Source of the DNA: a bacterium
GTDB lineage: Bacteria > Ratteibacteria > UBA8468 > B48-G9 > DTJG01
Direction of reading: 5' to 3'
Length of the DNA: 64,000 nt
Assembly: GCA_021800535.1 (NCBI GenBank)
Contig: JAJYYV010000005.1
Location: 3,607 to 67,606 of the forward strand
In this document: positions 1 through 64,000 of the stretch, piece after piece
Position numbering within the stretch: the first letter of the stretch is position 1
Layout of the letters: every line of letters begins with the position of its first letter
The notes under the pieces: generated by a model
Told to the model about the DNA's origin: nothing
What the model saw: only the letters and a program-made list of their open reading frames with translations
Database searches by the model: none
Position numbers and translations under genes: made by a program

Positions 1-1041
1 AATACAACAGGAAAATCTATTATATATCCTGGTGCAATTATTTATTTGGGAAAAATAAATTCTGTTGTTCCACATTTTTCAAACAGGATATTCCCTGAAT
101 TTTATGTTCTTACTGCTAATAATCGTGTACAAAATCTTAATCTTGAACAGGTGGGAAATAAACAAAAAATTACCGGTAGTGCATTTGCTGTTCAGAATAG
201 ATTCAAATTATATTATTTTAAATTTAAAAATCCTGTTAAAATATATGCAGAAAATAATGGAAAAGATATTATATGGGAAATAAATATTCCACAAACCGAG
301 ATTAAAAGTAATAAAACTTACCAAATGCCTATATCTGTATATATTGGTCCTTCTGATTATTTTATAGCCAAAAAAGAAATTTCCTCTACATGGGTTTTAG
401 GTTCAGGCCCTTTTGCATCTATAGGTCGTTTTATTTTTGAGATATTAGCAGGTTTACATAAAGTAATTCCAAACTGGGGTTGGGCAATTATTATACTTAC
501 ACTTCTTATAAAAGTGATTTTCTTCCCTATAACCCAAAATGGTCTCAAATCAATGAAACAAATACAAAAATTAAGACCCTATCTTAAAGATATACAAACA
601 AAGTATAAGGATAATCCTCAGATGATGCAAAGAGAGCTTATGGGTCTTTATAGGACATATAAAATAAATCCTTTTGGTGGATGTTTGCCTTTTCTTATAC
701 AGATACCAATTTTTATAGGATTTTTTCTGGCTTTAAAAAATTCTATATTTTTAAGAGGAAGTCCGTTTATTTTATGGATAAAAGATCTTTCCCGTCCTGA
801 TACAGTTTTTCATATTGGTGTAATTCCTGTTAATATTCTTCCTTTTATTATGTTTATTACATACTTTTTTCAGCAAAAAACAATGCCCCAGATGGACCCC
901 TCAGCAAAATATATGACATATATGATACCTGTGGTAATGCTGTTTTTGTTTTATAATTTTTCATCCGGATTACTATTATATTGGGTGGTAATGAGTGTTT
1001 TAGGTGTTATTGAACAATGGTATATTGGAAAAACCACCTGA
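1..1041 (+). CDS. yidC: Membrane protein insertase YidC (5'-truncated by window edge)
   Basis: NWGWAIIILTLLIK, INPFGGCLPFLIQIPIF, LWIKDLSRPD and SGLLLYW motifs; the frame is open from position 1. Confidence 0.95.
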   Translation, partial: NTTGKSIIYPGAIIYLGKINSVVPHFSNRIFPEFYVLTANNRVQNLNLEQVGNKQKITGSAFAVQNRFKLYYFKFKNPVKIYAENNGKDIIWEINIPQTEIKSNKTYQMPISVYIGPSDYFIAKKEISSTWVLGSGPFASIGRFIFEILAGLHKVIPNWGWAIIILTLLIKVIFFPITQNGLKSMKQIQKLRPYLKDIQTKYKDNPQMMQRELMGLYRTYKINPFGGCLPFLIQIPIFIGFFLALKNSIFLRGSPFILWIKDLSRPDTVFHIGVIPVNILPFIMFITYFFQQKTMPQMDPSAKYMTYMIPVVMLFLFYNFSSGLLLYWVVMSVLGVIEQWYIGKTT

Positions 1042-1066
1042 AATTTATACTAATTTGATGATATAA

Positions 1067-1714
1067 TTATATAAGTTTCATTTTTTTTAGGAAATCTATA
1101 GATGCTTTAATTTCTGCCTCTTTTTTTGTTGTTCCCATACCTTTTCCTATAGTTTGTTTACCATCAACTTCCACTTTGATATAAAAAGTTTTTTCATGAG
1201 GCGGACCTTCTTCCTTATACAAAATATAATGGACGCTGGATTTGTATTTTTCCCATACAATTGTTTTAAGAAAATTTTTATAATCTAACAGAGGTTCTAT
1301 TTCTTTTTTAAGTAGAAATTTTTTTATAAATTTTTCTGATTCTTTCATTCCTCCATCAATATAAATAGCACCTATAATCGCTTCAACAATCTGGTCTAAT
1401 CTATAATTTGTAAGTCCTTTTGCTATAACAAAATTTTGTAATTGGAGATTTTCCCCAACAGATTGTAAAAAATTTCTATTTATATAAGCGGCTTTTATAT
1501 TTGTCAGAAATGCTTCGTTTTTATCCGGCATTTTTATATATATATATATTGCTATAATAACATTTAGAATAGCGTCTCCAAGAAATTCAAGTCTTTCATA
1601 AGAAGGTGTATTTTCAGAATAAGCATAGGAAGAATGTGTTAAAGCCTGTTGAAGAATTTCTATATTTTTAAATTTATACCCTATTTTTTCTTCTAATTTT
1701 ATTAATTTCTCCAT
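1067..1714 (-). CDS. rnc: Ribonuclease III
   Basis: ALTHSS, YERLEFLGDA signature, C-terminal dsRBD (GPPHEKTF...KKEAE). Confidence 0.97.
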   Translation of the reverse strand: MEKLIKLEEKIGYKFKNIEILQQALTHSSYAYSENTPSYERLEFLGDAILNVIIAIYIYIKMPDKNEAFLTNIKAAYINRNFLQSVGENLQLQNFVIAKGLTNYRLDQIVEAIIGAIYIDGGMKESEKFIKKFLLKKEIEPLLDYKNFLKTIVWEKYKSSVHYILYKEEGPPHEKTFYIKVEVDGKQTIGKGMGTTKKEAEIKASIDFLKKMKLI

Positions 1715-3125
1715 ATAGCGCTCCTATAGATAAAAAGAAAAAAATAAAAGTAAGTGGAATATTGTCCCATTTTGTATAAAAAGTAATTTCATTTATAGGG
1801 ATAATGTTTGCTTTTAATATTCCAGATATAAAAAGTTTTTTATGGTTTTTATAAAGGATTTTTTTTATTTTTCCATTAGGGGATATGAGTCCTGTAATTC
1901 CTGTTGTTGAAACCTGTAAAACATATCTTCTGTTTTCTATTGCCCGAAAAACATTTTGTATAAAATGCTGCTGTGGTCCAAAAGATTTTCCAAACCATGA
2001 ATCATTTGTCATTGTAATAAGGAACTGACTTCCTGCCAAAATTTTTTCTCTGCTTATATCAGGAAAAGTATTTTCATAACAGATAAGAGGTGAAAATCTA
2101 TATCCATTTAAATAAAATATTTTGTCTGTTTTCCCGGGTGAAAGATCAGGAATAAAATGATAGGGATTTTCTTCTTTATATATATTTCTGAGCCATTTAA
2201 ATCTTTTACCAGGCAGATACTCTCCAAATGGAACCAGATGCATTTTATGATATACATAATGTTTCCCATGTTTTAAAAAAAATGCAGCATTAAAAAATTT
2301 ATTGCCTTTGCTATCTATTGAACCAAAAAGTATTGGCTGTTTTTTGGAAAATTTTAAAAGTTTATTCCATAAATGGGGATATTCTTTAATAAGAGAGGGA
2401 AAACTACTTTCAGGCCAAACAACCAAACTGGATTTTTCTTTAATGGATTTTGTAAGAGACCAGTATTTATAAAAAGATTCTCTTGGTGGTTGTCCAATAA
2501 AACCTGCATTTGCCTGAATAGCATATATTTTAATCTTCTTTTTATTTAGGGGCTTTTTCCAGTGCGGAATAAAAAATATGATAGAAATCAGGACAATTAA
2601 AAAAAATAAAAATTCCCATATTTTTTTCTTTTTCAATAAAAAGGTAATGGAAAAATTTGATAATAAAATAAGACAGGATATTCCATATATTCCCACCAAA
2701 GAAGCAATTTGATTTATATACTTATCATTCCACTGGGAAAAACCAAGTAAAATCCATGGAAATCCTGTAAAAAGATGTGTAATAATAATCTCAATAAAAA
2801 ACCATAAAGATAAGACTATATAGATTCTTTTTGAAGAAGGAAATGAAAATGTAAGATATGTAAAAATACCCCACCATAAAGCAAAATATAGACAAATTAA
2901 AATATAAATAAATCCTGCAACACTAAAAATCCATGAAAAAACAATTACATAAAATATAAAGCCTGATAAAAAGCCTTTGAAGAAATTTAAAACATTGCTT
3001 TCTTCCAAAGAATAAAAAAGTGGTATAAATCCTATCCATGCTAAATACCATAAATTAAATGGCGGAAATGAGACAGATAAAATAATTCCGCTTAAAACCG
3101 CCAATAAAAGTTTTAAATTTCTCAA
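1674..3125 (-). CDS. lnt: Apolipoprotein N-acyltransferase
   Basis: TM N-terminus, GFPW, VWPES, KMHLVPFGE, ICYE, TNDSWF motifs. Confidence 0.95.
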   Translation of the reverse strand: MRNLKLLLAVLSGIILSVSFPPFNLWYLAWIGFIPLFYSLEESNVLNFFKGFLSGFIFYVIVFSWIFSVAGFIYILICLYFALWWGIFTYLTFSFPSSKRIYIVLSLWFFIEIIITHLFTGFPWILLGFSQWNDKYINQIASLVGIYGISCLILLSNFSITFLLKKKKIWEFLFFLIVLISIIFFIPHWKKPLNKKKIKIYAIQANAGFIGQPPRESFYKYWSLTKSIKEKSSLVVWPESSFPSLIKEYPHLWNKLLKFSKKQPILFGSIDSKGNKFFNAAFFLKHGKHYVYHKMHLVPFGEYLPGKRFKWLRNIYKEENPYHFIPDLSPGKTDKIFYLNGYRFSPLICYENTFPDISREKILAGSQFLITMTNDSWFGKSFGPQQHFIQNVFRAIENRRYVLQVSTTGITGLISPNGKIKKILYKNHKKLFISGILKANIIPINEITFYTKWDNIPLTFIFFFLSIGALYGEINKIRRKNRV

Positions 3126-3143
3126 AGGCTCTCTTTTCTATAT

Positions 3144-3617
3144 TTACCTTGTCAAGTTTTCAAAATTTTCTTCATGATTAACTTCTTCTTGAAGAATATG
3201 GCATGCCAATTGATATGTAAGATGGTCTTTCCCATAAGTTAAATCTGCAATTCTTTGATAGACTTCTATTGCGGTTCTTTCGGCATTTATAACCACATCT
3301 ATAGCTTTTTTATCTTCCATATTTTCCGGTGGGAATGGATATGGAGCATTTGCATTTTCTTCCCATTTCTTTGGGTCTACCACTAAGTTGCCTCCAATTT
3401 CTATAATTCTTTTTGCAAGTTCATCAGCATGTTCCAATTCTTCCTTGGCTGTTTTTTCAAGGATTTCTGACATATCTTCTGTGCCTTTTCCTTTTGTATT
3501 TAAAGCCATATAATGATAAGAATGATATGCAAGCCATTCATCGCAATAGGCTTTTTTTAATTCTTCAAGCAGGTTTTTTATATCTACTTTTACGATTTCT
3601 TTTGCTTTTTTACCCAT
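3144..3617 (-). CDS. Ferritin-like DPS-like (DPSL/bacterioferritin-related) protein
   Basis: AYCDEWLAY, EELEHA..LAKRIIEIGG and EEVNHEE di-iron motifs. Confidence 0.85.
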   Translation of the reverse strand: MGKKAKEIVKVDIKNLLEELKKAYCDEWLAYHSYHYMALNTKGKGTEDMSEILEKTAKEELEHADELAKRIIEIGGNLVVDPKKWEENANAPYPFPPENMEDKKAIDVVINAERTAIEVYQRIADLTYGKDHLTYQLACHILQEEVNHEENFENLTR

Positions 3618-3642
3618 TTTTTTCTCCTTTTTTTGTTATATT

Positions 3643-3801
3643 TTAATTAATAAGTTCAAATTCCTCTTTTGGAGCTCCGCATTCAGGGCAAACCCAAGTA
3701 TCAGGCAAGTCTTCAAAACTTGTTCCGGGTTGTATTCCCTGGGTATTATCGCCAGATGCAGGGTCATATATATAACCGCATACTTTACATCTATATTTCA
3801 T
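3643..3801 (-). CDS. Rubredoxin, 52 aa (absent from the ORF track)
   Basis: Manual translation [52 protein letters not shown] with two CxxC motifs; start overlaps the upstream stop (ATGA). Confidence 0.97.
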
Positions 3802-4295
3802 CTTTTCTCCTCCGAAAATTTGGTTTTTAAAATATTTTCCAGGAAAGATTTATGTGTTTTTTCCTCATTGGTGATTTTTTCAAGAGAAATTTTTGTTGTT
3901 TCATTTTTAGTCATTCCTTGATAGAATGAATAAAGTTCAATAGTTTTTGTTTCTATATAAATAGCAAATTTAATAATATCTTTAATCTCCCTGAATTTTG
4001 TCCAGTCATATTTACCCTCAAAAACTCCAAAATTCATCATTTGATAAATATTATCTTGTTCTATATTTTCAGGTTTTGGAATATCTTTTTGCATATTTTT
4101 AAACATTTTGTAATGTTTTATCTCTGCATTTTTTAATTCTTCTATAATTTTTTTTATTTCTATGTCTGTGATTTTTTCAAGTAATTGACTATAAAATTTT
4201 TCACCGTATTGTTCAATTTTACAGGCAACCTCAAAAGCTATCCATGGATGAAAATCAACAGAGCTAATTTTACCTTCAGTTTTAAATATATTCAT
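3798..4295 (-). CDS. Rubrerythrin-like / ferritin-family di-iron protein
   Basis: Repeated IE..G/T..FY and E..H motifs (AEIKH, EEKTH). Confidence 0.8.
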
Positions 4296-5725
4296 TTTAG
4301 AATTTTGTCAGATATTTCTTTATCTATAGCTTTTAATTTTTTCCCGCTGTCATAAACACTTTCCCAGAGAGGGTCCCACATGGAATGTAGTTCTTTTGAG
4401 TATTTATCAAGAAAATCAGCTATATTATCCTTAAGAAGACTTTCTGCGCCTGAATGTGTTGCTCTGGCCCCACTTTCTGCTATAATCTGTCTTAAAACTG
4501 CTGGTTCATCTATAATCATACATGGACACATAAGATTTTTTGAATATGGCTGTTTTGACTTTATTATCTTAAACAGCTTGCTATTAAGAGCATCTTTCAG
4601 TGAAGTGTTTTTTATGTTATCCACTGCAAAATGTGTAAAAACGCACGGTTCAACATCGCCATTTACATTTATATGGAAATAGACTCTTCCTCCTGCAATA
4701 CAACCACCGGCAAGATGTCCATCATTCCAGAAATCCGCAAGAATTATTGGCTTTGTTTCTCTGATAGTCTGGAGTCTTTCTCTTACATAGTGTCTTTGTT
4801 TTGGTGTCGCCATAAGTTCAGTATCCGGCCCTTTCCCAATAGGAATATACTGAAAATACCAGCCAAAAAGAGCACCATTTTCAATTAAGGAATCAATAAA
4901 TTCATCACTATAAATTAATTCTGCATTCAGTCTTGTACAGGTTGCAGAAAAGCCAAAAAGAACCCCATTTTCTTTTAAGATTTTCCATGTGCTGGTTATT
5001 TTATCAAAAACCCCGGGGCCTCTTCTAAAATTCGTTTGTTCTTTAAAACCCTCAACACTGATTGCAGGAGCAACATTTCCCATACGTCCAAGTTTTTCTG
5101 CGACTTTTTCATCTATGAGTGTTCCATTGGTATATACAAGAAAATACATATCACTATGTTTTTCCCATAAATCCATTAAATCTTTTCTAAAAAAAGGTTC
5201 TCCACCGCTTACAGTTATAAAATATATTCCTAATTCTTTTGCTTCAGTAAAAATCTTATCTATATCCCGTGTTGTTAATACATCTGCTTTTGTATAACTT
5301 CCTGCATAACATCCAATACAGTTTAGATTACATCTCATTGATGGGCTTATAACAAAGAAAAAAGGCGGTCTCCATCCCTCTTCATGATATATTCTGTTTC
5401 TTTTTTGTGTCCCTAAAAACATTGCATTAATAAATAGATTTTGGGCAATTTTTTCTTTTGTTTGCGGGGTAAGCTTTTTAGCAATTCTTCTTGCTATTTC
5501 CAGAGAAGGATGACCTTTTTCAAATTTTTCACGGACAATTTTGACTCTTTCTTTTTGGGCTTCATTGGCTGTAATGGTTTCTGCAAATTTTGTCAGTCTG
5601 ACTATATTGGCATCAGATAAATGAGAAAGTAAGCTTAAAATACCTTTTATTGCTTGTTTTGTTCCATATGTTTTTATACTTTGTTTTATATTTTTTGTCT
5701 TTCCTGCTATAGTGGTATTTTTCAT
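4292..5725 (-). CDS. Radical SAM protein with SPASM/twitch-like C-terminus
   Basis: CNLNCIGC, SGGEP, YTNG, GCIAGG...EPC...CPC. Confidence 0.9.
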   Translation of the reverse strand: MKNTTIAGKTKNIKQSIKTYGTKQAIKGILSLLSHLSDANIVRLTKFAETITANEAQKERVKIVREKFEKGHPSLEIARRIAKKLTPQTKEKIAQNLFINAMFLGTQKRNRIYHEEGWRPPFFFVISPSMRCNLNCIGCYAGSYTKADVLTTRDIDKIFTEAKELGIYFITVSGGEPFFRKDLMDLWEKHSDMYFLVYTNGTLIDEKVAEKLGRMGNVAPAISVEGFKEQTNFRRGPGVFDKITSTWKILKENGVLFGFSATCTRLNAELIYSDEFIDSLIENGALFGWYFQYIPIGKGPDTELMATPKQRHYVRERLQTIRETKPIILADFWNDGHLAGGCIAGGRVYFHINVNGDVEPCVFTHFAVDNIKNTSLKDALNSKLFKIIKSKQPYSKNLMCPCMIIDEPAVLRQIIAESGARATHSGAESLLKDNIADFLDKYSKELHSMWDPLWESVYDSGKKLKAIDKEISDKILK

Positions 5726-5753
5726 TATTCCTCCTCTTATTATTTTATAAAAT

Positions 5754-6113
5754 TTATTCTATTAATTCAATAGTTTTATTATTATCTTTTAGCTTAATAG
5801 ATTTCATTTTCCAGTTTTTTGCTTCTTTTTCATCTATGATACAGCTGGAAAGAATTATAATATTATCTCCTATTTCAAAGAATCTTGATGCGGGTCCATT
5901 TAATTCTATTTTTCCTGAACCTGGTTCTCCTGAAATAATATATGTTTTTATTCTTGCACCATTATTTAGATTTAAAACATCAATCATTTCTTCCGGGAGC
6001 ATGGATGCTTTTTCAATAATATATTTATCTATGGTTATACTACCTTGATAATATAACTGTTTTCCTGTAACGACCCCGTTTGAAATTTTGGATTTACACA
6101 TTGTATAAAACAT
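5754..6113 (-). CDS. panD: Aspartate 1-decarboxylase
   Basis: KSKI, YQGSITID (G-S autocleavage site), NNGARIKTY, LNGPASR. Confidence 0.95.
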   Translation of the reverse strand: MFYTMCKSKISNGVVTGKQLYYQGSITIDKYIIEKASMLPEEMIDVLNLNNGARIKTYIISGEPGSGKIELNGPASRFFEIGDNIIILSSCIIDEKEAKNWKMKSIKLKDNNKTIELIE

Positions 6114-6117
6114 TTTT

Positions 6118-6960
6118 TTATTCCCAGATTATATTGTCAATAAGTCTTACATTGTCTATTCTTACTGCTCCGATAATACCTGTTTGTTTTTCAATTTTTT
6201 TAACTGGTTTAAAATTTGATAAATTAATAACTTCCAAGTAATCAATTTTTACAGATTCCTTCAAAATAATTTTTTTACCTTCTTCCAACAGGATTTCTGT
6301 ATCAGTTATGCTATTATATATTACCATTTCCCACATTTTATGTAAAGACTTATAAAGACAGGTTGCTTTTTTTCTGCCTTCTGGAGAAAGATATGTATTT
6401 CTTGAACTTAAAGCCAGACCATCTTTGTCCCGTATGGTGGTCATACCTATTATTTTTACAGGAATATTTAGTTCTTTTACCATTTTTTTTATGATTATCA
6501 ATTGCTGGGCATCTTTCCATCCAAAATATGATTTATCCGGTTGAATTATATTGAAAAATTTTCCTACAATTGTACATACACCACAGAAGTGCCCTGGTCG
6601 TAATTTTCCTTCAAAGACTTCTGAAATTTTTTCTACATTAATCCATGTCCCAAAATTTTTTTGATACATTTCTTCCGTGGTTGGAACAAATAAAATATCA
6701 ATATTTTCTTTTTGTAAAATTTTTATGTCTGCTTCAATCGACCGTGGGTATTTTTCATAGTCTTCCCCTGGTCCAAATTGCGCAGGATTGACAAAAATAC
6801 TTACAACATTATATTGACATTCTTCCATGGATTTTTTTATAAGAGAAATATGCCCTTGATGCAAAGCTCCCATAGTTGGAACAAAACCTATTGTTTTATT
6901 TTGTTTTTTTACCAGGTTTATTATATTTTGTATTTCCTGAATCTTTGATATTATCTGCAT
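6118..6960 (-). CDS. panC: Pantoate--beta-alanine ligase
   Basis: VPTMGALHQGH, SIFVNPAQF, RPGHF, GLALSSRN, RLIDN. Confidence 0.97.
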   Translation of the reverse strand: MQIISKIQEIQNIINLVKKQNKTIGFVPTMGALHQGHISLIKKSMEECQYNVVSIFVNPAQFGPGEDYEKYPRSIEADIKILQKENIDILFVPTTEEMYQKNFGTWINVEKISEVFEGKLRPGHFCGVCTIVGKFFNIIQPDKSYFGWKDAQQLIIIKKMVKELNIPVKIIGMTTIRDKDGLALSSRNTYLSPEGRKKATCLYKSLHKMWEMVIYNSITDTEILLEEGKKIILKESVKIDYLEVINLSNFKPVKKIEKQTGIIGAVRIDNVRLIDNIIWE

Positions 6961-7411
6961 TTAAAATTCTCCATAATTGTTTTATTGATTCTTTTAGAAC
7001 AGGATGCTTTTTTAAAGGGGCAATTTCAAAGAGACCTTTTAAAACAAAATCCCTATGATGAAGTCTCGGATGAGGAATACAAATATTTTCTTTGTTAATT
7101 ATTTTATCATCATAGAACAAAATATCAAGGTCAATAATTCTTGCTTCCCCTTGTTTGTGATAATTTTTTCTCCCTAAATTTTTTTCAATATTTTGTAGGG
7201 ATAGAAAAAGCTTTTCCGGGGAATATTCAGTTTTTCCTTTTAAGACACAATTTATAAAATAACCTCCTTTTACACCTTCTTTGGGAGGATTTTTATATAA
7301 GGTTGAAACCTTATTAATTTTGATTTGTTCTGAGATTAGTTTTAAAGCCTTATCTATGTTTTCTTTTCTTTTTCCAATATTACTGCCAATACCAATAAAA
7401 ACTGTAGCCAT
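6896..7411 (-). CDS. folK: 2-amino-4-hydroxy-6-hydroxymethyldihydropteridine diphosphokinase
   Basis: IGIGSNIG, RIIDLDILFY, IPHPRLHHRDFV; start placed at MATVF rather than at the longer ORF start. Confidence 0.93.
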   Translation of the reverse strand: MATVFIGIGSNIGKRKENIDKALKLISEQIKINKVSTLYKNPPKEGVKGGYFINCVLKGKTEYSPEKLFLSLQNIEKNLGRKNYHKQGEARIIDLDILFYDDKIINKENICIPHPRLHHRDFVLKGLFEIAPLKKHPVLKESIKQLWRILNADNIKDSGNTKYNKPGKKTK

Positions 7412-7416
7412 AAAAA

Positions 7417-8706
7417 TTATTTTATTTTCTGAAAGATTTCCTTTATATATCTTAAATACCATTTTATATCAAATATATCTTCTATTTCTTTTTCTGTAAA
7501 ATATTTTCTGATATCTGTATCTTCTAAAATATATATTTTAAAATCTTTTTTTTCAGCATAGCATTTAAGAGCATTTTTTTGCACAATTTCATAGGCATCT
7601 TTTCTTGGCATTCCTTTTTGACATAGGAGTAAAAGAATTCTTTGAGAAAAAATAAGACCATTGGTAAGAAATATATTTGATTCCATTTTTTCAGGGTGTA
7701 TTTTTAAATTTTCAAAAATATTTATACTTAAATTTAAGATATAATCCAAAAGTATTGTACTTTCAGGGAAAATGATTCTTTCTGCTGAAGAATGGCTTAT
7801 ATCTCTTTCATGCCATAAAGCAACATTTTCAAGACTTACTCCTGTATTATTTTTTATAATTCTTGCAAGACCGCAGATTCTTTCACATATTATAGGATTT
7901 TTTTTGTGAGGCATTGCTGAAGAGCCTTTTTGTCCTTCTTCAAAGGGTTCTGAAGCTTCAGATAATTCTGTCTGTTGAAGTAATCTTACCTGTAATGCAA
8001 ATTTTTCTAATGAAGCAGAGATAACCCCTAATGTGGATATAAAGAACGCATACCTGTCTCTTGAGATTATCTGAGTGGAAAAGTTTTCTGTCTTTAAATT
8101 AAATTTTTTACATACATACTCTTCTATTTCCGGAATAAGATGAGCATAAGTTCCAACAGCTCCTGATATTTTCCCTACTTTTATTTCTTCAATTGCATAT
8201 TCCATTCTTTTTATATTTCTTTCCATTTCAAAATACCATCCGGCAAATTTAAAGCCTAATGTAATAGGTTCTGCATGAATTCCATGAGTTCTTCCTATCA
8301 TTGGAATATTTTTATATTTAATCGCCTGTTTTTTAAAAACATCCTTTAATTTTTTCATATCATCCAGGATAATACTGCCTGCCTGAATAAGGATAAGATT
8401 TAAGGATGTATCAAGAATATCAGAAGAGGTGATTCCATAATGCAGATAACTGCTTGCCGGACCAACAAGGGAGCTGATCTGTTCAATAAATGCAATCATA
8501 TCATGCTTGGTTTTTTTTTCAATTTCCTCAATTTTTTTTACATCAATATATGTTTTTTCTTTAATAATCTTTAATGCACTTTCAGGAATTATTCCCTTTT
8601 TATTCCATGCTTCACATACTGCTATTTCCACTTCTAAAAACTTTTTAAATTTATTTTCATCTGACCATATATTTTTCATTTCATTTCTTGTATATCTTGG
8701 TATCAT
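7417..8706 (-). CDS. purB: Adenylosuccinate lyase
   Basis: MIPRY, HYGITSSD, GRTHGIHAEP, GSSAMPHKKNP, HERDISHSSAER. Confidence 0.98.
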   Translation of the reverse strand: MIPRYTRNEMKNIWSDENKFKKFLEVEIAVCEAWNKKGIIPESALKIIKEKTYIDVKKIEEIEKKTKHDMIAFIEQISSLVGPASSYLHYGITSSDILDTSLNLILIQAGSIILDDMKKLKDVFKKQAIKYKNIPMIGRTHGIHAEPITLGFKFAGWYFEMERNIKRMEYAIEEIKVGKISGAVGTYAHLIPEIEEYVCKKFNLKTENFSTQIISRDRYAFFISTLGVISASLEKFALQVRLLQQTELSEASEPFEEGQKGSSAMPHKKNPIICERICGLARIIKNNTGVSLENVALWHERDISHSSAERIIFPESTILLDYILNLSINIFENLKIHPEKMESNIFLTNGLIFSQRILLLLCQKGMPRKDAYEIVQKNALKCYAEKKDFKIYILEDTDIRKYFTEKEIEDIFDIKWYLRYIKEIFQKIK

Positions 8707-8779
8707 GATTCCTCCATTTTTAAAAGTATCTATGTAAAAATATATTTTAAACCATATATTTAGTTTGTAAATTTTTCTA

Positions 8780-8808
8780 TTGACAATTTTTTATTTTATA
8801 GGTATAAC
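8780..8808 (+). promoter_or_regulatory. Sigma70-type promoter for dnaG-rpoD
   Basis: TTGACA-N17-TATAAC about 30 nt upstream of the dnaG start. Confidence 0.65.
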
Positions 8809-8837
8809 TTTATAGTTTATATGAGGATATTTAAAAT

Positions 8838-10619
8838 ATGGAACAGACAATACCCCAGGGAAAAATCACTGAAATTATTGAAAAATTAGATATATATGAG
8901 GTAATATCTCAATATATTACCCTAAAAAAATCAGGCAGAAATTATAAGGCTAATTGTCCTTTTCATGAAGAAAAAACGCCTTCTTTTCTTGTAAGCCCGG
9001 AAAAACAGATTTTTCATTGTTTTGGATGTGGAGTAGGTGGGAATGCTATAAATTTTCTCATGAAGATGGAGAATATTAGTTTTGCAGAGGCTGTTTATCA
9101 ATCTGCCAAAATCGTCGGGGTACATATTTCACCCACATTTGGTTTTACATCAAAAGATAATGAAAGAAAAAACAGTATCTTAGAATCAAATAAAATTGCA
9201 TTCCAATTTTTTTCTGAAAATCTTTTATACAAAAATAATAAAACTGTTTTAGACTATCTTTCATCCCGTGGTTTTTCAGAGATAAACTTTAAACGTTTTT
9301 CTTTGGGATATGCTCCATATGGAAATAGATTTGTATCTTATTTAAAGGAAAAATCATTTACCTTGGAAAAATTTATTTCCGCAGGTCTTATTTTAAAAGC
9401 TTCTTTTAAAGATAACAATACTTCTGAAAAGATTGTTGATTGTTTTAGAGATAGACTTATTATTCCAATATTTGATTTAAAAGATAATATAATTGGATTT
9501 GGAGGAAGAACTCTTGATGAAAATATTCAATCTAAATATCTTAATACAGCAGAGAATGAAGTTTTTAAAAAAGGGCAGATTCTTTATGGATTAAATTGGG
9601 CAAAAGAAAGTATCAAAAAATATGGATTTGTAATTATAGTAGAAGGATATTTTGACCTGTTAAAATTACATCTTAATGGTTTGGATAATGTTGTGGCTCC
9701 GCTTGGTACAGCATTAACCGACTTTCATTTAAAAATTCTTAAAAGATGGACAGAAAAGATACTTCTTGTTTTTGATTCTGACCAGGCGGGAAGTTCTGCG
9801 ACTTTAAGAAGTTTGGAATCTATTCTTAGAAATGGATTTGATGTTAAAATTGCTCCTCTTCCTTTAGGTTTTGACCCTGATAGTTTTGTAGATAACTATG
9901 GTATAAACTCATTTAAAAATTTTATCAATGAAGCAAAAGATTTTGTGGAATATAAAATATCACTTGGTTCACAAATTTATGATATAAAAAGTGCAAAAGG
10001 AAAAGCTATGCTTGCTTTAGAAATATTAAAATTAACAGAACTCATTCCTAATGCAATTGAACAGAAAATACATATAAAAAAAATTTCAGAGATATTAAAT
10101 ATAGAAGAAGAGGATTTGTTTGATAGTATAAAAAAAGTTAAAATAAATAATTTTAAAGAAGAAAAATATCCTATAAAAAAAATTTCTTCTTATAGACTTG
10201 CAGAAAAAATGCTTGTAGAACTTATTCTTCAAGAGCCTGAATTTTATTACAATATTATAAATAGAAAAGAGATTTTAAAAGATATTTTATCAGATGATAT
10301 AAAAAATTTTTTGGAATCTTATTTTCAAAATAAAGAATCTGATGATGTTAAATTTCCCACTATTCTTTTAAAATTTCAGGAAGAAAAAGCAATAAATTTT
10401 ATATCACAATTTGCATTTATTTCAGAACAGATAGATAAAGAGAAAAAACAAAAGGTTTTTGATGAGTGTTTATGTGTAATATCAAAATCTGCATATCTAA
10501 GAAAAATTGAGGAACTTAAAAAAATAATAAGACAAAAAGAGGAAAAACAAGAACCTATTGATTTGGAACTTGAAGAAATACAATCTCTGTATTATCGTTT
10601 AAGGAGTGGAGGCTTTTAA
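8838..10619 (+). CDS. dnaG: DNA primase
   Basis: CPFHEEKTPSF zinc finger, CFGCG, FGGR, KYLN, VEGYFD, TOPRIM FDSDQAG. Confidence 0.98.
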   Translation: MEQTIPQGKITEIIEKLDIYEVISQYITLKKSGRNYKANCPFHEEKTPSFLVSPEKQIFHCFGCGVGGNAINFLMKMENISFAEAVYQSAKIVGVHISPTFGFTSKDNERKNSILESNKIAFQFFSENLLYKNNKTVLDYLSSRGFSEINFKRFSLGYAPYGNRFVSYLKEKSFTLEKFISAGLILKASFKDNNTSEKIVDCFRDRLIIPIFDLKDNIIGFGGRTLDENIQSKYLNTAENEVFKKGQILYGLNWAKESIKKYGFVIIVEGYFDLLKLHLNGLDNVVAPLGTALTDFHLKILKRWTEKILLVFDSDQAGSSATLRSLESILRNGFDVKIAPLPLGFDPDSFVDNYGINSFKNFINEAKDFVEYKISLGSQIYDIKSAKGKAMLALEILKLTELIPNAIEQKIHIKKISEILNIEEEDLFDSIKKVKINNFKEEKYPIKKISSYRLAEKMLVELILQEPEFYYNIINRKEILKDILSDDIKNFLESYFQNKESDDVKFPTILLKFQEEKAINFISQFAFISEQIDKEKKQKVFDECLCVISKSAYLRKIEELKKIIRQKEEKQEPIDLELEEIQSLYYRLRSGGF

Positions 10620-11864
10620 ATGACAAAGAAAAAATTATTAAAAAATAAAGATAAAAATATAGAACAAAATGAAATAGTGAATATCGCCAAAGATAAAAAA
10701 TATATGTTTGAAGAAAAATTTAGTGAAGCAAGAGATGAGATTTTTGCTTTGGGTAAAAAGAAAAAAGCTATTTCATTAGATGAAATAAATCAATTTTTAC
10801 CCATTGATACGCCCGGGGAAAAAATTGATGAATTGTTTGATGAGTTAGAAGATTTTGGTATAGATATTGAAAATGTTGACCAACTTGAGGAAATAGAGAA
10901 AGAAGAAGAAGAGAAAATAGACCTTGAAGCTGTTCGTAATCCACTAAAGTCTTATTTAAAAGATGCTGGGAGCTATACACTATTAAAATCTAAAGAAGAG
11001 GTAGTAATAGCAAAAGAAATGGAAACACAAAAAAGACGTTTAAACTCTTTATTAAAAAAATCTAATAATGGAGATAATCTTAAAATAGAAGCAGAAATAA
11101 GAGATGTTGAAAATAAATTTAATATTGCCCGTAATCAACTTATTCAGGCTAATTTAAGACTTGTTATAAGTATTGCCAAAAAATATACAAATCCAAAGTT
11201 GTCTTTAAGAGACCTTATTCAGGAGGGAAATATTGGTTTAATGAAAGCAGTGGAAAAATTCAGATATAAAGAAGGTTTTAAATTTAGTACTTATGCTACC
11301 TGGTGGATACGTCAGGCAATAACAAGAGCAATAGCAGACCATTCCGCAACTATAAGAATACCTGTTCATATGATAGAAAAAATAAATAAAGTAAATAAGG
11401 TTTCCCGATCCTTGTCTCAAGACCTTGATAGGGACCCGACAGATGAAGAAATTGCTGAGGCTGTAAATATAAAATTGGATAAGATAAAAAAAATACGCAG
11501 GTCCATGAGACCTGAACCAATTTCTCTTGATATGCCGATTGGCGATGAAGAAAGAGCGACTATAGGAGATTTTATACAGGACTCAGAAAATTCAACCCCC
11601 TTGAGATATACAAATATAAAATTGTTAAGAGAAGAATTTGAAAAGGCATTTGATATTTTAGATGAAAGAGAAGAAAAAATTTTAAGGCTAAGATTTGGAC
11701 TGGATGGTGAAGGATATCCAAGAACCCTTGAAGAAGTGGGTAAATACTTTGATTTAACAAGAGAAAGAATCCGACAGATTGAAAGTAAGGCGGTTTTAAA
11801 ACTTAAACATTCTCCTAAAATTAGTAAGTTAAAATCCTTTTTGGAAAAACTAAACTTTTCTTAA
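10620..11864 (+). CDS. rpoD: Primary RNA polymerase sigma factor
   Basis: [44 protein letters not shown]; directly follows dnaG. Confidence 0.96.
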
Positions 11865-11868
11865 AAAA

Positions 11869-12630
11869 TTGAATTATATAAAATTTCTTGGTACAGCAGG
11901 CGCTCGTTTTGTTATGATAAAACAAGTGAGGGCTTCTGCTGGAATATGGTTCTCTATTAATGAAACGAACTTTATTGTAGACCCAGGACCGGGTACAATT
12001 GTAAGAATTAATAAAACCAGACCAAAACTTCCTTTAGATAAAATTAATGCTATATACCTTTCTCATAGACATTTGGATCATTCAGGGGATGTAAATGTAA
12101 TGATTGAAGTAATGACAGAAGGAGGTTTTAAAAAAAGAGGCATTCTTTTATGCCCGGAGGATGCTTTAAAAGATGACCCGGTTGTTTTTCAATATACCCG
12201 TAAATTTCTTGATAAAATTGAAATTTTAAAGCCAAATACCAGATATAAAGTTAATAATATTGAAATTGAAACAGGAATTAATCAAAATCATGGTTGTGAA
12301 ACCTATGGTTTTAAAATTTATTCAGAAAAAATTCCTATAATAGGTTATATTCCTGATACTCAATATTTTTCACAGATTATAGATTCTTATAAAAATACAG
12401 ATATTTTAATAATAAGTGTGGTTTTTTATGAAAAAAGGGATGGGATTCTTCATCTATGTCTTTCTGAAGCCTTAAATATAATCTCTGCCATAAGACCTAA
12501 AAAAGCAATTTTAACTCATTTTGGAACATCAATGTTAAAAAATAAAATATGGGAAAAACAGGAGGAAATAAAAGAAAAAACCGGAGTAGATGTAATTGCC
12601 GCCTATGATGGGATGATTGTAAATTTTTAA
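11869..12630 (+). CDS. MBL-fold metallo-hydrolase
   Basis: FLGTAG, VDPGPG, SHRHLDH (HxHxDH), THF. Confidence 0.85.
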   Translation: MNYIKFLGTAGARFVMIKQVRASAGIWFSINETNFIVDPGPGTIVRINKTRPKLPLDKINAIYLSHRHLDHSGDVNVMIEVMTEGGFKKRGILLCPEDALKDDPVVFQYTRKFLDKIEILKPNTRYKVNNIEIETGINQNHGCETYGFKIYSEKIPIIGYIPDTQYFSQIIDSYKNTDILIISVVFYEKRDGILHLCLSEALNIISAIRPKKAILTHFGTSMLKNKIWEKQEEIKEKTGVDVIAAYDGMIVNF

Positions 12631-12703
12631 AAATTTTGACGAAAGATAGTCTATTAAGATATAATTTATTTTTTTATATGAATGAAAATGGAGAAATATC
12701 AAA

Positions 12704-14281
12704 ATGGAAGAAATAAAAGTACTTGTAACAGATAATTTGGAGCAGGAAGGAATATCTATTTTAAAAAATGCCAATTTTTATGTTGAGGAAAAAGGTAAAC
12801 TTTCTGTGGAAGAACTTGAAAAAATTATAGGACAATACGATATTCTTATTGTAAGAAGCGGGACCAAGGTGTCATCTTCTGTTATAGAAAAAGCTGATAG
12901 ACTTAAAATTATTGGCCGCGCAGGTGTTGGAGTGGATAATGTGGATGTAAAAACTGCAACAGCAAAAGGTATTATTGTTATGAATGCACCAGAAGGTAAT
13001 ACGCTTTCGGCTTCAGAACATACTATTGGCCTTATTCTTTCTCTGGTTAGAAATATTCCCCAGGCTCATAATATTTTAAAAGCAGGTAAATGGGAAAGAA
13101 ATAAATTTATTGGAACTGAATTATTTGGTAAAACACTTGGTATTATTGGGTTAGGAAGAGTGGGGAAAAGAGTTGCTTTTATCGCTCATTCTTTGGGAAT
13201 GAAGATTTTAGGATTTGACCCATATCTTAGTCAGGAAGATGCTGTATCTTTAAATATAAGTCTTTTAACACTGGATGGTTTATGTAAACAGTCTGATATT
13301 ATCTCCCTTCATACCCCGCTTTTACCAGAGACAAAATATATTCTTTCTGAAAAACAGTTTTCCATTATGAAAGAAGGAGTAATAATTATAAATGCAGCCC
13401 GTGGTGGACTTATAGATGAAAGTGCTCTTATTAAATATATTAAAAATGGAAAGGTCAAGGGGGCTGCTCTTGATGTTTTTGAAAAAGAACCTCCAGTGGA
13501 AAGTGAGCTTTTAAAAATGGAAAATGTAGTTGTTACACCCCATCTTGGAGCTTCAACAAAAGAAGCACAGATAAATGTTGCCAGGGATATTTCCCAACAG
13601 ATTATAGATGCTATAGAAAAGAAGATTATAAGAAATGCAGTAAATTTACCCACTATGGATGAAAAATTGTATGAAAAAATGAAAGGATATCTATCTCTTT
13701 CTGAAAAATTGGGTATGTTTTTAAGCCAATTAGTGGATAATTTACCTGAATTTTTGACAATAGAATATGCTGGTGAGATTGTAAATTATGATATTAGTTC
13801 TCTGCGTGCCTATATTTTAAAAGGGTTCTTAGAAAAATTTTATCCTGTAACCTATGTAAATGCACCATTAATATTAAGAGAAAAATCTATTAAATTAAGC
13901 GAAATAAAAAGTGAAATGGCAGGTGAATTTTTTACTACTATTACTATAGAAGCAAAATATTTAGAGGAATCTTTTTCAGTTACCGGGACAGTCGTATCTG
14001 AAAAACTTAAAATTGTAAAAATTAATGGTTTTGATGTTGAAGCTGTACCTCAGGGTTATCTGCTTATTTGTTTTAATGATGATAAACCTGGTTTAATGGG
14101 TTATATAGGTACAGTTATAGGCAGGCAAAATGTAAATATTGCTTCTATGACACTTGGAAGAAAAGAAAAGGGTGGTCCGGCAATTACTGTTTTAAACCTT
14201 GATTCAGAAATTGACAACCAAACAATTAAAGAAATAAAACAATTTTCTGGAATATGGTGGATTAAACTTGTAAAATGTTAG
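12704..14281 (+). CDS. serA: D-3-phosphoglycerate dehydrogenase
   Basis: GRAGVGVDNVD, GLGRVG, TPHLGAST, C-terminal ACT domain (DKPG). Confidence 0.96.
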   Translation: MEEIKVLVTDNLEQEGISILKNANFYVEEKGKLSVEELEKIIGQYDILIVRSGTKVSSSVIEKADRLKIIGRAGVGVDNVDVKTATAKGIIVMNAPEGNTLSASEHTIGLILSLVRNIPQAHNILKAGKWERNKFIGTELFGKTLGIIGLGRVGKRVAFIAHSLGMKILGFDPYLSQEDAVSLNISLLTLDGLCKQSDIISLHTPLLPETKYILSEKQFSIMKEGVIIINAARGGLIDESALIKYIKNGKVKGAALDVFEKEPPVESELLKMENVVVTPHLGASTKEAQINVARDISQQIIDAIEKKIIRNAVNLPTMDEKLYEKMKGYLSLSEKLGMFLSQLVDNLPEFLTIEYAGEIVNYDISSLRAYILKGFLEKFYPVTYVNAPLILREKSIKLSEIKSEMAGEFFTTITIEAKYLEESFSVTGTVVSEKLKIVKINGFDVEAVPQGYLLICFNDDKPGLMGYIGTVIGRQNVNIASMTLGRKEKGGPAITVLNLDSEIDNQTIKEIKQFSGIWWIKLVKC

Positions 14282-14351
14282 AGACTAATAAGATTTTTAA
14301 ACATACCTGATTTTCTTTTTTCTTTCCAGGTTATATCTAAGGAGGTTAATA

Positions 14352-15902
14352 ATGATTATTACTGTAACTATTTTTAGTATATGTATTGGTATTATTTTAG
14401 GATATTTATGGCGAAAATATATTGGAGAAAGAACCTTAAAATCTGCAGAAGAAAGAGCAAAAGAAATTATAAAGGAAGCAGAAAATTCATCTTCTATTAA
14501 AAAGAAAGAAATTGATATTCAATCAAAAGAAACTTTATATAGATTAAGATCTGAATTTGATAAAGAAACCAGAAATAAAAGGAAAGAATTACAATTTCTT
14601 GAAAAAAGATTGGCTCAAAAAGAAATACTTATTGAAAAAAAAGCAGACATTATAGATAGAAAAGAAAGTGAAATTAGAAACAGAGAGTCATCTTTTTTTG
14701 AAAAAGAGAATAATCTTGATAGAAAGCAACAAGAACTTTTATCTGTGATTGAAGAAGAAAAAAAGAGATTGGAATCTATTTCAACAATGTCCAGGGATGA
14801 GGCTAAAAATATTCTTATAAAAATGATGCAGGAAGAAGCTAGAACCGATGGGATAAATATAGTTCGTAAAATAGAAGAAGAAGCAAAAGAAATAGGAAAT
14901 AAAAAAGCAAGAGAAATTCTTTTGGCAATAATGCAAAGACTCGCTTCAGATACAGCCAGTGAAACAACAATTTCCGTAGTTAATCTTCCAAATGATGAAA
15001 TTAAAGGCAGAATTATAGGAAGAGAAGGAAGGAATATAAGAGCATTTGAGGCATCAACAGGAGTAGACCTGATAGTTGATGATACCCCCCAGGCAATTAC
15101 AATATCATCTTTTAGTCTTTTAAGAAGAGAAATTGCCCGGATTTCTCTTGAAAGACTTATTGCCGATGAAAGAATTCATCCCGGTAGAATAGAAGAAGTA
15201 GTAAATAAAGTTAAGCAGGAAATTGAAGAAAAAATAGTAGATGAAGGTAAAAATGCGATATTTGAGGTTGGAGTTGAAAATATTCATCCTGAGTTGATTA
15301 AACTTATTGGTAAACTTAAATATAGAACCAGTTATGGTCAGAATGTTATTCAACACACCAAAGAATCTGCTTTTCTTGCAGGAATGCTTGCTTCTGAAAT
15401 AGGATTTGACCCTGTGATAGCCAAACGAGCGGCTCTTTTACATGATATAGGAAAAGCAATTGACCAGGAAGTTGAAGGAAGTCATCCTGAAATTGGAGGA
15501 GAAATACTAAAAAAATACAATGAAAAAGAAGAAATTATAAATGCTGCAATGAATCATCATAAAGATTTAGATATTTCTTCCCCCTATACTGTAATTGTTC
15601 AAATTACCGATGCATTATCTGCAACAAGACCCGGAGCAAGAAAAGATACTCTTGAAAGTTACTTAAAGAGAGTGGAAGAACTTGAAAAAATAGCTTCTTC
15701 TTTTAAAGGAGTAGACCAGGCTTTTGCAATATCAGCGGGAAGAGAGGTTAGAATTATTGTCAAACCTGATGAAATAAATGACCAGCAGGCATTACTTTTG
15801 GCTCGTGATATTGCCAGAGAAATAGAAAAAACTTTAACATATATTGGACAGGTAAAAGTTACTGTAATAAGAGAAAAAAGACATATTGAACTTGCCAAAT
15901 AG
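14352..15902 (+). CDS. rny: Ribonuclease Y
   Basis: N-terminal TM, coiled coil, KH (KGRIIGREGRNIR), HD (LLHDIGK), RPGAR. Confidence 0.97.
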   Translation: MIITVTIFSICIGIILGYLWRKYIGERTLKSAEERAKEIIKEAENSSSIKKKEIDIQSKETLYRLRSEFDKETRNKRKELQFLEKRLAQKEILIEKKADIIDRKESEIRNRESSFFEKENNLDRKQQELLSVIEEEKKRLESISTMSRDEAKNILIKMMQEEARTDGINIVRKIEEEAKEIGNKKAREILLAIMQRLASDTASETTISVVNLPNDEIKGRIIGREGRNIRAFEASTGVDLIVDDTPQAITISSFSLLRREIARISLERLIADERIHPGRIEEVVNKVKQEIEEKIVDEGKNAIFEVGVENIHPELIKLIGKLKYRTSYGQNVIQHTKESAFLAGMLASEIGFDPVIAKRAALLHDIGKAIDQEVEGSHPEIGGEILKKYNEKEEIINAAMNHHKDLDISSPYTVIVQITDALSATRPGARKDTLESYLKRVEELEKIASSFKGVDQAFAISAGREVRIIVKPDEINDQQALLLARDIAREIEKTLTYIGQVKVTVIREKRHIELAK

Positions 15903-15954
15903 TAGAGATAATTTAGCATAAATAAATTTTTAATAAATATTTCTTGGGAGTAAT

Positions 15955-17019
15955 ATGTGGTATTATTTATACGCAGGTGTTTTTTTTACAAGCTTATTGC
16001 TTTCATTTTTATTGGTTCCTTTATCAAAAAAATTAGCTTTTAATTTCCATATTCTTGATTATCCCTCTCAAAGAAAAGTTCATTTAAAACCCATGCCGCT
16101 TCTTGGTGGTTTGGGTATATATTTTTCAATTTTTTTTACTATTCTTTTAGGGCTCTGGCTTAAAAATTTTTTATTTGCACATTTTTATAATTATTACAAT
16201 GGAATTATTTCTGTTCTTCCTAAAATTTTTTCATTAATTATTATCCTGGGAATAGTTGTTTTTTTTGGTTTATTGGATGATATTTATCATTTTCGTTCAT
16301 ATCAAAAACTTTTTTTTCAGATTGTTTGTGGGATTATCACATTTCTGTTAGGTTTTAAAATAAACTTTTTACCTTTTCAATCTCTTGATTTTTTATTAAC
16401 TGTTTTTTGGATAATTTTATGTATGAATAGTTTTAATCTGCTTGACCATATGGATGGACTTTCTTCTGGAGTGGCTTTGATAGCAGGGATAATATTTTTT
16501 ATTTTTGCTGTAATGCATGGACAATTATTTATAGCAACACTTATTTCCTGCTTTGTCGGAGCTATGGCAGGATTTTTATATTATAATTTCCCGCCAGCAG
16601 ATATTTTTATGGGGGAATCAGGAAGCAGTCTTATAGGATATTTTTTGGGTGTTGCTGCAATTATGGGAACATATTATCATTATGAAATATCCAGGAGTTT
16701 TTTGCCGATTTTTAGTCCTTTAATTATTTTATCTGTTCCATTTTTTGATACTATAAGTGTCATTGTTATCAGAATAAAAAATAAAAAATCAATTTTTCTG
16801 GCGGATAGAAATCATATATCTCATAGGTTAATTAGTCTTGGAATGACAAAAAAGCAATCTATTCTGTTTTGTTATCTTTTAACTTTTTGTTGTGGAATTC
16901 CGGTATTATTTCTTGGGAATTTGAATATTTTTGAAGGTTTTCTTGTTATTTTCCAGGTGATTCTTATATTAATATGTGTTATTATTCTTGAAGGTATTGG
17001 AAGAAAAAAACATGATTGA
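15955..17019 (+). CDS. MraY/WecA(TagO)-family polyprenyl-phosphate HexNAc-1-phosphate transferase
   Basis: RKVH..PMPLLGG, GLLDD, NLLDHMDGL, YNFPPADIFMGESG, DRNHISHRL. Confidence 0.9.
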   Translation: MWYYLYAGVFFTSLLLSFLLVPLSKKLAFNFHILDYPSQRKVHLKPMPLLGGLGIYFSIFFTILLGLWLKNFLFAHFYNYYNGIISVLPKIFSLIIILGIVVFFGLLDDIYHFRSYQKLFFQIVCGIITFLLGFKINFLPFQSLDFLLTVFWIILCMNSFNLLDHMDGLSSGVALIAGIIFFIFAVMHGQLFIATLISCFVGAMAGFLYYNFPPADIFMGESGSSLIGYFLGVAAIMGTYYHYEISRSFLPIFSPLIILSVPFFDTISVIVIRIKNKKSIFLADRNHISHRLISLGMTKKQSILFCYLLTFCCGIPVLFLGNLNIFEGFLVIFQVILILICVIILEGIGRKKHD

Positions 17020-17698
17020 ACTGATATTAAGTCTTGATATAGATGAAGAAAAAAAGATAAAAGAGATTATTAACATAACTGAGAAGTATGTTAATTGGTA
17101 TAAAATTGGAATGATTCCATTTATAAAATTTGGTCCATCCATTATTGAATATCTGAAAAATAAAAATAAAAAAATATTTTTAGATTTAAAATTTTTTGAT
17201 ATTCCTAATACTGTTGCCAGCGCTTCAAAGATAGTTTTTGAATATAATATAGATATGTTTAATATTCATTTATTATCCGGAGAAAAAGTCATAGAATCTG
17301 TTTTAAATGAAAGAGAAAAATTTAAGAATAAATGTAGTATTATAGGTGTTACACTTCTTACATCTTTTTCTGATAAAGATATTAATCAGATAGGGATTAA
17401 CAAAAGTTTAAAAGAAGAAATAATATTTCTGGCCAATTTGGCATATAAAAATAAACTTAATGGAATCGTGTGTTCAGCAAATGACCTTGAGTTTTTAAGA
17501 CCAATGTTTCCATGTCCATTTATTATGGTATGTCCTGGTATTAGAATAGCAGAAATTCCTGATGACCATCAAAGGGTAGGCAGTATAAAACAATCTGTAT
17601 CTTTAGGAGCAGATTTTGTTGTTATAGGCAGACCTATTATAAACAATCCCAATCCTATAAACATAGTCCAGGAAATAATTCAGCAATTAAAACAATAA
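17012..17698 (+). CDS. pyrF: Orotidine-5'-phosphate decarboxylase
   Basis: FLDLKFFDIPNTV, VTLLTS, PGIR, DDHQR, IGRPI; start at MIELILS. Confidence 0.96.
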   Translation: MIELILSLDIDEEKKIKEIINITEKYVNWYKIGMIPFIKFGPSIIEYLKNKNKKIFLDLKFFDIPNTVASASKIVFEYNIDMFNIHLLSGEKVIESVLNEREKFKNKCSIIGVTLLTSFSDKDINQIGINKSLKEEIIFLANLAYKNKLNGIVCSANDLEFLRPMFPCPFIMVCPGIRIAEIPDDHQRVGSIKQSVSLGADFVVIGRPIINNPNPINIVQEIIQQLKQ

Positions 17699-17699
17699 T

Positions 17700-18800
17700 A
17701 TGAATGATAGAACTTTAGAAATAAATATTAATAATATAAAAAATAATATTATAGGTATAAAAAACTGGACAAAAAAATTATTTCTTGCTGTAATTAAATG
17801 TGATGCATATGGAATGGGAGCAGTTCATTTAAGTAGATATATACAGCAGGAGGTAGACTATTTTGGTGTGGAGACTATAGAAGAAGCTGTACAACTAAGA
17901 AAAAATAATATTAAAAAACCTATTCTTATTCTTGGACAAACATTACAGGAAGATATTAAATATGCTGATAAGTATAAGGTTGCTATTACTATAGGTTCTC
18001 TGGAATTTTTAAAAGGAATTTCTAAAAAAACAAAAAATTCAATTTCTGTGCATCTCAAATTTGACACAGGTATGGGTAGATTGGGTATAGCCCCTAAGGA
18101 TACAGAGAAAATATTGGAAGTCATTCATTCTTCAAAAAATATAAATTTAGAAGGAATTTTTTCTCATCTTGCAACTTCTGAGGACCCGGATAAAAATTTT
18201 GCTTTAGAGCAGATAAATATTTTTAAGAATATTTTAAAAAAATTTCCCGGCCGTAAATATATTACACATATTGCAAATTCCGGAGGAATAATCAATCTTC
18301 CTGAAAGTTATAAGGATTTTTCCATGGTTCGTTCTGGTTTGCTTCTTTATGGAGTTTATCCGAGTCTTTTTTTAAGAACATTTAAAAAAAAATCTTTTAT
18401 TACATCGGCAATTATAGGAAGAGCAAAAGTACTGCTTATAAAGGATATTCCATGTGGAACTTCAGTTGGGTATGGTAGAACATATATATGTAAAAAAAAT
18501 ATAAAAATTGCCTTGGTAAGTATTGGTTATGGAGATGGTTTAAATAGAAAACTTTCTAATAAGTTTTTTGTAAAAATAAAAAATAAAATTTTACCAATAA
18601 TAGGTAATATATCCATGGACCAGATTATCATTGAAACGCCGCAAAATTTAGATATTAAACCAGGAGATGAATGTATTTTTATTGATGATGAATTAAATAT
18701 AGAAAATATATCTCAGATTTGCAAAACTGTTCCACATGAGATATTATGTAATTTAGGAAAAGATAGACTAAAAAAAGTCTATATTATAAATACTCAGTGA
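17700..18800 (+). CDS. alr: Alanine racemase
   Basis: AVIKCDAYGMG, HLKFDTGMGRLG, GYGDG, ISMDQ. Confidence 0.95.
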   Translation: MNDRTLEININNIKNNIIGIKNWTKKLFLAVIKCDAYGMGAVHLSRYIQQEVDYFGVETIEEAVQLRKNNIKKPILILGQTLQEDIKYADKYKVAITIGSLEFLKGISKKTKNSISVHLKFDTGMGRLGIAPKDTEKILEVIHSSKNINLEGIFSHLATSEDPDKNFALEQINIFKNILKKFPGRKYITHIANSGGIINLPESYKDFSMVRSGLLLYGVYPSLFLRTFKKKSFITSAIIGRAKVLLIKDIPCGTSVGYGRTYICKKNIKIALVSIGYGDGLNRKLSNKFFVKIKNKILPIIGNISMDQIIIETPQNLDIKPGDECIFIDDELNIENISQICKTVPHEILCNLGKDRLKKVYIINTQ

Positions 18801-18856
18801 ATATTTACAATTTTGTTTTTTAAAAATTATATGATATAAAATTAAGGGGAGGATTT

Positions 18857-19624
18857 ATGGCAATTATACAAACAAAAGATCTTACAAAAATTTATACAAT
18901 TGGAAGAAATAAAACAGTTGTAGGTTTAAATCATCTTAATTTAACAATAGAAGAAGGTGAATTATTTGGAATTTTAGGCCCTAATGGTTCAGGAAAAACA
19001 ACATGTTTAAAACTTCTCCTGGGTACACTTTTTCCAACATCAGGGGAAGCATATATTATGGGGAAAACTCCTTATGATGTAGAAATGAAACAACATGTGG
19101 GTTTTCTTCCGGAAAATCCTTATTATTATGAATATCTTACAGGAAAAGAATTGCTTTTATTTTATGGCAAGCTGTTTGATATAGATAAAGAAGTGCTTAA
19201 AGAAAAAATAGAAGAGCTTCTTAAACTTGTTGGTTTGGAAAATACAAAAAAACTTAGTTTAAGACATTATTCAAAAGGTATGCTTGAAAGAATAGGTCTT
19301 GCTGCAAGTTTGATAAATGACCCAAAAATTTTAATTTTGGATGAACCAACAACAGGTTTAGACCCTATAGGGTGTCGGGATACAAGAAATCTTCTTATTC
19401 AATTAAAAGACGCCGGGAAAACAATTCTTTTATCCAGTCATTTCCTTTCTGAAGTGGAAAGAGTATGTACAAGGATAGCTATTTTACATAAAGGAGTTCT
19501 TCTTACTACAGGTAAACTTGATGAATTAATGGATAAATATAAATCAGTAAATCTAGAAGACCTATTTATTAAAACAATTGATGAATATGAAGAAAAAATA
19601 CAAACACAAGGAGTTGCACAATGA
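18857..19624 (+). CDS. ABC transporter ATP-binding protein (PilH-like)
   Basis: Walker A GPNGSGKTT, YSKGM signature, LDEPTTGLDP. Confidence 0.92.
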   Translation: MAIIQTKDLTKIYTIGRNKTVVGLNHLNLTIEEGELFGILGPNGSGKTTCLKLLLGTLFPTSGEAYIMGKTPYDVEMKQHVGFLPENPYYYEYLTGKELLLFYGKLFDIDKEVLKEKIEELLKLVGLENTKKLSLRHYSKGMLERIGLAASLINDPKILILDEPTTGLDPIGCRDTRNLLIQLKDAGKTILLSSHFLSEVERVCTRIAILHKGVLLTTGKLDELMDKYKSVNLEDLFIKTIDEYEEKIQTQGVAQ

Positions 19625-20385
19625 AAAAAACATGGATTTTGGCATGGAATACAGTAAGAGAATCTTTTAGAAAAAAAACTACATATATTATTATTCTTTT
19701 TGCTTTAATTATGATTGCTGCATCAGAATTTTTTGCATTTTTAAGTGCCCAGGAACAAACAAAAATGATAATGGATACAAGTTTTGCAGTAATAGAATTT
19801 TTTGGTTTTTTACTGGCTATGTTTGGTAGTATTACAGCAGTGAGTTCTGAAATTGAAAAAAGAACAATATATACACTTCTTACCAAACCTATTACAAGGA
19901 CAAATTTTATACTTGGAAAATATCTTGGGATGTTTTTTATTCTGCTTATAAATTTTGTTATAATGACAATTTTTTTCCTTTTACTTATCCACTTTAAAAA
20001 AATTCCAATCAATATAGCAATATTTAAAACACTTTTTCTTATATTTATGGAATTACTTGTAATTGCTTCTATCAGTTTGGCGTTGGCAACATTTACTTCG
20101 GATGCGTTTAATATTATAGCCTCATGTTTTCTTTATATCATCGGGCACCTTACAAGTTATGGAAGACAGGTTATAGAGATGACAAAAAATATTGTTATAA
20201 AAGGACTTGCAGATATGATGTATACAATATTACCTAATTATCAAAATTTTTCAATAAGAGATAAAGTGGTTGTTGGTATCCCTGTTCCATGGCAGTATGT
20301 ATTAATTGTTACAGGCTATGGAATTATGTATATAGTAATTGCTTTATTAATAGGAATATACTTTTTCAGGACAAGAGAAATATGA
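19621..20385 (+). CDS. ABC-2-type permease (PilI-like)
   Basis: Six TM segments, EIEKRTIYTLLTKPITR...LGKYLG motif, coupled to the ATPase. Confidence 0.88.
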   Translation: MKKTWILAWNTVRESFRKKTTYIIILFALIMIAASEFFAFLSAQEQTKMIMDTSFAVIEFFGFLLAMFGSITAVSSEIEKRTIYTLLTKPITRTNFILGKYLGMFFILLINFVIMTIFFLLLIHFKKIPINIAIFKTLFLIFMELLVIASISLALATFTSDAFNIIASCFLYIIGHLTSYGRQVIEMTKNIVIKGLADMMYTILPNYQNFSIRDKVVVGIPVPWQYVLIVTGYGIMYIVIALLIGIYFFRTREI

Positions 20386-21053
20386 AACAAAAAATTTGGC
20401 CGATTTTGTTAATAGCCATTCTTCTGTTTATACCATTGGGCTTTATACAGAACCAGATTAATTACGAAACAGTTGCTGATAATCTTCAGACAAATCTTGT
20501 TCTTATGCCTGGAGAAGCCGGAGATATGGTTTTAGCCGGATTTAAAGGGATTGCAGCTGATCTTTTATGGATAAATGTTGAAAATTATTGGCATAGAGGC
20601 GAACATTTTAAAATGATACCTTTGTTTTATATGGTTACATTACTTCAGCCTCATTGGATTTTAGCCTGGTCTTTGGGAGGTTGGCATATGGCTTATAATG
20701 TTCCTGCCGGTGTTAAAAATATTCAGGGGAAATATTATTGGTATCAGCAAGGTATACAATTCTTAAAAAAAGGGGTTTCATATAATTCTAGTAGGTATGA
20801 TTTATATTTTGAAACAGGATGGACCTATTATAATAAAGGAGAAGATTATTCAAATGCAGTAAAATATCTTAAACAGGCTGTTATATATCCTGGCCCGGAT
20901 TATGTGAAAGATGTTTTAGCCCATGCTTATGAAAAGGATGGGCATATCAATCAGGCTATAAAAGAATGGAAAAAACTACTGCATACAGATTTTAAAGGTG
21001 TTGCCAAAAGAATGATATATGACCTTAATACACGCGGATGGGCCACCCCATAA
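20382..21053 (+). CDS. Membrane-anchored TPR-like protein associated with the ABC exporter (PilG-like)
   Basis: N-terminal TM, GFKGIAADLLW motif, TPR-like helices; start at MKQKIW overlapping the permease stop. Confidence 0.65.
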   Translation: MKQKIWPILLIAILLFIPLGFIQNQINYETVADNLQTNLVLMPGEAGDMVLAGFKGIAADLLWINVENYWHRGEHFKMIPLFYMVTLLQPHWILAWSLGGWHMAYNVPAGVKNIQGKYYWYQQGIQFLKKGVSYNSSRYDLYFETGWTYYNKGEDYSNAVKYLKQAVIYPGPDYVKDVLAHAYEKDGHINQAIKEWKKLLHTDFKGVAKRMIYDLNTRGWATP

Positions 21054-21168
21054 TTGAATCCATCCAGATATCATCGTTGGTTTCGTCGTCAGCTTCGTCA
21101 ATATACATTTATCGTATGTTTCCTTGCTTCCTTCTCCCCGCCTTGTTATCTGGCGAATTCAATTATGG
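21048..21168. repeat. REP/MITE-like palindromic element between convergent genes
   Basis: Perfect 12-bp terminal inverted repeat CCATAATTGAAT / ATTCAATTATGG with inner CCAGATA / TATCTGG pair; interior more GC-rich than flanks. Confidence 0.6.
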
Positions 21169-21201
21169 TATATCCAATGTTGTTTTACTCTCTGGATAAA
21201 A

Positions 21202-22071
21202 TTATTTCTGGGAAAGATAAGAAATTATTTTATATGCTAACTTTGCTGAAAAGAAAGAAGAAGTGCTATAAGGATGTTTAGGCGCAAGTTCAACAATATC
21301 AACTCCTACTACATTTTTTGAGATAATAAGCCTTCTTATAAATTTTAAACAGGAATACCAATTCAGTCCTCCAGGTTCCGGTGTTCCTACTTCAGGAACA
21401 ATAGCCGGGTCAAAAACATCAAGGTCAATAGTTAAATAATAATTGCCGTCAGGAATATTATTGGCAAAATTTTCCAAAGGTTTATCATGAATGTTTATAT
21501 CAAAAAACATATGATTTAATTTACTTTCTGAAATAAATTCAAATTCTTCTTTTGATAAACTTCTTATTCCAAAACTAAATACTTCACATCCTGATTCTAC
21601 GATTCTTCTAATAACACAAGCATGGTTATATTTACTACCCTCATAAGATTTTCTCATATCAGCATGTGCGTCAAGATGTATGACTTTAAGGTCAGGATAA
21701 AATATTCTATGTTTTTGGATTAAAGGGACACTGATTGAATGTTCACCACCAAGACTTATAATAAATTTTTTATCTTCAAGATATTTTTGTACTGAAATTT
21801 CTATTTTTCTAAACATTTGGGGAACAGAATTGCTTTCAATAGATATTTCAGGTAATGTAAAGATTCCCACCTGTTTATAAGGTTCAGATTTAATTTCTTC
21901 ATCAAAAAGTTCTAAATATCTGGAAGAAAGGATTATTCCTTCAGGGCCAAATCTGGTTCCTCTGCCAAATGAAACTGTTGCTTCATAAGGTATAGGTAAA
22001 ATAAGAAATTTTGATTCTTCATAAGGAGGATTTTGCATTCCTAAAAAAGTATATGTGAAAGTTTCATTCAT
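21202..22071 (-). CDS. speB: Agmatinase
   Basis: GTRFGP, GGEHSIS, HLDAHAD, TIDLDVFDP, GTPEPGGL; start at MNETF. Confidence 0.95.
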   Translation of the reverse strand: MNETFTYTFLGMQNPPYEESKFLILPIPYEATVSFGRGTRFGPEGIILSSRYLELFDEEIKSEPYKQVGIFTLPEISIESNSVPQMFRKIEISVQKYLEDKKFIISLGGEHSISVPLIQKHRIFYPDLKVIHLDAHADMRKSYEGSKYNHACVIRRIVESGCEVFSFGIRSLSKEEFEFISESKLNHMFFDINIHDKPLENFANNIPDGNYYLTIDLDVFDPAIVPEVGTPEPGGLNWYSCLKFIRRLIISKNVVGVDIVELAPKHPYSTSSFFSAKLAYKIISYLSQK

Positions 22072-22081
22072 TTTATATTTT

Positions 22082-22630
22082 TTAAAATACAAAGACAGCA
22101 GATGCGATTACAGTAGTCCATAAACCATTTTTATCGCCAATAGCAGATTGTGTAATATTAGTTGTTTTGATTATCTGTGAAGACATTCTCCAGATTTGTT
22201 TTTTTTCATCATATGATGAATTTGGGTCAAATTCAACACCAAGAATTGTTGCTAACATTGTAGCGGCTAAATCTTCTGCATAATCACCTGCTTTTTCTTC
22301 TGTTTCTCCAAAACTTTCATGTTCAGATAGATAGCCATATTGATTTGTATCTTTGGGAATAGCAAGACCTACTGAAGAAGTAATAAGCCTATGAGGTTCA
22401 TTTGTTGAATTTCTACTCATAACAACAAATATAATCTGACCTGGTCTTAAAAGTGAAAGTCCTTCTGTTTTTGAAATAAGTTTACAATTTGGAGGGAAAA
22501 TAGAAGATATTGATACAAGATTAAATTGAGCAATATTTGCATTTCTTAATGCTCTTTCAAAACTTGTCAGCTTTTCCCTGTCTTTACCAACCCCTTTTGT
22601 AAGAAAAACTTTTTTAGGAACTGTTTCCAT
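22082..22630 (-). CDS. pdaD: Pyruvoyl-dependent arginine decarboxylase
   Basis: [30 protein letters not shown] (S-S cleavage site), GYLSEH; adjacent to speB. Confidence 0.9.
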
Positions 22631-22734
22631 TTTTATAAATTAAAACACTAAAAAATTTTTTGTCAAAAAAATTTTTACAAAGTAAGATAGATAAAATAGA
22701 AATGTGAAATAATGTAAAAGGAGAAAAGAGAGAG

Positions 22735-23820
22735 ATGGAATATAAAAAAAACTTTGAAGAGATTATACCTTATTATGAAGCATTTTGGAATTGTGAGATT
22801 TTAAATAAACCTGCATTTTTAATAACAGCACCCGGAAATAAACATTACCAATATAAATTTAACTGGAGTTGTTGGGACCCAAAAAATGTTTTTAATTATT
22901 CATCTGAACAAATTTTGGATGCATTTGAAGATAGTATTAACAATACATTTTTTGGCGGACTTGCTATTCCATTTTTTTGGCCTAATTTTGGACCTGATGT
23001 TTTTTCAGGATTTCTTGGTACTCCAATAAAATTTTCTGAAGATTCCCAGGGAACTTCATGGATTGATTGGTCTTTTAATGCTTTGAAATCTTATGATGAT
23101 TTATCCTGTCTTTCAATCAAAGAAGAAAATCCTTTTTATAAAAAGAATATAGAACTGATAAAAATGGCTGTTGAAAGGGCTCATGGAAAATTTATAGTAG
23201 GGGCTACAGACCTTCATGGAGGATTTGATTCTCTGTCTGTTTTAAGAAATGGACCTGATAAAGCCTGTCTGGATGTTATAGAAAATGCAGATGGAGTAAA
23301 ATCTGCTATGAGAAAACTTTTTGATGTCTGGAAAAAAATATATGATGATTACTATGATATAGTTAAAGACAAGCAAAAAGGAACAACTTCATGGATAAAT
23401 ATATGGAATCCATCTGGTAAAATGTATCCTGTGCAGAGTGATCTTTCATGTCTTGTTTCCTCATCAACATATAAAGAATCTTTACTTGAAGAAATTTTAT
23501 CCGAGATTGAATATTTAGATTATTCTATTTATCATTTAGATGGCGTTGAAGCTCTTCAGCATCTTGATATCCTTCTTGATATTTCCAGATTAAATGCAAT
23601 TCAATGGGTGCGGGGTGCCCGTTTTGATTCTGAAAGTATAGAAAAGTGGTTTCCTTTATATAAAAAAATACAGGAGAAGAAAAAATCTATTGTTGTATAT
23701 CCCAAAATAAATGAAATAGACCTTGTTCTAAAAAATCTAAAACCAGAAGGTTTATTTATACAAATGCATGTTTCTTCTGAAGAAGAAGCAAAACAAATAA
23801 TGAAAAAAGTAGGTTGGTGA
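22735..23820 (+). CDS. URO-D/cobalamin methyltransferase (MtaA/CmuA-like) superfamily protein
   Basis: NFGPDVFS, DLHGGFD, QSDLSC, YHLDG, AIQWV motifs of this TIM-barrel family. Confidence 0.7.
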   Translation: MEYKKNFEEIIPYYEAFWNCEILNKPAFLITAPGNKHYQYKFNWSCWDPKNVFNYSSEQILDAFEDSINNTFFGGLAIPFFWPNFGPDVFSGFLGTPIKFSEDSQGTSWIDWSFNALKSYDDLSCLSIKEENPFYKKNIELIKMAVERAHGKFIVGATDLHGGFDSLSVLRNGPDKACLDVIENADGVKSAMRKLFDVWKKIYDDYYDIVKDKQKGTTSWINIWNPSGKMYPVQSDLSCLVSSSTYKESLLEEILSEIEYLDYSIYHLDGVEALQHLDILLDISRLNAIQWVRGARFDSESIEKWFPLYKKIQEKKKSIVVYPKINEIDLVLKNLKPEGLFIQMHVSSEEEAKQIMKKVGW

Positions 23821-24575
23821 TAAAACTTTGTTGTTTTTGAGTCAAAATTTAAAATTAGGAGATTTTGATAATTTTTTTTGACAGAAAATAATTAAAAGAA
23901 ATAAAATAAAAATATAAAAACCCATCTCAATGGTTTGCAGGAAAATTTCTTGGGGAAAAGGAAGGTAGAAGTCTATCTAAAATATGTGCTGATAAGATGC
24001 AAATTACCGTATCTAAATGTCATTTCCTATTGTTTATTGGTTTATCAATTACTTTTTTAATTTTCACAAAAGTTGAAATAAATCATCTAAAAAAAATATG
24101 TAATAAAATTCCCCAAATAGAAAAATTGGCAAAACTTGGGGATAATTAAATAAATACAAGTAAAACACTTAAAACACTGCGTAATTTTACTCGTCTATTT
24201 ATAGTAATCTATTAGCCCAAAAAGTAACTTATCCTGAAAAACGCTTGACACATCAACAATATAACCAAAATTTTTCTGACATAATTCCAACAACAAAAAG
24301 TCAATCAACAAGTAAATCATACAAGAACAATGGGTATAATTAAACAAATGGGTCAATCTATACATTTATGGCAAAAGTTCCACGAAAAAGTAAAAAAGTG
24401 TATAAAAATTCAAAAAGCAACTCTATTTGAACAGAAAAACGGGGTATGAAGAAGTGTTTAATTAGGGTATAATCTATTTGGACACTTTTAAAAAGTAGAA
24501 AATTTGCGGGGAATAAAATTCGAGGTGTTTTACTCCTAAATATGTATTTTTACCCAATATAATAAAAAAAATACG

Positions 24576-25412
24576 ATGGGCAAAAGACAAATTAAACATT
24601 TGAAAACAAAATATATCGCAAACAATATTACTTTATACTTCCATCCTGAGGATCATGAAACGGCAAATATAGTTGAATCAGCATGTTTACGGAGTATTTC
24701 CATTATTAAAGAAACATGGCACCTTTCTTTATCCAAACGATGTTGTATTTATATAATGACTTCTTGGATCCGTTTTATTTTTCAATTTGCACCTTGGTAT
24801 GTAAGAATTTATTATGTTTTCTATTATTTCTCTTGGGCTGAACATTTTAGAAAGATTTGGCCTGATATTGGAGGATGGACATTAAATTATGCAACTCGAA
24901 CTGTAATTGGCATAAAATCTCCACGATTGAGAGATATAAAAGATATAAATTTTAATATTGGGAAGATTATTTTTACACCAGAATCTGACATTAACAAACA
25001 CATTCAACATATTGTTTGTCATGAAATGACTCATGCATTTTGCGCTTCACTAAAACTTCCTATGTGGTTAAATGAAGGAATTGCTATGATTACTGTTGAC
25101 AAATTCTTTGAAAAAATGACCGTAGCAAAAAAACCCTTAGAAGTCATGAGCATGTTTTCACAGAAAAATCGAATTGCAGGATATAAAAATTTGATATATA
25201 TGAAACCCGAAGAAGTGGCTTATAATTACCTGCACGGTTATTGGATTACTCGCTATCTCATGGAAACACAACCAGAGTTATTGATGGAAATTCTTAGTAA
25301 AAAAATAAATGAATGGGTTCTATATAGTAAACTTACTTTATCTTTGAATATCAGTCAAAAAAATTTTTGGCAAGATATAGATAATAAAGTCACAAAATAT
25401 TTCAGTTATTAA
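24576..25412 (+). CDS. Putative zincin metallopeptidase (peptidase MA-like)
   Basis: HEMTH followed by PMWLNEGIA (HExxH...NEG gluzincin pattern). Confidence 0.7.
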   Translation: MGKRQIKHLKTKYIANNITLYFHPEDHETANIVESACLRSISIIKETWHLSLSKRCCIYIMTSWIRFIFQFAPWYVRIYYVFYYFSWAEHFRKIWPDIGGWTLNYATRTVIGIKSPRLRDIKDINFNIGKIIFTPESDINKHIQHIVCHEMTHAFCASLKLPMWLNEGIAMITVDKFFEKMTVAKKPLEVMSMFSQKNRIAGYKNLIYMKPEEVAYNYLHGYWITRYLMETQPELLMEILSKKINEWVLYSKLTLSLNISQKNFWQDIDNKVTKYFSY

Positions 25413-25415
25413 AAA

Positions 25416-26015
25416 ATGTTAAAAAAAATATTATTAAAATGGCAATTTTGGTTATTAGTTTTATCAGGAGTTTTATGTATTTTAATCTTACAAGATTTTT
25501 TTATACAAAGAGAATTAAAAACGGAAAACAAATTCTTATGGTTTTTTTCAGAATATTTATGTACTCAACTTGCGAATAAAGGACATCTTGATTATGGTAC
25601 AAAACTTAATTTAGCCTTTTTAGTGGGTGAGCAAAATCTTCCCTTATCTCTTCAAGAATATAAAAATCTTATTAAAGAAAACCCAAAAAATGCTGAAGTT
25701 TATTATCTTTTATCCTCAAACTATTTTATGAAAAAATCTTTTGGAGAGGCAATTAAAGAAATTCATAAGGCTATAGAGTTAGAACCTTCTAACCCTCAAT
25801 ATAGATTTGCCTTAGGGTTTTTTTATGAAAAAAATGGAGATTTAAAAAATGCTTTGAAGTCATATAAAAAAGCCTTAGAAATTTATCCTAAAAATGGTAT
25901 ATATCAAAATGTTGATATGGAAAGTTGGTTTCCAAAACAAATAATTAAAAGTGCATATCTTAGAGTTTCAAAACAATTACAGGTTTTTTCTCCCTTGAAT
26001 GACAATGAACCCTAG
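25416..26015 (+). CDS. Membrane-anchored tetratricopeptide repeat protein
   Basis: N-terminal hydrophobic helix; TPR units (KAIELEPSN, KKALEIYPKN). Confidence 0.8.
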   Translation: MLKKILLKWQFWLLVLSGVLCILILQDFFIQRELKTENKFLWFFSEYLCTQLANKGHLDYGTKLNLAFLVGEQNLPLSLQEYKNLIKENPKNAEVYYLLSSNYFMKKSFGEAIKEIHKAIELEPSNPQYRFALGFFYEKNGDLKNALKSYKKALEIYPKNGIYQNVDMESWFPKQIIKSAYLRVSKQLQVFSPLNDNEP

Positions 26016-26048
26016 CCCTTCAGGGGAGAGAGATTGGATGAGGGGTGA
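25989..26048. repeat. REP-like GC-rich palindromic remnant
   Basis: TCTCCCTTGAA (25989-25999) pairs with TTCAGGGGAGA (26019-26029), followed by GGATGAGGGGTGA. Confidence 0.4.
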
Positions 26049-26250
26049 TAATAACCTTGTGCCCGGGACATGGATTACAACCTATACATACGACTACAAT
26101 AACCTTTTAACAGAAATATCCACCACACAGCATGGTGGATACCCTACAAAATGGGTACAATTCCTGAACAACAAGACAGAAATATTCCGCAACTGCAATT
26201 GTGAACAAAAAGAGTATATAAGAAAAATGTGAGAGGACAAGTAAGCCAAA

Positions 26251-26450
26251 ATGAAGGCTTATGATAAAGGAATAAAAGAAGGGTTTGAAGATTATGCATA
26301 TCATATAAAATCACAAGGATTTACAGCAGATATAAATACTAACTTAATAGAGCGATTTCTCGGAACAATAAAAGAAAGAACTAAAACAACAAGAGGATTT
26401 AAGTCTTGGCAAACAGCAGAAATAATACTTGAGAGATTTCAATCCTGCAC
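26251..26450 (+). pseudogene. IS6/IS240-like DDE transposase C-terminal fragment
   Basis: AY..GI...HI...NTNLIERFLGTIKERTKTTRGFKS resembles the N-x-x-E catalytic region of IS6-family transposases; no N-terminus. Confidence 0.7.
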
Positions 26451-26471
26451 TTCTTATAGAGATTGCTATAC

Positions 26472-26544
26472 TGGGCGGTGCAGGATTTGAACCTGCGGCC
26501 TCTTCCGTGTGAGGGAAGCGCTCTTGCCGCTGAGCCAACCGCCC
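26472..26544 (-). tRNA. tRNA-Val (CAC)
   Basis: GGGCGGT acceptor stem, CTTCC-CTCACAC-GGAAG anticodon arm, GCAGG-TTCAAAT-CCTGC T arm; CCA not encoded. Confidence 0.96.
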
Positions 26545-26546
26545 TT

Positions 26547-27773
26547 TTAGTGTACAGGTAAAGAAGTAAAAATTCCCAATACTATAATAGCTAAAGATAA
26601 AAAATATACAAGGAATAATCTTCTTTTTGAATATGAATATTCCTTTAGTATTTTTTTATTGCTTGCCAGCACTATTAAAAATCCAAGTACAATAGGTAAT
26701 ACAAATCCATTAAATGCTTCTACATCAACCATTAAATTAACAAGTGGGATATGAGGTATAAGTATAATTATAGCACTAAGTACAATTACGGATATATAAA
26801 TACTATAAAATTTTTTTCCCTGGTTGAATTTTGTATTTAAAGAATGACTAAATCCCCATGTTTCTCCGGATGCCCAGGCAAAAGATACAGATACTACAAA
26901 AGCCGCAAGCATACTTAATGCATATAATCCTATAGCAAATAACAATATTCCATATTGACCTATAATAGGTTTTATTGCCTGAGCAAATATATAGAAACTT
27001 TTAAACGGCATATGGTATCTAAAAAGTGTAGATGCACCTAATATAACACCAACAATCATTAAAAATTGAGTGGCAAAACTTCCTATTAATGTATCCATTC
27101 TGGCTAATCTAAGATTATTACAACTTAAACCCTTGTCCACAGTAGCACTTTGTTGATAATATATCATCCATGGCATAATTACAGCTCCTATGTTAGCTGC
27201 TATAAGTAATAGATATCTTTTCTCATTTAAAGGCTGGCTGCTTATAATATTTTTTACGATATTTACATAATGTGGATGAGCAAGAATAGCCGCAGGAATA
27301 AGTATAAATCCTGCAAATGAAAAAAACAAAGCAATATTCTCCACCATTCTGTATTTACCTCTTAAAACCACCCAGATTAATATAAAAACACTAATTAAAA
27401 TAGAATATATTTTGGGAATATTAAATATTTCTCCACTTGAAGCAACGCCTGCAAATTCAGTTAACAAAGCGGAAAATACAACTGCCAATAATGTTACAGT
27501 AGTAAATATTGCCCATTTTTTACCATAGTATTCCCTTATTAATGCGCCATGACCTTTTCCTGTTACGCAACCAAGCCGTAATGATATTTCCTGAATTATA
27601 TAAAGTAATGGTATAAGAATTACTTGTAATAAAATAAGTTTATATTCATATTGTGCACCTGATTGTATGGCTGTTGCTGTGGAACCGGCATCCATATCTG
27701 CTATCATAACAATAAATCCAGGTCCCAAAATTTTTAATATATTAAATATTCTTTTTAATAAATTTCTATTCAT
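26547..27773 (-). CDS. NRAMP-family divalent metal transporter (Mg2+/Mn2+-type clade)
   Basis: GPG..VMIADMDAGS, RLGCVTGKG, ANIGAVIMPW, about 11 TMs. Confidence 0.9.
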   Translation of the reverse strand: MNRNLLKRIFNILKILGPGFIVMIADMDAGSTATAIQSGAQYEYKLILLQVILIPLLYIIQEISLRLGCVTGKGHGALIREYYGKKWAIFTTVTLLAVVFSALLTEFAGVASSGEIFNIPKIYSILISVFILIWVVLRGKYRMVENIALFFSFAGFILIPAAILAHPHYVNIVKNIISSQPLNEKRYLLLIAANIGAVIMPWMIYYQQSATVDKGLSCNNLRLARMDTLIGSFATQFLMIVGVILGASTLFRYHMPFKSFYIFAQAIKPIIGQYGILLFAIGLYALSMLAAFVVSVSFAWASGETWGFSHSLNTKFNQGKKFYSIYISVIVLSAIIILIPHIPLVNLMVDVEAFNGFVLPIVLGFLIVLASNKKILKEYSYSKRRLFLVYFLSLAIIVLGIFTSLPVH

Positions 27774-27821
27774 ATTTATAAATAATATAATAACACATAA
27801 TTAATCTGACTCCACACTTTT

Positions 27822-27849
27822 TTGACAAGTTTGACTTATTGTTTATAAT
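27822..27849 (+). promoter_or_regulatory. Sigma70-type promoter of glnA
   Basis: TTGACA-N16-TATAAT. Confidence 0.65.
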
Positions 27850-27870
27850 ATAATAATTATAAAAATATCC

Positions 27871-27922
27871 GGACAAAGAAGTCCTTTTTAAAATATAAAA
27901 TATTCATTTCAATGAAGAAGTG
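27871..27922 (+). promoter_or_regulatory. ANTAR-type tandem hexaloop RNA motif in the glnA leader
   Basis: GGAC-AAAGAA-GTCC and CATTTC-AATGAA-GAAGTG; both loops have A1 and G4 and a C-G closing pair; 20-nt linker. Confidence 0.65.
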
Positions 27923-27953
27923 AGTTTGAAGCATAATATAGACGGAGGAAAAA

Positions 27954-29417
27954 ATGGCTCAAATTAAAAGTGATGTTAATAAACAGGCTATAGAAAAAAT
28001 TTCTAAATTAATAAAGGATAATAAGATTGAAATAGTGGATTTAAAATTTAATGATTTACCAGGTCTATGGCAACATTTTTCTTTACCTATATCTGAGATT
28101 TCAGATATAGAAGATATATCAAAATCTATCTGGTCAGAAGGTATTGGTTTTGATGGTTCTTCAATCAGGGGATTTCAGAAAATTCATGAATCAGATATGC
28201 TTTTGGTTCCAGACCCGGCTACAGCAATATTAGACCCTGCATGTGAAATTTCCACATTGAGTATAATATGTGATATATATGACCCAATAACAAAACTTCC
28301 ATATACCAGGGACCCGCGTTTTATTGCCAGGAAAGCAGAAAATTTTCTTGTTTCATCCGGTATTGCAGATACCAGTTATTGGGGGCCGGAAATGGAATTT
28401 TTCATTTTTAATGATATCCGTTTTGACCAGACTGAAAATTCCGGATATTATTACATTGATTCTTTTGAAGGGGAATGGAATTCCGGCAGAGATGAAAAGC
28501 CTAATTTGGGATATAAACCACGATATAAAGAAGGTTATTTTCCTGTTCCGCCTCATGATTCTCTCCAGGATCTTCGCAGTAAAATAATTTTAACAATGAT
28601 TAAATCAGGAATTCAGATAGAAGTTCATCATCATGAAGTGGCAACTGCTGGTCAATGTGAAATAGATATGAGATATGGTGATCTTGTTAAAATGGCTGAT
28701 AGCTGTCTTTTATATAAGTATATTGTTAAAAATATTGCCAAAAAAAATAATATGGTGGCTACATTTATGCCAAAACCTTTATTTGGAGATAATGGCAGTG
28801 GAATGCATACACATCAATCACTTTGGAAAAACGGAAAAAATATTTTCTTTGATGCAAAAGGATATGGCTTAATTTCACAGACTGCAAAATATTATATAGG
28901 CGGACTTTTGAAACATGCTGATGCTTTAATGGCTTTTTGTGCACCAACAACCAATTCTTATAAAAGATTAGTCCCTGGATATGAAGCTCCTGTAAATTTA
29001 ACCTATTCTCAGAGAAACAGGTCTGCAGCTGTTCGTATCCCTGTTTATACAGATAATCCAAAAAGCAAAAGAATAGAATTCAGACCACCTGATAATTCTT
29101 CTAATCCATACCTTGCTTTTGCTGCAATGCTTATGGCAGGTTTGGATGGTATAGAAAACAAGATTGACCCGGGAGAACCTCTGGATAAAAATACATATGA
29201 ATTAACAGAATCAGAAATAAAAAAGATTCCAACTGTTCCAGGTTCTTTAGAAAAATCTTTAAATGCTCTGGAAAAAGACCATGATTTTCTTTTAAAGGAT
29301 AAGGTTTTTACAGATGACCTTATTGAAACATGGTTGGAATATAAAAGAGAAAGAGAAATAGACCAGATTAATATCAGACCTCATCCATATGAATTTTATC
29401 TTTACTTTGATATTTAA
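27954..29417 (+). CDS. glnA: Glutamine synthetase type I
   Basis: [44 protein letters not shown]. Confidence 0.98.
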
Positions 29418-29440
29418 CAAACACTAAATTAAGGAACATA

Positions 29441-29482
29441 TTACTGGAATGCGAAATATATAACATTTTCGCATTCCAGTAA
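29441..29482. promoter_or_regulatory. 16-bp perfect inverted repeat between glnA and gltB
   Basis: TTACTGGAATGCGAAA ... TTTCGCATTCCAGTAA with a 10-nt loop. Confidence 0.7.
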
Positions 29483-29492
29483 CCATCTTATT

Positions 29493-32400
29493 ATGAGCTT
29501 TTATTTACCTAAAAAACAAGGGTTATATGACCCGTTTTTTGAACACGATAATTGTGGTGTCGGTTTTTTATGCAATGTAAAAGGTAAAAAAACAAATAAA
29601 CTTTTAAAGGATTCTTTAAAAGCCCTTAAAAGGTTATCCCATCGTGGGGCTACAGGAGCAGACCCAAAAACAGGAGATGGTGCTGGAGTTTTACTTCAGA
29701 TTCCTCATAAATTTTTTTTAGATGTCTGTCAAAAAAACAAAATAAATCTTCCCCCTGAACAGGAATATGGAACAGGATTAGTTTTTTTTCCTCAAAATAA
29801 ACAAGACCGACAGTTCTGCAAAGATGTTTTTTCTAAGATTATTAAAGATAACCAGCAGGAACTACTTGGTTGGAGAAGTGTGCCAGTGGATAGTTCTAAT
29901 ATTGGAGAAACCGCACAAAAAACCCAGCCGGTTATTGAACAACCCTTTATTAAAAAAAATCCGGATATAAAACAACAGGAGAATTTTGAAAGAATTTTAT
30001 ATATTATAAGAAAAGAAATAGAAAATGTTATAAGAAATTCTCAGATATCCCAAAAATCTTTTTTTTATATTACCAATATATCTTCAAAAACATTTTCTTA
30101 TAAGGGCCTTTTAATGCCATCACAACTTGATGAATTTTTTCTTGACCTTCAAAATGAAAAAATGAAAACCTCTATCTGTCTTATACATTCCCGGTATAGT
30201 ACAAATACTTTTCCTACATGGGATCTTGCTCAACCATTTAGATTTTTAGCGCATAATGGTGAAATAAATACTTTAAGAGGGAATATCAATTGGACAAAAG
30301 CAAGAGAAGGTCTTTTGAAAAGCGATTTATTTCTGAATAATATCGAAAGTATTAAACCTATAATAATTCCTGATGGAAGCGATTCTGCTTCCCTGGATAA
30401 TATTTTTGAAATGCTTACTCTTTCCGGCAGGTCTTTGCCTCATGTAATGATGATGCTTATCCCTTCTGCCTGGGAACAGGATAATTTTATTACTGATGAA
30501 ATAAAGAGCTTTTATAAGTATCATGCCTGTTTAACAGAACCATGGGATGGCCCGGCAGCAGTTGCATTTACTGATGGAAGAAGTGTAGGGGCTGTTCTTG
30601 ATAGAAATGGGTTAAGACCTGCCAGATATATAGTGACAAAACAGGATTTGGTTGTTATGGCTTCGGAAGTTGGAGTTTTGGATATACCGCCAAAAGATAT
30701 TTCTATTTCTGAAAGACTTGAACCTGGTAAGATATTCTATATTGATACACAGGAAGGGAGAATTATTGATGACCAGGAGATAAAACATAAAATGAGCAGA
30801 CAAAAACCTTATAGTTTCTGGATAAAAGAAAATCTTATAGAATTAAATAATCTGCCTGGTACAATAGAGGAAAAACAAAATGAAGGCAATAGCATAGGTA
30901 TTATCAAACATTTAAAATCTTTTGATTATACCAGAGAAGACATAAAAGTTATTATAAAACCTATGGTGGAAACAGGCGCAGAACCTACCGGTTCAATGGG
31001 TAATGATACCCCTCATGCGGTTTTATCCAAAAAACCTCAATTGTTATTTACCTATTTCAAACAATTATTTGCTCAGGTTACTAATCCGGCAATTGACCCT
31101 GTTAGAGAAGAAATTGTTATGAGCCTGGAAACATATATCGGACAGGAAAGAAATATTTTAGAGGAAACTCCTTTACATGCCAAAAAACTTAAGATTACAC
31201 AACCAATTTTATCCAATCAGGAAATTGAAAAAATTAGAAATATTAATCAAAATGATTTTAAGACAAAAACAATTTCAATGCTTTTTAATATTTCCGAGAA
31301 AAGAGGTTTGATTAATGCATTAGATAGAATTTGTGAGGAGGCCGAACAGGCAATAAAAGATAATTATACCTTTATTATTCTTTCTGATAAAAACATAAAC
31401 AAAGAATATGCTGCTTTACCTTCTCTTTTAGCCATAGGTGGAATACATCAGCATTTAATAAGAAAATCAATGAGAACCAAAATTGGAATTATTCTTGAAA
31501 CGGGTGAACCCAGAGAAGTGCATCATTTTGCCTTATTATTTGGTTATGGTGCTGATTGTATAAATTCATATTTGGTTTATGATACTTTACAATTTTTAAT
31601 TAAGCAGGAAGAAATAAATATTGATTTTTCTTCTGCACAAAAAAATTATATAAAAGCTGTTAATAAAGGATTATTAAAAATTTTATCAAAAATGGGAATT
31701 TCAACATTGCGAAGTTATAAAGGCGCCCAGATATTTGAAGCAATTGGTCTTTCCCAACAAGTTATAGAAAGATGTTTTACCGGAACTGTATCAAGAATTG
31801 ATGGAGCGGGGTTTGAGGAAATTCAACAGGAAACAATTTTAAAACATAAACAGGCATTTTCAGAAAAAGAAGGATTTATTCCTATACTTTCAACAGGAGG
31901 TTTATATCAATGGAAAAAAGATGGAGAATTTCATCTCTGGAATCCTGAAACTATATCAGCATTACAGGATGCCACAAGAAATAACGATTATAATAAGTAT
32001 AAATATTTTTCCAGAATGATAAATGAACAATCTGAAAATCCAACAACATTAAGAAGTCTTTTAAAATTTAAACAAACCTCTCCAATTTCTATTGAAGAAG
32101 TTGAGTCCATTGAAAATATTGTTAAAAGATTTGTCACAGGAGCAATGAGTTTTGGTTCAATTAGCAAGGAAGCACATGAAACTTTAGCTCTGGCAATGAA
32201 TAAAATTGGTGGTAAATCAAATTCCGGGGAAGGAGGTGAGGACCCTGTTAGATTTATTCCTTTATCAAATGGAGATTCATTAAGAAGCGCTATAAAGCAG
32301 GTGGCATCTGGAAGATTTGGTGTAACAACTAATTATCTTATCAATGCAGATGATATTCAGATTAAAATAGCCCAGGGAGCAAAACCAGGAGAGGGAGGAC

Positions 32401-34028
32401 AGCTTCCTGGTCATAAAGTTAGCACCATAATTGCAAAAACACGATATACAACTCCCGGTGTAACACTTATTTCTCCTCCGCCTCATCATGATATATATTC
32501 TATTGAGGACTTAAAACAGTTAATCTTTGACCTTAAAAATGTTAATCCTTCTGCAAGAATAAGTGTAAAATTAGTATCAGAAATAGGAGTAGGCACAATT
32601 GCTGCAGGGGTGGCAAAGGGTCATGCGGATATGATTCTTATTTCAGGTGGAGATGGCGGAACAGGTGCTTCTCCTTTAAGTTCTATAAAACATGCAGGGC
32701 TTCCATGGGAGTTAGGTCTTTCAGAAACCCATCAGACATTAGTTCTAAATGATTTACGAAGTAGGGTTATACTTCAAACAGATGGGCAGATGAGAACAGG
32801 CCGGGATATAATTATTGCTGCACTTTTAGGAGCCGAAGAATTTGGATTTGCAACAGCGGCACTTATTGTTATTGGTTGTGTAATGTTAAGACACTGTCAT
32901 TTAAATAACTGTTCTGTTGGTGTAGCAACTCAGGATGAAATTTTAAGAAAAAGATTTAGAGGAAAATCAGAGTATTTAATTAATTATTTTTATTTTATCG
33001 CCCAGGAAACCAGAGAAATTATGGCACAGTTAGGAATTAAAAAAATAGATGACTTGATTGGCAGGGTGGATTTATTGGAATTCAATAAAGAAATTTTTCC
33101 ATGGAAGGCTAAAAATTTGAATTATTCAAAGATACTCTATAAACCCGAAGTGGATAAAACCGTAAGTGTTAGATGTACAATATCTCAAAATCATGAAATT
33201 GATAATGTTTTAGATATTAAGATTATTGAATCAGCAAAAGACGCACTAGAAAAAAAACAACCTGTAAAAATAAAAATGGATATCAAAAATTTTGATAGAA
33301 CAACAGGAGCGATGTTAAGCGGTAAAGTATGTAAAATTTTTGGAGAAAATGGTCTGCCGGAAGATACTATTTTTTGTAAATTTAAAGGTTATGCAGGGCA
33401 AAGTTTTGGGGCTTTTTTGGCAAAGGGTATAACATTTGAATTAGAAGGACTTGCCAATGATTATGTGGGAAAAGGTTTATCCGGTGGGAAATTAATTATA
33501 TATCCAGATAAAAAATCAAAATATATTCCGGAAAAAAATATTATAATAGGCAATACTACATTTTATGGGGCAATTTCAGGTGAGGTATATATCAGAGGAA
33601 TTGCAGGAGAAAGATTCTGTATAAGAAATTCAGGAGTTTATGCAGTTGTTGAAGGAACAGGAGACCATGGATGTGAATATATGACAGGAGGAATTGTTGT
33701 GGTTCTTGGGCGAACTGGTAGAAATTTTGCTGCTGGAATGAGTGGGGGGATTGCTTATGTTTATAATATAGATGGAAATTTTAAAGAAAGATGTAACTTC
33801 AGTATGGTTGAATTGGAAGAATTAGACCAGCAGGATATAACAACAATACAGAATCTTCTTACAAATCATTACAAATTTACTTTGAGTTCTGTAACGGATT
33901 CTATTTTAAATAATTTTGAAAAAGAAATAAAAAAATTTATTAAGGTAATGCCTTTGGAGTATAAACAATTAATGGAAAGTAAAAAAATTGAACAAAAACT
34001 TGAACTTACTGAGGTGAGTGATGGGTGA
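29493..34028 (+). CDS. gltB: Glutamate synthase large subunit
   Basis: EHDNCGVG N-terminal Cys, HSRYSTNTFP, KQVASGRFGV, AQGAKPGEGGQLPG, CHLNNC. Confidence 0.98.
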   Translation: MSFYLPKKQGLYDPFFEHDNCGVGFLCNVKGKKTNKLLKDSLKALKRLSHRGATGADPKTGDGAGVLLQIPHKFFLDVCQKNKINLPPEQEYGTGLVFFPQNKQDRQFCKDVFSKIIKDNQQELLGWRSVPVDSSNIGETAQKTQPVIEQPFIKKNPDIKQQENFERILYIIRKEIENVIRNSQISQKSFFYITNISSKTFSYKGLLMPSQLDEFFLDLQNEKMKTSICLIHSRYSTNTFPTWDLAQPFRFLAHNGEINTLRGNINWTKAREGLLKSDLFLNNIESIKPIIIPDGSDSASLDNIFEMLTLSGRSLPHVMMMLIPSAWEQDNFITDEIKSFYKYHACLTEPWDGPAAVAFTDGRSVGAVLDRNGLRPARYIVTKQDLVVMASEVGVLDIPPKDISISERLEPGKIFYIDTQEGRIIDDQEIKHKMSRQKPYSFWIKENLIELNNLPGTIEEKQNEGNSIGIIKHLKSFDYTREDIKVIIKPMVETGAEPTGSMGNDTPHAVLSKKPQLLFTYFKQLFAQVTNPAIDPVREEIVMSLETYIGQERNILEETPLHAKKLKITQPILSNQEIEKIRNINQNDFKTKTISMLFNISEKRGLINALDRICEEAEQAIKDNYTFIILSDKNINKEYAALPSLLAIGGIHQHLIRKSMRTKIGIILETGEPREVHHFALLFGYGADCINSYLVYDTLQFLIKQEEINIDFSSAQKNYIKAVNKGLLKILSKMGISTLRSYKGAQIFEAIGLSQQVIERCFTGTVSRIDGAGFEEIQQETILKHKQAFSEKEGFIPILSTGGLYQWKKDGEFHLWNPETISALQDATRNNDYNKYKYFSRMINEQSENPTTLRSLLKFKQTSPISIEEVESIENIVKRFVTGAMSFGSISKEAHETLALAMNKIGGKSNSGEGGEDPVRFIPLSNGDSLRSAIKQVASGRFGVTTNYLINADDIQIKIAQGAKPGEGGQLPGHKVSTIIAKTRYTTPGVTLISPPPHHDIYSIEDLKQLIFDLKNVNPSARISVKLVSEIGVGTIAAGVAKGHADMILISGGDGGTGASPLSSIKHAGLPWELGLSETHQTLVLNDLRSRVILQTDGQMRTGRDIIIAALLGAEEFGFATAALIVIGCVMLRHCHLNNCSVGVATQDEILRKRFRGKSEYLINYFYFIAQETREIMAQLGIKKIDDLIGRVDLLEFNKEIFPWKAKNLNYSKILYKPEVDKTVSVRCTISQNHEIDNVLDIKIIESAKDALEKKQPVKIKMDIKNFDRTTGAMLSGKVCKIFGENGLPEDTIFCKFKGYAGQSFGAFLAKGITFELEGLANDYVGKGLSGGKLIIYPDKKSKYIPEKNIIIGNTTFYGAISGEVYIRGIAGERFCIRNSGVYAVVEGTGDHGCEYMTGGIVVVLGRTGRNFAAGMSGGIAYVYNIDGNFKERCNFSMVELEELDQQDITTIQNLLTNHYKFTLSSVTDSILNNFEKEIKKFIKVMPLEYKQLMESKKIEQKLELTEVSDG

Positions 34029-35439
34029 TCCAAAAGGATTCTTGAAAGTTAAAAGAAAACTTCTCGAATACAGACCTATTTGTGATAGAATAAAGGATTA
34101 TAATGAAGTTGTTTTGTTAAGAAGTGAGGAAGTGGCAAAACTGCAAGCCTCACGATGTATGGATTGTGGTACACCATTTTGTAATTGGGCATGCCCCTTA
34201 GGGAATTATATTCCCGAATGGAATGATTGTATATTTAAAAATCAATGGAAGACTGCTTATTATTTGCTGCAATCTACCAATAATTTTCCGGAATTTACAG
34301 GTAGATTATGTCCTGCCATGTGTGAATATGCATGTGTTCTTGGAATTAATGATGACCCTGTGACTATAAGAGAAAATGAAATTGATATTATTGAATATGC
34401 ATTTAATTCAGGTTTGGTACATCCTATGCCGCCTAAAAAAAGAACAAATAAAAAAATAGCTATAGTTGGTTCAGGTCCTTCCGGTCTTGCCTGCGCAGAT
34501 ATTTTAAATAAAATAGGCCATAATGTCATGGTTTTTGAAAAAAGTGATAAATTGGGTGGGATTTTAAGATATGGTATTCCTGATTTTAAATTAGATAAAA
34601 AAATTATTGACAGAAGATTATCTCTTCTCAAAGAAGAAGGGATGGAGTTTATTACCAATACTAATGTTGGAGTGTCTATTAAATTTTCCCAGTTAAGAAA
34701 AGAATTTGATGCAATTGCTCTTACCGGAGGATGTCGTGTCCCAAGGGATTTAAAAATTAAAGGAAGAAATTTAAAAAATATTTATTTTGCCATGTATTAT
34801 TTGATTCATTCCAATAGATATACCGGGGGAAAAGACTTACCAGATAATGTAAATGCCTGCAACAAAAATGTTGTTGTCATTGGAGGGGGGGATACAGGAG
34901 CAGATTGTGTAGGTACAGCAAACAGACAGGGGGCAAAATGTGTTGTCCAGATAGAACTTTTAAATCAGCCTTCTGAATGCAGACCTGAAAATCAACCATG
35001 GCCTTTATATCCTATGATTTTAAAAACATCCAGTAGTCATCAGGAAGGAGTTAAAAGAGAATGGGGGATTTTAACAAAAGAATTTATTGGAGACACATCT
35101 GTTAAAAAAATTTCCTGTGTCCGTGTTGATTTTTCAACAAAAGATGCAAAAGGTTGTTCTATTATGAAAGAGATTCCTGGTACGGAATTTGAAATAGATG
35201 CTGATATGGTTATTCTTGCTTTAGGTTTTATTCATCCGCAACATAATTATATTTTAGAAGAACTCCAATTACAATTAGATGAAAGAAAAAATATAAAAAC
35301 CAATAGTAATTATATGACTTCTATACCTGGAATATTTTCTGCCGGTGATATGAGAACAGGACAATCTTTAATCGTAAGATCTATTGCTGATGGTAGAATT
35401 TGTGCTTATAATATAGATAAATATTTATTAAATACTTAA
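34021..35439 (+). CDS. gltD: Glutamate synthase small subunit
   Basis: RCMDCGTPFC, NNFPEFTGRLCP, GSGPSG, GGGDTGADC. Confidence 0.97.
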   Translation: MGDPKGFLKVKRKLLEYRPICDRIKDYNEVVLLRSEEVAKLQASRCMDCGTPFCNWACPLGNYIPEWNDCIFKNQWKTAYYLLQSTNNFPEFTGRLCPAMCEYACVLGINDDPVTIRENEIDIIEYAFNSGLVHPMPPKKRTNKKIAIVGSGPSGLACADILNKIGHNVMVFEKSDKLGGILRYGIPDFKLDKKIIDRRLSLLKEEGMEFITNTNVGVSIKFSQLRKEFDAIALTGGCRVPRDLKIKGRNLKNIYFAMYYLIHSNRYTGGKDLPDNVNACNKNVVVIGGGDTGADCVGTANRQGAKCVVQIELLNQPSECRPENQPWPLYPMILKTSSSHQEGVKREWGILTKEFIGDTSVKKISCVRVDFSTKDAKGCSIMKEIPGTEFEIDADMVILALGFIHPQHNYILEELQLQLDERKNIKTNSNYMTSIPGIFSAGDMRTGQSLIVRSIADGRICAYNIDKYLLNT

Positions 35440-35495
35440 TGAAGAGTCTATAGTATAAAGTAGACACAAATACATAATTAAAAGGAGCAAATAAA

Positions 35496-36041
35496 ATGAT
35501 TACCAAAAAAGAAGCTGAAAAAGCAAAAAAGAAAGCGTATCATATGTTAAAAAAAGCAAAAATTGCCATTACCAAAAAAGAATATGAAAATATGGAGGTG
35601 GCAGATAATGGACTTGGAGACTTAAAACATATTGGATTGGAAATTATCGTTTATGAAAATAATGATAGATATTGTGCAAAAGAGTTGATTTTATTTCCAC
35701 GGCAGATATGTCCTGAACATAGACATCCTCCATTATCAGAAAATAACCCCGGGAAACAGGAAACTTTTAGATGTAGATGGGGAGAGGTTTATTTATATAT
35801 TCCTGGAGAATCTGTAAAAAAATCAAAAGCTAAAATTAAAACAAGAAAACAATATTTTACCTGCCGGCATGAGATTATACTTAAACCAGGAGACCAATAT
35901 ACTCTTTCTCCAAATACATTACATTGGTTTCAGGCAGGAGATAAGGGGGCAATAGTATCAGAATTTTCTTCTCAAAGTAATGATGAAACAGACCTGTTTA
36001 CGGACCCGGATATAAAAAGAATTACCCGGATTTCTGAATAA
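35496..36041 (+). CDS. D-lyxose/D-mannose-family sugar isomerase (cupin)
   Basis: YCAKEL, CPEHRHPP, GKQETFR, HWFQAG, SEFSS. Confidence 0.88.
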   Translation: MITKKEAEKAKKKAYHMLKKAKIAITKKEYENMEVADNGLGDLKHIGLEIIVYENNDRYCAKELILFPRQICPEHRHPPLSENNPGKQETFRCRWGEVYLYIPGESVKKSKAKIKTRKQYFTCRHEIILKPGDQYTLSPNTLHWFQAGDKGAIVSEFSSQSNDETDLFTDPDIKRITRISE

Positions 36042-36845
36042 ATGAGTAAAAATGATTCTCCAATTGCGATTTTTGATTCTGGAATGGGAGGACTTACAGT
36101 AGTAAAAGAAATCCATAAATTAATACCTGGAAAAGATATTATTTATTTGGGAGATACAGCAAGAGTTCCTTATGGGACTAAATCTTCTGATGTAATAAAA
36201 GGATATGCCAAACAGATTACACAATTTCTTTTAACATTTAATCCCCAGATTATAGTAATAGCCTGTCACACAGTATCTTCTCTGGCATTAAATTTTTTAA
36301 AAAAAAATTTTCCTCAAATACTTTTTATAGATGTTGTCAGTCCTTCAGCAAAAAAGTCTATAAACATTACCCAAAACTATAGAGTTGCAGTTATAGGAAC
36401 TCCTGCCACAATTGCAAGTGGCAAATATCAGAATCTGATTAAAACATTAAATCCAAAAATAAAAATTTTTTCTCAGGCTTGTCCTTTATTCGTTCCGCTT
36501 GTAGAAGAAGGATTAATTACAGGGGATATTCCTTATCTTATAGCCAAAAAATATCTTTCAGGATTAATAGATAAAAGAATTGATACCCTTATACTTGGTT
36601 GCACCCATTATCCTATTTTAAAAAATATTATACAAAAAGTTGTTGGAGAAGATATAAAACTTATAGATGCTTCAGAAGTTGTGGCAATAAAAGTAAAAAA
36701 TTTATTTAAAGAAAAAAATATGATAGAATATAGAAAAGAAAAAAAACCTCTTTTATATTTTACAGATATTACAAAAGACCACAAAAAAATTATAAATTTT
36801 TTCTGGAATGATTCAAAAATGATAGTTCGCCGCATAATACTTTAA
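36042..36845 (+). CDS. murI: Glutamate racemase
   Basis: FDSGMGGLTV, DTARVPYG, ACHT, LGCTHYP. Confidence 0.96.
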   Translation: MSKNDSPIAIFDSGMGGLTVVKEIHKLIPGKDIIYLGDTARVPYGTKSSDVIKGYAKQITQFLLTFNPQIIVIACHTVSSLALNFLKKNFPQILFIDVVSPSAKKSINITQNYRVAVIGTPATIASGKYQNLIKTLNPKIKIFSQACPLFVPLVEEGLITGDIPYLIAKKYLSGLIDKRIDTLILGCTHYPILKNIIQKVVGEDIKLIDASEVVAIKVKNLFKEKNMIEYRKEKKPLLYFTDITKDHKKIINFFWNDSKMIVRRIIL

Positions 36846-36850
36846 AAAAT

Positions 36851-37225
36851 ATGAATATATATGAATTAAGAGTGATTAGTGAATTTTCATCTGCTCATAA
36901 ACTTAGAGACTATCAGGGCAAATGTGAAAATCTTCATGGTCATAATTGGAAGGTGGAGGTATTTGTTGAGGCAAATACAATAGATAAAACAGGATTGGTT
37001 ATTGATTTTAAAATTTTAAAAGAAAAGATTAATAGTATTATTTCTCAATTAGACCATTGCTATATAAATAAAATAAAATATTTTCAGAAACATAATCCTA
37101 CTTCTGAAAATATAGCAGAATATATATTTAAAAAAATGACATTAGCATTAAAAGGTTATTCTTTAAAATTAAAAAAGATTACTGTATGGGAAAATGAAAA
37201 ACAGTCCGCTTCATACTTGGAATAA
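36851..37225 (+). CDS. queD: 6-carboxytetrahydropterin synthase
   Basis: SAH, KCENLHGHNW, LDH, NPTSENIA, VWE. Confidence 0.93.
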   Translation: MNIYELRVISEFSSAHKLRDYQGKCENLHGHNWKVEVFVEANTIDKTGLVIDFKILKEKINSIISQLDHCYINKIKYFQKHNPTSENIAEYIFKKMTLALKGYSLKLKKITVWENEKQSASYLE

Positions 37226-37229
37226 AAAA

Positions 37230-37691
37230 ATGAACAAAAATTTTTATATAGAAATCCATCTTAAAAAAAATTTTTTTGATGCTTTTGGAGATGATCTTAA
37301 AAAATCAATCATAGAAATGGGTATTACAGGAATAAACAATATATATGTTTCAGACATATATTTTTTACAGGGTGAAATTTCTAAAAAAGAAATGGAAAAG
37401 ATAGCAAAAAATCTTTTTTTAGATAGTATTACCCAGACATTAACAATATATACAAAGCCTCCAGAAGTTCATAACAAAAAGATTATAGAGGTATGGTATA
37501 AAAAACAGGTTTCTGACCCGGTTTCTATTACAGCTTTAAAAGGTATTAAAGATATGGGTATTAATAAAAATATTCAGATACGATGCGGTAAAAAATATCA
37601 AATTGATGCTGATATTGATAAAGATATAACAGAAACCATCTGTAAAAAATTGATTGCTAACACACTTATTCAGGATTATAGGATATCTTAA
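37230..37691 (+). CDS. purS: PurS-like (tandem PurS/PurL N-terminal) subunit
   Basis: Two PurS-like halves (V.YK..V.DP, LIANTLIQ); directly upstream of purL. Confidence 0.7.
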   Translation: MNKNFYIEIHLKKNFFDAFGDDLKKSIIEMGITGINNIYVSDIYFLQGEISKKEMEKIAKNLFLDSITQTLTIYTKPPEVHNKKIIEVWYKKQVSDPVSITALKGIKDMGINKNIQIRCGKKYQIDADIDKDITETICKKLIANTLIQDYRIS

Positions 37692-37694
37692 AAA

Positions 37695-40061
37695 ATGAAA
37701 GCAAAAGAAATAAAAATTATCAATTTGGCAGACAAAGAACTAATGGATTTAAGTAAAAAAGGACTGCTTTCTCTTAATTTAGAAGAAATGAAAACCATAC
37801 AGACCTTTTTTAAAAATTTAGAAAGAAATCCTACTGACCTTGAAATTGAAACTATTGCACAAACATGGTCGGAACATTGTTTTCATAAAACTTTTAAAAG
37901 TAAAATTTTGTATAAAGAAATTTATAATGAGGATTTCTCTACAGAAGAAATCCCTTCACTTTTTTCTCTTATAAAAAAATCAACAGAAAAAATTTCAAAA
38001 AAGTGGTGTCTGTCTGTTTTTAAAGATAATGCAGGAATAATAGAATTTGATAAAAATACAGCCATAGCTTTTAAGGTTGAAACACATAATCATCCTTCTG
38101 CTCTTGAACCTTATGGTGGCGCAGCAACAGGTATTGGCGGGGTAATAAGAGATATTTTAGGTGTTGGACTTGGAGCCAAACCCATTCTTAATACAGATGT
38201 TTTTTGTTTTGGCCCACTGGATATTTCTTTTGAAAATCTTCCTGCCGATATTTTCCATCCAAAAAGACTTTTCAGGGGGGTTGTATCAGGAGTTAGAGAT
38301 TATGGTAATAGAATGGGTATTCCTACAGGAAATGGTGCAATTATTTTTGATGAAGGATATATATACAACATTCTTGTTTACTGCGGAACACTTGGTATTA
38401 TGCCAAAAAAATATATAAATAAAAAAGTATCTGTTGGAGATTTAATAATTCTTATTGGAGGAAAAACAGGAAAAGATGGGATACATGGGGCAACGTTTTC
38501 TTCTGCCAATCTTGAAAAAAATATTCCCAATAGTGTTGTTCAGATTGGAGACCCGATTACAGAAAAAAAAATGCTGGATGCTCTTTTAATTGCAAGGGAT
38601 AAAGAATTAATCTCATCAATTACAGACTGTGGAGCAGGGGGACTTTCTTCTGCTGTGGGAGAGTTAGCACAGGATTGCGGAGCAAAAATTTTTCTTGAAA
38701 AGGTTCCACTAAAATACTATGGATTAGAACCATGGGAAATATGGCTTTCTGAATCACAGGAAAGAATGGTTCTTTCAGCCAATAAAAAGAATTTTTTAAA
38801 ACTAAAAAAAATTTTTGATAATGAAAATGTTGGCTATTCATGTATTGGAGAATTTACAAATAGCGGGAAATTAGAAATATTTCATAATAAAGATATTGTA
38901 GGTGATATAGACCTAAAGTTTCTATTTTCAGGTATTCCTGGTACTTCTTTAAGAGCAAATTTTACCTATATCCATCAGCCGGATATTTTTCCTGAAAATA
39001 TAAATTTCCAGGAGGTTCTTATTCAATTACTTTCTCATCACAATATTGCTTCCAAAGAAGCCGTTATAAGACAGTATGACCATGAAGTGCAGTCTCATAC
39101 AATTTTAAAACCTCTTGCTGGAATTGATGAATGTGGACCTCTGGATGCTATTGTTTTACGGCCTATGTATGATAGCAATAAAGGGATTGTTGTTTCATGT
39201 GGAATTAATCCATATTATGGAGAAATAGACCCTTATATGATGGCAGGTTGTTGTATAGAGGAATCTTTAAGAAATCTTGTTTCTGTTGGTGGAAATGTTG
39301 AAAAAACTGCGTTTTTGGATAATTTTTGCTGGGGAAATATAAACAATGAAAATATTTTAGGTACTCTGGTAAGATGTGTTAAAGGATGTCATGATTTTGC
39401 TATTAAATATGATATTCCTTTTATTTCAGGAAAAGATAGTTTAAATAATTACTATACAGTTGAAAAAGATACAATCTCAATACCTGGAACCCTTCTTATT
39501 TCTGCTGTAAGCATCATTGAAGATGTAAAAAAAATTGTTAGTTCAGATTTTAAAGAGCCGGATAGTTTTATATATATGCTTGGTATAACAAAGGATGAGA
39601 TGGCAGGTTCTCATCTTTATAAAGTTTTAAATATGAAAGCAGGAAATGTTCCCCAACCTAATCCGGAAATTACATTGCCTTTAATGAAAAAAATTAGATA
39701 TGCAATCAATAAAGGTATTATAAAAGCCTGTCACGATTGTTCTGAAGGTGGATTTGCTGTTGCATTAAGTGAAATGATTATTGGGGGTGGTTATGGAGCA
39801 AATGTGGATATAGAAAAATTACCAAAACAAACTGATAAAAAAATATCCTTATTGTTTTCTGAAAGTCAGGGAAGATTTATAGTGGAAATAGATAAAGATA
39901 ATTCAGACGCTTTTAAAAAAATATTTTCAGGAGCACCTTTTTATTGTATAGGAAATACAACACCTGATTTTCGGCTTAATATATTCTTTGATAAAGAAAA
40001 AATTATTGATATAGATGGTGAAAAAATAAAACAGGTATGGACAGGGGCACTTAAATGGTAA
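37695..40061 (+). CDS. purL: Phosphoribosylformylglycinamidine synthase subunit PurL
   Basis: TWSEHCFH, KVETHNHPSALEP, DCGAGGL, SESQERM, GKDS, HDCSEGG. Confidence 0.96.
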   Translation: MKAKEIKIINLADKELMDLSKKGLLSLNLEEMKTIQTFFKNLERNPTDLEIETIAQTWSEHCFHKTFKSKILYKEIYNEDFSTEEIPSLFSLIKKSTEKISKKWCLSVFKDNAGIIEFDKNTAIAFKVETHNHPSALEPYGGAATGIGGVIRDILGVGLGAKPILNTDVFCFGPLDISFENLPADIFHPKRLFRGVVSGVRDYGNRMGIPTGNGAIIFDEGYIYNILVYCGTLGIMPKKYINKKVSVGDLIILIGGKTGKDGIHGATFSSANLEKNIPNSVVQIGDPITEKKMLDALLIARDKELISSITDCGAGGLSSAVGELAQDCGAKIFLEKVPLKYYGLEPWEIWLSESQERMVLSANKKNFLKLKKIFDNENVGYSCIGEFTNSGKLEIFHNKDIVGDIDLKFLFSGIPGTSLRANFTYIHQPDIFPENINFQEVLIQLLSHHNIASKEAVIRQYDHEVQSHTILKPLAGIDECGPLDAIVLRPMYDSNKGIVVSCGINPYYGEIDPYMMAGCCIEESLRNLVSVGGNVEKTAFLDNFCWGNINNENILGTLVRCVKGCHDFAIKYDIPFISGKDSLNNYYTVEKDTISIPGTLLISAVSIIEDVKKIVSSDFKEPDSFIYMLGITKDEMAGSHLYKVLNMKAGNVPQPNPEITLPLMKKIRYAINKGIIKACHDCSEGGFAVALSEMIIGGGYGANVDIEKLPKQTDKKISLLFSESQGRFIVEIDKDNSDAFKKIFSGAPFYCIGNTTPDFRLNIFFDKEKIIDIDGEKIKQVWTGALKW

Positions 40062-40819
40062 AAGTTTTAATACTAAGAACATCAGGAACAAATTGTGATT
40101 TTGAAACAGAATGGGCTTTTAATATTTGTGGGGCAAAAGCAGAAAGAGTGCATCTTCTTTCTATTATAAATGGTAAAAAAAATATAAATAATTATGATAT
40201 TCTTGTTATCCCTGGTGGATTTTCTTATGGCGACGACCTTGGAGCAGGTAAGGTTTTTGCAAATGAAATTAAACTAAAAATATGGGAATCTATTGAGATA
40301 TTTAAAAAAAGTAAAAAACCAATTATTGGGATTTGTAATGGATTTCAGGTTCTGGTTAAGGCTGGGATTATACCATTTTGGGGAAAAAATTCTGCAAGCT
40401 TAACATGGAATAATAGCGGTAGATATGAAGACAGATGGGTTTATTTAAAAATAGAATCCAGTCTGTCCCCTTTTTTTAAAAATCTTCCGGAAATAATAAG
40501 ACTTCCTGTTGCACATGCAGAAGGTAAATTTGTGGTTAAAGATAAAATCACTCTTAATAAAATTGGAAAAAATAAGCAAATTATATTAAAATATGTAAAA
40601 CCATCAGGAGAAATATCAGGTTATCCTTATAATCCAAATGGTTCACAGGAAAATATTGCAGGGGTTTGTGATGAAAGCGGACTAATCATAGGTCTGATGC
40701 CTCATCCTGAAAGAGCTCTTCTTAGTATACATTTGCCTGATTGGACAAGACAGAAAAGGGAAAAAGTATTTGGTTATGGTTATATAATTTTAAAAAACAT
40801 GGTAGAATATGTATCTTAA
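40055..40819 (+). CDS. purQ: FGAM synthase glutaminase subunit PurQ
   Basis: GTNCD, PGGFSYGD, GICNGFQ, AHAEG, MPHPER. Confidence 0.96.
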   Translation: MVKVLILRTSGTNCDFETEWAFNICGAKAERVHLLSIINGKKNINNYDILVIPGGFSYGDDLGAGKVFANEIKLKIWESIEIFKKSKKPIIGICNGFQVLVKAGIIPFWGKNSASLTWNNSGRYEDRWVYLKIESSLSPFFKNLPEIIRLPVAHAEGKFVVKDKITLNKIGKNKQIILKYVKPSGEISGYPYNPNGSQENIAGVCDESGLIIGLMPHPERALLSIHLPDWTRQKREKVFGYGYIILKNMVEYVS

Positions 40820-40864
40820 TAATAAAATATAAACATAAATTTATGTAGCGCAGGGAGGTAAAAG

Positions 40865-41749
40865 TTGGAAGAAATTATTTTTAAAAAAGCAGAAATTCTT
40901 GTTGAAGCACTTCCTTATATTCAAAAATATAAAGGGAAATTATTTGTAATAAAAATGGGCGGCAGTATTTTCAGAAATCAGGATGTAAAAAAAAGTATTT
41001 TAATGGATGTTGCTTTTCTTAATGCTGTAGGAATAAATGTTTTGCTTGTATGTGGAGGAGGACCTTTTATTACGGAAGAAATTGAAAAAACAGGTAAAAA
41101 AGTTGAATTTATAGAGGGTTTGCGGGTAACCAATAAAGAAGAATTAGAAATTGTCGTAAAGGTTCTTGGAAATGTAAAAAATGAAATAAAAGATATTCTT
41201 GAAACGCAATTTAACACTTGTTGTACAGGTTTTAATCCTGAAGATAGGATTGTTTTAGCAAAAAAAATCCATTGGCAAAAAGGAGATGAAGTAATAGACC
41301 TTGGTTATGTAGGACAAATTACAGGGGTAGATATTCCCAAAATAGAAAGCCAGATTACCAGAGGGGTGGTTATTATTGCTCCTATTGGTATTTCAGAAGA
41401 AGGCCAGTTGTATAATATAAATGGTGATTCTGTTTCTGCTTATATAAGCCAGATAATGAAAGCAGAGAAACTTATTTTTCTTACAAGTGTGCCGGGAATT
41501 ATGAGGAACATATCAAACCCGGATGCTCTTATTTCTATTCTTACTGTGGAACAGGCAGAAGGTCTTATAAAAGATAATATTATTCAACATGGAATGATAC
41601 CTAAGACAAAAGCCTGTATTTCTTCTCTAAAAGAAGGAGTAAAAAAAACACATATTATCAGTGGAACTATATCTCATGCCTTGCTTTTTGAAATTTTTAC
41701 ACAACAGGGTATAGGAACAGAAATTATTTTATCTGAACAAAATGAATGA
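40865..41749 (+). CDS. argB: Acetylglutamate kinase
   Basis: EALPYI, IKMGG, GLRVT, YNINGD, GMIPK. Confidence 0.95.
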   Translation: MEEIIFKKAEILVEALPYIQKYKGKLFVIKMGGSIFRNQDVKKSILMDVAFLNAVGINVLLVCGGGPFITEEIEKTGKKVEFIEGLRVTNKEELEIVVKVLGNVKNEIKDILETQFNTCCTGFNPEDRIVLAKKIHWQKGDEVIDLGYVGQITGVDIPKIESQITRGVVIIAPIGISEEGQLYNINGDSVSAYISQIMKAEKLIFLTSVPGIMRNISNPDALISILTVEQAEGLIKDNIIQHGMIPKTKACISSLKEGVKKTHIISGTISHALLFEIFTQQGIGTEIILSEQNE

Positions 41750-42947
41750 ACAGGAAATAAAACAGATTTATCAAGAGTTTATAATAGGTTCCTATAAAAG
41801 GGATGATATTGTTTTTGTAAAAGGGAAGGGTTCATATTTATGGGATATCAATGGTAAGAAATATATTGATTTTTTCCCTGGATGGGCAGTTTCAGGACTT
41901 GGCCATTGCCCACAACTTGTTGTTAAATCAATTTGTAAACAGGCAAAAACATTAATGCATTTATCTAATAATTTTTATCATCCATGGCAGGCCCAGGCAG
42001 CAAAAAAAATCATAGATATTTCCTTTAATGGAAAAGTGTTTTTCTGTAATAGTGGTGCAGAAGCCAATGAAGCAGCAATAAAGCTTTGCAGAATCTATGG
42101 AATGAAAAAAGGTAAATATAAATTTATATCTTTAAAAGATTCTTTTCATGGTAGAAGTTTGGCTACTGTCACCTTAACCGGACAGGAAAAATATTCTCTT
42201 CCTTTCAAACCTCTTCCTGAAGGATTTTCTTATGTTCCCATCAATGATTTTTCTGCATTAAACAGTTTGGTTGATGATAAAACATCAGCTATTTTTATTG
42301 AGATTATACAGGGAGAAGGAGGAATAAATGTTGTAGAAAAAGAGTATTTGCAACAAATCAGAAATCTATGTGATGAAAAAGATATTCTCCTTGTTTTTGA
42401 TGAGGTTCAGACTGGTTTTGGCAGAACCGGGAAATTTTTTGCCTATCAAAACTATGAAATTGAACCTGATATAATGACTTTAGCCAAAACACTGGGAGGA
42501 GGGTTTCCTGTTGGAGCAATGATTGCAAGGAATGAAATAGCAGATTTATTTGTTCCGGGAACACATGCTTCAACTTTTGGAGGAAATCCGCTGGCCAGTT
42601 CTTCAATAATTTCTGTTATTGAAACAATTATTAATGAAAAATTACTAAAAAATGTAAATATTCTTTCTCCTTTTTTTAAAGAATTTCTGGAAAATTTAAA
42701 AGAAAAATTTCCTGTAATAAAGGAAATAAGAGGTATAGGTTTTATGCAGGGAATGGAATTGAAAACACCGGGTGAGGAATTAGTTGAAATTTGTAGACAA
42801 AAAGGTCTTCTTATAAATTGTACACATAGTAATGTTATAAGAATAATGCCTGCAATTAATATAAAAAAACCTCTTCTAAAAAAAGGATTAAAAATCCTTG
42901 AAAACTCATTAAAAGAATTTTCTTGTTTCCCTGAGGTTGTTAAATGA
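41742..42947 (+). CDS. argD: Acetylornithine aminotransferase
   Basis: CNSGAEANE, FHGR, IQGEGG, DEVQTGFGRTG, AKTLGGG; lies between argB and argF. Confidence 0.93.
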   Translation: MNEQEIKQIYQEFIIGSYKRDDIVFVKGKGSYLWDINGKKYIDFFPGWAVSGLGHCPQLVVKSICKQAKTLMHLSNNFYHPWQAQAAKKIIDISFNGKVFFCNSGAEANEAAIKLCRIYGMKKGKYKFISLKDSFHGRSLATVTLTGQEKYSLPFKPLPEGFSYVPINDFSALNSLVDDKTSAIFIEIIQGEGGINVVEKEYLQQIRNLCDEKDILLVFDEVQTGFGRTGKFFAYQNYEIEPDIMTLAKTLGGGFPVGAMIARNEIADLFVPGTHASTFGGNPLASSSIISVIETIINEKLLKNVNILSPFFKEFLENLKEKFPVIKEIRGIGFMQGMELKTPGEELVEICRQKGLLINCTHSNVIRIMPAINIKKPLLKKGLKILENSLKEFSCFPEVVK

Positions 42948-43852
42948 AAAGAGATTTTTTAAATATAACAGATCTAAAAAAAGAGGAAATTTTTTATACT
43001 TTTGAAAAAGCAAAAGAATATAAAGAAAAAAGAAAAAATAAAATTCCTTTGGAAAAAATTATGCAGGGTAAATCCTTTGGCCTTTTATTTGAAAAACCAT
43101 CTTCTAGAACAAGACTTTCTTTTGAAGTTGGCATATATCAATTAGGCGGATTTCCTCTTTTTATGTCTTCAGAAAACCTTCAGCTTATCCGCGGAGAAAA
43201 TATAATTGATACTGCTAAAATCTTCAATCTTTATTTGGATGGGCTTATCATAAGAACCTTTCAGCAAAAAGAAGTGGAAATAATATCAAAGTATGTGGAT
43301 TTTCCTGTTATAAATGCTCTTACAGACCAATTTCATCCATGCCAGGTTATGGCTGATTTTTTTACTCTTTGGGAAATATATAAAAACTTTAAAAATATTA
43401 CCTTGTTGTATATAGGAGATGGAAATAATATTTGTAATACACTTATTCTTGGAGCTGATATACTTGGAATAAAAATGAATATTTGTACACCTGAAAAGTA
43501 TAAAGTAAAAAAAGAAATCTGGGACATGGTAAAAAATAAAAACTTATTTAACGAGACAATAGAACCAAAAAAATTTATTAAAGAATCAAATATTATATAT
43601 ACAGATAGCTGGATAAGTATGGGACAGGAAAAAGAAAAAAATAAAAGGAAAAAAGTTTTTTTACCATATCAGGTAAACAAACAGCTTGTTAAAAATGCCC
43701 CAAAAAAATTTTTGTTTATGCACTGCCTTCCAGCCCATAGAAATTGGGAAGTAACAGATGATATTTTGGATGGACCGAATTCTATTATTCTTAAACAGGC
43801 AGAAAATCGTCTTTTTGTGCAACAGGCATTACTATATTTTCTATACAAATAG
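42944..43852 (+). CDS. argF: Ornithine carbamoyltransferase
   Basis: FEKPSSRTRLSF, HPCQ, GDGNN, WISMG, MHCLP, QAENR. Confidence 0.95.
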   Translation: MKRDFLNITDLKKEEIFYTFEKAKEYKEKRKNKIPLEKIMQGKSFGLLFEKPSSRTRLSFEVGIYQLGGFPLFMSSENLQLIRGENIIDTAKIFNLYLDGLIIRTFQQKEVEIISKYVDFPVINALTDQFHPCQVMADFFTLWEIYKNFKNITLLYIGDGNNICNTLILGADILGIKMNICTPEKYKVKKEIWDMVKNKNLFNETIEPKKFIKESNIIYTDSWISMGQEKEKNKRKKVFLPYQVNKQLVKNAPKKFLFMHCLPAHRNWEVTDDILDGPNSIILKQAENRLFVQQALLYFLYK

Positions 43853-43867
43853 CGGGATATAAATATT

Positions 43868-44947
43868 TTAGATGATTTTTTTCAATTTAAGATATTCCAG
43901 TATAGAACTACCTAAAGCATGGGCAATTGCTTCCCTTACCTGTGGATTTCTTAAATTCGCTTCTATATTTGGATTACAAATAAAACCTACCTCTGTAAGA
44001 ATAGAAACACAGGGTGTGTATCTAAGAACATAAAACTCTGCATGCTTTACCCCTAAATCCGGAGTATTTAATCTGTCTTCCATTTCTTTTTGTACAATCT
44101 GGGATAAAAGTATACTATTTTTTATAACAGAAGAACTATTAAGTATTTTATTAAGGGTTTTATTATCTCCAGGAATAAAGGTTGGGTCTTGTTTATACCT
44201 TGGATAAAATGTTTCAAACCCATTTATATACCATCTATCAATTATAGAAGAATTCGTATGAATGCAAAAAAACATATTAGCATGGACATCTATTGCATCT
44301 TCCACTCTTTGTTCCAGTGAAACTGATTCATCCTTATCTCTTGTCATATATAGTTTTACATTTGGATAATTTTTTAATTTTTTAATAAGAAAATTTCTCA
44401 TTCTTAATGCAATATCAAGATTAACATTTTTTTCTTCAAGTCCGGTAGGCCCTATTGCCCCGGTATCAATACCGCCATGACCCGGGTCTATAAGAATAAC
44501 ATAAGGAGTAGTATTGCCGGATATAGAAATATTTGTTGGCGAAGTGGAATTTACAGAAATTGGGTTTTCAGAAGGAGCAGGAGAGGATTTATGATTTTCT
44601 TTGATAGAAGATAATACTTTGTCAATGGATTTTAAAGGAAAAAGAATTTTTCCTGATACTTCTTCTATGGGATAGGTAAGGTTATATGTTTGTCCTCCGG
44701 CAATAAGTGTGGAAGAGCCTGTGGCTGTTTTAATAAATACACCATGATACTGAAAATATATTCTATTTTCTATTTTGGCAAAATTCTGTATATAGAGTAT
44801 GGAAGAAATGGTTTTAAAACTGATATATTTATGATTATTTACAATATATATATGATGATTAACAAGCTGTTGTGATGATAAGACAGAAGAAAAACAAATA
44901 TAAATTGGAAATACAATTAATAAAAATAAAAATTTTTTAAATTTCAA
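43868..44947 (-). CDS. N-acetylmuramoyl-L-alanine amidase (Amidase_3)
   Basis: Signal peptide, IDPGHGG, EKNVNL, IHTN, LTEVGF. Confidence 0.92.
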   Translation of the reverse strand: MKFKKFLFLLIVFPIYICFSSVLSSQQLVNHHIYIVNNHKYISFKTISSILYIQNFAKIENRIYFQYHGVFIKTATGSSTLIAGGQTYNLTYPIEEVSGKILFPLKSIDKVLSSIKENHKSSPAPSENPISVNSTSPTNISISGNTTPYVILIDPGHGGIDTGAIGPTGLEEKNVNLDIALRMRNFLIKKLKNYPNVKLYMTRDKDESVSLEQRVEDAIDVHANMFFCIHTNSSIIDRWYINGFETFYPRYKQDPTFIPGDNKTLNKILNSSSVIKNSILLSQIVQKEMEDRLNTPDLGVKHAEFYVLRYTPCVSILTEVGFICNPNIEANLRNPQVREAIAHALGSSILEYLKLKKII

Positions 44948-44978
44948 AAGATATACCTCCTTTTTTTATTTTTGAATT

Positions 44979-45506
44979 TTATGGAAGTATTTTTTTCATA
45001 TTATTTCTTCCTAATGGTTTATCAACATCTGTTAGACCTTCTCCACTAAAACTTTTTATTTCTTTTCCATTTATTAAAAAACGAACTTTTTTAATCTGAG
45101 GGAATTGTGTTGTAGTAAAAACTATTTGTGAAAGTCTTCCTTCCATGTTTTCTATTCCGCCTCCAGATTCTATTTTTTTATTAAAATCAAGATAAGCAAT
45201 ATTATTTTTTATTTCTATATTATTTAGTAGAGTTCCTGAAGGAATAAAAGAAAAATAGTTTAACTTTTTTTCTTTTTTATCTGGTCCTTTTAACAATTCT
45301 TCTATAGCATATTGAATTTTTTCATTGGTAGTTAATAAATATTTATTGCTTTTTTTTTGTATGGAAATCAAAACAGCATGATGTCCTTTTGTTTTAAAAA
45401 AATACAATTTAATCTTAGGATATAAAAACCCGCTTTGCAGTGCAAATAAAATAATAATAAGTATAATTAAAATAATAGATAGTACATATAATATAAATTT
45501 TTTCAT
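44979..45506 (-). CDS. GerMN-domain protein
   Basis: N-terminal TM, ELLKGP, IPSGT, AYLDF, QIVFTTTQF..IKKVRFLING. Confidence 0.85.
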   Translation of the reverse strand: MKKFILYVLSIILIILIIILFALQSGFLYPKIKLYFFKTKGHHAVLISIQKKSNKYLLTTNEKIQYAIEELLKGPDKKEKKLNYFSFIPSGTLLNNIEIKNNIAYLDFNKKIESGGGIENMEGRLSQIVFTTTQFPQIKKVRFLINGKEIKSFSGEGLTDVDKPLGRNNMKKILP

Positions 45507-45513
45507 CTTTTAA

Positions 45514-45884
45514 CCTTTTTCCTCATACTCCTATTTGTCCGCGTGGGCATTCCTTAGATGTGGAGGCGGCGGGTACTGCCCCCTCATCCGTCGCATTCGT
45601 TTCGCTCGCTCCTTAAAGGGGGAACAGGTTCCCCCTTAATATTCCCCCTAAAGCATGAGGAAACCCTTTTTCCTCATACTCCTATTTGTCCGCGTGGGCA
45701 TTCCTTAGATGTGGAGGCGGCGGGTACTGCCCCCTCATCCGTCGCATTCGCTTTGCTCGCTCCTTAAAGGGGAACAGGTTCCCCCTTAATATTCCCCCTA
45801 AAGCATGAGGAAAACCTTTTTCCTCATACTCCTATTTGTCCGCGTGGACATTCCTTAGATGTGGAGGCGGCGGGTACTGCCCCC
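45514..45884 (-). repeat. Tandem ~150-bp repeats (about 2.5 copies), each containing the tmRNA 3' end
   Basis: Copies start at 45514, 45665 and 45815 (periods 151 and 150); tmRNA 3' 23-mer at 45561-45583, 45712-45734 and 45862-45884; few substitutions between copies. Confidence 0.95.
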
Positions 45885-46209
45885 GCGTCCAGAAGAGAAC
45901 AGGAAAGATATCTACCTATGTATCTCCGGTTTTTTTATCTTTTTCCAGTCTCCCCGAAGCAGGATTTATGGAAAAGATGTTTCTGTTATACTTTCTTCTG
46001 ATATCCAGAAACAAAAGTTTCTCAGAATAAGCCCTTTAGCGACTCGTTTTCAAATTCCAAGGGCGGGAATTTGAACGAGTGGCTGTTTAGTTAAGCAGCC
46101 ATAAAATTTGCCGTTGTGGCAGTTATGTTTTACCGGTTTTTAAAGGGCCCGGCACCTTTACAGGCAATCTTTTCCTTTTTTCTCTAATGTCGAAGCCTAT
46201 TTCGCCCCC
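45862..46209 (-). ncRNA. ssrA: tmRNA (one-piece), tag (A)ATTANFMAA
   Basis: 5' GGGGGCGAAATAGGCTTCGAC, 3' GCGGG-GGCAGTA-CCCGC-CGCCTCC-A, G3:U70 pair; ATAACT-GCC resume codon, tag ORF 46120-46091; adjacent to smpB. Confidence 0.95.
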
Positions 46210-46655
46210 CTACCTTTCATCTTTCTTTCTATTTGTCTTTTTACCTCTTTTTCTTTTATGACCTGTCTTTTATCAAAAAATTTCTTACCTTTTACAAGAG
46301 CAATTTCTATTTTTATGATACCATTTTTATTAAAATACACCAAAAGTGGGACTATTGTCAATCCTTTTTCCTGGACTTTTCTTTCAAGTCTTATAATTTG
46401 TCCTTTATGTAAAAGGAGTTTTTTTTTTCTTCTTGGGTTAATTTTTTCAAAAGCAGATTGATAAGGCGCTATATAAAAATTATAAACAAAAGCCTCTTTT
46501 TTTTCTATTTTTACAAAAGAGTCTCTAAGATTTGCAGAGCCCTGTCTGATAGACTTGACTTCAGGACCATAAAGAGAAAGTCCTGCTTCTAATTTTTCTA
46601 TAATTTCATATTCATGATATGCTTTTCTATTTTCTATTTTGGGAGATTTTTCCAT
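46197..46655 (-). CDS. smpB: SsrA-binding protein
   Basis: NRKAYHEY, EAGL.L.G.EVKS, KKLLLHK, GKK..DKR tail. Confidence 0.98.
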   Translation of the reverse strand: MEKSPKIENRKAYHEYEIIEKLEAGLSLYGPEVKSIRQGSANLRDSFVKIEKKEAFVYNFYIAPYQSAFEKINPRRKKKLLLHKGQIIRLERKVQEKGLTIVPLLVYFNKNGIIKIEIALVKGKKFFDKRQVIKEKEVKRQIERKMKGRGAK

Positions 46656-46658
46656 AGG

Positions 46659-47840
46659 TTAATTTTTTATTGGTAGAGAAAAGAAAAATATGGCTCCGGA
46701 TTCTTTATTATCTCTAACCCAGATTTTTCCCTTAAATAATTCTACAGCCATTTTACAGAAGGTTAAACCTAATCCTGTTCCATGTATAATACCTGCTTTT
46801 GAAAATTCAGCCTGGGCAAATTTTTCAAAAATTCTTTTTTTATCTTTTTTATGAATTCCAGGTCCTTTGTCGGAAATAGAAAAAATAATTTCATTTTTTA
46901 ATTTTGTCAAACCTATATTTACTTCAGAATCTTTAGGGGAATATTTTATTGCATTATCTAAAAGATTGTGTATAACCCTTTTTATCAAATTTCTATCAAT
47001 ATATATTGTCGGTAGATTATCTTTTTGTATAAAAATCTTTATATTTTTTTGTTCAATAACAGGTTTATGTTCTTCAACAATTTCTTCTAATATATCTTCA
47101 ATTTTGTTCTGGGTTAGATATGGCTTGAATTCTTTATGCTCTATTCTGCTGATATCAAGAAGATTGTTTATCATATTCCATAATTCATTTCCTAATTTAT
47201 TTATGATTTCAATATATTTTATATTATCCATTTTATTTTTTTCCTTAAAATCTTTTAAAATAGATGAAGAGGCAATCATAATAGCAGAAACAGGATTTTT
47301 CATATCATGGATTATCATATGAGTTAAGTCTTCCCTGGTTTTTTCTAATTTGTCTATATTACTTTTATACTTATAAAAATAAGCAATAGTTAAACAGGCA
47401 AGTTCATGGTGAAAGAGCATATCGTTTGAAAATATCATTTTTCCTAATTTTTTTTTGTCTTTGAAGTTTTTCAGCATTATCGGAAAAAGAATTTCTTCAA
47501 GTAGATGTACAAATAAAATAACTTCTTCTATTGGTGTATTATTTTTTGATAAACTGCGACCAATTTTAATCATATCTTTATAATGAGAGTTAATATTTTT
47601 GATTTTTAAAACATTTAAAAATATATCAATCCATTCTGAAAATATTTTATCTCTTTGAATATCTTTCAGGGAGGCTTGTTTTCCAAAAACAGATTTATAT
47701 TTATTAATCCATTTTTTTTTAATTTGTTCTTTATAAGGAGAGATAGTTAACAAAAATTCTTTTAAATATTTTTGATTTATCTTAAGTTTCGGTATAAAAA
47801 ATAGAGAGTTTTTATCTATTAAAATATTTTCTTTTTTCAT
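46659..47840 (-). CDS. Cytoplasmic sensor histidine kinase (helical N-terminal sensor + HisKA + HATPase)
   Basis: IHDMKNP H-box, NLLDNAIKYS, DKGPGI, GTGLGL; no TM segment. Confidence 0.9.
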   Translation of the reverse strand: MKKENILIDKNSLFFIPKLKINQKYLKEFLLTISPYKEQIKKKWINKYKSVFGKQASLKDIQRDKIFSEWIDIFLNVLKIKNINSHYKDMIKIGRSLSKNNTPIEEVILFVHLLEEILFPIMLKNFKDKKKLGKMIFSNDMLFHHELACLTIAYFYKYKSNIDKLEKTREDLTHMIIHDMKNPVSAIMIASSSILKDFKEKNKMDNIKYIEIINKLGNELWNMINNLLDISRIEHKEFKPYLTQNKIEDILEEIVEEHKPVIEQKNIKIFIQKDNLPTIYIDRNLIKRVIHNLLDNAIKYSPKDSEVNIGLTKLKNEIIFSISDKGPGIHKKDKKRIFEKFAQAEFSKAGIIHGTGLGLTFCKMAVELFKGKIWVRDNKESGAIFFFSLPIKN

Positions 47841-47844
47841 CAGA

Positions 47845-48726
47845 CTATGTTAGACTTGCCAGAATTTTTTTTATAATTTCCTGTCTTTCATTTATAATTT
47901 TTGAAATATTTCTTTGTCCGGATACATCATTTTTATTTTTTACAATATTTTCTTCAAAGGTGGCTGTCTCTTTTTTATAGAAAACCCCTAAAGATATGGG
48001 ACTATCTGTATTATAATCCCATTCTTTTATTTTATTCAGAGCAGATTGATAATCATAAATATTATGGTCTTTTAATGTATACACTCTTTTACTATAATAG
48101 TCATACATATTATAGAAACTGACACAAACCTGTAAAGTGTCAACAATGGAAAATCCTTTATGCAAGACAGCCTGTTTAAAAATATCCTTTAATAGGTCTA
48201 TTCCGTGTGTATAACCCCGTGCAATAAATGTTGCTCCTGAAGATAAAAGCAGATGCAAAGGATTAAATGGTATTTCCACTGTTCCTGCTGGTGTTGATTT
48301 TCCTTTAAATCCTAAAGGAGAGGTAGGAGTACATTGTCCAACTGTAAGACCATAAACCCTGTTGTTATGTACTATTACTGTAATATCAATATTTCTTTTG
48401 GCCGCAAAAATTAAATGTTCTAATCCCTCTCCATATGCATCTCCATCTCCGGCAAAAACAATGACTTTTAGCCTGGGATTTGCAATTTTAATGCCTTCTG
48501 CGGCTGGTACTGCTCTTCCATGAAGAGAATAAAAACTATTTACATTTATATAGTCAACAATTTTAGCATGACATCCTATTCCTGAAACAATTACAAAATT
48601 CTCTATTGGTATCTGGCCGCTTAATTCTGAGATAACAGATTTAATAGAATTAAGGATTGAAAAATTTCCGCATCCCGGACACCATGTGTTTTTGGCATAA
48701 GTATCTAAATTTTTTATGTCTATCAT
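47845..48726 (-). CDS. 2-oxoacid:ferredoxin oxidoreductase beta subunit (TPP-binding)
   Basis: WCPGCG, SGIGC, LHGR, GDGD, NNRVYGLT.GQ. Confidence 0.93.
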   Translation of the reverse strand: MIDIKNLDTYAKNTWCPGCGNFSILNSIKSVISELSGQIPIENFVIVSGIGCHAKIVDYINVNSFYSLHGRAVPAAEGIKIANPRLKVIVFAGDGDAYGEGLEHLIFAAKRNIDITVIVHNNRVYGLTVGQCTPTSPLGFKGKSTPAGTVEIPFNPLHLLLSSGATFIARGYTHGIDLLKDIFKQAVLHKGFSIVDTLQVCVSFYNMYDYYSKRVYTLKDHNIYDYQSALNKIKEWDYNTDSPISLGVFYKKETATFEENIVKNKNDVSGQRNISKIINERQEIIKKILASLT

Positions 48727-50372
48727 TGTTTTATTTTGTTTATAAGTTCATCTGCAGTAAATGGTCTGCCATCATATTTTAAAATTTTTCTATCAACAGT
48801 AATACCATAATATTTGACCAGAGATGCCAATTGTCCATCAATATTATTTTCAACACAGATAATTTTTGAAACCCCTTTTAAAGCATCGTTTAATCTATTA
48901 ATTGGAAATGGAGACATTACAATAGGTTGAATAACACGCATTCCAAGTATCTCTCCTGCTTCAATACAAACATCTTTGTTTGAACCCCAGGTCAAAATAG
49001 CCTCATTAGAATTTTTGTTTCCATATATTTTTAATGTTTCATGTTTTTCTACTTCTTCAAATACTAATTTGTTTTTTTTAAATCGTTTTTCCTGCATAGA
49101 TTTTGTTATATAAGGGTCCTCAGTTGTTATGCCATATTCATCATGTTCATAACTATTTATTTTTATAATTGCATTTTTATTTCCTGGGAAGGCGAGGGGA
49201 GACAGACCTGTTTCTGTATTAAGATATCTTTTAAATTGAGATTTTTCTTTTTCCCATAAACCAATATCTTTTTCTTGAAGATTTAAAAGTTCTGGAAGAA
49301 AACTATATGCTCCTTCAGCAAGGGTTTTATCAGAAATTATTATTGAGGGTATCTGATATTTCCAGGCTAAACTAAGGGATAATGCAGACCAGAAATATGC
49401 CTGATTGGCATCTCCGGGAGCAACAACAAATCTGAAAAATCCACCATGACCACATGTAATGGCAAATAAAAGATCTGATTGCCCTGTATATGTTGGAAGT
49501 CCTGTGCTTGGAGCAGTTCTTTGTCCAAGAATAATAACAATTGGTAATTCTGCCATTGAAGAAAAACTTAAACCTTCTACCATTAAACAAAAACCTCCTC
49601 CGGAAGTTCCTATTGCTATTCTTTCACCAGCATAGATACCGCCTAAAGCCATAAGTATAACTCCGATTTCACTTTCCGGCTGCAGGGTTTTAAGTGTTGG
49701 GTCTGTTATACCAGCCTGGGCAAGAAAATGTAAAATGCCTGTTGAAGGAGTCATTGGATAAGCCATATAGGTTGTTAATCCTGCTTTTAAAAGTCCAAGA
49801 CTTATAGCTTCATTTCCTGTAATCAAAGCAGAGGGTTCATTTGAACCAGTATCAATATTTATAAATTGTGATACATAGTCGTAGCCATGTTTTGCAATCT
49901 TAAGATTGAGTTCTGTTTCTTTGGGTATATGTTTTTTTAACACCTTTTCTGCAATGTCCCAGTTAATACCAATGGCTTTGCATAAAGCTCCAATTATACA
50001 TGTATTACCCATTACAGCAATACCGTTTTCTTCTTTTATAATTTTATCAATAGGTATGCCAGTGCCTTTTTCGGATTTGCCAGCATCTGAATTATAAAGA
50101 ATAAAAGTATTATTCTTTAGTTTGTCTTTATGTATATCAATAGTTTGCTGATTGAGTGCCAGTAGAATATCAATAGAATTATAGTGTGAACCTATTTGTT
50201 TTTCACAAGCCCTTATTATTGAGTAGGTATGTCCTCCTCTTATAAGGGAAGGATAATCCCTATAGATATATATTTTATATCCAAGATGGCTTAAAATTCT
50301 TCCAATAAGTGTTCCTGAGGTATCAATTCCTTCGCCTGCTTTACCTCCTATAAGAATGGATATTTCTTTCAT
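48723..50372 (-). CDS. 2-oxoacid:ferredoxin oxidoreductase alpha(+gamma) subunit
   Basis: GGKAGEG, IRGGH, YPMTP, TSGGGF.LM.E, KYDGRPF. Confidence 0.93.
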   Translation of the reverse strand: MKEISILIGGKAGEGIDTSGTLIGRILSHLGYKIYIYRDYPSLIRGGHTYSIIRACEKQIGSHYNSIDILLALNQQTIDIHKDKLKNNTFILYNSDAGKSEKGTGIPIDKIIKEENGIAVMGNTCIIGALCKAIGINWDIAEKVLKKHIPKETELNLKIAKHGYDYVSQFINIDTGSNEPSALITGNEAISLGLLKAGLTTYMAYPMTPSTGILHFLAQAGITDPTLKTLQPESEIGVILMALGGIYAGERIAIGTSGGGFCLMVEGLSFSSMAELPIVIILGQRTAPSTGLPTYTGQSDLLFAITCGHGGFFRFVVAPGDANQAYFWSALSLSLAWKYQIPSIIISDKTLAEGAYSFLPELLNLQEKDIGLWEKEKSQFKRYLNTETGLSPLAFPGNKNAIIKINSYEHDEYGITTEDPYITKSMQEKRFKKNKLVFEEVEKHETLKIYGNKNSNEAILTWGSNKDVCIEAGEILGMRVIQPIVMSPFPINRLNDALKGVSKIICVENNIDGQLASLVKYYGITVDRKILKYDGRPFTADELINKIKQ

Positions 50373-50517
50373 AGTAAATATTCACTGAAAATACTTTGTG
50401 CCTAAGTGTTGCATTCTCCTATATCAGGTATTACTTTGTGCCTGTTTTATTAAGATTATATCATAATAAAGGTTTATAAGTGGTAAATTTTTTAAAGATA
50501 TAGAAATAGATAGAATT

Positions 50518-52542
50518 TTATTGTTCTATTATTACACTGCTGTGAATTTCAATTTTAGGAATATCTATCAGTATTGTGTTATTATCAAATTTTCCGGATA
50601 AAGGAATATTTTCAGGTAAAAGTTTGATGCTTTTGGGATACTTTTTGCATCTTATTTTCATTTTCATATTATAGATAGGAATTATATGTTCAGTTAAAGC
50701 ATAATTATCATCAATGGACCTTTCTCCATTATGATTAATAAGATGGATAATAATATTATTATTTTTTTTAGCTGCTACTACTTCTATTACATCCGGAGCA
50801 TCCAATTCAATTAATTTTTCAGATATTAGCATATCTATAAGATTTTTAACTATATATTTGAGATTCCACTGATTTTTTTTAATATATGCGGAAAAAATAT
50901 CTCCACTTATATAAACAGCTTTGCCTTTTCCTATATTATTTAGAGTAATAGAAGGATATCCGGTAAGGGTGTGTGGAGATGAAGCTGCAAATTGAAATTG
51001 CAATTTATTATCATTTCTTAAATATATATCTCTTAAATCTGCTAAAACCCTGCATGTGACAGGATTAACATATGTAAACTCTGTCCATGTAAGAATAGGC
51101 ATATCCAAACAGTTCTTTTTTAATTGATTATCTCTAATATCTATATAGGCATGAGAATTTGGATAAAATCCCTTAAATTTTATTCCCAGTATATCTTCCA
51201 GAAAAAGCTGATTTTTAAACTGGTAATTTTTATCTTGAGAGGCTGTTAAATAAGTTGCAATCAAACTTCCACCTTTTTCTACGAACTTTTTTAATTTCTG
51301 AATAAGGTCTGTATCAATATATCTCTGGTCAGGGAGAATTATAAGTTTGTAATTATTTATATTTTCTAAAAGATTTTTTTCATTAAGAATATTATAGGAA
51401 ATTCCGCTTTCTAATAAAATTTTATGTAAACCTCTCAACGGTGTTTCATCTATAAAAAAATTCGGTTTATGTGTAAAATAAGAATGTGTAGAACTTAAAA
51501 CAGCAACATCAGAAAGGGGTGTAGTATCTTTACATATATCCTCTCTTTTTTTTACGAAATCAAAAGTTTTTTTAAATTCTCCCATTATAGCATCTTCAAC
51601 TTTAAATTGAGGATACATTTGATGTCCTATAAATGTTTTTGCCCCATTAGCAATGATTGTGGCGCATTCCTGTTTTAAAGATGTAGAAGGTTTCATTCCA
51701 TAATCTCCCCACCACTGTAAAAAAGCTGTGTTCATAATGTCAAAAGACGTATTTAATGTGGAAAGATATTTTGTTTGATAACTTGCAGTAAATACTTGAT
51801 TTTTAGGATTAATATCCAAAGTGATAAAACCTAAATTTGCAGGAGGAATTTCTGGTTGTCTGATTGTATAGGCATAATTAAAAGCAATTAAAACATCTTT
51901 TCGTTTTTCATAGATTGTTTTTATAATTTTTTTTCTTATTTCTTTAAAAATGTCCAATTTCCATTTGATATATGTTTTCCAATCAGGACTGTTTGTATCT
52001 ATAGGTATATCTAAACCTGAAAAATTTTTAAATTTTTTTCTGCAGGATTCGCAATAGCATGAATTTTGAGCAATTGTTCCATCCAGAAATAGACCATCTA
52101 TTTCATAATTTTTTACAATTTCTTCTAACTGGGGAATCATATGCTCCTCTAAAAGAGGACTTAGCATACAAATGGAAATCCCTTTATATTTATTATCAGA
52201 TTCTTTTTCTCTCCATTCTGGAAATTTTTCAGCAATAGGTTCACTATAAAATGTGTGATAATAAGCAATAACTTTTATTCCCCTTTTATGGCAAACTGTA
52301 ATAGTTTCTCCTAAGATATCCAAATTTTTGGGCAGCTTAGGATGTATCCATCCAATTTTACCATTTTGATAATATCTCCATCCAGCTCCACATTTGGCAA
52401 AAGAAGAAACAGCCTGAGCCTGGACATTTTCCAATTTTTCAGCCCATTTTTCAGCATTGAATTCTTTAGCTAAGTCAATAGTAGAACTTATATTATGAAA
52501 ATCAAAAAAAAGTTTTCTATAACTATTTGTATACCAGTTCAT
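50518..52542 (-). CDS. Cytoplasmic glycoside hydrolase (GH29/GHL6-like barrel + beta-galactosidase trimerisation-like domain)
   Basis: FDFH, FAKC..G..Y, DGLFLDG, CYCESC, LPDQ...FVEKGGSLIAT, IHLINH. Confidence 0.7.
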   Translation of the reverse strand: MNWYTNSYRKLFFDFHNISSTIDLAKEFNAEKWAEKLENVQAQAVSSFAKCGAGWRYYQNGKIGWIHPKLPKNLDILGETITVCHKRGIKVIAYYHTFYSEPIAEKFPEWREKESDNKYKGISICMLSPLLEEHMIPQLEEIVKNYEIDGLFLDGTIAQNSCYCESCRKKFKNFSGLDIPIDTNSPDWKTYIKWKLDIFKEIRKKIIKTIYEKRKDVLIAFNYAYTIRQPEIPPANLGFITLDINPKNQVFTASYQTKYLSTLNTSFDIMNTAFLQWWGDYGMKPSTSLKQECATIIANGAKTFIGHQMYPQFKVEDAIMGEFKKTFDFVKKREDICKDTTPLSDVAVLSSTHSYFTHKPNFFIDETPLRGLHKILLESGISYNILNEKNLLENINNYKLIILPDQRYIDTDLIQKLKKFVEKGGSLIATYLTASQDKNYQFKNQLFLEDILGIKFKGFYPNSHAYIDIRDNQLKKNCLDMPILTWTEFTYVNPVTCRVLADLRDIYLRNDNKLQFQFAASSPHTLTGYPSITLNNIGKGKAVYISGDIFSAYIKKNQWNLKYIVKNLIDMLISEKLIELDAPDVIEVVAAKKNNNIIIHLINHNGERSIDDNYALTEHIIPIYNMKMKIRCKKYPKSIKLLPENIPLSGKFDNNTILIDIPKIEIHSSVIIEQ

Positions 52543-52595
52543 TTTATTAATCCTCAAATTGTAAAAGAAAAAATTAGTTATATTTCAAATAGAAA

Positions 52596-53582
52596 TTATA
52601 TAGTATCATTAATATTTTTAAATATATCTAAAAAAGGTGGAGGGATATTACCATTTTCATCAGGAGGAAGTATATCATAGGTTATAGCCCCACCAAAAGA
52701 ATTAATATGCTTTGTATAACCTGTAATAAGTTCTTTGGAAAATCTTACATTACCTCTTCCCCAGTCGTCTCCAAGAAAAGTTAAAATATGAAATTGGACA
52801 TTTTTGATAAATCTGCTTAAAGGCAGCCATCTATAAAAAACAGGTAATGCATGAGAAATTTCTCCTGCAGTGTAATCCTCATATTCAGTGAAAGAAATTA
52901 CAGGAATTTTTACTCCAGGATTAAAAGCAACAATACTATCCTTATTCCCACTTTTTGCAGATTCCGCAAAACTTTTAAAATTTGGCGCATCCGGATGGTT
53001 ATACATTTTATCTGCATAATAACAACCGTCAAACCACCATCCTGATACAAGTTTTCCCCATCTATTTGACCATTCTCTTATAATGGCTTGCCAATTTTTT
53101 TGAAATTCTGTTAACCGTTCATCTATTTCTTCAGGTATTTTGTATTGCCCTTTTTTTAATCCCCACATACTTCCATCCCAGGATGGAGTACATTTTAATT
53201 TTTCAACCGCATAAGTATCTAAAACCGGAGCATGGGATGGTAAATAACATATAAGTTTTATATCTTTTGAATTTAATTCTTCTGCAAGGTCTTTAATTAA
53301 ATCTCTTTTGGAAAGCCGGGATATTTTTCTTTCAACTATTTCATCATAGGTTTGATTTGGAGAACAATAATACCCGGAATTTTGCCCCATAGTAAATATT
53401 AACCAGCCGCATTTTATTTCAGATAGCTGTTTAACAAAATTTCTAACATTAAATTGATTAATTCTTTTATTCCATTGTTCTTCATAGGATTCCATAGGAG
53501 AGGAATTACCAGCATAATCTGCTAAATAACAAACCATAATTCCCCATTTTTTTTCATACATCCAATCTGCTTTATGTTCCAT
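52596..53582 (-). CDS. Alpha-L-fucosidase-like (GH29-like) TIM-barrel protein
   Basis: KWG, QNSGYYCSPN, RDLI, GWWFDG, AFNPG, DYTAGE. Confidence 0.65.
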   Translation of the reverse strand: MEHKADWMYEKKWGIMVCYLADYAGNSSPMESYEEQWNKRINQFNVRNFVKQLSEIKCGWLIFTMGQNSGYYCSPNQTYDEIVERKISRLSKRDLIKDLAEELNSKDIKLICYLPSHAPVLDTYAVEKLKCTPSWDGSMWGLKKGQYKIPEEIDERLTEFQKNWQAIIREWSNRWGKLVSGWWFDGCYYADKMYNHPDAPNFKSFAESAKSGNKDSIVAFNPGVKIPVISFTEYEDYTAGEISHALPVFYRWLPLSRFIKNVQFHILTFLGDDWGRGNVRFSKELITGYTKHINSFGGAITYDILPPDENGNIPPPFLDIFKNINDTI

Positions 53583-53602
53583 TTTGTTCCTTTTTTATTT
53601 TA

Positions 53603-56575
53603 TTATTCAGTACCACCAAGGTATAATAAACCAAATTCGTCTGGATTTTTAGAATCTGCAATTCCTTTAAATATTCCTATTGCGATTAATTTTTTTTGTT
53701 TTGAAAGATAATTCATTGTTGCGGCTATTCCTATCACCTGTCCGGCTTTTGGCGGATTTTGCATTCCTAATAATTTCCAGGGAATTGCAGCCTCATAAAT
53801 AACTTTTGTCTGACCGTTTTTTAAATTTTCTTTTTTTGCAGTAAATTTTAATATATCAGGGGATATTAAACCTATTGGAAATTTATCCGGATTAAAACTT
53901 ATAGTTCTACATGTCTGAGGACCTTGTTTTGTTAAAGCAAAATCTATTTCACTATATCTTTTTATTGAATTTGTATCAGCAACAGCATTTCCAGTTTTTT
54001 GTTGTTTTTTATATGGGTCTAAATTAAATGCAAGTTGAAGAGAATCTGCTGCCCATGTATTGTATCCGGTATATGGCTGGGAAAAAACATCATAATATAC
54101 CTCACAGGCAAAATATAAATATTTTTCATCCCATCCATATCTTAAATTTCCCCATGTTTGTTGGGGACCTGTATAATAGGGCGCTCCACGAACAACCCAT
54201 TGTTTGCCTTTTAAAGTAATTGCAGGGATATTTTTCCAGGAAGAAAGATTCCCTGTCAGAAAAGGAGGACTTTTAAATTTTGGAGCTTGCAAAAAGTTTA
54301 CAAGAAAGTTTTTTTTTATTTGATAACCATTATTACTTATAATTTTAATTGCTGTTTTATAGGAGAACACAGGATTGACATCTATATCTGAATAATTTAT
54401 GTTAATAATTTTTTCTTGCTGGGGTAAAATAAATACTTCTGTTTGTTTATTTGAATTAGGAATACCTTTTATTCTGACTTCTATATTCCCTTTGAATGGC
54501 TCATTTTGCTCTTCTTGAATTGCTATACTTAAACCCTTTTGGCTTCCTTTAAAAAATGGCTTTACATATTCTATGTTAATAAGAGATTCCACTAATACTC
54601 TTAATCCTGTTAATCCAACAAGATTTCCCTGGTTATTTATTAAATCGGCTTCAACAGTATATGTTCCATTAGATGTTCTCTCTGGTATTTTCAGAGAAAC
54701 ATTAAAAGGTTTTTCTATGTTTTTACTAACATTAATATCTTTTTCTATGTTAATACCTAATTCTTTTGATTTAATTATCACTTTTCCTGTGAATGATTTA
54801 TTTATTCCAAGGACCTTACCTGAAATATTAATTTTTTTACCGGGAAATGTTATTATACTGCTGGTGTTTAATTGTATGGGCTTTTTTGCATTCTTGCCCC
54901 AGATTTTACTTGAAACATCTGTAATATAAATGGGTTCTTGAGTAAGAGTAACTTTTAAAAGACCATTTTTTGTTATTACATTTTTTTCATTACCCATCCA
55001 ATCATAAACTTTAATTTCTTTTACTCCTACAGGTAAACTAATGATTTTGGGTTTATTTCCATAATTCCAGAGTGCCAGAGTGATTTTTTTTGTGAGGTAA
55101 TTCTCAAAGACATATCCTAAAGAATTATTTCCTAACCAGTTTATGGGGCCTAAAGATTTAGTTCCTTCTAAAAGATAGGTCATAGCCGCATACGCTGGTG
55201 CTGCTGGTTTTGGACCGATTTTAGATGAATTCCAGGATACTCCAGGAGTTAAATCATAGTAATAACCATAGGTGTTATTGTTATTTCCTGCTGGAGGAAA
55301 ATCAACAACATAAAAACTAAGATTGGCTTTAAATCCTTCTCCTTTTAAAATTAAATTTTCTCTTATATCTCCTGTTGCCTGGGAAAGTTCTCCTGAAGTC
55401 GTGTAACCTGATTGTCCTCCGGATTCTGTTCCATACATTGGAAGATGTTTTCCTGTTTCATAATATAAAAATTCTTTCCATTGTTTTATATCCTGAACAA
55501 GATTGTTTTTTTCAGGAGGATATGCTATATATGGATGAATTGAAAATGCATCTATATATTTGCCTAATCCTTCTTTAAATAGATTTCTTTGTTCATTATC
55601 TATTTTAATCTGGTCTTCAGTTGGACCAATAACTAATGCGTTTGAGTCTGCCTGATGAATGGCAGAATATGCTATTTTATAAATCTGAATAAGTTCTTTG
55701 TCTGTTCCTTTATATCCCCATGGGTATACTGGTTCCCATGTTATTTGATATATTCTTTTTTCATCAGGATAAATTTTTTTATATGTTGCGGCTACTTCAG
55801 AACAATATTTTTTCCAATATGTTTCTCCTTGTGGAGTTAATGCTCCTGTACAGCCTGCAAATGTTCCAGGAATTACTGCCCATTTTGGAGCCATATATAA
55901 AGAGGGCATAGCATAAACCTTCCAGTTTGTTTTTGTACCTGGTATTTTTATTTTTGCATTTTTCCATAATTCCAGAGTATTAAAATTTCCTTTGGTTTCT
56001 GTAATTTTTTTAGTAAATTCACCTGGTCCATTTGGTTCCTCCTGAGACCAGCCAAAACCGCCTAATACCCATCTTATCCCGAGATAGGACATAATATTAA
56101 TGGCTTGAACAAATCCTCCCTGCATTCCAAAGAAAGTTTCATTTTCAGGATATAAAATTCTTTTTGCAGGATTAGGAACAATACAATATGTGAGAAATCC
56201 TTCTGGTCTACTGCCCAGAGCAGGTAATTCTATCCCATTTGAAATTTCTGCATAAACCCTGTAAAAACCAAGTTTTTGAGTTGGAGCATTATATGAGATT
56301 TTGCAATTACCTTTTTTATCAGGTTTTATTGGAATTTCAACTTTTTTTATTGTTTTATTAAGGGCATCTACAATATTTAATTTTAGATTAAGATTATTTT
56401 CTTTTATTCCTTTGATGTCAAAAGTAAGGATAACTTTATCTCCTATTGCAAATGTACTTGTTTGAGGTTTGTTTGTGTCGCCTGTGAAAGTAATTTGAGC
56501 AAATGAACTACTAACCAAACAGAACAAAAAAATTAAAAAGAAAAACAATAATATTTTGTCTTTAATTTTATCCAT
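53603..56575 (-). CDS. Secreted multidomain clan GH-A (GH39/GH5-like) glycoside hydrolase with C-terminal CBM9-like domain
   Basis: Signal peptide, QITWEP (acid/base), SIHPY, YGTESG (nucleophile), PKPA..AY, C-terminal WDEKYLYF...DSLQLAF...YEAAIPW. Confidence 0.7.
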   Translation of the reverse strand: MDKIKDKILLFFFLIFLFCLVSSSFAQITFTGDTNKPQTSTFAIGDKVILTFDIKGIKENNLNLKLNIVDALNKTIKKVEIPIKPDKKGNCKISYNAPTQKLGFYRVYAEISNGIELPALGSRPEGFLTYCIVPNPAKRILYPENETFFGMQGGFVQAINIMSYLGIRWVLGGFGWSQEEPNGPGEFTKKITETKGNFNTLELWKNAKIKIPGTKTNWKVYAMPSLYMAPKWAVIPGTFAGCTGALTPQGETYWKKYCSEVAATYKKIYPDEKRIYQITWEPVYPWGYKGTDKELIQIYKIAYSAIHQADSNALVIGPTEDQIKIDNEQRNLFKEGLGKYIDAFSIHPYIAYPPEKNNLVQDIKQWKEFLYYETGKHLPMYGTESGGQSGYTTSGELSQATGDIRENLILKGEGFKANLSFYVVDFPPAGNNNNTYGYYYDLTPGVSWNSSKIGPKPAAPAYAAMTYLLEGTKSLGPINWLGNNSLGYVFENYLTKKITLALWNYGNKPKIISLPVGVKEIKVYDWMGNEKNVITKNGLLKVTLTQEPIYITDVSSKIWGKNAKKPIQLNTSSIITFPGKKINISGKVLGINKSFTGKVIIKSKELGINIEKDINVSKNIEKPFNVSLKIPERTSNGTYTVEADLINNQGNLVGLTGLRVLVESLINIEYVKPFFKGSQKGLSIAIQEEQNEPFKGNIEVRIKGIPNSNKQTEVFILPQQEKIININYSDIDVNPVFSYKTAIKIISNNGYQIKKNFLVNFLQAPKFKSPPFLTGNLSSWKNIPAITLKGKQWVVRGAPYYTGPQQTWGNLRYGWDEKYLYFACEVYYDVFSQPYTGYNTWAADSLQLAFNLDPYKKQQKTGNAVADTNSIKRYSEIDFALTKQGPQTCRTISFNPDKFPIGLISPDILKFTAKKENLKNGQTKVIYEAAIPWKLLGMQNPPKAGQVIGIAATMNYLSKQKKLIAIGIFKGIADSKNPDEFGLLYLGGTE

Positions 56576-56612
56576 TTTTTCCTCGTTTTTATATTTATTT
56601 GTGCCTAAATGA

Positions 56613-56640
56613 ACTACCCTGCGGCAAGCCGCAGGGTAGT
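56613..56640. repeat. GC-rich perfect hairpin (terminator-like or IS200/IS605-end-like)
   Basis: ACTACCCTGCGG-CAAG-CCGCAGGGTAGT, 12-bp stem, just downstream of the pilin-like gene. Confidence 0.75.
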
Positions 56641-56657
56641 CTAAAAATAATCTAAGA

Positions 56658-57440
56658 TTAATAATAATATGCTCCTTGCATAGTTAGCGACATCCAGGGA
56701 TAATGGCCCCAAAAATCTGTCCAGTAATTACTTGTTGTCCACCAGTTTGAATTTTCACTGGTAGGGTCATTATTTTCAATCATAAGAGGAGTTGCACTAT
56801 TCACATGTCCATCAGCATATAATACATCTGTTCTTCCATTCCATGGATACCAAACATGTAATCCATAGTCAGTGTCATATAAGCCATAAACTCCTTCAGG
56901 ACTAAGTCTTTGGCTTGCAAAGTAACATGAATCTGCACAGACAAGTATATTAGCCGGCTCATCAAGTTCAGTGATGTTTATAGGAACCTGCCAGCTATTT
57001 TCACCTAAAGCCTCAGCATTATATCCTATTCCCTCAGTATATTCATATGAAACCGAACCATTTACAGCAGGGTCTACATATGTTGCTTCTGGACAGGCAA
57101 ATATTTTAACAAATGGACCATATGGCCCATATAAAGGGCCTCCCCAACCTGCAGGTTTAGTAGATATTGAAAGTCCTAAGTAGGGTTTAAGTTTATCTAT
57201 CCAGCAATATTCCCCTCCTTTACCATCTGGAGCTGTATATCTTGGGAAAAAGCCATTATAATCGTTTTCATACATGGCAAAGGCTAATCCAATTTGATGA
57301 AGGTTACTTTCATCTAATGCCTGACGGGCTTTTTTTCTTGCTTGAGCTAATGCCGGCAGCAACATTGCCGCTAATATGGCAATGATTGCTATTACTACCA
57401 ATAGCTCAATTAATGTAAAACCACTTTTACCTTTTTTCAT
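56658..57440 (-). CDS. Prepilin-type N-terminal cleavage/methylation protein, DUF1559/H-X9-DG family
   Basis: G|[34 protein letters not shown]-terminal [13 protein letters not shown]. Confidence 0.93.
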
Positions 57441-57518
57441 ATTTTTTCACCTCCTTTACACCATTTTTTTAAAAATTTTTTTTGATGCATATGATGTTGA
57501 TTCCCTGATAATTAATTT

Positions 57519-57532
57519 TGCAATCGTTTTTA
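57519..57532. promoter_or_regulatory. LacI-family operator-like palindrome
   Basis: TGCAATCGTTTTTA approximates TGWAANCGNTTWCA; lies between the promoter and the pilin-like gene. Confidence 0.4.
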
Positions 57533-57593
57533 AATCAATTTTTTTTGTTTTATATTTCTTCGCTATGTATTCTTTTTCTTCTTATTTTATTAT

Positions 57594-57622
57594 GTTATAC
57601 TTTTATATTTTATTTTTGTCAA
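57594..57622 (-). promoter_or_regulatory. Sigma70-type promoter for the pilin-like gene
   Basis: Minus strand TTGACA-N17-TATAAC. Confidence 0.65.
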
Positions 57623-57823
57623 GAGATATTTTATATCGTTATTATTTAAGATGCCAATTATGTATAGTGTATTTAAATTTTTTTGAAATAGTAGAAAAAA
57701 TAAATTGAATTTTGTTTATTAACTATTAACAACTTCCATTGCTATTTTTCACCATTTAAAAAATCTTTCTGGCTGATGCCGGACAGTACTGATATCTTTT
57801 AGGTAGGCGGCGCTTATAAGAGT

Positions 57824-59494
57824 TTAATAAACAATCTGATATTTAACTATTCTCAAATTCCCAGCATCTCCGACAAAAAGATAATCTTTTCCATTTACTC
57901 TGGCAATGGCAATTCCTGTTGGATGATAAAATCCTTTTCCTTTAGTATCATCTATACCATGTAATCCCCCATAAGACATCAGTAATTTTCCTTGTGGAGA
58001 TAAACAAAACACCTTATTTTTCTCAGAATCCACCACCCATATATTACCTTTGCTGTCAATAGCGGTTTCCACAGGAGCGCCAAAATTTATGTTTGATGCA
58101 CCTGCAGAATGCCAGTGTCCTGCTTCCCAGAGAACTTTACCATCTAAAGAAAGTCTGATAACAGAAACAGTTGGGATTGATGCCAGAAGAATGCTGTTTT
58201 TATTATAAAATTGCAAGGAGTACACTGCTTCCGATGGACCGAAAGTTATCCTTTTAGCGTATGCCTGTCCAAAATCATAAAAAGGTTTTATAGCACCATT
58301 TTGTTCTACTTTATATATGGTAAATGCCGGCCATCCTTGTTGGGGATTTACCACCCGTATGTAGATACTTTTTCCATCAGGTCTTGGAAGAAGTCCCCAA
58401 ACAGGAACTCCATCATTATGATACAATGGTTTTTGTGTTTTTGAATGAAATGTGCCTGTTTTAATAATATTTCCATTTGGTTCCATTTTATAAATATTTA
58501 TTCTTATATTACCTTTACTGTCAGGATATCCTGCAACATAAATTTTATTTTCAGAATCAAAACCAAGAGCAATATCCTGTCTCCAACCAGTGGTAAATCT
58601 TTGTTTAATTTTATCTGTTAATGGATTTAAAGAAAGCACAGAACTGTAAAGGTCTGTACCAAACCAGATTTGTCCATCAGGACTATTAACCATTGGTACA
58701 CCGGCAGGAAAAAAGTTTGGCCATTGGTCCATATAGGAAGGTGCTATAATTTTAGACAGTACAATTTTGCCATTTTGAAAAATATATTTTGTCATCTGGA
58801 AAAAATCAGGTCCACCTCTAAAAGCGACATAAATGCTTTTTTGTGAACCAAAACATGCACTAACGGCTCCAGTACCAATTACCATTGAAGAAATCAAAAT
58901 AAATGAATTGTTTTCCTTCTTATAAAGTAAGAGGTTTCCATTGGCAGTCAAAACTGCCATAAAACCATTTTTGACACAAACAAAAACAGGAGACACTCCT
59001 ATAGGAATAATGCTTTTAGGAAGGTTTGTATTTTCAGGAGAAAAAATCTGAATTCTGTTATTTCCATTATCACACACATAAAGATTCCCTTTTTTATCTG
59101 TGGCAACCATAGTGGGATTATTGAATTTACCAATAGAATTTCCTGTCCGACTGATAGAAAAAACCCATGGATAATCTTTTTTATAGTTTCCAAGTAATAT
59201 CACTTTTCCAAATGCAGCAAGATAATAGTAATATGTATGTGGCCAGCCTAATTTTATTCTGATGCTTTTTTCATACTTTCCATTAGAATTAAACTTCTCT
59301 ATCCAGTCGTTTAATGTTAATAAGTAAATACTGCCATTTTTATTGCATGCAACACTAAGGTTCTGCATTCCTTTACCACGCATATCCCCAATAATAGCCT
59401 GAAATTTAAGATGTGGGACAGTTTCTCCAAAAGCAAAAACCACCCATCCTGTTAATATGGCTAATGTTAAAATTTTTATCTTTTTTATATTCAT
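57824..59494 (-). CDS. Secreted NHL-repeat beta-propeller protein
   Basis: Signal peptide; F..P..VA.D..GNLYVCD.GN.RIQIF-type repeats. Confidence 0.85.
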   Translation of the reverse strand: MNIKKIKILTLAILTGWVVFAFGETVPHLKFQAIIGDMRGKGMQNLSVACNKNGSIYLLTLNDWIEKFNSNGKYEKSIRIKLGWPHTYYYYLAAFGKVILLGNYKKDYPWVFSISRTGNSIGKFNNPTMVATDKKGNLYVCDNGNNRIQIFSPENTNLPKSIIPIGVSPVFVCVKNGFMAVLTANGNLLLYKKENNSFILISSMVIGTGAVSACFGSQKSIYVAFRGGPDFFQMTKYIFQNGKIVLSKIIAPSYMDQWPNFFPAGVPMVNSPDGQIWFGTDLYSSVLSLNPLTDKIKQRFTTGWRQDIALGFDSENKIYVAGYPDSKGNIRINIYKMEPNGNIIKTGTFHSKTQKPLYHNDGVPVWGLLPRPDGKSIYIRVVNPQQGWPAFTIYKVEQNGAIKPFYDFGQAYAKRITFGPSEAVYSLQFYNKNSILLASIPTVSVIRLSLDGKVLWEAGHWHSAGASNINFGAPVETAIDSKGNIWVVDSEKNKVFCLSPQGKLLMSYGGLHGIDDTKGKGFYHPTGIAIARVNGKDYLFVGDAGNLRIVKYQIVY

Positions 59495-59501
59495 AATTTT
59501 A

Positions 59502-62500
59502 TTATCCGTTTATAAAAAACTTGTAGGAATCCTTCCATTTAAATGTCTCACCTGGTTTGATTTTAATATTAACAAAAAATTCAGGACATACCACCTTTGG
59601 AGTGGCAAAAAAACAACACCATATAAAAGGATGATTACCTTTAATTTTTACGCCTGCACCAGTTTTTATATTTTTTATAATCACCTGATTGTCTGTAGAT
59701 TTGTTTGTATTAAATCCTTTTATTACAGTAAATACTGCATTTGTTTTTAAAGATTTTGAAAATAAAATCTTTTTCCCATTGACAAACATATAGTCAGATG
59801 GAGAAACTATTTGTGGGTTAAAAGGAAATGTCAATTCATAATCTGTCCCCACCGGCTGATTGTCTATAGAAGTAAAATTATGAGCATAGTGTGTCTGATA
59901 AATTTCTTTTTTCCCGATATTTTTAAGGGTATACTGGTCTATAAATTCAGACTTGTTTTTAATAAGATAAATTTTATGTGTATAGATATATCCATATCCT
60001 TTAAAGTTTTTAACTTCCTGCGTAAAACTAATCCAGTCTTTTCCATGTTTAATCACCCAGGGAATAGGCTCTATAATTTTATAGTTGCGACCAAAAAAAT
60101 AGTTTGCTTTTTTAGTTTTTGGGTCAATGTCTAATTTTGATTTTTTTAATATACCAACTCCTATTTTTAAAAATTCCCCGCCTATTTTTGCTTCATTATA
60201 CCCGGGAGGTGCAGGCATATTAAAAGTTCCCATTCCAAATTCTCCTGCAGGACCTACCACCTGGTCATTTGCTTCAGGACTTCGTGTTTCTGTCCCGGGC
60301 CACCATGGCCCGAAAAATCTGTGGTTTTTATATATAACCTTTCTTATTAATCCTGACCAGTCAAACCTGGAACCTCTGTAGTATCCATTTTTTGCATCTG
60401 GAATATATAATTTGCACTTTATAATTCCATTTGATAATTCCACTGAAGGACAGTTTTTCATTTTTATTTTGCCCATAAATTTTAAATCCCCCGGGTTTGA
60501 AATAGAACACCAAAAACCATATCCTGCTGAGCCTGAATATACTTTAATTAAAAGGACATTTATTCCTTTTTTCAATCTTATGTTTATTTTTTCTTCACCC
60601 TTTTGCGGGGGCGTCGGTAATCTGATTTCAGGTTTCTTAATAACTTTATTATTTAACCATATTTTTGACCAATAGTCAGCACCAAAACTTAATTGTGCAT
60701 CTCTGTTTTCAGGACTTTTAATATATGTTATAGCATAACTTATTGAATTCCCTAAGATTCCAAAAGTTTTATAAAAATCAATAAAATTTTTGGCAGTTGG
60801 GTCTGATAAATCCCTGCCTGTTTGCGGTTTAATCCAATCATCTGTTTTCCCATTCATAACATAATATGTTTCTTTTAAATTAATCTGTTTTTCCGGTTGT
60901 AGAACCTGATTTAAACTACTAACAACATCCTGTAAATTATCAGGATTTTTAAGGGGTTTAAATGGCCCCAAGACATAAAATTTATCCGGGTTTATGTCCT
61001 TATAGATGGGTTCTATATCAAGAAAAAAAAGTCCTGCATTTTTTTGTTTTTTAAACATTATATCTGTGATTCCTTTTTTTAGTAATACTGATTCAATTGT
61101 TTTCTCCCCCCATTTTTCGTTTTTCCATGCAGGTATTTTTGTTTCAATTCTCTTGTTATTAACATAAATGAAAGGTGCAGAATAAGTTTTTGTTTCTAAA
61201 TAACTATACTTTATCTGATAAAAATCTGAAAAAGGTATATTTATTCTTAAATGGATTTTTTTTCCTGCCCATAAAAACACATTTCTGCCTGCCAATAAAG
61301 AAGATATGTTTTCCCCATTCTCAATTTTTATTTTTTTTTTATCCTTTAGACTTACAAGATTCTTTATTTTGTCTGGTGTCAGGACAGATTGCGTTATTGG
61401 CGGAAATTTTTTATAAAAAAGAGATGGCGGATATGCGTTTATTGCTTTATAAAGTTTTACCATGTCTTTACTCATTAATATATTTCTTGTTTCCCATAAA
61501 TGCCCTTCAGCAAATTCTTTTTTTGCTTCTTTCAGTTTTTTCTGGTCTTTTATAATTTCAACAGGTGAAAGTTGTAAAACCTCAGGTATGTTATCAGCCC
61601 CGTTTTTCAGCATGGTAAAAATCTTTTCAACAAAGGTAATCTGGTTTTTAGTCAGGATTAATATCTGTTTAGGAACTTCTGTTTTAATTGATATTGGCTG
61701 TTGACTGCTTTCATAACTTATCATCTGATAACCCGGTAATTTAGTTGTAAATGTTGTTCCATTTATATCAATGTTTTTATCTGTTGATAATCTTTTCAAT
61801 AGCAAAGGTTTTTGCGCAAACGAAACAGAAACATTTACATCTGTATATAGTCTGTTGACAATGTAAAAATAAGTTTTTGTTCCTGTTTTACCATACCATA
61901 ATGCTATAGGGTCTCCTGAACCAGAAAGCAGGTTCATACCAATATCAGGTAATGAATGATATTCTGACATAAATTGTCTTAGATATTCCGGCTGACCCAA
62001 TGAATAACCATGACTTCCATCATTTATAACCACCATATTCCCATCTGCCATTGCATTTGCAAATCTTTCAAGATAGTTGCGGCCGGATGGATTAATAACC
62101 CCTGCAGGATAAATAAGATTAGAGCCATCATCTAAATTTGATTTATATCCCAATTTTTTTGTTTCTATTAATGGACCTTCTGCAGATTCAGCATCAAAAT
62201 GAACAAATCCAATTGTCCCGGAATCTTTTGGTTTTGAAGTGTCAATTATAGGTAAAGGATTAAAGTATTCATCTCTATATTTTGCACTTGATAGAGCATT
62301 ATTAGCTAATATTCTTCCCGCAGGATATGTTTTATTACACAGAATTCTAATAGATGAATTTTTATAATACAATTTTGGATTAATTCCACATTCACGGGCA
62401 TTATCAATCCAATTTCCTACATTTGGATAAAATAGAATATAAAGTTTGAGGTCTGGTCTTGCGTTGGTCAGAATCCTTGCAAGTTTAGTATAATATTGAT

Positions 62501-63998
62501 ACATTTTTTCACATCTCCAGTTAATCCATTTTTTATATGCATGTTTCATCAGCCAGTCATATCTTTTCTGAAATCTTTGCGGGTCAGTATTGGAAACCGG
62601 TATTTTAATTCCTGTTTCTTTTTCAAACAGATTGATTGTGTAATCATCATATCCCCAGTTAATATCAGGCCAGCCCTGCCAGCCACCAAATACCCAGCCA
62701 GGCATATATCTTATAGATAATCCGGCAAAAGATGGAATGTTTTTATATCTATTTGCAAGTTCTCTTATAACACTTTCTGCCCACTTTTGGACTCCTGGAT
62801 AAACAGGATTAAAATAAGGGGAGGATGTAATGGAGAGACCTGGAGCTACTTCTCCTTGATTTGAAACAACCAGCCATGGTTTTTGATATCCATTATTTTT
62901 AAGATGTCCTGTCCCTCCAAATTTCTTATCTAAATATTTTGCTAAAATCCAATTTGGCGGAATATATAATTCCCCTATAAACTTAATATTATATTTTTCT
63001 GATTCTAAAAGCATAAGTCTCATAAAGTCCTGTTTGAAAGGCTGATTTAAAGTAAAAGGACCTGTTGGTAAAATTCCTATTTGATACCCGGGAATTGTTT
63101 TTCCCGGCCAGAGCATACACTGATAAACTGCTATTGTTGGCCACCAGAGATTAATACCAGAATATGCAGATAACCTGCATTTTCTTTCTATTGGTTTTAA
63201 TAAATTGAGCCAGCCATTGCCAGTAGGCATTGCTCCATACCAGTTTACAACTCTAAAGGGTTCTTCCTGGTAGGTGCCATAAAGTCTATTGGAATTCTTT
63301 GTATCTAAAATAGGAAATTTGCTGGTTATACGGTATACATATATTTTACTGACGGCTGCTGTTTGTCCTGTTATCCAATTATAAAATGCAATCCGTGGGT
63401 CTTTCTGCGTTGGATAAAAATAAAAGTCCATGGTATCCATTTTATTTGACAGAGGATATATTCCACCTGTAGCATAACCTAATGAAGGCATATCAGCACC
63501 ATATTTCTCAGAAATAGGAATTTCACAGGTTCTTTCTTCATCATCAGGATATTTGATTTTAAGAAGATATGGCTGCTGAATGCCTGGTAAGTGTAATTTA
63601 TAGCCAAACCAATCAGCATTTTGTGGACCTTTTTCTCTCCCAATATCACCGGATTGTCTGTAACTGCCAAAAGGAGTTGTGATGACTTTTGTGGCTCCAT
63701 TGGAATAGTCAGGTTCCTGTTTGCTGGCATCTATAATATAAATAAGTTTTTTTGTTAATTGTTGAGGAGATTGGTTTTTTCTTTGTGTATCAATAACAAC
63801 ATATTGATATTCCCTGTCACAGGGTTTTCCCTGGACAGTGGTTATTTCTATATCAAAAACCCCTTGTTTTGAGGTTGGCAGATTGAAATGTGTCTGATAA
63901 TTGCCGGTTTCTGTATCTGCAGGAAAATATAATTGTTCTTTTATCTTTGTTTTGCTTTGAACATTTGTAATTGTCAGAATCAGGGTTTCCGGATGAGT
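59502..63998 (-). CDS. Very large multidomain putative glycoside hydrolase (GHL10-like barrel, beta-sandwiches, C-terminal galactose-mutarotase-like domain); 5'-truncated by window edge
   Basis: Manual translation shows the frame open from 63998 (THPETLIL...) into the tracked ORF; FNPVYP.VQ, GYDDYT...FEKETG, W..WR; C-terminal YYRGSRFDWSG domain. Confidence 0.7.
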   Translation of the reverse strand, partial: THPETLILTITNVQSKTKIKEQLYFPADTETGNYQTHFNLPTSKQGVFDIEITTVQGKPCDREYQYVVIDTQRKNQSPQQLTKKLIYIIDASKQEPDYSNGATKVITTPFGSYRQSGDIGREKGPQNADWFGYKLHLPGIQQPYLLKIKYPDDEERTCEIPISEKYGADMPSLGYATGGIYPLSNKMDTMDFYFYPTQKDPRIAFYNWITGQTAAVSKIYVYRITSKFPILDTKNSNRLYGTYQEEPFRVVNWYGAMPTGNGWLNLLKPIERKCRLSAYSGINLWWPTIAVYQCMLWPGKTIPGYQIGILPTGPFTLNQPFKQDFMRLMLLESEKYNIKFIGELYIPPNWILAKYLDKKFGGTGHLKNNGYQKPWLVVSNQGEVAPGLSITSSPYFNPVYPGVQKWAESVIRELANRYKNIPSFAGLSIRYMPGWVFGGWQGWPDINWGYDDYTINLFEKETGIKIPVSNTDPQRFQKRYDWLMKHAYKKWINWRCEKMYQYYTKLARILTNARPDLKLYILFYPNVGNWIDNARECGINPKLYYKNSSIRILCNKTYPAGRILANNALSSAKYRDEYFNPLPIIDTSKPKDSGTIGFVHFDAESAEGPLIETKKLGYKSNLDDGSNLIYPAGVINPSGRNYLERFANAMADGNMVVINDGSHGYSLGQPEYLRQFMSEYHSLPDIGMNLLSGSGDPIALWYGKTGTKTYFYIVNRLYTDVNVSVSFAQKPLLLKRLSTDKNIDINGTTFTTKLPGYQMISYESSQQPISIKTEVPKQILILTKNQITFVEKIFTMLKNGADNIPEVLQLSPVEIIKDQKKLKEAKKEFAEGHLWETRNILMSKDMVKLYKAINAYPPSLFYKKFPPITQSVLTPDKIKNLVSLKDKKKIKIENGENISSLLAGRNVFLWAGKKIHLRINIPFSDFYQIKYSYLETKTYSAPFIYVNNKRIETKIPAWKNEKWGEKTIESVLLKKGITDIMFKKQKNAGLFFLDIEPIYKDINPDKFYVLGPFKPLKNPDNLQDVVSSLNQVLQPEKQINLKETYYVMNGKTDDWIKPQTGRDLSDPTAKNFIDFYKTFGILGNSISYAITYIKSPENRDAQLSFGADYWSKIWLNNKVIKKPEIRLPTPPQKGEEKINIRLKKGINVLLIKVYSGSAGYGFWCSISNPGDLKFMGKIKMKNCPSVELSNGIIKCKLYIPDAKNGYYRGSRFDWSGLIRKVIYKNHRFFGPWWPGTETRSPEANDQVVGPAGEFGMGTFNMPAPPGYNEAKIGGEFLKIGVGILKKSKLDIDPKTKKANYFFGRNYKIIEPIPWVIKHGKDWISFTQEVKNFKGYGYIYTHKIYLIKNKSEFIDQYTLKNIGKKEIYQTHYAHNFTSIDNQPVGTDYELTFPFNPQIVSPSDYMFVNGKKILFSKSLKTNAVFTVIKGFNTNKSTDNQVIIKNIKTGAGVKIKGNHPFIWCCFFATPKVVCPEFFVNIKIKPGETFKWKDSYKFFING

Positions 63999-64000
63999 TG

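Follow-up and report, generated by a model that had tools for sequence, protein, structure and literature searches.

Background

Behind the tRNA-Tyr genes of Escherichia coli (tyrT, rtT region), tandem units of about 150-180 nt follow immediately 3' of the gene; every unit finishes with the 3'-terminal nucleotides of the tRNA and is co-transcribed with the gene as its trailer. To our knowledge, repeats of this type occur at one locus of one species. MITEs, ERIC and Correia elements and REPINs are small, dispersed, protein-less and hairpin-forming, and are often co-transcribed with their neighbours; they have fixed terminal inverted repeats, make short target duplications and occupy many intergenic sites. 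IS200/IS605 palindrome-associated elements and group IIC introns recognise DNA hairpins and do not duplicate 20-70 nt of their target. Integrase-bearing islands use tRNA and tmRNA genes as targets, keep the gene intact, accrete in tandem and leave a direct repeat of the 3' part of the gene on both sides (Williams 2002 and Reiter 1989, cited in PMC9897764). PMC9897764 traces tRNA gene fragments to island integration and to CRISPR spacers, and tandem accretion at attachment sites is described for the ssrA islands of Dehalococcoides (PMC3146451).

The window, by which is meant the whole 64,000-nt stretch of a Ratteibacteria genome that was analysed, contains a tandem array behind ssrA. Set beside tyrT by description, it is alike in having tandem units behind a gene, each ending in that gene's 3'-terminal nucleotides; it differs in a conserved, covarying module, which is found phylum-wide behind many tRNA genes as well as ssrA, and in an inverted copy of the target, here called X'. 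With integrase islands it shares the direct repeat of the gene's 3' part, the intact gene, the tandem accretion and tmRNA as a target besides tRNAs. The insert here is, however, only about 100-170 nt long, holds no gene and has no linked integrase, and a single module family serves 12 kinds of target, each with matching inverted and direct copies. Like MITEs, ERIC, Correia elements and REPINs, the units are small, protein-less and dispersed: up to 13 family-A matches were found per genome. Fixed terminal inverted repeats and a duplication of fixed length were not found, since X' and its partner vary with the gene and the duplication spans 20-70 nt; here the "inverted repeat" comes from the target itself, and the units are confined to tRNA and tmRNA 3' flanks. 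IS200/IS605 elements and group IIC introns resemble the units in their strand-specific hairpins near both ends and in having a short internal stretch able to base-pair with flank or target, a role that X' could play; they differ in the 20-70 nt duplicated here and in their enzymes, the Y1 transposase being absent from three of five genomes searched, including that of the window, and the reverse transcriptase from all five.

No published description of such tRNA/tmRNA trailer elements was found in the literature searched, subscription journals and supplements lying outside the search. These units extend two groups already known, namely miniature non-autonomous elements and tRNA/tmRNA-directed insertions. 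The reading preferred here, with a probability of roughly 0.6, is that the array belongs to a family of non-autonomous mini-elements that target tRNA/tmRNA 3' flanks and was amplified at this locus by unequal crossing-over.

Structure of the locus

All features given below lie on the reverse strand. The gene ssrA is placed at 45859..46209 by Rfam RF00023 (140 bits against a gathering score of 47, E 7e-56, model positions 1-374 in full); it was missed by ARAGORN in the window. Its true 3' end, ...CCUCCA, is at 45862-45884, and the array therefore lies directly 3' of ssrA. Upstream, smpB (46197..46655; Pfam SmpB, E 2e-53) adjoins ssrA. Downstream, the array is bounded by a gene for a Germane-domain protein (44979..45506; PF10646, E 4e-24), after which an Amidase_3 gene follows. 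Pfam searches of the neighbourhood of the array gave housekeeping genes (SmpB, the Germane-domain protein, the amidase) and no mobile-element gene, and the units contain no long open reading frame on the ssrA strand.

Tandem Repeats Finder reported 45512-45884 with period 150, 2.5 copies and 97% matches, and a repeat search of the window gave three copies at spacings of 151 and 150 nt. The array consists of two full units and one truncated unit of family A in tandem. Unit 1 (45712..45861, 150 nt) reads, in RNA sense, linker D1, X', hairpin 1, G5 box, hairpin 2, a GAGCG..GCGAC motif and a copy of the tmRNA 3' end at 45712-45734. Unit 2 (45561..45711, 151 nt) is built in the same way and ends in the third occurrence of the 23-nt tmRNA end, at 45561-45583. 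The two units differ at 5 positions, which are 4 substitutions and one C-run indel. Partial unit 3 (45514..45560) comprises D1, X' and the 5' half of hairpin 1, where it breaks off, 8 nt ahead of the ATG of the Germane-domain gene, with the junction reading TTAAAAG-ATG; its GAGGA would stand at the position expected for a ribosome-binding site. In the copies within the window the T-stem carries a mismatch, GAGGG where the real gene has GCGGG.

Hairpin 1, ATGAGGAAA..TTTCCTCAT, is at 45805..45827, with a second copy at 45655-45677 and its 5' half alone at 45514-45526. The G5 box, TTTAGGGGGAATATT, at 45788-45802, just precedes hairpin 2, AAGGGGGAAC..GTTCCCC(C)TT (G5/C5), which is at 45764..45787 and again at 45616-45639. 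X', which reads CGCGGACAA in RNA sense, is at 45836..45844, 45686-45694 and 45535-45543; it is an inverted copy of tmRNA CUGGACGCG with a central GA/GA mismatch. An earlier note on this DNA, made from the sequence alone, had described about 2.5 tandem copies of a unit of about 150 bp downstream of ssrA, each with 23 identical nucleotides of the tmRNA 3' end and two GC-rich 9-bp hairpins, the copies differing by substitutions and G-run indels. The copy number and the three occurrences of the tmRNA end were recovered by the programs named above, both hairpins were located in the two full copies, and the differences between the copies are of the kind it had described. The same note had placed a third, short TGTCC/GGRCA hairpin in each copy; the segment is present, and it is better read as X', an inverted copy of tmRNA CUGGACGC.

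Common plan and predicted folding

Comparison of the ssrA loci of relatives gave a common plan which, in gene sense, runs from the gene end through a variable linker, X', an AAAGGGG box, hairpin 1, the G5 box, hairpin 2 and a GAGCG(A)AGCGA motif to a copy of the tmRNA from GGACGC to CCUCCA. The family-A core is made up of two covarying hairpins and a GAGCGAAGCGA-type motif; in hairpin 2 a GGGGGAA/CCCCC core is conserved while the outer pairs vary. As judged from sequence comparison, family A is one of several small (core about 90-130 nt), GC-rich, protein-less families that in this phylum are confined to tRNA/tmRNA 3' flanks.

X' is a short inverted copy of the variable-loop/T-arm region of the gene behind which it lies: behind ssrA it is complementary to tmRNA CUGGACGC, and behind tRNA-Ser, Phe, Val, Lys, Thr and Arg both X' and the terminal copy match the locus's own gene and not the tmRNA. 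Pairing of X' with the start of its own gene copy averaged -22.8 kcal/mol, against -16.6 kcal/mol when loci were mismatched (Mann-Whitney p = 5e-20). X' often falls into two blocks, one complementary to the variable loop and the other to the GGTTC of the T-loop, with a GA-rich internal loop between them, and some copies have GA in place of the UC expected from a plain complement.

Folding was assessed on a model-guided alignment (A2) of 89 copies in 85 distinct rows, which is fitted to the model and hence biased toward the structure; in it, compensatory double changes occur in 20/20 pairs (helix 1, 10/10; helix 2, 10/10). Paired cells amount to 92.7%, against 77.7% in shuffles, and none of 500 shuffles reached any of five measures; slid controls gave 53-65% paired. 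An independent MAFFT/RNAalifold run had compensatory changes in 18/20 pairs. The folding and covariance analysis called for in the earlier note thus came out in favour of both hairpins.

Over all columns G-U cells number 48 and A-C cells 55, but 49 of the A-C cells lie in two columns with the bulged A of one subfamily; without these two columns the figures are G-U 45 and A-C 6, and with them the asymmetry is absent. The excess of G-U over A-C outside the two columns favours folding of the gene-sense strand, be it as RNA or as single-stranded DNA. The predicted fold of the window unit has -56 kcal/mol in sense (z = -2.7) and -48.6 kcal/mol in antisense (z = -2.2). Hairpin-plus-T terminator sites were placed by a scan of the array on the strand antisense to ssrA, with none on the sense strand. 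Rfam 15, searched with E up to 1 over the window region and ten trailer loci, returned only tmRNA and tRNA matches.

Distribution and genomic context

When the unit was compared by BLAST with the rest of the genome (G000), its distal half was found once more, on another contig, 50 nt behind tRNA-Ala(CGC), where a degraded copy of the T-arm of that tRNA comes after the module. Among 41 related genomes, nine have the tmRNA 3' end in two or three copies at spacings of 150-196 nt. A covariance model, R1, was built from 20 copies. In the window it matches the core of unit 1 at 45751..45834 (G000:C28:49357-49440, 74.5 bits, E 3e-18) and that of unit 2 at 45601..45684 (G000:C28:49207-49290, 68.5 bits, E 2e-16), contig positions being converted to window positions by an offset of 3606. 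R1 matches were present in 38 of the 52 genomes of the order, with a maximum of 13 per genome, and in 47 of the 65 genomes and 14 of the 18 genera of the phylum in the collection used. Public records that contain the core 20-mer carry the titles Candidatus Omnitrophota or candidate division TA06. A few Bacillota records have the 20-mer on the opposite strand, in the terminator region of a T-box leader, which was taken as a chance likeness, and no viral contig contained it.

Genomic context was counted for 89 R1 matches in 82 loci. A same-strand tRNA gene or ssrA ends within 420 nt upstream of 79 of the 89 (within 130 nt for 71), and for 73 of these 79 the gene's own 3' 12-mer recurs, with at most 2 mismatches, within 110 nt after the module. 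The host genes (n=79) are of 12 kinds in all: Leu 19, ssrA 15, Ala 7, Arg 6, Thr 6, Val 6, Ser 5, Met 5, Phe 4, Lys 3, Ile 2 and Gly 1. No gene was called at the other 10 matches, five of which have less than 150 nt of upstream sequence; at least one further uncalled locus has a tRNA end that is visible by eye and was missed by ARAGORN. On metagenome contigs a same-strand gene lies upstream at 27 of 40 occurrences, five more stand behind partial tRNA 3' halves, and the last eight are at contig ends with less than 220 nt of upstream sequence. The exact 41-mer of the window's tmRNA end was not found in metagenome contigs. The question raised in the earlier note, whether the unit also follows tRNAs, is answered positively in the organism's own genome and in relatives. 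Its suggestion of a non-autonomous mini-element that targets ssrA comes nearest to the present reading, and the specificity for ssrA is lost, 11 kinds of tRNA gene being targets as well.

In the window's genome 18 of 43 tRNA genes have a copy of their own last 12 nt (at most 1 mismatch) 123-155 nt downstream. For the most part these trailers fall into further module families (B, C and D). In these the linker, often with a CTTCTTTGAAA motif, leads into the T-loop region in inverted form; a structured module comes next, and the gene is then repeated from its T-loop onward. The duplicated part thus begins at a point specific to the family, in the variable loop or in the T-loop. Six more tRNA genes of this genome show the start of a module by eye and no detectable copy, and at tRNA-Asp two families are stacked, a B unit followed by a C unit. 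In two related genomes used as controls an inverted T-loop copy or a 3' copy was found at 0/17 (G022) and at 2/17 of the tRNA genes examined, and the two genes that scored in the second genome also carry a module; these counts indicate that X' and the linker motif arrive with the elements and are not native to tRNA genes. A degenerate pattern for family B gave matches mostly in high-GC genomes, by chance.

Gain, loss and spread

In genus g8 the flanks can be aligned on both sides of an empty and a filled site behind ssrA. In one genome (L023) the flank follows directly after CCUCCA; in the other (L031) 195 nt, made up of linker, X', module and tmRNA-end copy, are inserted, and the native flank follows the distal copy. 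In a congener of the window's organism (G001, locus L039) only the linker, an X' fitted to the tmRNA variant of that genome, and the 5' half of hairpin 1 are present behind ssrA, which is the same make-up as the terminal partial unit of the window. Unequal crossing-over between the 70-nt direct repeats would interconvert the two states.

Module identity, compared over about 90 columns, reaches 0.77 when one gene is compared between genomes of the same genus and 0.66 when different genes are compared within a genome; between genera the values are 0.57 (same gene) and 0.58 (different genes). On a quick tree, which is rough on account of the short alignment, gene labels required 42 changes (22 states; shuffle mean 60) and genus labels 25 changes (8 states; shuffle mean 47). 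The filled and empty sites and the pattern of identities point to gain, loss and within-genome spread. The modules would fit vertical descent in the short term, and turnover with within-genome spread or homogenisation in the longer term. In one genome (G035) the module of tRNA-Val is followed by the tmRNA end and the ssrA-linked module is cut short, an arrangement that looks like recombination between two element copies. The last unit ends inside hairpin 1 in the window and at several other loci, and a simple model of integration does not predict this truncation.

Candidate enzymes and a classical island

Enzymes that might mobilise the elements were searched for in five genomes, three rich and two poor in elements. 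RVT_1 reverse transcriptase was found in none of the five. Y1_Tnp (PF01797) was found in G009 and G022 but in none of G000, G018 and G043; with G000 90.8% complete, a true absence there is not proven. Y2_Tnp gave no match in the five genomes, and the controls were equally silent. Tyrosine recombinases occur in all five, element-rich and element-free alike, and small GIY-YIG genes in G000 only. No Phage_integrase match lies on the window's contig, those of G000 being on other contigs, and the remark in the earlier note that the array is without an integrase is borne out to this extent.

At tRNA-Ser(GCT) the same genome has a classical island: its integrase gene adjoins the tRNA, and its repeat, which begins in the anticodon loop, recurs about 39 kb away. 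Apart from this island, all same-contig copies of tRNA 3' ends in G000 lie 123-155 nt from the gene; the other 15-mer matches are at other tRNA loci or near contig ends. The island illustrates the usual mechanism in this genome and how the mini-elements differ from it.

Several further candidates were rejected. A retro-copy of a mature RNA does not fit copies that are without CCA and continue into the genomic flank, and a diversity-generating retroelement does not fit the absence of an adenine-specific pattern and of a reverse transcriptase. A CRISPR-like array and a degenerate second tRNA gene were dropped as poor fits. For single-strand mechanisms of the IS200/IS605, IS91 or integron/CTX kind no accompanying enzyme was found. 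Mechanisms of the last kind would explain why the hairpins are strand-specific and why an internal stretch is complementary to the target.

Origin of the elements

If the units are mini-elements, a unit would be gained by insertion or recombination at the 3' part of a gene, which would be duplicated in the manner of an attachment site, and mobilisation would depend on an enzyme supplied in trans. Once in place, the unit would be read through as the trailer of the tmRNA precursor and fold into compact hairpins, while X' would clamp the pseudo-3' part, so that the folding of the real tmRNA or tRNA is undisturbed. Unequal crossing-over between the 70-nt direct repeats (tmRNA end, linker and X') would produce an array such as that in the window, and the same process would collapse it to a remnant such as that in the sister genome. 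This account does not explain how X' and the gene copy come to fit each new target. It is possible, and is put forward only tentatively, that the elements represent a new mobile class, specific to tRNA and tmRNA genes, which on landing gains both a direct copy of the gene's 3' part and an antisense clamp, X', to its T-arm region, and is thus re-programmed for each target; within the precursor transcript the unit would then act as an RNA insulator, or as a guide-like scaffold for a recombinase or nuclease, with the gene end as its 3' "guide".

It is rather unlikely that the units are cis-acting host trailers that serve the processing, termination or stabilisation of tRNA/tmRNA precursors, with X' pairing to the variable-loop/T-loop region, and that they spread by ordinary recombination. 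Such a role would agree with the covarying hairpins and the G-U bias toward the gene-sense strand, with the two-block X' and its GA-rich internal loop, which looks like a selected RNA pairing, and with the frequency of the elements at the tRNA genes of G000 (18/43). Relatives do without them, however: none of 17 tRNA genes examined in G022 carries one, and 18 of the 65 genomes have no family-A match. Across genera, moreover, the same gene keeps a module no more similar than that of a different gene (0.57 against 0.58), the sense strand of the array is without a terminator-like site, and tandem arrays, truncated remnants and the stacked families at tRNA-Asp are typical of selfish repeats.

An origin as relic attachment sites is improbable. 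On this explanation, integrase-borne islands integrated repeatedly at the 3' ends of ssrA and tRNA genes and were later deleted, and the arms that flanked the attachment sites remained as the module. Such integration characteristically leaves the 3' part of the gene duplicated, the tRNA-Ser(GCT) island is a resident case, and the accretion described for Dehalococcoides (PMC3146451) provides a precedent for tandem copies. Against it stand the narrow spacing of the own-contig copies in G000 (all at 123-155 nt, that island aside) and the start of the duplication in the variable loop or T-loop instead of the anticodon loop used by the island. Moreover, the combination of one module with 12 kinds of target gene, each with matching X' and copy, would call for many integrases or one very promiscuous enzyme, and no larger element bounded by modules was seen among the loci inspected.

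The earlier note had further proposed that an upstream GGAGCG could pair with CGCCUCC, with A3:U70, to form a tRNA-like mini-helix, and that the array could yield processed small RNAs or decoys. With a T-arm after the acceptor-like stem, such an RNA could be CCA-tailed, be bound by SmpB or AlaRS, or act as a small RNA. Each unit does end in an intact tmRNA T-loop, 3' T-stem and acceptor strand, and several relatives copy the whole T-arm from GGACGC onward. The proposed pairing did not hold up, being absent from the minimum-energy and centroid folds. The GGAGCG lies within the constant GAGCG(A)AGCGA motif, and this candidate 5' strand, like the G5 box, stays the same while the acceptor strand changes with the gene; its constancy across Ser, Phe and Leu loci, among others, means that it does not covary with the acceptor strand. 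The T-stem mismatch of the window copies (GAGGG for GCGGG), the lack of a tRNA- or tmRNA-like Rfam match on the copies, and families B and C, which copy from the T-loop onward only and hence cannot form a T-arm, count against it as well, and a mini-helix or decoy RNA is accordingly regarded as very improbable.

Read support was sought in Logan contigs, which cover pieces of the array and at no point its full span, so that the copy number rests on this assembly. Array-specific and variant-specific pieces were found in the contigs of three independent studies (runs X1, X2 and X7), as the earlier note had asked to be checked. In run X1 the word depth, which is not a copy number, was 70.6 for a piece common to the units and 35.2 for the flanking contig; in run X2 the same measure was 4-6 for unit-specific pieces and 17.4 for the flank. 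One RNA run (X11) gave a single contig, 45947-46151, which covers the tmRNA body only. Although the assembly is a draft in 86 contigs and repeats can be counted wrongly by short-read assemblers, an artefact of this metagenome bin deserves next to no credence, since variant-specific pieces occur in three studies and dozens of independent genomes and metagenome contigs show this architecture again.

Implications

If the preferred reading of the units as mini-elements is true, roughly every second tRNA gene and the sole tmRNA gene, throughout a whole uncultured phylum, would carry small structured passengers in which the tail of the host gene is copied, and these would be a new kind of target-specific mini-element. 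The elements would explain the frequent contig breaks at tRNA genes, many matches being at contig ends, and would be a warning for annotation, as pseudo-tRNA and pseudo-tmRNA 3' fragments would then not derive from islands. They are also substrates for rearrangement, of which the tRNA-Val module followed by the tmRNA end in G035 is an example. They would further offer a natural system in which to study how a tRNA precursor copes with a duplicate of its own 3' half in cis.

Structured trailers behind tRNA genes

The genome that contains the window has at least three more trailer families, B, C and D: small structured units without protein genes, placed behind other tRNA genes (loci L095-L103, on contigs C54, C69, C61, C7, C53 and others). 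They share a layout in which an inverted T-loop copy stands at the start and the end repeats the tRNA sequence beginning with its T-loop. Such a 3' copy was found 123-155 nt downstream of 18 of the 43 tRNA genes. On contig C69 of the same genome, tRNA-Ser(GCT) also carries a classical island, about 39 kb long (C69:1-100 and C69:38600-39530), with a tyrosine recombinase gene (445 aa) adjoining the tRNA gene. The island repeat runs from the anticodon loop through the 3' end of the tRNA gene into the linker, and the repeated part contains the mini-element of tRNA-Ser(GCT).

The sole tRNA gene of the window, tRNA-Val(CAC) (26472-26544, minus strand), has no module. A degenerate inverted copy of its T-loop region (GCAGGATTGAAAT) follows about 30 nt downstream of the gene and may be what is left of an element since lost.

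Composite units and a probable rearrangement

In the comparison genome G035, a tmRNA 3' end follows the module behind tRNA-Val that belongs to family A, the family of the array units, and the module linked to ssrA is cut short (L089 on contig C141, L022 on contig C156). The arrangement at these two loci points to a rearrangement via recombination between two element copies. In genome G009, the family A module is embedded in a longer composite unit, about 300 nt in length, that also carries additional hairpin modules (L032, L033, L036, L059, L064); this unit occurs at no fewer than 11 places, several of which are at contig ends.

The 20-mer core of hairpin 2 was also found in a few Bacillota genomes (L050 657-929, L055 5052-5321), on the opposite strand, immediately behind T-box leaders and terminator-like. 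Given the other strand and the resemblance to a T-box terminator, it was set aside as a chance likeness.

The tmRNA gene and the distal edge of the array

The tmRNA of the window (45859-46209) was not called by ARAGORN, neither in the window nor in the whole genome; the Rfam model detects it with 140 bits. At the distal edge of the array (45507-45530), the GAGGA of the partial last unit stands a few bases upstream of the ATG of the Germane-domain gene. From this position, the truncated element may supply the ribosome-binding site of that gene.

Follow-up and report, generated by a model that had tools for sequence, protein, structure and literature searches.

The stop codon of smpB lies within the tmRNA gene in part of a small uncultivated phylum: a conserved overlap, a predicted ssrA promoter and possible non-stop feedback on SmpB

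Trans-translation is the main bacterial ribosome-rescue pathway and, to our knowledge, the balancing of SmpB against tmRNA in the cell is poorly understood. In the window, by which we mean the whole stretch of 64,000 nucleotides analysed here, smpB runs into the tmRNA gene ssrA in the same orientation and ends inside it. Is this an error of annotation, a by-product of gene packing, or part of a circuit in which maturation of tmRNA removes the stop codon from the mRNA of its partner protein?

The smpB coding region occupies positions 46197..46655 of the minus strand and encodes 152 amino acids ending in ...KMKGRGAK*, as established by the ORF list, Pfam, NCBIfam and translation of the tail. The Pfam SmpB match (2e-53, 180.6 bits) spans residues 7-147, corresponding to positions 2-142 of the 143 in the profile, and the NCBIfam SmpB equivalog NF003843 scores 183.8 bits against a cut-off of 130. 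The C-terminal tail GKKFFDKR... has both tail motifs, GKK and DKR, and the protein belongs to the SmpB family. The tmRNA gene (45859..46209, minus strand, G1 at 46209) was identified with Rfam model RF00023 at 140 bits against a gathering score of 47, the match covering model positions 1-374, that is, its full length. ARAGORN reported no tmRNA at ssrA, and Rfam was relied on instead. The gene does not encode CCA; the last three bases of the Rfam match, CAU, stand in its place. The tag reading frame, located by translation and the Rfam alignment (46091..46120, minus strand), encodes ATTANFMAA and a stop, the first alanine coming from the charged tmRNA.

The two genes share 13 nucleotides (46197..46209, minus strand; Rfam and ORF list), which are nucleotides 1-13 of tmRNA, GGGGGCGAAAUAG. 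The 3' end of smpB is AGG GGG GCG AAA TAG, preceded by AAA GGT. Its last four codons and stop fall on tmRNA nucleotides 1-13, which encode the third base of AGG (G1), then GGG GCG AAA, and finally the TAG (46199..46197). The acceptor stem GGGGGCG/CGCCUCC has its G3-U pair at the expected site only if the 5' end is 46209, and RNase P is predicted to cut between 46210 and 46209. A 13-nucleotide overlap including the stop codon, with G1 at 46209, had been proposed from the letters of the locus; the Rfam placement, the end of the reading frame and the acceptor stem all confirm it.

Of 65 genomes from the window's phylum, 25 have the same in-frame overlap, and these fall into 4 of 18 genera. By family, it is present in 13 of 14 genomes of family f1 in addition to the window's own genome, and in all 11 genomes of genus g8 of family f2. 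At the level of the order, a 13-nucleotide overlap with SmpB ending in xGAK* was seen in 19 of 31 loci, so that the survey of relatives suggested by the sequence-only reading does show a conserved overlap. Of the 25 genomes scored in genera g1, g2, g3 and g8, 24 retain the arrangement, which is still present where SmpB proteins share 66% identity or less. The residues just upstream of G1 vary freely among relatives, and genome G002 of g2 has acquired a stop 7 nucleotides upstream of G1. The sequence GGGGGCGAAATAG also begins tmRNA in 9 of 12 loci without overlap. Genomes of the phylum measure about 1-2.7 Mb. In the SmpB tree, for which the four tmRNA-encoded residues were trimmed from the overlap rows and locus L013 (truncated by a contig end) was left out, support extends to the genus clades and not to the deep nodes.

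Upstream of smpB, at a distance of 3 nucleotides, lies a histidine kinase gene with Pfam HisKA and HATPase_c domains (46659..47840, minus strand). It is preceded, with a spacing of 4 nucleotides, by a gene for a 2-oxoacid:ferredoxin oxidoreductase beta-like subunit (korB-like, 47845..48726, minus strand), which in turn overlaps by 4 nucleotides the gene for an alpha/gamma-like subunit (korA-like, 48723..50372, minus strand). Both kor-like genes were assigned by the ORF list and Pfam, with domains POR, POR_N, TPP_enzyme_C and PFO_beta_C over 47845..50372. The tight packing noted earlier for this gene series is thus confirmed, and transcripts that read through into smpB probably come from the kinase gene. 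In relatives of g2 and g3, smpB has its own promoter and stands in another upstream setting, yet the overlap is unchanged.

The sequence-only reading had seen no -35/-10 pair in the 3' region of smpB, and this part of it did not hold. A consensus scan gives a candidate ssrA promoter, TTGACA-18-TATTTT, within smpB (46332..46361, minus strand). Its -35 box (46361..46356) falls on the Leu-Thr codons of a G-L-T-I-V-P motif, and its -10 box (46337..46332), after a spacer of 18 nucleotides, on Tyr-Phe codons. The match to the sigma-70-type consensus is 10 of 12 positions, with only 4 of 6 in the -10 box of the window; relatives have TATACT or TATTTT at the latter position. Transcription of ssrA would start near 46325, giving a leader of about 115 nucleotides. 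The same scan gave a second promoter-like pair in smpB, TAGAAA-17-TATAAT (46507..46479, minus strand). The genome is AT-rich, and the scan found 35 promoter-like sites versus 26.5 expected by chance.

Synonymous sites provide a further test of this candidate. When the codons of 18 overlap loci are aligned, the TTG and ACA codons of the -35 box are invariant in all 18, whereas other leucine columns use 4-6 codons. Outside tmRNA, 29 conserved columns have at least four-fold degeneracy, and a single codon is used throughout in just three (Leu TTG, Thr ACA and Leu CTT); all three are among the 6 such columns in the promoter interval, whereas the other 26 columns use 2-6 codons (hypergeometric P = 0.0055, a value that treats columns as independent and overstates the case because of kinship). 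TTGACA is absent at the Leu-Thr position from all 8 loci of genera g4, g6 and g9, where the Leu-Thr codons vary and 32-191 nucleotides separate smpB from G1. In 5 of these 8 loci, the TGA stop of smpB is itself part of a TTGACA with a -10 box downstream. For the non-overlap loci L020-L023, L026, L028 and L030, smpB was located by the GKxxxDKR motif, with gaps of 62-191 nucleotides. Loci of Patescibacteria contain the same TTGAC(A/T)-18-TATACT within G-L-T...Y-T codons.

Since the -35 box is kept at synonymous sites and lost where a separate ssrA promoter exists, we consider the internal promoter conserved, and it is likely to be functional. Comparison of the loci strongly indicates that tmRNA is supplied mainly from this embedded promoter; given the promoter and its conservation, the greater part of tmRNA probably does not derive from smpB mRNA. 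The sequence-only reading had named, as an observation that would overturn the feedback idea, a dedicated ssrA promoter within smpB as the source of all tmRNA. The predicted promoter comes close to this, but it does not imply that all tmRNA originates from it.

These observations suggest the following scheme. Transcription from the sigma-70-type promoter in smpB codons about 150 nucleotides upstream of G1 would yield most tmRNA, as a precursor whose leader of about 115 nucleotides is removed by RNase P. The mRNA of smpB would start further upstream, here probably in a kor-kinase-smpB operon, and would always be an smpB-ssrA co-transcript: a terminator cannot fit between the two genes, so a full-length smpB mRNA must enter tmRNA. 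Ribosomes reaching the TAG before the tRNA-like domain folds and is cut would terminate normally. After cleavage at G1, the smpB mRNA would end in ...AAA GGU AG, and later ribosomes would stall without a stop codon; tmRNA-SmpB would then append (A)ATTANFMAA to SmpB(1-148) and direct it to proteolysis. The result would be a damper on SmpB synthesis, stronger with more trans-translation capacity, without strict one-for-one coupling.

That cleavage at G1 leaves an smpB mRNA lacking its stop, as proposed earlier, follows from the sequence. The window's own genome encodes a type A RNase P RNA (RF00010, 244.1 bits) and ClpP (264.8 bits). Since RNase P RNA is present and the cut removes the stop codon, a non-stop fraction of smpB mRNA and negative feedback are plausible. 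We consider it rather probable that a sizeable fraction of smpB mRNA loses its stop in this way, and give a slight preference to the account as a whole, in which the overlap, the internal promoter and the non-stop damper on SmpB are combined. That the feedback is a selected function and not a tolerated by-product seems doubtful. In the only RNA-library match, a single 205-nucleotide metatranscriptome contig corresponds to 45947..46151, inside tmRNA and short of the junction with smpB, with one base different; among three metatranscriptome runs of one study, words of the stretch were present in only one (share 0.18). If the internal promoter is strong, read-through transcripts of smpB may make up only a minor share of the total, and what becomes of them is perhaps immaterial.

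The SmpB made from a cut mRNA would probably still be complete, because the Pfam profile ends at residue 147 and the native proteins of g6 relatives end in ...RRMKQG*, one residue past the end encoded by the cut mRNA (...KMKG). The part of PMC4151336 available to us contains no data on the loss of just the last four SmpB residues.

An RNB-domain enzyme (RNase R or RNase II) was found in none of the 65 genomes of the phylum, whose completeness is 54-97%. At such completeness absence from a single genome proves little, whereas uniformity over 65 genomes is telling. RNase R as a decay arm for the cut smpB mRNA was dropped for this reason. If no RNB enzyme exists, the canonical arm of non-stop mRNA decay is missing, and the truncated smpB mRNA might be a repeated burden on the cell and not a means of control. 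The window's genome further encodes an ArfB-like GGQ protein of 141 amino acids with a basic tail (L152:1441-1866). It scores 56.8 bits against an NCBIfam equivalog cut-off of 100, with a match to residues 19-53 only, and cannot be assigned to ArfB. No ArfB-like factor was found in the 12 genomes of genus g2, though g2 carries the overlap. A role for ArfB in bootstrapping SmpB synthesis was dropped as a general element of the mechanism on these two grounds.

Three other explanations of the locus have to be weighed against this account. The true 5' end of tmRNA or the true stop of smpB might lie elsewhere, with no overlap at all; the failure of ARAGORN to report the tmRNA and the run of six G at 46210..46205 would fit such a misplacement. 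However, the tmRNA model is matched over its whole length, G3-U falls into place in the 7-bp acceptor stem only with G1 at 46209, relatives vary at base -1 while GGGGG is fixed, and neither the ORF list nor the tail translation gives any in-frame stop of smpB before the TAG. Moreover, 25 independent assemblies show the same arrangement. Chance or assembly error is dismissed because the in-frame arrangement is identical in all these genomes; misannotation has a negligible probability, and the overlap is real. A different objection concerns the source of tmRNA. The sequence-only reading assumed in effect that ssrA has no promoter, all tmRNA being cut from a kor-kinase-smpB-ssrA transcript, so that every tmRNA matured would leave behind one smpB mRNA lacking a stop, and the SmpB:tmRNA stoichiometry would be fixed. 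The close packing of the upstream genes, the impossibility of a terminator between smpB and ssrA, and the presence of RNase P RNA agree with this. On the other hand, the -35/-10 pair in smpB, whose -35 box shows no synonymous variation in 18 of 18 loci and is lost exactly where another ssrA promoter exists, speaks against it, as do the g2 and g3 relatives, where the overlap is unchanged although smpB has its own promoter and other upstream genes. In addition, tmRNA is normally far more abundant than operon-internal mRNA. Strict coupling is thus highly improbable, and a one-to-one stoichiometry is unsupported given the ssrA promoter predicted in smpB.

Neutral packing is the more serious alternative to the damper, and we regard it as possible but on balance unlikely. 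Here the overlap would be a by-product of compaction, smpB having lost its own stop and running on to the next in-frame one, which happens to be a conserved triplet of tmRNA; nearly all SmpB would come from uncut transcripts, or read-through would be rare, and the cut mRNAs would be a small, tolerated loss. Indeed, the 5' sequence of tmRNA that contains the TAG is also conserved in loci where smpB does not reach it, so conservation of the overlap would need no selection for feedback. Only the last four residues of SmpB are affected, outside the Pfam profile, the residues before G1 are free to vary, and one lineage (G002) has returned to an upstream stop. Across phyla, the distances from stop to G1 range from -18 to +32 nucleotides among the matches listed, with no preferred solution, and with the internal promoter the supply of tmRNA does not depend on smpB mRNA. 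What neutral packing explains less well is the retention of the overlap in nearly all genomes of g1, g2, g3 and g8, though single-base changes could make stops, and the recurrence of comparable overlaps in several unrelated lineages. Neither carries much weight, given a small sample of phylogenetically linked genomes. Such stop-creating changes are possible in the variable Lys/Arg-rich codons before G1.

An smpB-ssrA overlap in Candidatus Carsonella ruddii was reportedly described by Mao et al. in 2009. According to Hudson, Lau and Williams (2014, Front Microbiol 5:421, PMC4131195), in the part of that paper available to us, the Carsonella smpB coding region extends into ssrA in the same orientation, and tmRNA maturation should cut the smpB mRNA, turning it into a non-stop mRNA on which its own product acts. 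The novelty of the feedback idea is therefore limited. The same source calls the overlap unique, found "nowhere else" among 2031 genome projects; it describes Carsonella SmpB as lacking the central loop and C-terminal tail, and the extensions as variable and random-looking, with an overlap in half of the strains. The word "promoter" does not occur in the available text. In the literature covered, the overlap together with the feedback is stated only in PMC4131195, whose supplements may list further overlaps. The window resembles Carsonella in the orientation of the genes, in smpB passing the tmRNA 5' end (by 13 nucleotides in the window), and in the feedback that may follow. However, Carsonella is an extremely reduced insect symbiont with a variable overlap, whereas SmpB of the window is full length with an intact tail, and the overlap, in the 25 of its phylum's 65 genomes that have it, is a fixed 13 nucleotides, in a phylum with genomes of ordinary bacterial length as given above. 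A conserved ssrA promoter within smpB, predicted here, also distinguishes the window from the Carsonella account.

A related regulation is that of E. coli arfA, reported by Garza-Sanchez et al. in 2011 to act via a truncated non-stop mRNA. For arfA, as predicted for smpB, an endonuclease removes the stop of a rescue gene, and the product is tagged by tmRNA-SmpB and eliminated while trans-translation is active. The arfA circuit differs in that RNase III acts on an mRNA hairpin and a backup factor is regulated, whereas in the window RNase P is predicted to act on the partner RNA, and SmpB itself would be regulated. In animal mitochondria, tRNAs punctuate the transcripts, and incomplete stop codons are completed by polyadenylation. 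As there, the 3' end of the smpB mRNA would arise where a tRNA-like RNA is cut out at or within a stop codon; however, addition of A cannot make a stop from the ...GGU AG end of the window. The part of PMC4131195 that we could use also lists, in its Table 4, other CDS/tRNA overlaps as candidate sources of non-stop mRNA, e.g. an FtsW-family CDS and tRNA-Ile in 44 Helicobacter genomes. These are likewise coding regions ending, in the same orientation, inside an RNase P substrate, but their genes have no functional tie to trans-translation.

A pattern scan listed 119 loci, of which at least 28, from several phyla, have overlaps of 1-32 nucleotides; the pattern pre-selects smpB tails within 40-70 nucleotides of G1, and the distribution of distances is not an estimate of prevalence. 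Given these loci, the smpB-ssrA overlap is not unique to Carsonella. At least 8 loci of other phyla among the matches listed have TA|G straddling G1, and one may speculate that addition of A could complete the stop in these. A broader interpretation is that the overlap exemplifies a design that is common to many lineages and maintained by selection: RNase P, in maturing tmRNA, would set the 3' end of the smpB mRNA, a stop at, across or inside the cleavage site would tune SmpB output, and tmRNA would be supplied from a promoter in smpB codons. We consider this improbable at present; if true, it would overturn the printed view of a Carsonella-only arrangement and constitute a general autoregulatory circuit for trans-translation. 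The lineages concerned would be the phylum of the window, MAGs of the Thermodesulfobacteriota type (with a 32-nucleotide overlap), Patescibacteria, Caldatribacteriota, Planctomycetia and Clostridia, many of them mostly uncultivated.

Before this analysis, Carsonella was the only known case of an smpB stop inside tmRNA, and it was described as unique. The new observation is that of an overlap with a full-length SmpB, kept across two families of a small uncultivated phylum. The candidate promoter within smpB codons would be a clear case of a second function constraining synonymous sites. It also changes the expected behaviour of the locus: tmRNA supply would be uncoupled from smpB mRNA, and any feedback would act on SmpB alone. 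If cut mRNAs are rare, the finding reduces to extreme gene packing. In either case, with a full-length SmpB, conservation within the phylum and overlaps in other phyla, non-stop feedback may be examined in genomes of normal size and compared between lineages.

The smpB gene (46655..46197, minus strand) encodes a 152-aa SmpB with the C-terminus ...VKRQIERKMKGRGAK* (Pfam, 2e-53, with residues 7-147 aligned to positions 2-142 of the 143-position profile; NCBIfam equivalog, 183.8 bits where 130 are required). The tmRNA gene ssrA lies on the same strand at 46209..45859 and matches the Rfam model over its full length (positions 1-374; 140 bits, gathering score 47). The first tmRNA nucleotide, G1 (46209), is also the last base of the smpB codon AGG, after which come GGG GCG AAA TAG; tmRNA nucleotides 1-13 are thus the last 13 nt of smpB. 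The G3-U pair of the acceptor stem GGGGGCG/CGCCUCC is in register only with a 5' end at 46209. The tag frame is ATTANFMAA*. The ORF and Rfam coordinates bear out the sequence-only reading, which placed the smpB stop codon inside the tmRNA and noted the tight packing upstream: there is a 4-nt overlap between the genes for the 2-oxoacid:ferredoxin oxidoreductase subunits, 4 nt separate these from a histidine kinase gene, and 3 nt separate the kinase gene from smpB. ARAGORN, run on the window, missed the tmRNA at 45859-46209 despite its Rfam score of 140 bits, and the overlap would escape annotation pipelines relying on that program.

The tmRNA is directly followed on its 3' side (45512-45884, minus-strand sense) by 2.5 tandem copies of a 150-bp unit, at 97% identity. 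Each copy opens with the last ~24 nt of the tmRNA (T-loop, 3' half of the T stem, 3' strand of the acceptor), and thus the tmRNA 3' end is present three times. Comparable duplications, repeating every 173-195 nt, were observed in five of 30 relatives' loci (L005, L006, L007, L009, L015). These repeats look like putative scars or miniature elements of integrases targeting the tmRNA 3' end.

The overlap is real and conserved. In the window and 30 tmRNA loci of its relatives, smpB is always upstream of ssrA (31/31), and the same 13-nt overlap, with SmpB ending in xGAK*, was found in 19 of these 31 loci. The gaps between smpB and G1 in the other 12 are 7, 15, 32, 41, 48, 62, 72, 84, 118, 137, 142 and 191 nt. 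A search of 65 genomes of the phylum for DKR codons exactly 57 nt before GGGGGCGAAATAG retrieved 25 genomes from 4 of 18 genera, namely 13 of 14 genomes of one family (f1), the window's own genome and all 11 genomes of genus g8 in another family (f2); no match was observed outside f1 and g8 among the 65 genomes. Read in frame, the 25 matching strings showed no earlier stop. Within f1 only G002 lacks the overlap; there a TGA stands 7 nt ahead of G1. The SmpB of the window shares no more than 66% identity with any other SmpB in the set, and the SmpB tree did not resolve one versus several origins of the overlap.

A consensus scan found a candidate promoter TTGACA-18-TATTTT at 46361..46332, inside smpB. 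Since such scans are noisy in AT-rich DNA (35 sites in the window against 26.5 expected), the conservation of the candidate was tested. When the overlap loci are lined up on G1, all of them have TTGACA at positions -152..-147, followed after 18 nt by TAT TTT or TAT ACT. Within the SmpB motif G-L-T-I-V-P this hexamer makes up the codons for Leu and Thr. When 18 overlap loci were aligned by codon (L013 was excluded, as its smpB is cut), 29 columns outside the tmRNA had a conserved residue and at least four-fold degeneracy. Two to six codons are used in 26 of them (four to six in the other Leu columns). The only three invariant columns, Leu TTG, Thr ACA and Leu CTT, are all among the six such columns that span the first base of the -35 box to the last base of the -10 box (hypergeometric P = 0.0055, columns taken as independent). 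The Tyr codon TAT of the -10 box is also retained in 18/18 loci. TTGACA is kept in three of four short-gap loci (7-48 nt), the fourth having TTGACC. By these sequence comparisons among related genomes, a promoter dedicated to ssrA very probably lies within smpB in the window, contrary to the claim that no -35/-10 pair is evident in the 3' region of smpB. From these boxes we infer that transcription starts near 46325, giving a leader of about 115 nt.

TTGACA is absent from the Leu-Thr position in all eight g4, g6 and g9 loci (CTG ACC, TTA ACC, TTG ACG, CTT ACC, CTT ACG twice, CTG ACA and CTG ACG). In five of the eight, the smpB stop TGA lies within a TTGACA followed by a -10 box, indicating that these lineages have an ssrA promoter immediately after smpB; one further locus has TTGATA. 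The g6 and g9 loci L009, L028, L021, L026 and L030 read GGT TGA CA with the -10 box after 17-18 nt, and the hexamer holding the stop codon looks like part of a candidate ssrA promoter. In Patescibacteria (L058, L062, L070, L086, L111, L117, L127, L136 and others) TTGAC(A/T)-18-TATACT or TATAGT is found inside the smpB codons G-L-T...Y-T/S, at the position in the protein that it occupies in the window, which suggests the same hidden promoter in an unrelated group.

A promoter inside smpB would leave the predicted loss of the smpB stop codon unremedied. Because a full-length smpB message has to include tmRNA nucleotides 1-13, leaving no space for a terminator, smpB transcripts would run on into ssrA. 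In the window and the g8 loci smpB follows an upstream ORF and is probably transcribed from the upstream operon; in g2 and g3 it would have a dedicated promoter immediately before the ATG. Eight g2/g3 loci (L007, L011, L016, L017, L019, L024, L025, L029) contain TTGAC(G/A)-17-TTAATTAT before smpB. This site ends ~6 nt ahead of the start codon and no Shine-Dalgarno sequence is present, which suggests a leaderless smpB mRNA. Genes for RNase P RNA (244 bits) and ClpP are present in the window's genome; the only RNA contig found for the locus lies inside the tmRNA. Cleavage by RNase P at G1 would leave an smpB mRNA ending in ...AAA GGU AG, with Gly148 as the last complete codon, and rescue by tmRNA-SmpB would yield ...KMKG + (A)ATTANFMAA. 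The truncated SmpB would probably be complete, as the Pfam profile ends at residue 147 and the native g6 SmpB ends in ...RRMKQG*; its removal would therefore be through tagging, not truncation.

The proposed mechanism was half right. A non-stop smpB mRNA is what the anatomy predicts. The strict model, in which ssrA has no promoter and each tmRNA maturation yields one non-stop smpB mRNA, fixing the SmpB:tmRNA stoichiometry, is improbable, as strong comparative evidence contradicts the lack of a promoter and with it the stoichiometric coupling. We lean slightly towards a combination of both elements: ssrA has its promoter in smpB, and read-through smpB mRNA is made non-stop by RNase P, which would damp SmpB synthesis.

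Two results count against a neatly working feedback circuit. A search positive in 11 of 14 control genomes found no RNB-domain enzyme (RNase R or II) in the 65 phylum genomes, 31 of them at least 90% complete. The usual decay of non-stop mRNA thus seems to be missing, and the phylum would run trans-translation without the usual nuclease. An ArfB-like protein of the window's genome (G000:C61:112308-112730, L152:1441-1866; 141 aa, GGQ domain, basic C-terminal tail) scores below the NCBIfam curated cut-off, and it was not found in genus g2, which carries the overlap; full-length relatives are present in only seven of 65 phylum genomes. The overlap may instead be a tolerated by-product of gene packing whose feedback has no use, a reading to which we give appreciably less weight than to the combined explanation.

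A passage in Hudson, Lau and Williams (2014; PMC4131195), citing Mao et al. (2009), states both an smpB-ssrA overlap in Candidatus Carsonella ruddii and the feedback idea, so the concept is not new; a full-text literature search found no other paper stating both. To this one earlier description the window adds a second case, which is far better preserved.

The overlap is not confined to Carsonella or the window's phylum. Species-representative genomes were scanned for GKxxxDKR codons 40-70 nt upstream of the tmRNA 5' motif (at least 119 loci), and each smpB frame was read to its stop. Among the matches listed, at least 28 loci overlap (13 nt in one, 32 nt in eight, 11 nt in four, 10 nt in one, 8 nt in six, 1 nt in eight), the stop abuts G1 in 12, and gaps of 1-18 nt occur in 79; the pattern pre-selects close spacing, and these counts show occurrence, not frequency. 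In 27 of the 28 loci with an overlap Rfam sets the tmRNA 5' end exactly at the assigned G1, the exception being the cut locus L124, and all ten overlap ORFs tested encode full-length SmpB (171-215 bits). The 32-nt class comes from Thermodesulfobacteriota, Deltaproteobacteria and Syntrophorhabdus MAGs, the 11-nt class from Caldatribacteriota, Planctomycetia and Clostridia MAGs, the 8-nt class from Patescibacteria and an Omnitrophica MAG, and the 1-nt class mostly from Clostridia, with one Nitrospirae MAG. In the 32-nt loci (L092, L098, L103, L118, L124, L131, L132, L149; Thermodesulfobacteriota/Syntrophia-type MAGs) SmpB ends in ...ERGRKGFDGDR*, its last ten residues being encoded by tmRNA nucleotides 1-32 in a frame different from that of the window; the RNase P RNA gene is ~3 kb from ssrA in L131, L149 and L124. 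In L040, L057, L060, L063, L101, L126, L145 and L147 the G of the smpB stop TAG is G1, and cleavage by RNase P would give an mRNA with UA at its 3' end. The main points are a conserved, very probable promoter hidden in the codons of smpB and the evidence that smpB-tmRNA overlaps are widespread.
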